A stretch of DNA of 26,981 nucleotides, from contig JBJFAF010000001.1 in NCBI GenBank assembly GCA_051887755.1, forward strand, positions 1 through 26,981, written 5' to 3'. A program made the position numbers and the translations under genes. The number at the start of each line of letters is the position of its first letter. The stretch's first letter is position 1. Positions 1-26,981 of the stretch are shown piece after piece. The stretch is from Candidatus Coproplasma sp. Lineage in GTDB: Bacteria; Bacillota; Clostridia; Christensenellales; Borkfalkiaceae. The notes under the pieces are model-generated. The model had not been told where the DNA came from. It was given only the letters and a program-made list of their open reading frames with translations, and searched no databases.

Positions 1-2
1 TA

Positions 3-209
3 TTCAGAGAGGTGGGATTAACGGGCGAAGTACGGGCCGTTCAATACGCCGAAAAGAGGGTCTCCGAGTGCGTTAAAATGGGTTTTAAAAGGGTGCTTTT
101 GCCCGCCAAAAATTTAAAGTCCGTCGCAAAATATGCGGATAAAATTAGTATCGTACCCGTATTATACTTAGGTACGATGCTCAAATCGCTGTTCCCCAAG
201 GAACAATGA
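3..209 (+). CDS. radA: DNA repair protein RadA/Sms, C-terminal fragment (5' truncated by window edge)
   Basis: The frame is open from position 3: FREVGLTGEVRAVQYAEKRVSECVKMGFKRVLLP matches the RadA Lon-like C-terminal motif GEVGLxGEVR...RxxEAxKxGFKxxxxP. Confidence 0.8.
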   Translation, partial: FREVGLTGEVRAVQYAEKRVSECVKMGFKRVLLPAKNLKSVAKYADKISIVPVLYLGTMLKSLFPKEQ

Positions 210-249
210 TTAAAACCAACTAAATTGCTCATATACAGGGGGTTATAAT

Positions 250-858
250 ATGATAATTACCATTTCAAGACAATTCGGAAGCGGAGGCAGAGAGGTCGGC
301 AAAAGACTTGCCGACGAGTTGGGTTACGCCTACTACGATAAAGAGCTCGTGACCAAAATTTCAAAACACACGGCTCTTAACGAGGACTATGTAAATTCCG
401 TTCTGGAAAAGGGTGGGTTTTCCAACTTTGCGTTCAGCTTTGCGCACACTATGCCGCTCGTATCTCCCGTGCCCGACTGTGCGACCGAAGTGCTCGTCGG
501 ACAGCAGAAGGTCATCAAGGCTATCGGCGAAAAGGGCAATTGCGTTATCGTCGGGCGCTGTGCGGACGTAATCTTGGCAAATCTTAAGCCCGTTAAAATC
601 TTCGTCTATGCGAGCGACGCCTCCAAAATCAAGCGTTGCAGAGAGCGCGCCGCCGAGGGCGAAGACGTCTCCGACAAGCGCATTTTAAAGAATGCGAGGG
701 CAATAGATAAAGGCAGAGCAAGGCTGTGCGACCTACTTTCCTCCCACCCTTGGGGCGATAAGGAATCTTACGACTTAATGCTCAATACCTCCGACGTTGA
801 CGTTAAAAGTATCATTCCTGCGCTTGCTGAGATGGTCAAGGCGATAGGTAATAAATAA
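250..858 (+). CDS. Cytidylate kinase-like family protein (Cytidylate_kin2)
   Basis: N-terminal IITISRQFGSGGREVGKRLADELG P-loop-like motif, VIVGRCAD and YDLMLNTS motifs; SD-like GGGG upstream. Confidence 0.85.
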   Translation: MIITISRQFGSGGREVGKRLADELGYAYYDKELVTKISKHTALNEDYVNSVLEKGGFSNFAFSFAHTMPLVSPVPDCATEVLVGQQKVIKAIGEKGNCVIVGRCADVILANLKPVKIFVYASDASKIKRCRERAAEGEDVSDKRILKNARAIDKGRARLCDLLSSHPWGDKESYDLMLNTSDVDVKSIIPALAEMVKAIGNK

Positions 859-928
859 TACGCCCTACCCATAAAAGCAATGCTTTTATAAAATTGAACC
901 TGCCGCCTTTAGCTACGGCGCCATTTTT

Positions 929-2314
929 ATGCAGACAAATCTCAACGATAATCAATTAAACAACTTACCGACGGACGAAAACGCAACCTCGCAGTTTGCC
1001 CGTTCTTTCACGTTTAGGCGTCTATTAAAATTCGTCCTGCCGTCGATTATAATGATGGTCTTCACCTCCGTCTACGGCGTCGTGGACGGAATTTTCGTTT
1101 CCAACTTTGCGGGCGAGACGGCGTTTGCCGCAGTCAATTTGATTATGCCCGTGCTTATGGCATTTGCCACGCTCGGCTTTATGATAGGCGCAGGCGGTGC
1201 GGCGCTCGTTTCAAAACTTTTAGGCGAGGGAGACAGGCGAAAGGCTAACGGCATATTCTCCTTTTTGATTGCCGTAACCGTAATTATCGGCTTAACCGCA
1301 ACCGCCATCGGCGAAGTTTTTATGCCCGACTTGGCACGGCTTTTAAAAGCCGAGGGAGAAATTTTTGACAACTGCGTCTTATACGGCAGAATAAATATGG
1401 CGGGCATAACCCTGTTTATGCTGCAAAACGTGTTCCAAAGCTTTTTCCCCGTTGCCGAAAAGCCAAAGCTAGGGCTTGCGTTTATAATCTCGGCAGGCGT
1501 GACCAACGCCGTTTTAGACGCCGTTTTTTTAGCAGGGTTCAAATGGGGCATAGTTGGTGCGGCGGCGGCAACCGTGACGGGTCAGGCGGTAGGCGGTTTA
1601 TCCCCCGTATTGTACTTTACGATTAACCGCAAAGGCGTCTTGCGCTTAGGCAAACCGTTAGTAGATTTTAAAGCTTTAGCTAAAACCTGCGCCAACGGCT
1701 CTTCCGAGCTGATGACGAATTTGTCGCTATCGCTTGTCAATATACTATATAATTATCAGCTTATGCGCCTCGTCGGCGAGAGCGGCGTAAGCGCATACGG
1801 CGTTTTGATGTACGTCAACTTTATATTCTGCTCCGCCTTTATAGGCTACTCGGTGGGTGTAAGCCCGATAATCGGGTTCAACCTCGGGGCAGGAAATAAA
1901 GCCGAGCTGAAAAACGTATTTAAAAAGAGCATTATAATAGTTGCAATAGCCTCGGTTTGTATGTTTGCGCTTGCTATGGCACTATCCTATCCCCTGCCCT
2001 ATATCTTCGTCGGGTATAACGAGGAATTGTTCGCCCTCACCCGCAGGGGGTTTACGATTTGTGCATTTATGTTTTTAGTGCTCGGCTTTAACATTTTCGG
2101 CTCGGCGTTCTTCACTGCCTTAAACAACGGGCTTATTTCTGCTATACTCTCCTTTATGCGCACGCTTTTACTACAGGTTGTCTGCGTAATCGTCTTACCT
2201 ATCCTATGGGGCGTGGACGGTATTTGGTCGGCAAACGTGTTTGCAGAGCTTTTAGCAATTGCAATAACGACGACGTTTATCGTATGCTTTAGAAAGAAAT
2301 ACGGATATTTATGA
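929..2314 (+). CDS. MATE family efflux transporter
   Basis: 461 aa, about 12 hydrophobic segments, with internally repeated MATE motifs (VYGVVDGIFVSNFAG..AFAAVNL; GYSVGVSPIIGFNLGAG). Confidence 0.93.
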   Translation: MQTNLNDNQLNNLPTDENATSQFARSFTFRRLLKFVLPSIIMMVFTSVYGVVDGIFVSNFAGETAFAAVNLIMPVLMAFATLGFMIGAGGAALVSKLLGEGDRRKANGIFSFLIAVTVIIGLTATAIGEVFMPDLARLLKAEGEIFDNCVLYGRINMAGITLFMLQNVFQSFFPVAEKPKLGLAFIISAGVTNAVLDAVFLAGFKWGIVGAAAATVTGQAVGGLSPVLYFTINRKGVLRLGKPLVDFKALAKTCANGSSELMTNLSLSLVNILYNYQLMRLVGESGVSAYGVLMYVNFIFCSAFIGYSVGVSPIIGFNLGAGNKAELKNVFKKSIIIVAIASVCMFALAMALSYPLPYIFVGYNEELFALTRRGFTICAFMFLVLGFNIFGSAFFTALNNGLISAILSFMRTLLLQVVCVIVLPILWGVDGIWSANVFAELLAIAITTTFIVCFRKKYGYL

Positions 2315-2333
2315 TACGGCGTATTCTAAGTTA

Positions 2334-2375
2334 CCGCCGCACGTTTTATTTATAAAGCGTGCGGCGGCGTTTTTT
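2334..2375 (+). terminator. Intrinsic terminator after the MATE gene
   Basis: CCGCCGCACG...CGTGCGGCGG stem followed by CGTTTTTT. Confidence 0.75.
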
Positions 2376-2453
2376 GCCGAATACAAAATATTCCAAATAC
2401 GCAAGGAGTATAACCGCTCTCTTTTGGCGCAAGATAATTTTACGGAGGGCATT

Positions 2454-3050
2454 ATGGAATTTGACGAAACTAAGACTTATTTGAACTTAGCCCGCTCGTT
2501 TGCGGGTGAAAGTCAGGCGGGTATGCGCTATCAGCTTATTGCGAGAGAGGCTACGGCACAGGGTTATATTGCGCTTGCCGACGAGATTAAGACGCTTGCC
2601 AAAAACGAAACCGTCCATGCAAGGAGGTTTTTTGAAGAGCTGACCAAAAGAGGCAAAAAGCTCGATAATATCGAAATAGACGCAGGCTACCCCTATCATA
2701 CGGGAGATTTAACTGAAATGCTTAAGCTTGCCGCAATCGACGAGAAAAACGAACACGAACGCATTTACCCTGCTTTTGCTAAGGAGGCGGCTGACGAGGG
2801 CTTTGACGACGTTGCGGCGTTGTTCAATATGATTGCCAACGTTGAAAAGCACCACGAGCAGATTTTTAACTACCTCCACGAGGCTATGGAGAGCGGCAAC
2901 CTGTATAAAAACGAAAGCCCCATTCTTTACGTCTGCAAGGAATGTGGTTTTATGCACACCTCCACCGAGGCGTGGACTGTTTGCCCTTTGTGTAAAGAAA
3001 GCCAAGGCTTCGTCACGTTGAACGTGCCCTACGGGAAGGAGAAATCATGA
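2454..3050 (+). CDS. rbr: Rubrerythrin family protein
   Basis: FAGESQA, ETVHARRF and EKHHE diiron motifs plus C-terminal CKECG...CPLC rubredoxin-like site. The ATG at 2454 is preferred over the TTG at 2424 because GGAGG lies at 2444-2448. Confidence 0.9.
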   Translation: MEFDETKTYLNLARSFAGESQAGMRYQLIAREATAQGYIALADEIKTLAKNETVHARRFFEELTKRGKKLDNIEIDAGYPYHTGDLTEMLKLAAIDEKNEHERIYPAFAKEAADEGFDDVAALFNMIANVEKHHEQIFNYLHEAMESGNLYKNESPILYVCKECGFMHTSTEAWTVCPLCKESQGFVTLNVPYGKEKS

Positions 3051-3142
3051 AGAAAGCTAACAATCAGGAAAACAAGCAGACTAAAAATTGCAGTAACACC
3101 AAGAACTGCGGCTCTTCCAAAAGCACGAAAAACTGCAAATAA
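3047..3142 (+). CDS. Putative 31-aa Lys/Asn/Cys-rich peptide MKKANNQENKQTKNCSNTKNCGSSKSTKNCK
   Basis: ATGA overlap with the rubrerythrin stop, AAGGAG SD at 3036-3041, three TKNC repeats. Confidence 0.65.
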   Translation: MKKANNQENKQTKNCSNTKNCGSSKSTKNCK

Positions 3143-3152
3143 ATTTTACAGT

Positions 3153-3233
3153 TTGGACGACCCGTTCGGCAGTTATACGGGCACTTGCGCCGACCCGCGC
3201 GAAAAGCCCGTTCAGGATGCAGACGACCTTTAA
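3153..3233 (+). CDS. Putative 26-aa acidic peptide (M/L)DDPFGSYTGTCADPREKPVQDADDL
   Basis: TTG start 10 nt after the previous stop and ending just before a terminator. The DPxGSYTG...PVQDADDL motif resembles short clostridial hypothetical proteins (recalled, not verified). No SD, so the start is uncertain. Confidence 0.55.
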   Translation: MDDPFGSYTGTCADPREKPVQDADDL

Positions 3234-3253
3234 CTGCCTGCGGTAAATTTAAT

Positions 3254-3294
3254 GAGCGCCCCTTGCAAAGATTTGCAGGGGCGTTCTTCTTTTT
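3254..3294. terminator. Terminator between convergent transcription units
   Basis: GAGCGCCCCTTGCAAA-GA-TTTGCAGGGGCGTTC stem-loop followed by TTCTTTTT on the + strand. Confidence 0.75.
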
Positions 3295-3384
3295 ATCGTA
3301 AAGCTATCACAAGGGAAGGCGTTCTTCCTCTATTATTATCCTATTTTCCCGAACAGTCCTCCTTGCCACATAGATTTCCCGTCT

Positions 3385-4278
3385 TTATAAAATACGCTGT
3401 GCCTGAATATAATAGCTCCAACGCTTGGTAGAAATTTGCTCAATTCTCGCATAGTCGGAGGACGTGTGCAGAATGTAGTTGTCGCCAAGGTACAAAGCGA
3501 CGTGCCCTACTCTTTCTATTCCCACGTTGTTTTTACGGGCGTCGTTGGTGAAGAATAATAAATCGCCCCTGCGAATTTCCGACTTTTTAACCGTCGTACC
3601 CTGATAGATTTGCGTGCGGGTATTAAGCTTTAAATTCACGTCAGCGCCCAACTTAAAGATATATTGCATTAGCGAAGAGCAATCGAATTGAGTTGCGGTA
3701 AAGCTTGAAATGCGCTTGCCGTTCTCGTCTAAATACCTCGTTGCGCCGTAGACGTATGGCACACCCAAACACTTACCTCCCTCCAAAATGACCGCCTCTA
3801 TCTTTTCGTTTTCGCTTGCGTCCATATAGGTGAGCGTACAATAGTTTGCGTAAATATACGCCGTCTTATTTTTATACATCGTCTTTAGCCAGTTGCCGCT
3901 ACGCCCTGCGTATATGTATATAGCCCCCTTTTCGGCAACGCCCAAAACCGAATAGTTCGTGCCTGCGCCGCTGCGGATATTTACGCTTTCCGCATTGACC
4001 TTGATATATTCCGCCTTAGCGAGTGTCGGCTCTTGCACAGGGGGCGCAACCTCCTCTGCGGGCGGTGCAACGTTGGGCGGGGTCGCCTCGTCCACGTCGG
4101 GCGGAGTTTCGTCCGCTACGGGCGGAGTATCTTCTGCGTCGGCGGGCGGGAGTTCTTCCACTATTTCGCTATCGGGCGGAAGCTCCTCGGTAATTTTTTG
4201 TGCGCTACAGCCGAACGCCGCCACGCACGAGGTTGCGGTAATAAAAGCCGCATAAACTAAAATGATTGCCTTTTTCAT
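3385..4278 (-). CDS. Secreted or lipoprotein SH3 + NlpC/P60 (C40) cell-wall peptidase
   Basis: Signal peptide MKKAIILVYAAF..AAFGC, acidic Pro-rich linker, SH3b (VNIRSGAGTNYSVLG), catalytic FDCSS, GHVALYLG and ILHTS. Start at 4278 chosen from the AAGGAG SD. Confidence 0.9.
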   Translation of the reverse strand: MKKAIILVYAAFITATSCVAAFGCSAQKITEELPPDSEIVEELPPADAEDTPPVADETPPDVDEATPPNVAPPAEEVAPPVQEPTLAKAEYIKVNAESVNIRSGAGTNYSVLGVAEKGAIYIYAGRSGNWLKTMYKNKTAYIYANYCTLTYMDASENEKIEAVILEGGKCLGVPYVYGATRYLDENGKRISSFTATQFDCSSLMQYIFKLGADVNLKLNTRTQIYQGTTVKKSEIRRGDLLFFTNDARKNNVGIERVGHVALYLGDNYILHTSSDYARIEQISTKRWSYYIQAQRIL

Positions 4279-4412
4279 TTTTACGTTTTCTCCTTTTGGA
4301 ATTTTCCCCATTATAACCCAAGTCAGGCAGGGTATTCAATGCAAAAAATTTTCCATTAAAAGCAGTTAAAGGCAATCAAGTTAATATAATCTATTCAGTT
4401 TTAAAAAGGCTA

Positions 4413-5135
4413 TCAATTTAATCTCAGTTTAGAGAAGGTTTCTCCGATAGGCGCTTTGATTACGAGCTCCGCATCGCTATCCGCCGAGGTCGCACTCTTA
4501 TTTATAACCACGAGGTGCTTGCCGTTAAAATAGTTTATAAGCCCTGCGGCAGGGTAGACCACGAGCGACGTACCCCCTATAATAAGCGTATCCGCCCTTG
4601 AAATGGCGTTAATAGAACCGCTGACCACGCTATCGTCGAGCGATTCGCCGTATAAAACCACGTCGGGCTTTACAACGCCGCCGCACTCGCAGTGCGGAAC
4701 GCCCGTTGACCCCGCTATATAGTCCAACGAAAAGAACTTTTTACACCTTTGACAGTAGTTGCGGTGGATACTTCCGTGTAGCTCGAACACCCTTTTGCTT
4801 CCCGCCTTTTGGTGCAAGCCGTCTATGTTTTGGGTGATTACGCAGTCAAGCTTTCCCACAGTCTCCGCACGGGCTAAAAACAGGTGTGCGGCGTTGGGCT
4901 TTGCGGACTGAAATATCATCTTGTCTCGGTAAAAACGGTAAAACTCCTTGGTGTTCGCAAAGAAGAAATCGTGGGAGATTATATGCTCGGGAGGATAGGC
5001 ATATTTCTGATTATACAGCCCGTCGGCAGAGCGGAAGTCGGGTATACCGCTCTCCGTCGATACCCCTGCGCCGCCAAAAAATACCACTCTTTTGCTATCG
5101 TCTAAAATAGCTTGTAAACGCTCTATATCGTCCAT
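4413..5135 (-). CDS. cobB: NAD-dependent protein deacylase (sirtuin, Sir2/CobB family)
   Basis: GAGVSTESGIPDFRS, TQNIDGLHQKAG, ELHG, Zn-binding CQRC..CEC, KPDVVLYGE, GTSLVVYPAA. Confidence 0.93.
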   Translation of the reverse strand: MDDIERLQAILDDSKRVVFFGGAGVSTESGIPDFRSADGLYNQKYAYPPEHIISHDFFFANTKEFYRFYRDKMIFQSAKPNAAHLFLARAETVGKLDCVITQNIDGLHQKAGSKRVFELHGSIHRNYCQRCKKFFSLDYIAGSTGVPHCECGGVVKPDVVLYGESLDDSVVSGSINAISRADTLIIGGTSLVVYPAAGLINYFNGKHLVVINKSATSADSDAELVIKAPIGETFSKLRLN

Positions 5136-5160
5136 ATTATACCTGTTAATTAAATCTACT

Positions 5161-5188
5161 AAAAACCGCCGTACTTGTACGGCGGTTT
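5161..5188 (-). terminator. Intrinsic terminator after the DUF1858 gene
   Basis: AAACCGCCGTAC-AA-GTACGGCGGTTT followed by further T residues on the minus strand. Confidence 0.75.
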
Positions 5189-5223
5189 AATTCTTCCTTT
5201 CTGTGTTTTCTGCGGAATAAAAA

Positions 5224-5421
5224 TTATTCCACGCCCTCGTTGAGCTTTGCTAAAAGCTTGTCCAAATCGTTGCCGTGAACGAAAACAGCCTCTTCAATCG
5301 TTTCGCCGTGAGCCATTGCACAGCCTATGCAGTGCATGCCTACGGCTTGAAGAATTTCTGCGCTGTTGGGGTTGATTTTAAGACAGTCTGCAATTAAAGT
5401 GTCCTTGGTTATCTTTGCCAT
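5224..5421 (-). CDS. DUF1858 domain protein (hybrid-cluster-associated redox disulfide domain)
   Basis: ITKDTLIADCL...GMHCIGCAMAHGETIEEA..VHG.D...L..KLN with CxxC; SD GGAG upstream. Confidence 0.88.
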   Translation of the reverse strand: MAKITKDTLIADCLKINPNSAEILQAVGMHCIGCAMAHGETIEEAVFVHGNDLDKLLAKLNEGVE

Positions 5422-5485
5422 TTTTATTTCTCCTATATCGTTAGTTTGCCCTTTCGGGTTAATTTTATTTAAGCAAGTTAAAAAC

Positions 5486-6775
5486 TTATTCAGCCTTATC
5501 CGCCTTCTCTTCTTCCTGCTCCTCTTCGGAGAGCTTAACGACCTTAAGCTCGTTAATTCTCCTAAATTCGGTCATACTTACGGTAATTTTTAAGTTGGCG
5601 TACGTCAGCTCGTCGCCCATAGAGGGCACTTTCCCGAGCATTTCAATGACCCAACCGCCGACGGTTGCGCTTTCGCAATCGACTTCCTTAATATCGAAAT
5701 ATTCGCAGAAATCGTTGAGCGAAGTCGAACCGAGCACCTTAAATTCGGTTTCGCTGACTTCGGTTATATCGGACTCCACCTCGTCGTGCTCGTCCCAAAT
5801 TTCGCCGACGAGCTCCTCCAAAATGTCCTCCATCGTTATTATGCCGACCGTCTCGCCGAACTCGCCCGAAACGACCGCCATATGCGACTTTTTCTTTTGC
5901 AACTGCTGTAACACTGCGCTGATTTTGGTCGTCGATACGACGAATATTGCGGGCTTTGCCGCCTTTTCTAACGAAAATGCGGGGTCCATTCGCTGTTTGA
6001 TAAAGTCCTTCTCGTGCAGAATACCGATAATATTATCTATGCTGTCCTTGTACACGGGCAGACGGGAATAGCGGGTATCGAAGAAGATTTTGTCAATCTC
6101 GTCGAAAGGCGCATTACAATCTACCGCAACGACGTCAACTCGGGGGATAAGGATATCCTTTGCCTCTAAGTCGTTGAATTCGATTGCGCTTTTAATAAGA
6201 GTGCTCTCCTCGGCGTTTATGCCGCCCTCCTGCTCCGCCTCGTCTACCATAATCATAAGCTCGTCGTCGGTGATTGCCGTGTCTTCCTTATGCTTAAAGA
6301 TTTTGGTGAGCATCTTTTTCCACAGCCAGAAAAAGGCGTTGAGGGGCGTAAGCACATACGCAAGAGCGCCGATTATGGGCGCAGACATTCTTGCAAACCC
6401 TTCGGGGTGTTCCTTTGCAAGCGTCTTAGGCGTGACCTCGCCGAAGATTAGCACCGTAACCGTCATAACCAAAGTCGAGAGTACGGTGGCAAGACTTTCG
6501 TTGGACTTTACCCATTCGACGAAGAGCAACGTCATAAGCGACGACGCTAAGATGTTGACTATATTGTTGCCTATTAAAATGGTCGAGAGCAACCTATCGT
6601 AGTTTTCGGCAAGCTTTAAAACTCGCTTTGCGCCCTTATCGCCGTCGTCCGCCTTTGCCCTTAACCTAATTTTATTGATTGCGGTAAACGCCGTTTCCGT
6701 CGCAGAAAAATAGCCCGAAAACAAGACGCATAAAACTACTACTAATACTAAAACTATTTGAGTTGTACTGTTCAT
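5486..6775 (-). CDS. Hemolysin-family / CNNM-CBS-CorC_HlyC divalent cation transporter (CorB/CorC-like)
   Basis: FSATETAF, LSTILIGNNIVNI and FGEVTPKTLA (CNNM/DUF21), tandem CBS domains (YSRLPVY; GIITMEDILEELVGEIWDE), C-terminal CorC_HlyC (ATVGGWVIEMLGKVP). Confidence 0.93.
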   Translation of the reverse strand: MNSTTQIVLVLVVVLCVLFSGYFSATETAFTAINKIRLRAKADDGDKGAKRVLKLAENYDRLLSTILIGNNIVNILASSLMTLLFVEWVKSNESLATVLSTLVMTVTVLIFGEVTPKTLAKEHPEGFARMSAPIIGALAYVLTPLNAFFWLWKKMLTKIFKHKEDTAITDDELMIMVDEAEQEGGINAEESTLIKSAIEFNDLEAKDILIPRVDVVAVDCNAPFDEIDKIFFDTRYSRLPVYKDSIDNIIGILHEKDFIKQRMDPAFSLEKAAKPAIFVVSTTKISAVLQQLQKKKSHMAVVSGEFGETVGIITMEDILEELVGEIWDEHDEVESDITEVSETEFKVLGSTSLNDFCEYFDIKEVDCESATVGGWVIEMLGKVPSMGDELTYANLKITVSMTEFRRINELKVVKLSEEEQEEEKADKAE

Positions 6776-6817
6776 AAATCCTCCAAAACGTTATAAAGAC
6801 AAATTTTTGACCTATCC

Positions 6818-6928
6818 CTACAACGTAAGAAGAATTCTTTTTAACTCAAAATGCGCCCTCGACGTCATTCGGGGCGTATCTGAAAAAAACTGAAAGCGAC
6901 AAGCTCGTCGCTTAGATGGGTCGTCCAT
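6818..6928 (-). CDS. Putative 36-aa leader peptide MDDPSKRRACRFQFFSDTPRMTSRAHFELKRILLTL
   Basis: Strong GAGGAG SD 4 nt before the ATG; lies in the long 5' leader of the CNNM gene and overlaps a terminator-like hairpin. Confidence 0.55.
   Translation of the reverse strand: MDDPSKRRACRFQFFSDTPRMTSRAHFELKRILLTL
6883..6913 (-). terminator. Attenuator-like terminator inside the leader ORF
   Basis: RNA AAGCGAC-GAGCUU-GUCGCUU followed by UCAGUUUUUUU. Confidence 0.6.
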
Positions 6929-6989
6929 AATCTCCTCTTGATTTATTGTGCGGAAGTGTATATTTTATAGTAATATTCCGCTTTTTTAT

Positions 6990-7018
6990 ATAATAACACA
7001 ACGTAAGACGATATGCAA
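6990..7018 (-). promoter_or_regulatory. sigmaA-type promoter for the leader/CNNM gene
   Basis: TTGCAT-N17-TATTAT with TGn extended -10. Confidence 0.55.
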
Positions 7019-7058
7019 TCAATTATCGCAATATTTTTTTTCATTGTGTATTTTAACG

Positions 7059-7107
7059 AAAAAAACCGTAAAATTTAAGCGGAAAGCCGTTTTTAAACCC
7101 TCCGCTT
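7059..7107 (-). terminator. Possible terminator ending the degV-GNAT-GNAT-LPG_synthase_TM operon
   Basis: AAGCGGA...TCCGCTT stem, then T-rich sequence on the minus strand; imperfect. Confidence 0.4.
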
Positions 7108-7133
7108 TGATTTTTATCTTAAAAAATTTCCTC

Positions 7134-8531
7134 TCAACAATTCTTTCGGGTTTTATTTTTATTCCTTCTGTTGATGATATTCTTCTTAATTATATCCCTT
7201 ACGGTGATGACGAGCCCTATTATAATATAGATATAATAGACGGCAAGTCTCCAGACGAGAACCGACCAAGCAAGCGTATTGCCTGCCGCCGCAGAGAACG
7301 CAAGCGCCGCCATACCCTCCATAACGCCCGAGTTGCCCGGCGTAGGTATGAACGATACGCCGAAGGTGGCGAATGCGTTAAGAGCCATTATAGTTATAAA
7401 CTGCCCCTGCACGTCGCAGGAAAACGCCTTCATAACGAAGTACGGCACGGAGAATGTTAAAAACGCCTCCGCATAGCTCACTAAAACGAGCATTATGAGC
7501 ATTACGGGCGAAGTTGCCATAACCTTGAAAGAGTGTTTAAAATCGTCTACGACCTTAGTTGCTTTTTTAAGCGTCTTTTCCTCGTCTTTGACGATTTTCA
7601 TCTTTTTTCCAAGTCTGACAATTCCCCTTGTAAGCTTAATCATCGCCTTGGGAAAAATCAAAAAGAACGCAATAAAGATGGGCAAAATTAGGTTCACGCC
7701 TACGCCTACCCAACCTGCAACCAAAAGCAGCGTCTTACCCGTAGTATCGTCTAAAACGTGATTTACCGTACCTACTATCATAAGCACCGCACCCAGAGAA
7801 ACCCAAGTTAAAATACTTGAGAAATAGCGGATGAGTACGATTGCCGTAGAGTTGCCGCCGCTTATGCCCTTTGAGTTGAGATAGTAAATCTGCATAGGCT
7901 GACCGCCCGTTGAAAATGGGGTAACCGCATCGTAGTACTTACCCAAAAAACTCGTCTTGACCGACGAGGGAAGCCTTACCTTTCCTGTGACCGTCTTGTC
8001 TATTATGCAGAACTTCGTGCAGTCCAAGAACATAATGCTAAGCACTATGACGACCAAAAGCACCATAAACCAAGGGCTTGCATTGGCAAAAACGTCGCCA
8101 ATCGACGAGCTTGCGTCGGGAATTTCGTTTACGACTTTAAACAGCGAATAAATACCCAAGGCAATCAGCATGACCAAGACGACGTTGAGAATTATTTTGG
8201 ACGCCTTGCTCTTCTGCGGCTTTGCCTGAGTTGCCGCCGCTTGATTTTGAGATGGACATTCTTGCTCGCCGTCCTCCGATTGAACGGTCTCCGATGCGGC
8301 GGTAATTTCCTCCGCCTGAACCGCCTCCGTTTGAGAGATATTTTCGACCTCTGCTTGAACGGTATTTTCAGTCTCTGACTGAGAAGCATTATCCTCTACC
8401 GCCTGAGAGGTATTTTCGACCTCTGACGAGGGCGTCGGGCTAGCTATCTCCGCCGCAGGAACGTCTTCCCCGCCCGCCGCAATTTCGTCGGTCGGTGTAT
8501 TAAGTTTTATCTTTTCTTCGTCTATCGACAA
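7134..8531 (-). CDS. Lysylphosphatidylglycerol synthase TM-domain (UPF0104, flippase-like) membrane protein with acidic N-terminal extension
   Basis: YYDAVTPFSTGGQPMQIYYL and IPTPGNSGVMEG motifs, W+WR motif (VLVWRLAVYY), about 8 TM segments, no aminoacyl-transferase domain; TTG start with AGAGGT SD. Confidence 0.88.
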   Translation of the reverse strand: MSIDEEKIKLNTPTDEIAAGGEDVPAAEIASPTPSSEVENTSQAVEDNASQSETENTVQAEVENISQTEAVQAEEITAASETVQSEDGEQECPSQNQAAATQAKPQKSKASKIILNVVLVMLIALGIYSLFKVVNEIPDASSSIGDVFANASPWFMVLLVVIVLSIMFLDCTKFCIIDKTVTGKVRLPSSVKTSFLGKYYDAVTPFSTGGQPMQIYYLNSKGISGGNSTAIVLIRYFSSILTWVSLGAVLMIVGTVNHVLDDTTGKTLLLVAGWVGVGVNLILPIFIAFFLIFPKAMIKLTRGIVRLGKKMKIVKDEEKTLKKATKVVDDFKHSFKVMATSPVMLIMLVLVSYAEAFLTFSVPYFVMKAFSCDVQGQFITIMALNAFATFGVSFIPTPGNSGVMEGMAALAFSAAAGNTLAWSVLVWRLAVYYIYIIIGLVITVRDIIKKNIINRRNKNKTRKNC

Positions 8532-8578
8532 TCTGTTACCTCTTACAGACGCATACGGCGTCCGCAGTTACTAATATA

Positions 8579-9718
8579 TTAATTTTTCTCTACCTTTAAG
8601 CCCCAGCACCTAAACGTTTTGGAATAGAGCTTTTCAAAATTCTTCCACAAATTCTGAACGTGCCTGTTTTCCTCCAACTCCGGTCCTGCCTCTAAATACT
8701 TGACGTTATGCTTTATTAAGCCTTCTACGCAGTGGGCTAATATTATTGAAGGAACACCTTTATTTGCATGTGACTTCGCCATTGCGATATGTAATAAATC
8801 CACGACTTCGGGGTGTTCGATTGTCTTTAAGAGGGGGATAATGCCGCAGGGAAAAATGTGCCCCTTACCCTTTTGCATAACCTCTTTCATTGAGGGTATC
8901 ATATATCCGTAAGCCACAACCTTATCGTTCTGTGTTACGACGGTAGCAAAGTCGGGAACTAAGATGGAGAGCATAGTCTTCATAAGTCTGCGTTTTTGTT
9001 TTTCGTTCGTAGGGCTCGTGCCGTACAAATCTTCAAACGCCTCGTCCATAACGTCTAAAGCCTGCATAACGTATTCTTCAAGCTTGCGTCTATCGTGCTT
9101 TGCAAGGTATTCTACGTCTAAGATTTCATAGCCGTATTTTTTCATTACGTCTTCAGAAATCTTCTTGATTCTGGGGTCAAGCTTGGTGGGGGAAACTATT
9201 CGGTAAGCGTTCCAATCTACTATCTTATAAGCCCCTAATTTTTGCATATGCTCTACATAATACGGGTGATTGTAAATCTCTATGTAAGTGCTGTCCTTAT
9301 CGAACCCGTCGATGAGCATGCCCTCTTCGTTTAAATCGGAAAAGCTCATAGGTCCGATAATCTCGTTCATACCCAGCTCTCTCGCCCAGTCGTAGAGCTT
9401 TGCAAACATAGCTTTTGTAACCTCGAAATCGTCGATGACGTCGAAACGGGTGAAACGAAGCTGTTTATAGCCGAACTTTTCGTTTACGCCCTTGTGCCAT
9501 ATACCTGCAATTCTCCCTGCGAGCTTGCCATCTTTATAAGCTAAGAACATTTTGCACTCCGCAAAGCGGAAGGCGTCGTTGACTTCGGGGTCGAACTCGG
9601 CGAATTCGTCGGCGTACATATTGGGGCAGGCGTGAGGATTGCCCTTGTATAAATCGAAAATAAATTTAAAAAACTTTTTCTTATCTCTCTTAGAAGATAT
9701 TTCCTTAACTTCTATCAT
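8579..9718 (-). CDS. YghO-like double-GNAT N-acyltransferase, paralog 2 (bacterial ceramide synthase-like)
   Basis: 379 aa; FLAYKDGKLAGRIA, RFTRFDVIDD, IIGPMSFSDLNEEGMLIDGFD, YNHPYYVEHM..LG, IFPxG, ELEEN motifs line up with the YghO-family pattern. Confidence 0.75.
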   Translation of the reverse strand: MIEVKEISSKRDKKKFFKFIFDLYKGNPHACPNMYADEFAEFDPEVNDAFRFAECKMFLAYKDGKLAGRIAGIWHKGVNEKFGYKQLRFTRFDVIDDFEVTKAMFAKLYDWARELGMNEIIGPMSFSDLNEEGMLIDGFDKDSTYIEIYNHPYYVEHMQKLGAYKIVDWNAYRIVSPTKLDPRIKKISEDVMKKYGYEILDVEYLAKHDRRKLEEYVMQALDVMDEAFEDLYGTSPTNEKQKRRLMKTMLSILVPDFATVVTQNDKVVAYGYMIPSMKEVMQKGKGHIFPCGIIPLLKTIEHPEVVDLLHIAMAKSHANKGVPSIILAHCVEGLIKHNVKYLEAGPELEENRHVQNLWKNFEKLYSKTFRCWGLKVEKN

Positions 9719-9757
9719 TTGCCTTTTTTGCTCTCTTTTTTCTTCGCCCTCAAATAA

Positions 9758-10891
9758 TTATTTGACTTCCAAACCCCAGCAACGGTGTTTTTTAGCAATC
9801 TCTCTTTCAAAATCTTTCCACAGGTTCTGTACGTTGTTGTTGTACTCAAGCTCGGGACCCGTTTCCAGATATTTTACGCCAAGCTTTTTAAGCCCGTGCA
9901 GGCACTCGCTCATAATAATCGCAACCGTACCCTTGTTTGCGTGGTCTTTAGCTACGCCGATACTCATCATCTCGGCAATCTCCACATGTTTCATCGCCTT
10001 TAAATACGGTATTACGCCGAAGGGGAAGATATGTCCCTTGCCCTTTTGCATAACTTCCTTTATGCAGGGCATCATAAAGCCGTAGGCAACTACCTTATCG
10101 TCCTTTAATACGACGCACGCAAGCTCGGGAACGAGAATGGTGAGTATGGTATCCATCTCCCTCTTTTTCTGCTTGTCGTTTATAGGGCTCGTGCCGTATA
10201 AATCTTCAAACGCCTCGTCTAAGACGCCCAAAGCCTGCATTATGTATTCTTTTAATTTTTCCTTGTCGTGCTTGACGAGGTACGCTATGTCTACCGTTTC
10301 GTAACCCCCTCTCTTTTTAACTGCGGCGGCAAGCCTGTCCAACCTTTCGTCGCAGCTCTCGGGAACTTTAATGCGGTAACAATTCCAATCTACCACCTTA
10401 TACGCACCGAGCTTTTCCATATGCTCGACATAATAAGGGGCGTTGTAAATTTCTATGTAAGTGCTATCCCTGTCGAACCCGTCTATGAGCATACCTTCTT
10501 CGTTCAAATCGGAAAAGCTCATAGGTCCGATAATTTCTTCCATACCAAGCTCTTTAGCCCACTCGGTGACTTTTGCAAACAGAGCCTTGGTTACTTCGAA
10601 ATCGTCTATAACGTCGAAACGGGTGAAACGCAGTTGCTTTTTTCCCGTCTTTTCGTTTACGCCTTTGTGCCAGATAGCGGCGATACGCCCTGCGATTTTT
10701 CCGTCTTTATACGCTAAAAACATTCTACATTCTGCAAAGCGGAAGGCGTCGTTGACTTCGGGGTCGAACTCGGCGAACTCGTCCATATAAAGATTGCAGT
10801 ATGCGTGGGGATTTTTACCGTACAGCGTATGCTGAAACTTAAAAAATTTCTTTTGCTCTTTTTTGGAGTGAATTTCCTTTACTTCTATCAT
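9758..10891 (-). CDS. YghO-like double-GNAT N-acyltransferase, paralog 1 (bacterial ceramide synthase-like)
   Basis: 377 aa; same motifs as 8579..9718 and about 70% identical to it by manual alignment; TAATG overlap with the degV stop. Confidence 0.75.
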   Translation of the reverse strand: MIEVKEIHSKKEQKKFFKFQHTLYGKNPHAYCNLYMDEFAEFDPEVNDAFRFAECRMFLAYKDGKIAGRIAAIWHKGVNEKTGKKQLRFTRFDVIDDFEVTKALFAKVTEWAKELGMEEIIGPMSFSDLNEEGMLIDGFDRDSTYIEIYNAPYYVEHMEKLGAYKVVDWNCYRIKVPESCDERLDRLAAAVKKRGGYETVDIAYLVKHDKEKLKEYIMQALGVLDEAFEDLYGTSPINDKQKKREMDTILTILVPELACVVLKDDKVVAYGFMMPCIKEVMQKGKGHIFPFGVIPYLKAMKHVEIAEMMSIGVAKDHANKGTVAIIMSECLHGLKKLGVKYLETGPELEYNNNVQNLWKDFEREIAKKHRCWGLEVK

Positions 10892-11772
10892 TATTCCGCC
10901 TCCAAAGGGATAGGACGCTTATCGCCTATAAAGATTATGCCAAGCGTGCCGGGTCCGCAGTGCGTGCCGATAACGGGACCGATTATTTGACGTACGATAT
11001 TTGCGTCGGGGCGTTTTTCCTTGATGAGAGCGGCAAGCTCGTCGCCTTCGTCCTTGCAATCTGCGTCTATGACGTATACGGGATAAGCGGTATCGGTAAG
11101 CTCGTCAATGACCTTTTGGGCAAGCGAACGGATAGCCTTTCTTCTGCCCGACGCTTTTTCAAACACACTCAGTCCGCCCTTTTCATTTAAGGTTAAAATA
11201 GGCTTAATGCTAAGTATGGTGCCCGCTACCGCTGATACGGCAGAGAGCCTGCCTCCCCTCTTTAAGTGCATTAAATCATCCACCGAAAAGTAAACGCAGA
11301 CCTTGTTGGTAAAGTCCTTTAAGAACTCAACTATTTCTTCGTCGGTTGCGCCCTGTTGCTTTTTCTCAGCCGCCGCAAGCATCTGAATTCCTGCGCCGAG
11401 CGAGATGGACTTCGTGTCGAAAACTGTGCATTTTCTTTCGGGGAACTGCTCCTTAAGCTCGCTTAATGCGGCGTCGAGCTGATTGAAAGTGCCGCTCATT
11501 GCGTGGGAAAAGCTTATATATAAGACATCTTCCCCCGCCTTGAAATAGGGCGTTAAAATATCCTTGTAATTTTCGGGATTCAACGCCATAGTTTTAGGCA
11601 CGTTGCCCGCCCTTACCGCCGAATAGAAATCTGCAAAATCGGTGTTTTCGCCGAGGTCGTAGCTATACTCCTTTCCGCAGTAGCAGTAGGGCATAGATAT
11701 GTAATCCATACCGAGCTCTTTAACCTTATCAAACCAAAGCTCTCCGTTGCTGTCACATAACAAAATACTCAT
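10891..11772 (-). CDS. degV: DegV family fatty acid-binding protein (FakB-like)
   Basis: SILLCDS, VPKT, YISFSHAMSGTF, VFDTKSISLGAG, LKRGGRLS, SIKPIL, IGPVIGTHCGPGTLGI. Confidence 0.93.
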   Translation of the reverse strand: MSILLCDSNGELWFDKVKELGMDYISMPYCYCGKEYSYDLGENTDFADFYSAVRAGNVPKTMALNPENYKDILTPYFKAGEDVLYISFSHAMSGTFNQLDAALSELKEQFPERKCTVFDTKSISLGAGIQMLAAAEKKQQGATDEEIVEFLKDFTNKVCVYFSVDDLMHLKRGGRLSAVSAVAGTILSIKPILTLNEKGGLSVFEKASGRRKAIRSLAQKVIDELTDTAYPVYVIDADCKDEGDELAALIKEKRPDANIVRQIIGPVIGTHCGPGTLGIIFIGDKRPIPLEAE

Positions 11773-11879
11773 GTTTTTTCTCTCTTAATTCACTATTTTT
11801 GCCAAGGCAAGCGCCTTAGGCTTAAGTAAGTATACGGCTTGACCGAATATTAAAAATTTACAGCCAGTCATATAGGTTA

Positions 11880-11908
11880 ATAATATCATTTTATACTATA
11901 TATGTCAA
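11880..11908 (-). promoter_or_regulatory. sigmaA-type promoter of the degV operon
   Basis: TTGACA-N17-TATTAT with TGn extension. Confidence 0.7.
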
Positions 11909-12000
11909 CAATTTTTATTACATTTTGCCTTTGCGCCCGTTTACGGAGCGCAATTCGGCGCTAAAAACGGCAATATAAACAGCTAATTTAAAGCCGTGCT

Positions 12001-12038
12001 AAAAATAATTTTAAGCGACGCCACCGAGCGCCGCTTAA
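12001..12038 (-). terminator. Terminator of the met operon
   Basis: TTAAGCGGCGC-TCGGTG-GCGTCGCTTAA then AATTATTTTT on the minus strand. Confidence 0.6.
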
Positions 12039-12057
12039 GCCATTTTTTAGATTTCGT

Positions 12058-14427
12058 TTATTTTATCAAGCCCGCCTCCACCTCTTCGGCAAAGCGAACG
12101 GTCTGCATTGCGTCCTTACAGTACCTGTCCGCACCTATTTGTGCGGCGTATTCCTCGTTTAAAACCGCACCGCCGACGCAGGTCAAAACGGAGGGACATT
12201 CCCTTTTGAGCAGCTCAATCGTCTCCTTCATAGAAACGACCGTGGTAGTCATCAACGCCGATAAGCCTGCAACCTCTGCGCCTACCTCCTTAACCTTTTC
12301 GACCACCTTTTCGGGCGGGACGTCCTTACCCAAGTCGTACACCTTAAAGCCGTAGTTGGATAGCAGAGTCGCAACTATATTTTTGCCGATATCGTGAATA
12401 TCGCCCTTGACCGTAGCGAGGACGATTTTGGTATTTTTTGCGTTCTCGTTGGAGGATAGTCTCTCCTTAACCTTATCAAAAGCCGCCCTTGCCGCTTCCG
12501 CACTCATTAAAAGCTGAGGTAAAAACACCGTCTTATTTTCAAAGCCTGCGCCCACCTCGTCCAAGGCGGGAATGATTTCGGTATTGACTACGTCCATAGG
12601 CGGCAAATCGGCAAGCAGTCTTTCAGCGGCGAGCGCCGCCTCCTCCTTAAGCCCTTTTACGACGCAGTACTTTAAGTCTTTATCGGTCTGCGCCTTAAGT
12701 GCGGCAGGCTGAACCTGACCGTTGGCAAACGCAATATATCCCTCGAAATTTTTATCCTTACCCGTGAGTGCGAGGAAGGATTTATAAGTCTTAGTCATCT
12801 CCTGCGAGTAGGGATTGTAGATTGCCGCCGACAGCCCCGAATTTAGAGCCATACAAAAGAATGTCGAATTTATAAAATCTCTCTGCGGCAACCCGAAGGA
12901 TACGTTGGAAACGCCCAAAGAGGTGTGACAGCCGAGCGTATAGCGGATAGTATTTAAAGCTTTAACAGCCTCCAGAGCCGCAGTAGGGTCAGCCGATACA
13001 GCCATTGCAAGCGTATCGAAAATCAGCCTTTCTTTTGCAATGCCGTATTTTTTTGCAACCTTAATAATCTTTTTTGCAATCTCCACCCTGCCCTCTGCGG
13101 CGGAGGGAATACCCGCCTCGTCAAGCGTTAAGCAGATTACACAGCCGCCGTACTTTTTAACGAGCGGGAAAACGGCTTGCATACTCTCCTCCTTGCCGTT
13201 TACCGAGTTTATGATGGCAACGCCGTTGTATATGCGCATTGCGTTTTCCATCGCCTTAAAGGAAGAGGTGTCTATCTGCAAAGGCAAATCGGTCACCGAT
13301 TGAATTTCCTCCACGCAACGGGGCAATACGTTTTCCTCGTCAATTTCGGGCAAGCCCACGTTTACGTCCAACGCATGCGCACCGTTTTCGGACTGAGCAA
13401 CCGCCTCGCCGAGGATATACGCCATATCATTTTCCCTCAGCGCCTCTTTTAATTTTTTCTTGCCCGTGGGGTTAATTCGTTCGCCTATAAGTACGGGTGT
13501 ATCACCGAAATAGAGTGCGTGAGTGTAGGACGAGCAGACGGTTAAACGCTTTTCATTTATTCTTTTAAACTCAATGCCCTTTAATGTCTGCGTTAGTTCA
13601 AGTATATATCGGGGTGTAGTGCCGCAACAGCCGCCCAAAACGGTCGCACCCTTTTCTGCTAAACGGCACATATCAAGTGCGAAATCTTCGGCGGAAAGTG
13701 AATAGATTGTCCTGCCGTCCCTCTCTTCGGGCAAACCTGCGTTGGGCTTGATTATTACGGGCGTCGAGGACACCTTTAACATTCTTTCCACAACTTGAGT
13801 AAGCTCTGCGGGGGCGAGCGAACAGTTTGCGCCGAGTGCGTCTACCCCCAACCCCTCCAAAAGCGCAACGGTAGCCTCTGGCGTGCCGCCCGACATAGTT
13901 AGGCAATCTCTGCCGAATACGGCGGTCGCAAATACGGGCAAGTCACAGCATTCTTTTGCGGCGAGCACTGCGGCTTTAAGCTCGTACAAATCGTTCATAG
14001 TTTCAACGGCAATTATATCCGCACCTGCGGCAACGCCCGCCTTAATCGTGCGCTTAAAGATTTCTACCGCCGCCTCGAATTCCAAGTCGCCGAGCGGCTT
14101 TAACAGCCTGCCCGTAGGACCGACATCAAGCGCAACGAAAGCCTCTTTAAAGTCCTTTGCAGCACTCTTTGCATTTTGTACTGCGGCGGCAACCACTTCC
14201 TCCGTCCCGTCGCCGAACTTCAAGCAGTTTGCGCCGAATGTGTTGGTGTAGATTACGTTTGCACCCGCCTTTAAATAGTCGGTATGCACCTTGATAATTT
14301 CCTCGGGTCGGGTTAGGTTCCACTCCTCGGGCAGAGTGCCCAAAGGCAGACCCGCCGCCTGTAGCTGAGTGCCCATACCGCCGTCTAAGATTAAAATTGA
14401 GTTTTTTAATTTATCTTTTACGCTCAT
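12058..14427 (-). CDS. metH: Cobalamin-dependent methionine synthase core (Hcy-binding, pterin-binding, cap and B12-binding domains; no reactivation domain)
   Basis: LDGGMGTQL, GANC, GGCCGTTP, IGERINPTGKK, GVSNVSFGLP, FLPQLLMSAEA, GDIHDIGKNIV (DxHxxG). Confidence 0.93.
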   Translation of the reverse strand: MSVKDKLKNSILILDGGMGTQLQAAGLPLGTLPEEWNLTRPEEIIKVHTDYLKAGANVIYTNTFGANCLKFGDGTEEVVAAAVQNAKSAAKDFKEAFVALDVGPTGRLLKPLGDLEFEAAVEIFKRTIKAGVAAGADIIAVETMNDLYELKAAVLAAKECCDLPVFATAVFGRDCLTMSGGTPEATVALLEGLGVDALGANCSLAPAELTQVVERMLKVSSTPVIIKPNAGLPEERDGRTIYSLSAEDFALDMCRLAEKGATVLGGCCGTTPRYILELTQTLKGIEFKRINEKRLTVCSSYTHALYFGDTPVLIGERINPTGKKKLKEALRENDMAYILGEAVAQSENGAHALDVNVGLPEIDEENVLPRCVEEIQSVTDLPLQIDTSSFKAMENAMRIYNGVAIINSVNGKEESMQAVFPLVKKYGGCVICLTLDEAGIPSAAEGRVEIAKKIIKVAKKYGIAKERLIFDTLAMAVSADPTAALEAVKALNTIRYTLGCHTSLGVSNVSFGLPQRDFINSTFFCMALNSGLSAAIYNPYSQEMTKTYKSFLALTGKDKNFEGYIAFANGQVQPAALKAQTDKDLKYCVVKGLKEEAALAAERLLADLPPMDVVNTEIIPALDEVGAGFENKTVFLPQLLMSAEAARAAFDKVKERLSSNENAKNTKIVLATVKGDIHDIGKNIVATLLSNYGFKVYDLGKDVPPEKVVEKVKEVGAEVAGLSALMTTTVVSMKETIELLKRECPSVLTCVGGAVLNEEYAAQIGADRYCKDAMQTVRFAEEVEAGLIK

Positions 14428-15017
14428 AAGTCTTTAATGCCCACCATTGCCGTAACCGATTTCGTCGGCGTCATAAAGCAGTCGTCGGATAGGGTTATAC
14501 CCAACCGCTTAGTAACGGACAGCGCCTGAAAAATATTGCGCTGTAAGGATATGTCGCAGTCGCCGAACCCGCAGGAAAAGCGAGACGTATTCGTGTTGTA
14601 CTTTTCTTTGAGTTTAGCGCAGATTTCGTCGCACCAACTTTCGATTAAAGCCGCACCCATCGCCTGCAAAACCGCCGCCTTCGACGGGGATATTTTAGAG
14701 TATCTTACGATAAGCCTGTCCACGCCTGCGCCTGCGGTTGCCGCAAACAGCACCACATGCGAACAACCCTTTAAATTCAGGGCGAGCGAATGGCTCCTTA
14801 TCTTTGCATAGCCCAAATTTAGCTCGTCGCCGTCGGCTGAAAAATCGTAAATATCGTAAACCGCCTTTAAGTCCTGAGCCTGCAAAATAAGCTTTTCGCA
14901 CTCGTCAAAGAGCGCACTTACCTCTTCCGTAGGTGCGGCTCCTTTGGTATAGCCGAGATAGTACAGCGTTTCGTTGCGGTCTATAGAGTTTAAAGTGGTC
15001 GATAAAAGCGTCGTCAT
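14424..15017 (-). CDS. Stand-alone B12-dependent methionine synthase activation (AdoMet-binding) domain protein
   Basis: VVLFAATAG, RFSCGFGD (family RFSPGYGD), MTPTKSVTAMVGI; ATGA overlaps with both neighbours. Confidence 0.88.
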   Translation of the reverse strand: MTTLLSTTLNSIDRNETLYYLGYTKGAAPTEEVSALFDECEKLILQAQDLKAVYDIYDFSADGDELNLGYAKIRSHSLALNLKGCSHVVLFAATAGAGVDRLIVRYSKISPSKAAVLQAMGAALIESWCDEICAKLKEKYNTNTSRFSCGFGDCDISLQRNIFQALSVTKRLGITLSDDCFMTPTKSVTAMVGIKDL

Positions 15018-15868
15018 ATAATGCTTGAAAGGTTTGCCTTGATTGCCTCGGCAACTTCGGGCTTGTTCATCGAATAGACATGCACAGCCTTAACGCCGTT
15101 TGCGTAGAGGTCTATAATCTGTTCGCTTGCGTAGATAATGCCCGCCTCGCACATAGCTTTAGGATTGTCGCCGAACCTGTCCACTATGCGCTTAAAGCGA
15201 GTGGGAAGATAACTGCCCGAAAGGGAAACTATTCTCTTAATCTGCACGGCGTTGGTCACGGGCATTATACCCGCAATGACGGGAACGTAGATGCCTGCCT
15301 CCCTGACCTTTGATAAAAAGCTGTAGAAAACGTCGTTGTCGAAGAACATCTGCGTGGTCAAAAAGTCGCAACCTGCGTCCACCTTCTTTTTAAGGTTTTC
15401 TATATCTGAAAAGAGTGTTGCGCTCTCGGGGTGACCCTCGGGGTAGCACGCACCGCCGATACAGAAGTTGCCCGTGTCCTTGCACTCCTTGACGAGCTCG
15501 CTTGCATAGTGATAGTCAAGGTTGCCTTTAAAATCTTTGGGTATATCGCCCCTTAGGGCAAGCACGTTGTCTATGCCCTCCTCTTTGAGTGCGGCAAGCT
15601 TATTTGCCACGTCCTTTCGGTCGGACGAAATGCACGAAAGGTGTGCAAGCGGCTCTACCCCTAACTCTTTTATGCGCTTAGCAACGGCTACGGTATAGTC
15701 GCTCGTTCCGCCGCCCGCACCGTAAGTCACGCTCATAAAATCGGGGTTGAGTGCGGCGATTTTATCCACCGCCTGTGTAACCGATTCGTACTTATCGCTC
15801 GTCTTCGGGGGGAACACCTCGAAGGAAAGACACGCCTTTTTACTGTTTATTATGTCTATAATTTTCAT
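15014..15868 (-). CDS. metF: 5,10-methylenetetrahydrofolate reductase
   Basis: SFEVFPPK, SVTYGAGGG, LALRGD, GGACYPEGHP, KKKVDAGCDFLTTQMFFDN, GIMP. Confidence 0.96.
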   Translation of the reverse strand: MKIIDIINSKKACLSFEVFPPKTSDKYESVTQAVDKIAALNPDFMSVTYGAGGGTSDYTVAVAKRIKELGVEPLAHLSCISSDRKDVANKLAALKEEGIDNVLALRGDIPKDFKGNLDYHYASELVKECKDTGNFCIGGACYPEGHPESATLFSDIENLKKKVDAGCDFLTTQMFFDNDVFYSFLSKVREAGIYVPVIAGIMPVTNAVQIKRIVSLSGSYLPTRFKRIVDRFGDNPKAMCEAGIIYASEQIIDLYANGVKAVHVYSMNKPEVAEAIKANLSSII

Positions 15869-15936
15869 TTTTTCTCTGTCTACGAAGGAATTTTTACAAA
15901 AACTAAACTTCCCACACCTATTATTTTTTTCTATCT

Positions 15937-15965
15937 ATTATAGTTAAAACGCAATTGTTTGTCAA
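15937..15965 (-). promoter_or_regulatory. Consensus sigmaA promoter of the metF operon
   Basis: Perfect TTGACA-N17-TATAAT. Confidence 0.85.
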
Positions 15966-15990
15966 CAAAAGGGGTCATTATAAAATACAC

Positions 15991-16019
15991 TTGACTTTAA
16001 CCGCACGCCGATATATAAT
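15991..16019 (+). promoter_or_regulatory. sigmaA promoter upstream of the cobalamin riboswitch
   Basis: TTGACT-N17-TATAAT. Confidence 0.8.
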
Positions 16020-16036
16020 GTCTTTGATTTTAATAT

Positions 16037-16190
16037 TTCGGTGCGAGTGACTTGAAAAGTTTTTTTAGTCGAAAGCAGGGGAAGTACGGTGCAAATCCGT
16101 CGCAACAGCCATTACGGTAATAGTCCGATTGCCTGTCCGCCGAAAGCTGTGGTTGTCCGTCTTGGGCGTTTAGAAGATGCGGACCGCCTT
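16037..16190 (+). ncRNA. Cobalamin riboswitch (compact form lacking the large peripheral extension)
   Basis: GGTGC...AGGGGAAGTACGGTGCAAATCCGTCGC..GCC..TACGGTAA..AGTCCGATTGCCTG core; P1 TTCGG(16037-41)/CCGAA(16140-44); P13-like hairpin 16155-16184; precedes B12-uptake-like genes. Confidence 0.88.
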
Positions 16191-16197
16191 TATTTTT

Positions 16198-16223
16198 GCA
16201 CGCCCCTTACGGGGTGCTTTTTT
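16198..16223 (+). terminator. Riboswitch terminator 1
   Basis: GCACGCCCC-TTAC-GGGGTGC followed by TTTTTT. Confidence 0.75.
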
Positions 16224-16227
16224 ATTT

Positions 16228-16250
16228 GCGCCCGCAGTGGGTGCTTTTTT
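16228..16250 (+). terminator. Riboswitch terminator 2
   Basis: GCGCCC-GCAGT-GGGTGC followed by TTTTTT. Confidence 0.65.
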
Positions 16251-16282
16251 ATTTTAGAAATAATTTTTTAAGGAGTAACAAT

Positions 16283-16714
16283 ATGAAAAATTTTAAAAAG
16301 AGTTGGATTGCGCTTTTGCTTTGCTTGATTGCTTGCCTTTTGGGCGTTTGTCTTGCCGGTTGCAACAAAAACGAAGGCTATGCAAAAACCGAAGTCAGCG
16401 CAAACGACGACATGGTTGCAATAACCGTAGTTGAAGCAACCCCTAATACAAGCTTGATTAGAGCTATGGAGTGTGCGCAAGATGACGGAAATCTTAGCTT
16501 TACCATTGAAAAAGGTATGGTTACGAGCATTAACGGCGTTTCTCAGACGACGAACGTTTATTGGATGCTGTACACGAGCGATACCGATAATGCAAACACG
16601 GCTTGGGGTACTTGCGAATACGGCGGTCAGACTTTAGGCTCTGCAACCTTAGGCGCAGAAAGCTTAACGGTTAAAAACGGCTGCGTATACGTCTGGGTGT
16701 ACACTAAGTTTTAA
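16283..16714 (+). CDS. Lipoprotein with DUF4430 / transcobalamin C-terminal-like domain (putative corrinoid binder)
   Basis: Lipobox LAGC; GMVTSINGV..YWMLY...GA....V..G..Y.WVY pattern; AAGGAG SD. Start 16283 preferred over 16196. Confidence 0.75.
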   Translation: MKNFKKSWIALLLCLIACLLGVCLAGCNKNEGYAKTEVSANDDMVAITVVEATPNTSLIRAMECAQDDGNLSFTIEKGMVTSINGVSQTTNVYWMLYTSDTDNANTAWGTCEYGGQTLGSATLGAESLTVKNGCVYVWVYTKF

Positions 16715-17292
16715 TGAAGGCTAAGGACTTTGCGCTTATCGGCGTATATACTGCCCTTTTAATCGGCGGGCAATTCTCATTGAGTTTCGTTGCGGGGGTT
16801 GAGGTCGTTACCGTTCTCCTGCTTGCTTTTGCATACCGTTTCGGCTTTAGGCGCAGTTTAATCGTTGCTAACGCATTTTGTATTTTAAGGTGCTTTATCT
16901 TCGGTTTCTTCCCCACCGTAATTATTCTTTACGTCATCTATTACAACCTCTTCGTACTGCTCTTTGCGTTTATCGGTAAGAGGTTTAAAGGACAGTTAAA
17001 CGCCGTTAAACTCGTAATAATAGTTTCAACCGCCGCACTTTGCACGGTCTGTTTTACGCTTTTAGACGACGTTATCACTCCGCTTTTCTATTCCTTTGAC
17101 CAAGCCGCAACCAAGGCGTATTTTATAGCCTCGCTGTACACTATGGCGACGCAGGTTATCTGCACAGTCGTAACCGTCACTTTGCTCTTTCCGCCGCTTG
17201 ATGCGATTTTCGAAAAAGGCGTTTCAATTGGCGGACGGCGTAGCAGTCATAAAGATACCATACCCCGAAACGAGGATATTTCGGTCAGGTGA
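16714..17292 (+). CDS. ECF transporter S-component, CbrT-like (cobalamin)
   Basis: About 6 TM segments with an N-terminal AL+G+..A motif and GVEVVTVLL; TAATG overlap; downstream of the B12 riboswitch. Confidence 0.75.
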   Translation: MKAKDFALIGVYTALLIGGQFSLSFVAGVEVVTVLLLAFAYRFGFRRSLIVANAFCILRCFIFGFFPTVIILYVIYYNLFVLLFAFIGKRFKGQLNAVKLVIIVSTAALCTVCFTLLDDVITPLFYSFDQAATKAYFIASLYTMATQVICTVVTVTLLFPPLDAIFEKGVSIGGRRSSHKDTIPRNEDISVR

Positions 17293-17297
17293 AAGGC

Positions 17298-17337
17298 ATA
17301 TAAAAAGGGGGCAATTTTAATTGCCCCCTTTTTATAT
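17298..17337. terminator. Bidirectional terminator
   Basis: ATATAAAAAGGGGGCAATT-TT-AATTGCCCCCTTTTTATAT perfect inverted repeat between convergent genes. Confidence 0.9.
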
Positions 17338-17358
17338 TTTGAACTATCGTATGCTTAT

Positions 17359-17886
17359 TTACTCATATTTGCACTCGTACGCAGTCATACACTTGCCCAC
17401 GATTTCCATAGCCTCCACTTTGCCGTAGACATTCTCGACGAAGGTCGTCTTATTCTCCAGCGCCTTATACACCTCGAAAAAGTGCATCATCTCGTCAAAG
17501 ATGTGTTTGGGCAGTTCGTTTATATCGCCGTAATGTTTATAGTACGGGTCGCCGACGGGAACGGCGACTATTTTTTCGTCCATCGCATTGCCGTCCACCA
17601 TTTTGATTACCCCGATGGGTACGCACCTAACCACCGAGCCCGACGCAATTTGTTCACTGCATAAAACCAACACGTCCAACGGGTCGTTATCGTCGGCAAG
17701 CGTGCGGGGAATCAAGCCGTAGTTGCAAGGGTACACCGTAGAGGTGTATAAAATTCTATCCACACGCAAAAGCCCCGTGGATTTGTCTAACTCATATTTG
17801 ACTTTACAGCCCTTAGGTATTTCTATAAACGCATCAAAGACGTCTTTTTTTACGTTTTCTTTAGGTGTATCGTGCCAGATATTCAT
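17359..17886 (-). CDS. ppa: Inorganic pyrophosphatase (family I)
   Basis: IEIPKG..VKYELDK, DRIL, YPCNYGLIPRTLADDNDPLDVLVL, DEKIVAVP, FFEVYKALE. Confidence 0.95.
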   Translation of the reverse strand: MNIWHDTPKENVKKDVFDAFIEIPKGCKVKYELDKSTGLLRVDRILYTSTVYPCNYGLIPRTLADDNDPLDVLVLCSEQIASGSVVRCVPIGVIKMVDGNAMDEKIVAVPVGDPYYKHYGDINELPKHIFDEMMHFFEVYKALENKTTFVENVYGKVEAMEIVGKCMTAYECKYE

Positions 17887-17897
17887 AAACGTTCCCT

Positions 17898-18338
17898 CTA
17901 TTTAAGCTGTAAGAATACGATAATCGCAAACACGATAATCGCAACTATCATTGCAAGCCAAAGCGCAAGCGCAACCCAGCGCACGGGCTTTTTGTTGAGC
18001 TTGAATTGATAAACCATATATAAGAGAGAGCCGCCCATACCTTGAAACAAGCATATTAATGCGCCTACACCGCATACTATTATGCCGATTATGGTAAGTA
18101 AGGGCATACTGTAAGTGCCGTCGCCCACCCTCGTATTTAAAAGGTTGTTCACGCAGAAGTATAAGCCCAAAAGAAGAAGTATTACTAAAATTCCGCTGTA
18201 TATTGTTTCCACGATAGAACGAACGCCGAGCTTAACGCTTATATCTCTCTTTTCTTCGTCGTTTTTAATTCGGGAATACTTCCCTTCTATCCTTATCCAA
18301 AAGGAGAACATATTACTAATTGCCTGTAATAATTTCAT
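17898..18338 (-). CDS. Hypothetical membrane protein (about 3 TM segments)
   Basis: 146 aa ORF with GAGGGG SD and its own promoter, 11 nt upstream of ppa; no recognised motif. Confidence 0.75.
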   Translation of the reverse strand: MKLLQAISNMFSFWIRIEGKYSRIKNDEEKRDISVKLGVRSIVETIYSGILVILLLLGLYFCVNNLLNTRVGDGTYSMPLLTIIGIIVCGVGALICLFQGMGGSLLYMVYQFKLNKKPVRWVALALWLAMIVAIIVFAIIVFLQLK

Positions 18339-18381
18339 AAGTTTTCCCCCTCGTACCGTTAAACGGTTATTTGGTATATAT

Positions 18382-18410
18382 ATTATAACACGAAATTTAT
18401 CGTTTGTCTA
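18382..18410 (-). promoter_or_regulatory. sigmaA promoter for the membrane protein/ppa unit
   Basis: TAGACA-N17-TATAAT. Confidence 0.7.
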
Positions 18411-18437
18411 TAGGTACTTTAAAATGAGCTTTTAGGC

Positions 18438-18482
18438 AGTTTTAACGGTGGGCGTTTATGATAAACGCCCACCGTTAAAACT
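18438..18482. repeat. Perfect 22-bp inverted repeat with 1-nt centre
   Basis: AGTTTTAACGGTGGGCGTTTAT-G-ATAAACGCCCACCGTTAAAACT. Confidence 0.95.
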
Positions 18483-18529
18483 TTTCGTTACGGTTATTAA
18501 ACAATTAAGCTATTCGCCTGAACCGAACG

Positions 18530-18997
18530 CTATCGGGCAGGGTTTTTCTTAATCATTTCAAAGTTTTTAAGTTTAACGCCGAAACGCTCGACCTCCTGTT
18601 CTTTGATTACTATATAGCTGCGATTTACAAAAAACGGCTTTGCGGTTATAGAAGAACAAGTTTTAATTTCCGCACGGTCTTTCTCTAACTCGTTGCATAA
18701 CGCCGTAGCAATTCCCTGATTTTGATAATCTTTATGCGTAAAGAGCAAGTCTAAATAACCAGAATCATCGATACTCCCGAAGCCGACGATTACGCCGTTA
18801 ATTTCCGCTATCAAAGTGCGTTGCTTTAATAAATCGTTTTGCCTCGTTCGCAGACAATTCGAACTCTTAATCCACGCATTAAGCTGTACTGCTGAGTAAT
18901 CTTTTGAGTTGACGCAATTCACCGTCGTATAAAATAATTGCGAAACAAAGTCAAAATCTTCGCTTTTATATTGCCGAATAGTCATAATATCTATCAA
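18530..18997 (-). CDS. GNAT family N-acetyltransferase (YafP-like)
   Basis: IRQYKSED, KDYSAVQLNAW, IVGFGSI, GYLDLLFTHKDYQNQGIATALC, SITAKPFF. The start may be the ATG at 18985. Confidence 0.88.
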   Translation of the reverse strand: MIDIMTIRQYKSEDFDFVSQLFYTTVNCVNSKDYSAVQLNAWIKSSNCLRTRQNDLLKQRTLIAEINGVIVGFGSIDDSGYLDLLFTHKDYQNQGIATALCNELEKDRAEIKTCSSITAKPFFVNRSYIVIKEQEVERFGVKLKNFEMIKKNPAR

Positions 18998-19086
18998 ATA
19001 ACCTTACAATGAAGAGTGAATTATAATACAGGTAACAATGACTGTCTTGAGTGCATATATTAATGTAAACACAAAATTACTATTAT

Positions 19087-20085
19087 CTAGATGTCTAATT
19101 CTTGTAACCTACAGAGCATTTTGTATATAATTTGACTTTTTGCAAACTCACCCAAATCACAATCATTTCCAAAATACATAGAACGCATTATTGCCGTTAA
19201 AAATGCAAGAATTGTTACATCGTCCTGATTTTTGAAATCAATGCATTGTATATCGCCATATTTTAAATCTTGCTTATCTAAAACTTCCTTATAATTTATA
19301 ACGGTAAATTGAGAAAGAACTGATAAAAAATTTTTGCATTCTGTTGAATAAACCAAGCACGGAATTAGCGTCCCTACTTGCCCGTCTACCATCTCTTCTT
19401 TGGGTGATGATAAAGTATAAAATTCTTGATTTGTGTCCGCAAAATAATCAATAAACTCGGTTAATTTTTCAAAACGCTTAAAGTTATTATTTCTCCATTT
19501 ATTCCACAAATAGAATTCCTGTAAAATAGGCTTACCGAATATACGCCTGCATTCATTTTGAAACTCTAAATAAATATCGTAATTATCCAACTTACTCCAA
19601 GGTCTACATAAAGCGACAAATTTTTGTAAAGAAAAATAGCAACTATGTTTATCAATACCGTTTAAGATTATGTTATCTATAGGAATATGCAAAAACGGCA
19701 AAACAGAGTTCATTCTATCATCATATAAATACATATATTTGCAGAACATATTTACCCATTTTTGCGCTTGTCCGTATGTAAATTTATATACATCTTTAAA
19801 AATATACTTCATTTGCAAACAAAGCAAAAAATGCCATTTATCAAACCCCTGTTTATCCATATCAGATAAAAACAATTTTTCATATTCTCTTCTTATTAAA
19901 ACTGAAATCTGAGTTTTAATACTTTCTTTTTTCGGGCATTTACTAAAGCTGCGTAAAGTACGTTGTAAATCACGGTATGAAAGATTAATTGCGTTTTGCA
20001 CCCTGTCGCCACAATCACTTTTTTTAACTGCATCTAAATTATAAAATTCCACAACATCAGCATTATTAATTATATCTTTGTTCAT
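19087..20085 (-). CDS. Hypothetical two-domain protein: helical domain with TYGQAQKWVN..HIPID..WSKL motif plus C-terminal DUF6508-like domain
   Basis: Long ORF in AT-rich DNA; the ATG at 20085 follows GCGGGG (alternative TTG at 20103). Domain calls come from recalled motifs. Confidence 0.7.
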   Translation of the reverse strand: MNKDIINNADVVEFYNLDAVKKSDCGDRVQNAINLSYRDLQRTLRSFSKCPKKESIKTQISVLIRREYEKLFLSDMDKQGFDKWHFLLCLQMKYIFKDVYKFTYGQAQKWVNMFCKYMYLYDDRMNSVLPFLHIPIDNIILNGIDKHSCYFSLQKFVALCRPWSKLDNYDIYLEFQNECRRIFGKPILQEFYLWNKWRNNNFKRFEKLTEFIDYFADTNQEFYTLSSPKEEMVDGQVGTLIPCLVYSTECKNFLSVLSQFTVINYKEVLDKQDLKYGDIQCIDFKNQDDVTILAFLTAIMRSMYFGNDCDLGEFAKSQIIYKMLCRLQELDI

Positions 20086-20224
20086 AATATTTTTCCCCGC
20101 CAATTTATTTCATAGAATTATACGGTAAATTTAAAAAAAGTGTAAAGTGAATTCAAATTTATTAATTATATATACAATTTAAAGTATAAAATATCCCACT
20201 GTTTATCTTATAAATGTCACCCAC

Positions 20225-21361
20225 TTATTTTAACTTAAATGTCATTTTTACGGGGTTGTGGTCGCTATAGGCGTAACCCGTGTCTATAGTGCCCTCCCAA
20301 GTAACTTCGATATTGTCGGAGACGATAAAGCCGTCGATAACCGTTTCGTAATTAACCCCTTTTTCGTAGGGCATATCCGCACCCCTGCAGGTTGCCGCAC
20401 CGTCCTTAGACGCCGCCAATTTATAGCCCTGCGCAAGCTCATCCCCGTGTAAAATAGAACTCTTTACCCATTCGGGCACTTGCTGTGCGGTAGGGTAATA
20501 CGACAGCGCCTGCCCGTCGTTTTCAAAGTGGTCGGCAATTAAGCAGTGGTTAAAATCTCCCCCGGCTATAACGTAGTTACCTGCGGCATATTCCTCACTC
20601 AACACCAAATTAAGCATTTCGAGCTGTTGCGCCCTAATCTTGCCGCCCTCGTCGTAAGCGGACATATGCAAGTTGATTAACACGAACATTTTATCGCTCC
20701 CCTCGACGGGAAGATATTGAACAGAAAAACACCTATCCAAATCAAAGAGCTTATCTATAAAATTAGTGGTAACGGGAAAGGAACGGCGCACCGCACTCTG
20801 CACGTTATATTGCGACAGCGTTAAAATTCCGCCGTTGATTATGCCGATAGGGTCGTTGAAGGGATAGAATAAATTCGCCGTGTGAAAGTTGCAGGAGTAG
20901 GTTGAAGAATACCCCGAAAGTCCTTGAGAAAACCTCTCTATCATATTGATTTTATAACTTCTATGAGCACTCTCATCCACCTCCTGCAAGAGGCAGAAAT
21001 CGGCGTTTAAATCGCTTAAGGTTGCAATCTGCCCGACGACGTTTTTTTCCACGTCCTCCTTATTAACACCTTTTGCGTATTTGCCGTAGGTCTTCGTCCC
21101 ATCTACCATCACGCCCTCGTCCATAAAAAACGTAAATTCGGGCGAGTAGGCGGCAAAACCCACGTTATAGGATACGACGGAATACTCCTCCCCTTTTACG
21201 ACGTTTTGCGAGGCGTTGTTTGATGTCGTTAAAACCTGCCCGTCCTCTATTCTATAATACTGTACGGCGACGTAGATAACATAGCCGAGCACGGTCAACA
21301 CCGCAATCACGATTAAAACGGCGAGCGCAACGGCAATATTTTTTATAATTCTTCTATTCAT
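20225..21361 (-). CDS. Membrane-anchored endonuclease/exonuclease/phosphatase (EEP) family protein
   Basis: N-terminal TM anchor; SYNVG, LQEVD, NLHMSAY, GGDFN, IDGF, SDH catalytic motifs. Start at 21361 inferred from the hydrophobic anchor. Confidence 0.88.
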   Translation of the reverse strand: MNRRIIKNIAVALAVLIVIAVLTVLGYVIYVAVQYYRIEDGQVLTTSNNASQNVVKGEEYSVVSYNVGFAAYSPEFTFFMDEGVMVDGTKTYGKYAKGVNKEDVEKNVVGQIATLSDLNADFCLLQEVDESAHRSYKINMIERFSQGLSGYSSTYSCNFHTANLFYPFNDPIGIINGGILTLSQYNVQSAVRRSFPVTTNFIDKLFDLDRCFSVQYLPVEGSDKMFVLINLHMSAYDEGGKIRAQQLEMLNLVLSEEYAAGNYVIAGGDFNHCLIADHFENDGQALSYYPTAQQVPEWVKSSILHGDELAQGYKLAASKDGAATCRGADMPYEKGVNYETVIDGFIVSDNIEVTWEGTIDTGYAYSDHNPVKMTFKLK

Positions 21362-21520
21362 AAAACACCATAAGTAAATCGTTTTACCCGCAAGCCCTTC
21401 TTGCAGATATCTCAAGTTTACCGCCCTTTGCCCGTGCTTGTCAAGAAAGTTTAGCGAGCAACAGACAGTTAGTAATTAAATTTTTTTGTTAATTTCTTTC
21501 ATTTATTTTTGATTTTGATA

Positions 21521-21549
21521 TTTACAAAACCTATAGACAGGAGTATAAT
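21521..21549 (+). promoter_or_regulatory. sigmaA promoter of the FIST-EAL gene
   Basis: TTTACA-N17-TATAAT. Confidence 0.65.
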
Positions 21550-21600
21550 AAGATAACAAACACTTTGTAATTTTTTGGCAAAGCGGCGTTAGGTGAGAAA

Positions 21601-24069
21601 ATGAGAGTATACAGTCTGTTATACAACAATTTAAAAAACCTTAAATCTTTCGTGCATCACAATCAGCTCGTCGACGATAAAAAATACCTTATTATCGTCC
21701 ATACTGACGAGCTGTCTAAAGACGAGATTGCGCCCCTTTTAAACGAGCTTGGCGGGCTTTTGCCTCAAGCCGAAATTGTCGGCTGCAGCGTGGGCGGCAT
21801 CATATATAAAGGCGAAAGTTTGACCGATAAAACTCTCGTTTCAATAATCGACTTGTACGACACAGACGTTAAGACGACCTCGGTAAGATTGAAGGACGAA
21901 AAGGGTTACCGCTCCCCCAAAAAGGTGGCGGACGACGTTCTATATTACCTCGGCGGCGCAAGCGACAGCTTTTTATTCACCTACTACTCCCCCGCATACC
22001 CTTACGTTTCTCAGCTTGTAGAAGAGATGAACAGCCGAGCCGTAAACTTTAAAATCATAGGCGGCGGCGCATATTCGGTTACCGATGATTTATGCAAAGA
22101 CCCTGCGTATATCGTCCATAACGACTTTATTGCAGAAGATTTTATCGTCGTTGCCAAACTTAAAGGCAAACTGCTTATAAACAATCAGGCGGCAATTACG
22201 GGCATTAAGTCCGTCGGGCGCACATACAGAGTTACAAAATCAAAAGAGCACAGGCTAATTGAAATTGACGGTCAGCCCGCAAAACAATGGCTTAACTATC
22301 TGGTAGGCGAAGAATACCTAAAAAAGGACAAGAACATTATTCACGCCCTGCCGTTAGTCAATAAAAAGTTTGAAAATCTGGGCTTGAATTTCCACTACGA
22401 TTACGACGATTTAACGGGCGAGCCGCTCGGCGGAGATTTATTCGTATTCGACGAGGTTAAGGAAAACGAATTTTTAACCGCAGGATACATAGACCCCAAC
22501 AGTACAGTCACGGCGCTTGGTCCGCTTTGCGAAAAGATAGGCAACTCCCCTGCGGAGGCGCTGTTCGCATACAGCTGTTTAACCCGCCGTCTTGTCTTAC
22601 ACAACTGCGCTAAGTGGGAGCTTAACGCCTTTACCACTACCCGCATTACGGGTGCGTTTATGGCGGGCGAGCTCATATACGACGGTTCTGCCTGCCGCTA
22701 TTCCAACTCTGCGTTTACGGTTGCCACCCTTTCGGAAGACCCTAACGCTACGGTCAACTTGAATATAGCCACACTACAAAACGACGCAGATTTGCAGTTC
22801 GACAACCTGCCTTTGGTCACTTACCTCTTCAGTACGGCGAATTCAGAGCTAAAAAACGAGATTTCTGAGAGCAAACAGCGCCTTGCCGAGCAGATGGTCA
22901 CCGATAACGAAACGGGGCTTGCAAACCTTGCAAGGTATGTATACGACGCTAAAAACGAGAGCTTTAACGCTCTTTGCCTGCTTTCGCTAAAGAACGAAAA
23001 CGTAATCAGGGTATTTTTAAACAAGAACGTTTACTCATCATATGTGCTTACCGCCGCAGACTGCTGTAAACGTGTTCTCGACGACAAATACAGAGTTTAC
23101 CGCTACGGCGAGCTATCCGTTCTGCTTGCCGCAAACACGCCCAATAAAGATACGTTCGTCTCGGATATGAAAAGGGTTAAGTCCGAGTTGGACAAAATCA
23201 AACACGAAAAGCATCAACCCATTTACGAAATGAGTATAGTCTTCGGCGAGGACGACCTTTTAAACAAGGTAGAGCTGACGTACGTCAACCTGCACAAGGG
23301 CAACGGCGAAATTCTCATCAACAGCGACGAAGAGGACGACGACTTCAAAAAGGAAATGAACCTGTTACAGGTTATAAACGACGCAATTTCGTATAAGCGG
23401 GTTATCCCCTACTATCAGGGAATAATGAACAACAAAACGCACGAGATTGACATTTACGAATCGCTTATGCGTATTGCGGACAAGGATGGCAAAATTTATC
23501 TGCCGGGCGACTTCTTACCCGTCGCAAAAGAATACAAGCTTTACGACAGGCTTTCGCAGATGATGATTGAAAAGGTCTTAGACGACGCACCCAAACGCCC
23601 CTTTGCCGTGACGATAAACCTTAACACGGGCGATATTTACAACCAAAGCACGCTTAATATAATTTTCGACAAACTTAAAAAAGCGGAACATCCCGAAAAG
23701 ATTATCTTTGAAATAGTCGAAAGCGAGGCGATTACCGACTACGCCTATTTAAAGACCTTTACCAACGAAATACACAAATTAGGCGCAAAGATTGCGGTGG
23801 ACGACTTCGGCTCCGGATATAGCAACTTAATGCACGTTTTAAGGATTGATTTAGACTTTATTAAGATTACGGGCGACATAGTCAAAGACGCCAACTCCGA
23901 CCCTTCTTGCAGAGATTTCATAAATATGATTTCCTCCTGGGCAAACACAAGAGATAAAAAGGTAATTGCGGAGTTTGTGGAAAACGAGAATATACAGCGC
24001 ATAATCAAGCGCAATAAGGTTGCCTATTCGCAAGGGTATTTATTCTCCAAGCCCAAACAACTCGACTGA
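21601..24069 (+). CDS. FIST-N/FIST-C sensor + degenerate GGDEF + EAL c-di-GMP phosphodiesterase
   Basis: IVGCSVGG, IIGGGA and AFMAGE (FIST); DNETGLAN with YRYGEL (degenerate GGDEF); YESLMR, INLN, FEIVESE, DDFGSGYS, IK, AEFVE, SQGYLF (EAL). Confidence 0.88.
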   Translation: MRVYSLLYNNLKNLKSFVHHNQLVDDKKYLIIVHTDELSKDEIAPLLNELGGLLPQAEIVGCSVGGIIYKGESLTDKTLVSIIDLYDTDVKTTSVRLKDEKGYRSPKKVADDVLYYLGGASDSFLFTYYSPAYPYVSQLVEEMNSRAVNFKIIGGGAYSVTDDLCKDPAYIVHNDFIAEDFIVVAKLKGKLLINNQAAITGIKSVGRTYRVTKSKEHRLIEIDGQPAKQWLNYLVGEEYLKKDKNIIHALPLVNKKFENLGLNFHYDYDDLTGEPLGGDLFVFDEVKENEFLTAGYIDPNSTVTALGPLCEKIGNSPAEALFAYSCLTRRLVLHNCAKWELNAFTTTRITGAFMAGELIYDGSACRYSNSAFTVATLSEDPNATVNLNIATLQNDADLQFDNLPLVTYLFSTANSELKNEISESKQRLAEQMVTDNETGLANLARYVYDAKNESFNALCLLSLKNENVIRVFLNKNVYSSYVLTAADCCKRVLDDKYRVYRYGELSVLLAANTPNKDTFVSDMKRVKSELDKIKHEKHQPIYEMSIVFGEDDLLNKVELTYVNLHKGNGEILINSDEEDDDFKKEMNLLQVINDAISYKRVIPYYQGIMNNKTHEIDIYESLMRIADKDGKIYLPGDFLPVAKEYKLYDRLSQMMIEKVLDDAPKRPFAVTINLNTGDIYNQSTLNIIFDKLKKAEHPEKIIFEIVESEAITDYAYLKTFTNEIHKLGAKIAVDDFGSGYSNLMHVLRIDLDFIKITGDIVKDANSDPSCRDFINMISSWANTRDKKVIAEFVENENIQRIIKRNKVAYSQGYLFSKPKQLD

Positions 24070-24081
24070 TTTATAAACGGG

Positions 24082-24112
24082 TAGCGGCTCAGCCATAATG
24101 ACTGAGCCGCTA
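24082..24112. terminator. Hairpin between convergent c-di-GMP genes
   Basis: TAGCGGCTCAG-N9-CTGAGCCGCTA. Confidence 0.7.
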
Positions 24113-24149
24113 AAATTTTATAAGGAAAAATATAGAAAAGTGCGCTTAT

Positions 24150-25265
24150 TTATTTTTGACCGCCTACCTCCACGGGGTCAACCAAGGGCAAATCTTCAAG
24201 CGTCTTGCCCTGATAGTGCAACAAAAGCCCTATCGCCCTTGCCGCAACTATTACTAATGATATTTCTTCGTTCTGCCAAATTCTCGCCGTGTTTGCGGTA
24301 TCTACCCTGATAAAGCCGTAATCCTTTCCATAGGCGGATATTTTGCAATACAGCGAGGACATTATGCCCTGTTTTTTGCACTCTTCGGTTATGACGGAGT
24401 AGGTATTTTGGTTTAATTCTTCAACGTCGTTTATTCTCGCATAACCCGTAGTGTTTACTATTCCTGCCAAAACCTCGTAAGGAATGTGATTAAACTGCTT
24501 TTGTACGGAGAGGGGAAAGATTACGCTGTGATTGAGATTTGTATGCGTCTCTATGCAAATATGGTCGTACATATAGTAAGAGACGAAACTTTTAAATACC
24601 GTAGAAATCGCAAGCGATATATCTTCTCCGCAGGCGGTTAAATTATTAAAAATAACATTACAAAGCTGCATAAGCTTTAAACGTTTATCCCTGTCGCCCT
24701 GCAACGAAATATTCGCATGCTTTTCAGGAAGATAGATTATAAAGCAATTCCTGCCCTTAGTTTTGCCGCGGTATAACGCCTTATCGGCAATGTTTAATAA
24801 ATCGCTTAAATTGTCTGCGTCCAAAGGGAAACGAGAAATACCTATAGTCACTGTAACTGTGAGGTTAAGAAGACCGTATTCGTCCAAACCGTCCAAAACT
24901 ATTCGAGCCATTCTATTGCCGAACGTCCACACTTCCTGATAATCGGTTACGTTTTCGAAAGCGACTAAAAATTCGTCTCCGCCGTATCTACCCACTACGC
25001 CTTTCGTGCCGCAGGTCGAGACGAAAGCCTGTGCCGTCTTTGTGATGACTACGTCGCCAACCATATGCCCGTAGGTGTCGTTGATATTTTTAAAGTTGTC
25101 TATATCCACTAAAAATAGTGAAAACGGTCTGTTATGACTTATAAGCCATTCCAAATATTTGAAGATGCTACGCCTATCTAAAACGCCCGTTAAAGCGTCG
25201 GTGCAGTTTCTTAAATCTTTATTTTTAAAAAAGTCGTTAAAACTTAAGTCGTATTTTTTATCCAT
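24150..25265 (-). CDS. Diguanylate cyclase (N-terminal GGDEF, C-terminal GAF-like domain)
   Basis: DALTG, DIDNFKNINDTYGHMVGD, GRYGGDEF, ADKALYRGKTKGRN; C-terminal QGIMSSL..YGFIRVD..RIWQNEE GAF-like pattern. Confidence 0.9.
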   Translation of the reverse strand: MDKKYDLSFNDFFKNKDLRNCTDALTGVLDRRSIFKYLEWLISHNRPFSLFLVDIDNFKNINDTYGHMVGDVVITKTAQAFVSTCGTKGVVGRYGGDEFLVAFENVTDYQEVWTFGNRMARIVLDGLDEYGLLNLTVTVTIGISRFPLDADNLSDLLNIADKALYRGKTKGRNCFIIYLPEKHANISLQGDRDKRLKLMQLCNVIFNNLTACGEDISLAISTVFKSFVSYYMYDHICIETHTNLNHSVIFPLSVQKQFNHIPYEVLAGIVNTTGYARINDVEELNQNTYSVITEECKKQGIMSSLYCKISAYGKDYGFIRVDTANTARIWQNEEISLVIVAARAIGLLLHYQGKTLEDLPLVDPVEVGGQK

Positions 25266-25298
25266 TAAAAAACTGCCCCCGATAGGTTCTACATTACC

Positions 25299-25326
25299 AT
25301 TATATCACGGTAAATTGCCTTGTCAA
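25299..25326 (-). promoter_or_regulatory. sigmaA promoter of the diguanylate cyclase
   Basis: TTGACA-N16-TATAAT with TGn extension. Confidence 0.7.
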
Positions 25327-25363
25327 TACCAATATAATTATTATTTTAAGCCATTTTTTACAA

Positions 25364-25392
25364 GAAAAACGGCTACCCTATAGGGTAGCCGT
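25364..25392 (-). terminator. Terminator after the glutamate synthase cluster
   Basis: 24-bp palindrome ACGGCTACCCTATAGGGTAGCCGT followed by TTTTC on the minus strand. Confidence 0.75.
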
Positions 25393-25406
25393 CAAAAAAA
25401 CTCTGA

Positions 25407-26132
25407 TTAATTTGCCGTATACATCTGCTTGTAGGGGTTGGAGCTGTTGGGCTTAAGCACCGTAAAATCGGTGTTTAACAGCTCTTCCGCATCGTAATTG
25501 AAATAGGTACAGTAATCTCTTACTATATCCGAAAGCTCTTTAACCTCGTTGCCCTTAACTACCGTTGCACTGACCTGACCGGGAATTGATTTGGGCAACT
25601 TTTTACAGCGTATATAGATGACGCCGCCGTGCATACCCGTGCCGCAAAAGTTGTTTATAATCGGCATATCGTCTTCGTGCTGACCGAGCACGACGATTAC
25701 GCCGCCCGCCTGATATTCGCCTAAGAAAGAGCCTACTCTGCCGCCTATGACTATGACGGGCTTATGTTCGCCGTACTCCTTCATATGAATACCCGTGCGG
25801 TAACCCGAATTGCCACGGATATAAATTTTGCCGCCTCGCATTGCGTAGCCCGTAGTGTCGCCCGCATTGCCGTGAATTATAATAGTGCCCGAGTTCATTG
25901 TGTCGCCCGTGGCGTCCTGAGCATTGCCGTAAACGGTTATCTCGCCGCCGTTCAAATATGCACCCAAGGCGTTGCCGGGTATACCGTTTATTTTAACCCT
26001 TTTACCCGAAAGCCCCGTACCTATATAACGCTGACCGATACAGCCGTTGATTTCTATTTCCTTTTCAAGCGTATTCCTCACCTGTGAATTTATCTGCGAA
26101 AAATGAGTTTCGCTATCCGTATTTATAACCAT
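25407..26132 (-). CDS. Glutamate synthase alpha-subunit C-terminal (GXGXG, domain 3) stand-alone protein
   Basis: GQRYIGTG, GIPGNALGAYL, GNAQDATGDTM, GNAGDTTGYAMRGG, GSFLGEYQAGG, GTGMHGG beta-helix repeats. Confidence 0.88.
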   Translation of the reverse strand: MVINTDSETHFSQINSQVRNTLEKEIEINGCIGQRYIGTGLSGKRVKINGIPGNALGAYLNGGEITVYGNAQDATGDTMNSGTIIIHGNAGDTTGYAMRGGKIYIRGNSGYRTGIHMKEYGEHKPVIVIGGRVGSFLGEYQAGGVIVVLGQHEDDMPIINNFCGTGMHGGVIYIRCKKLPKSIPGQVSATVVKGNEVKELSDIVRDYCTYFNYDAEELLNTDFTVLKPNSSNPYKQMYTAN

Positions 26133-26135
26133 AAA

Positions 26136-26981
26136 TTATACTCTCCTAGAAAGTTTAGCCGCCCTGACCTCGGCGGGGAAAGCCAAGAGCTGAGGGGCGT
26201 TTACAAGCATATCGAAGTCCACTCCCTCAAGCGGAGTTTTGCCACGCACGAGCGACGTGTATATACCTGCCCTTAAAAAATCGTTTATCAGTATAAACCC
26301 CTTTAACACGCCGTCTTTAACGAACAGGAGTTTGAGCGTATTTTCACCCTTGACCTTTATCGCCTCTCCCTCGTACACGCCTGCGGAGAGCATATGCAAT
26401 CCGAAAAAGCCTACGGCGTTCAAGGGAATTGCGTCCTTGTATTCGCTGTCTCCGCCCGCCATATTCAAGCCTGCCGCTTTACCCTGCAAATAGGCGTTGG
26501 GCATAAGCGCAAGCACTCTGGCTGCGCCGATAGAGCTATCGTACCCCTCCGTGCAGTCGCCTGCGGCGTAAATATCGTTTATAGAAGTCTGCTGACGGGT
26601 ATCGACTAAAATACCCCTGTTTACTTTGCCGCCTATATCTGAAATAAGCGAGGTGTTCGCCCTGACGCCTGCCGCCGTGACCAAAATATCGAAGGAAAGT
26701 ACCTTGCCGCTTTTAAGCGTTACCGAGTTTTCGGTATAGCTTGCGGCACAGTCGCCGAGCACGAATTCCACGCCCTTTTTCTCAAGGAAGGTCTGTATCA
26801 TAGCCGCACTCTCGTCTTCTGTAACCGAAGGCATAACTCTCGTTGCAAGGTCTACGACCGTGACCTTTTTAACCCTGTCGAAGATGCCTTCTACACACTT
26901 CAAGCCGATTAAGCCTGCACCTATTACGACCACTTCCTTTTCGGGGGAGATGGCTTTATCGAGTGCGTCCATATCGTCGTA
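26136..26981 (-). CDS. FAD/NAD(P)-dependent pyridine nucleotide-disulfide oxidoreductase (5' truncated), component of a split glutamate synthase cluster
   Basis: VVVIGAGLIGL, TSINDIYAAGDC; the frame is open to the window end; stop lies 3 nt upstream of the GXGXG gene start. Confidence 0.85.
   Translation of the reverse strand, partial: YDDMDALDKAISPEKEVVVIGAGLIGLKCVEGIFDRVKKVTVVDLATRVMPSVTEDESAAMIQTFLEKKGVEFVLGDCAASYTENSVTLKSGKVLSFDILVTAAGVRANTSLISDIGGKVNRGILVDTRQQTSINDIYAAGDCTEGYDSSIGAARVLALMPNAYLQGKAAGLNMAGGDSEYKDAIPLNAVGFFGLHMLSAGVYEGEAIKVKGENTLKLLFVKDGVLKGFILINDFLRAGIYTSLVRGKTPLEGVDFDMLVNAPQLLAFPAEVRAAKLSRRV

Follow-up and report, generated by a model that had tools for sequence, protein, structure and literature searches.

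A conserved DegV–GNAT core with an adjoining flippase-like gene in Candidatus Coproplasma: a candidate lipid N-acylation module

Gene layout and transcription signals

We analysed a 26,981-nucleotide stretch of a Candidatus Coproplasma sp. genome (the window), in which four co-oriented genes lie on the minus strand. The gene degV (10891–11772, minus strand) encodes a 293-aa protein matching PF02645 (E 3e-61; 207.6 bits, cut-off 27) and TIGR00762 (228.8 bits, cut-off 99.7). Its stop codon overlaps, as TAATG, the start of GNAT-A (9758–10891, minus strand), a predicted 377-aa tandem-GNAT N-acyltransferase of the YghO/bacterial ceramide synthase (bCerS) family; the paralogue GNAT-B (8579–9718, minus strand; 379 aa) follows after 39 nt, and 47 nt further on lies the gene for a 465-aa flippase-like, MprF-type membrane protein (7134–8531, minus strand), read from a TTG start with a Shine-Dalgarno sequence (AAGAGG) 7 nt upstream. 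By consensus match only (11/12), a sigma-70-like promoter was placed about 108 nt ahead of degV (TTGACA-17-TATTAT, extended by a TG; 11908–11880, minus strand), and a terminator-like hairpin (12038–12011) closes the metH-like gene upstream of degV. Strand, overlap, gaps and promoter match all agree with the original prediction of four co-oriented genes behind one promoter; we infer their co-transcription from spacing only. The prediction also had the cluster end at a probable terminator, and a terminator-like hairpin with a T-run is indeed present (6913–6894, minus strand), some 220 nt past the stop codon of the flippase gene. This hairpin, however, lies within the leader of the CNNM/CorC gene that follows: it may form the 3′ end of the four-gene transcript, or may instead serve the CNNM/CorC gene as an attenuator. 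An Rfam search of the region matched no family.

The flippase-like protein consists of an acidic, low-complexity N-terminus of about 105 aa followed by an LPG_synthase_TM domain (PF03706, E 2e-34; TIGR00374, 85.7 bits, cut-off 43.2), and reaches 47.9 of the 320 bits set for the GlcN-PG flippase equivalog NF053789, far below the cut-off. The domain search revealed no synthase domain (DUF2156/LPG_synthase_C), and by this domain content the protein is stand-alone rather than MprF. It thus resembles MprF-type flippases (Lys-PG MprF; NF053789) in its above-cut-off LPG_synthase_TM domain and, in sister genomes, in its glycosyltransferase neighbours, but differs in having no fused synthase, in its acidic N-terminus and in the missing partner GT4 beside it. 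In sister species, glycosyltransferase genes of glycolipid type (GT4/GT2/GT28) either come immediately after the flippase gene or face it, and in an 88% relative the cluster runs on into flippase and GT4; within the window no GT4 remnant follows the flippase, and the rest of the genome yielded no GT4 orthologue. The gene, the only true copy in this genome, has a GNAT as neighbour only among relatives at least 88% identical, and adjoins one in 0/70 fetched homologous loci. Conservation of the four-gene order, which the original prediction set as a check, did not hold beyond very close relatives; the "operon" is a composite of a conserved DegV–GNAT core and a flippase as later neighbour. The predicted function of the flippase is most likely translocation of a finished glycolipid, or possibly of the amide lipid.

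Family membership of the GNAT pair

GNAT-A and GNAT-B align without gaps at 70% identity, with the N lobe more alike (83%) than the catalytic C lobe (59%). The paralogues, which reflect a duplication in this genus, therefore probably prefer different acyl chains or acceptors, judging from where their sequences diverge. Full-length BLASTP matches to E. coli YghO (E 2e-30 for GNAT-A, 8e-29 for GNAT-B) confirmed the proposed placement of both proteins in the YghO family. Foldseek analysis of the AlphaFold model of GNAT-A (pLDDT 94.7) ranked YghO first (TM 0.86) and the Caulobacter 'Bacterial ceramide synthase' A0A0H3C8X0 second (TM 0.87, E 1.7e-35), whereas the next tandem GNATs were far lower (TM ~0.6); bCerS accordingly falls within the YghO family, as the original prediction had it. 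The predicted motif layout (GRIA, F..ID, GP.S...N.E.G.L..GFD, FP.G, LE.N) fits columns (G68, R69, G122, P123, G138, P290, G292, E349 and N351) that are invariant or nearly so in an alignment of 47 family sequences, in which G68, R69, G122, P123, G138, G286 and G321 are invariant across the 47 diverse members, and the motifs align with YghO as well. By fold, full-length homology and motifs, the GNATs are members of the bCerS/YghO tandem-GNAT family.

This family is large (3813 clusters at 50% identity), and bCerS is its sole characterised member. PDB sequence searches with the GNATs returned generic single-GNAT matches only. A Bacteroidales homologue (P0250, 30% identical) and an Acidobacteriota homologue both had uninformative gene contexts. 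We also considered bCerS as a FemAB_like (PF04339) protein and rejected this, its Swiss-Prot fold match being YghO-like and PF04339 being absent from the genome.

For comparison, Caulobacter bCerS (CCNA_01212 / CC_1154) shares the tandem-GNAT fold over its full length (rmsd 2.8 over 384 aligned positions) and its size (384 aa versus 377–379 aa), and a serine palmitoyltransferase (Spt)-like gene is present in the genome here; however, identity is only 22% (Foldseek figure), and the GNATs here form a DegV-coupled tandem pair that is not clustered with spt and is kept in many Spt-less genomes. The hosts differ too, ours being a Gram-positive anaerobe in which no acyl-CoA ligase was found, whereas bCerS was reportedly assayed with acyl-CoA. 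E. coli YghO (Q46840) is likewise a full-length homologue (24% identity) carrying all family motifs, but has no known substrate and no documented lipid-gene context. E. coli is not known to make sphingolipids or to have Spt or DegV, and an E. coli control in our DegV search returned no DegV.

A dedicated DegV carrier and the supply of fatty acids

The degV product scored below the FakB1 equivalog cut-off (113.5 versus 350 bits). Its identity to DegVs that are linked to a GNAT in other genomes is 87%, 71%, 70%, 40% and 33%, whereas the remaining eight DegV paralogues in this genome reach at most 32–35%. Adjacent, co-directional DegV and GNAT genes were observed in G007, in G062 (a different family), in G287 (outside the order) and on metagenome contigs L004-6 and L086-88, the DegV of each pair belonging to one common orthologue group; G007 carries an identical DegV-GNAT-GNAT module, but no flippase at all. 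Direct adjacency occurred in 3/70 independent loci, about 10 times a rough chance rate estimated from 7–9 DegV genes per ~1,500–2,000 genes. Across the 70 loci we found no conserved GNAT neighbour besides DegV: recurrences of LCP, MreCD, Rnf, AraC and other genes were confined to single families, and most genomes have the GNAT on its own, amid housekeeping genes that vary from one to another. These comparisons indicate that the predicted DegV–GNAT link is not chance, a dedicated DegV orthologue group co-travelling with the GNAT across Clostridia families. A DegV coupled to an N-acyltransferase was not found in the searched literature.

The genome encodes nine DegV proteins, two FakA (TIGR03599, above cut-off), PlsX and ACP; at 81.6% completeness, which makes absences provisional, it gave no match to PF00109 or PF00501, and PF00109 was likewise without a match in the 99–100% complete genomes G007, G077 and G104. 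Because neither a FASII condensing enzyme nor an acyl-CoA ligase was found, the organism appears to scavenge fatty acids, and this gene content suits the scavenged-fatty-acid supply originally proposed. The missing ligase also makes the choice of acyl donor (acyl-CoA, acyl-ACP or acyl-phosphate) a sharp one here. The system resembles FakA/FakB of Firmicutes in its above-cut-off DegV domain and in the FakA, PlsX and ACP of the genome, but differs in that the DegV is not a FakB1 equivalog and is tied genetically to an N-acyltransferase, not to general phospholipid synthesis. The conserved module therefore suggests a new use of a FakB-type carrier, feeding N-acylation, and offers a first clue to function for the YghO family, which is large and uncharacterised.

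Candidate acceptors and competing explanations

The original prediction assumed no endogenous source of sphingoid bases, a premise overturned by a gene pair on contig C132 that resembles the opening two enzymes of sphingolipid synthesis. There, an alpha-oxoamine synthase has serine palmitoyltransferase as its best NCBIfam match (NF047600, E 7e-161), its 535 bits exceeding the next non-Spt model by 140 bits (395 bits) and falling below the equivalog cut-off of 640; an SDR 5 nt after it best matches 3-ketodihydrosphingosine reductase (NF049977, E 2e-76), at 257 bits versus an equivalog cut-off of 400. Since the C132 flank matches same-genus genomes at 70–77% nucleotide identity, we regard the contig as a genuine part of the genome. 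The Spt-like/KdsR-like pair lies on a 144-kb contig with pta-ackA-rpmF in a 95% relative, is found in several NCBI Coproplasma MAGs, and is chromosomal in close relatives; across the order, the Spt-like gene was present in 35/120 species, usually with a KdsR-like SDR next to it. The genome search for spt, cerR and fakA was thus positive for an Spt-like gene and FakA, whereas the reductase is of the Bacteroides KdsR type (SDR) and not of the Caulobacter CerR type.

Among the 120 species, 28 have both GNAT and Spt, 7 Spt only, 25 GNAT only and 60 neither, corresponding to an odds ratio of ~9.6 (uncorrected for phylogeny). While 28 of the 35 Spt-bearing species hold the GNAT, 25 of the 53 GNAT-bearing species have no Spt, including G007 and every one of the three same-genus species sampled (99% complete), and within families f24, f26, f20 and f21 the presence of Spt varies while that of the GNAT does not. 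On a GNAT tree without bCerS or the Bacteroides CerS, the Spt label required 11 changes versus 14.3 with shuffled labels, i.e., weak clustering only, and a long branch (0.94) leads to the genus clade once it has parted from the order's 'typical' copies. No GNAT lay within ~7 kb of Spt in the 20 Spt loci examined, the closest spacings being 11.5, 23 and 26.5 kb (G019, G005 and G114). Clustering of bCerS with spt/cerR is common but not universal, and is absent in Bacteroidota (PMC11334938). Because many Spt-less genomes keep the GNAT, ceramide synthase is a candidate function only.

Our tentatively preferred reading, quite possible though short of probable, is a DegV-fed pair of long-chain N-acyltransferases for which a sphingoid base is the leading acceptor here. 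The conserved core would be a dedicated DegV/FakB-type carrier, translationally coupled to the tandem GNAT: exogenous fatty acid would be bound by DegV and phosphorylated by FakA, and the acyl donor would be the acyl-phosphate, or acyl-ACP derived from it via PlsX. At the cytoplasmic membrane face, both GNATs would then move the long acyl chain onto the amino group of a lipid precursor. With a sphingoid base supplied by the Spt-like/KdsR-like pair the product would be dihydroceramide; the flippase-like gene, having joined later, would most likely translocate a finished glycolipid, or possibly this amide lipid. The structural match to bCerS (TM 0.87), the genome's own pair and the order-wide co-occurrence with Spt support the sphingoid acceptor as leading candidate. 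The DegV coupling, the signs of fatty-acid scavenging and the lipid-gene neighbours in G077 (a PLD/cardiolipin-synthase-like gene) and in the 88% relative (flippase and GT4) also speak for this reading. Against a dedicated ceramide synthase stand the 25 species, three sister species included, that hold a GNAT without Spt, the 7 species with Spt but no GNAT of this family, the varying presence of Spt within families, its weak clustering on the GNAT tree, the lack of GNAT–Spt adjacency, the low identity to bCerS, the equal closeness of YghO, and Spt and KdsR scores below their equivalog cut-offs.

It is also conceivable, albeit rather unlikely, that members of the order with the Spt-like gene, this gut species among them, make sphingolipids de novo from scavenged fatty acids, the GNATs acting as ceramide synthases that in some lineages are DegV-fed (acyl-phosphate/acyl-ACP); if true, this would constitute a Gram-positive, FASII-independent ceramide route with a candidate flippase adjoining. 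Gut Bacteroidota sphingolipids modulate host immunity and metabolism, and Clostridia are not counted among sphingolipid producers in the literature we searched. A plausible set of Spt, KdsR and bCerS-like proteins in a common gut Clostridia order would widen the pool of candidate sphingolipid sources in animal guts, and amide lipids of a ceramide-like kind, built on scavenged fatty acids, may be among the products of Gram-positive gut anaerobes.

DegV-fed N-acylation with a long chain could instead serve another amine acceptor, such as phosphatidylethanolamine/serine (giving N-acyl-PE), an amino-glycolipid of the GT/flippase genes, a lyso-lipid or a free amino acid (giving a lipoamino acid), in which case strains with Spt would make ceramide as a side activity at most. 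We consider this possible but somewhat doubtful. Retention of the GNAT in 25 Spt-less species, among them G007 with its identical module, argues for it, as do the continuation into flippase and GT4 in the 88% relative, the long genus branch, which suggests a shifted function, and the size of a family in which bCerS alone is characterised. In the sister species G077, moreover, a same-clade GNAT directly follows a PLD/cardiolipin-synthase-like phospholipid synthase gene. Yet that sole characterised member is a ceramide synthase, the genome has its own Spt-like/KdsR-like pair, no specific alternative acceptor pathway is conserved beside the GNAT in the 70 loci, and the co-occurrence with Spt would be left unexplained.

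Explanations that dispense with long-chain N-acylation fare less well. One of them, in which the GNATs would be ordinary transferases of acetyl or similar short chains, with a soluble small molecule or a protein as substrate and a neighbourhood shaped by genome compaction, is improbable. In its favour, Acetyltransf_1 is their only Pfam match, their closest counterparts among solved structures (a clavulanate-pathway protein, GlmA and MshD) are tandem GNATs that use acetyl-CoA, and the GNAT mostly stands alone among housekeeping genes. Those structures, however, reach only TM ~0.56–0.67 versus 0.87 for bCerS, and a specific DegV group co-travels across families and orders, with stop-start overlaps and an adjacency well above the rough chance estimate. 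Very improbable, in our view, is a split MprF-like system in which the GNATs aminoacylate a membrane lipid from aminoacyl-tRNA and the adjacent flippase translocates it. The LPG_synthase_TM domain of the neighbouring gene invites this idea, and the MprF synthase domain, FemX and aminoacyl-tRNA-dependent peptide synthases, also tandem GNATs, do appear among the Foldseek PDB matches; their TM of 0.33–0.49, however, is well under that of acyl-CoA-type tandem GNATs and far under that of bCerS/YghO. No DUF2156/LPG_synthase_C signal was detected, the flippase adjoined no GNAT in the 70 other loci, and in G007 the GNAT pair occurs without any flippase.

PLD/Cls-like genes, located beside the GNAT in G077 and beside Spt in L092, were also considered as a link between GNAT and Spt; the two proved to be paralogues, only 34% identical, and so provided no such link.

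Layout and transcription signals of the four genes

Profile matches and spacing bore out the gene layout of the original prediction. All four genes lie on the minus strand: degV (10891-11772; PF02645, E 3e-61; TIGR00762 above cut-off), the tandem-GNAT paralogues GNAT-A (9758-10891) and GNAT-B (8579-9718), and a flippase-like gene (7134-8531; PF03706, E 2e-34; TIGR00374 above cut-off). In TAATG, the stop codon of degV overlaps the start codon of GNAT-A, the following gaps measure 39 and 47 nt, and the flippase-like gene starts with TTG, with a ribosome-binding site (AAGAGG) 7 nt upstream. A sigma-70-like promoter with an extended -10 element (11908-11880, minus strand; 11/12 matches) comes just after the terminator-like hairpin (12038-12011, minus strand) that closes the upstream metH-like gene. 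The terminator proposed for the operon exists as a hairpin (6913-6894, minus strand), but it sits about 220 nt beyond the flippase stop, within the 5' leader of the gene that follows, CNNM/CorC (5486-6775), and may be an attenuator of that gene; Rfam gave no family match in the region. Judged by spacing alone, the four genes would be co-transcribed.

Upstream, 12058-15868 (minus strand) holds a split methionine-synthase set, named by synteny with a metagenome contig (L086): separate genes for a Met_synt_B12-like protein (197 aa) and MTHFR (284 aa) precede that of a MetH-like protein (789 aa) without the C-terminal activation domain. An AT-rich islet lies at about 18000-20000 (GC 0.29-0.38, versus about 0.45 elsewhere in the window).

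Family and fold of the GNAT paralogues

The assignment of the GNATs to the YghO family was confirmed. An alignment with E. coli YghO covers all of GNAT-A (24% identity, E 2e-30), and an exhaustive search retrieved 3813 homologue clusters at 50% identity (E up to 0.001). The motifs on which the original prediction drew are invariant or near-invariant columns of a 47-sequence family alignment. Pfam returned Acetyltransf_1 alone, weakly and in the C lobe, and NCBIfam nothing meaningful for either GNAT. The AlphaFold model of GNAT-A, built on the same 47-sequence alignment, is a tandem GNAT (pLDDT 94.7, pTM 0.90), and its top two matches among Swiss-Prot models were the Caulobacter vibrioides NA1000 "Bacterial ceramide synthase" (bCerS; TM 0.87) and YghO (TM 0.86). 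Because these were the top structural matches of the predicted fold, the kinship of bCerS and YghO on which the original prediction relied holds at the fold level. The model matched this bCerS (A0A0H3C8X0, 384 aa) at 22% identity (E 1.7e-35). Mycothiol acetyltransferases came next in Swiss-Prot (TM ~0.6), solved structures matched as generic tandem GNATs only (TM 0.56-0.67), and the aminoacyl-tRNA-dependent tandem GNATs, the MprF synthase domain and FemX, scored lower (TM 0.33-0.49).

GNAT-A (377 aa) and GNAT-B (379 aa) are 70% identical in a gapless alignment, with 83% identity in the N lobe (residues 1-175) and 59% in the C lobe. The pair (8579-10891, minus strand) is a mosaic, being only 32% identical over residues 176-200 and 44% over 301-325, and near the 5' end 44 nt in a row are identical; such a pattern suggests N-lobe gene conversion or catalytic-lobe divergence. 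On the family tree, sequences grouped largely by taxonomic family; the genus clade containing both copies of the window stands on a long branch (0.94), and "typical" copies outside it are still kept in the sister-level genome G077 and in G104. Longer family members (P0157, AFDB cluster R5IAH0; 548 aa) also occur; residues 4-373 of P0157 align to the query and one AFDB cluster representative carries the name MsrA, hinting at fusion to methionine sulfoxide reductase.

The DegV-GNAT module and its flippase neighbour

Comparison of gene order divided the proposed operon: the four-gene unit is kept only in close relatives, and the DegV-GNAT pair extends more widely, but the flippase-like gene does not follow it. 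DegV directly adjoins GNAT, co-directionally, in same-genus G007 (family f1), in G062 (family f26) and in G287 from another order, as well as in metagenome contigs at 72% identity. The GNAT-linked DegVs are mutual best matches: the DegV of the window shares 87%, 71%, 70%, 40% and 33% identity with them, and at most 32-35% with the eight other DegV paralogues of its own genome. Most GNAT-family members, however, are lone genes in varying contexts. The DegV-GNAT pair is a real module, and the "operon" is a composite of this conserved module and a lineage-specific flippase neighbour.

A 93% relative has the order metH-degV-GNAT-GNAT-flippase-CNNM, and an 88% relative has degV-GNAT-GNAT-flippase followed without a gap by a GT4 glycosyltransferase. 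G007 has degV-GNAT-GNAT, and the flippase is absent from its whole genome. Elsewhere, the flippase heads a flippase-GT4-GT2 series preceded by another DegV paralogue (G046), or faces an MGDG-synthase-like GT28 (G077, where a PLD/cardiolipin-synthase-like gene stands immediately upstream of a same-clade GNAT). Of 70 loci around GNAT homologues, 40 from the order and 30 from other parts of the class, not one had a flippase beside the GNAT; the primary partners of the flippase-like gene are therefore glycolipid glycosyltransferases, and it came to neighbour GNAT only in this species group. Its GT4 partner did not turn up in the window's own genome. The flippase-like protein begins with ~105 residues (8217-8531, minus strand) that are acidic, Ser/Thr/Gln/Glu-rich and of low complexity, with near-repeats (VENTSQA, TENTVQAE, VENISQTE) ahead of the first transmembrane helix; its relatives are called with shorter N-termini (435 aa).

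Acyl supply and candidate acceptors

Neither a ketoacyl synthase (PF00109) nor an AMP-binding ligase (PF00501) was found in the window's own genome (81.6% complete); PF00109 is also missing from G007, G077 and G104 (99-100% complete), and all four genomes have few AMP-binding ligases or none. The own genome encodes nine DegV proteins, two FakA, PlsX and ACP. This gene content is consistent with a fatty-acid scavenger that would have acyl-phosphate and acyl-ACP as its activated acyl pools, and it offers a reason for a DegV dedicated to one pathway; the lineage has the look of a fatty-acid auxotroph. The module would most likely serve to N-acylate an amine lipid with long chains supplied by DegV.

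Besides the two FakA, a genome search for spt and fakA, genes to which the original prediction had pointed, returned a serine palmitoyltransferase (Spt)-like alpha-oxoamine synthase (399 aa; 5457-6656, plus strand) on another contig, C132, followed after 5 nt by a 269-aa SDR resembling the 3-ketosphinganine reductase KdsR (6662-7471, plus strand). The former matched NF047600 best (E 7e-161; 535 bits against a cut-off of 640, best non-Spt model 395 bits), and the latter NF049977 (3-ketodihydrosphingosine reductase; 257 bits against a cut-off of 400). A binning artefact was ruled out by flank identity, by synteny in relatives and by Coproplasma MAGs: the right flank of C132 (pta, ackA) shows 70-77% nucleotide identity to same-genus genomes, a genus-typical distance; in a 95% relative, the pair lies on a 144-kb contig amid pta-ackA-yceD-rpmF; synteny is unchanged along the protein's ladder of 98-86% relatives; and several NCBI MAGs named Candidatus Coproplasma carry the Spt-like protein, in one case about 1,000 accession numbers from the 95% GNAT. 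Orthologues of the Spt-like gene (at least 52% identity) are present in 35 of the 120 species sampled from the order, and an SDR of the KdsR-like cluster lies near Spt, mostly directly adjacent, in 12 of 21 loci (20 fetched, plus C132).

A sphingoid base from this pair is the leading candidate acceptor here, though tentatively so, and a different amine lipid is almost as likely. GNAT partly tracks Spt: the 120 species divide into 28 with both (G060 and G114 among them), 7 with Spt only, 25 with GNAT only (G024 and G088 among them) and 60 with neither, an odds ratio of ~9.6 among relatives that are not independent. GNAT is kept without Spt in a same-family genome and in all three sampled same-genus species (99% complete), where no Spt-like gene was found; within families f24, f26, f20 and f21, Spt varies and GNAT is constant. 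Two small, 100% complete genomes (G066, G120) have Spt and lack GNAT. On the GNAT tree, Spt presence is weakly clustered (11 changes versus 14.3 shuffled), and the two genes lie 11.5-26.5 kb apart in three genomes, a mild excess at best. In Spt-bearing genomes, the own genome included, GNAT is thus a good candidate for the missing N-acyltransferase, but it cannot act as a dedicated ceramide synthase in all genomes. A potentially important corollary is that Gram-positive gut Clostridia are candidate sphingolipid producers; the searched literature gave no report of Spt or of sphingolipid synthesis in Clostridia.

The order also contains a second type of alpha-oxoamine-synthase domain, which shares 33-38% identity with the Spt-like protein and is found within open frames of 700-1130 aa that are probably multidomain fusions (for example G043:C4:122558-123691, G119:C20, G002:C1, G013:C18 and G086:C46:12260-13363, in genome:contig notation); in G086, it lies 3.4 kb from a GNAT homologue.
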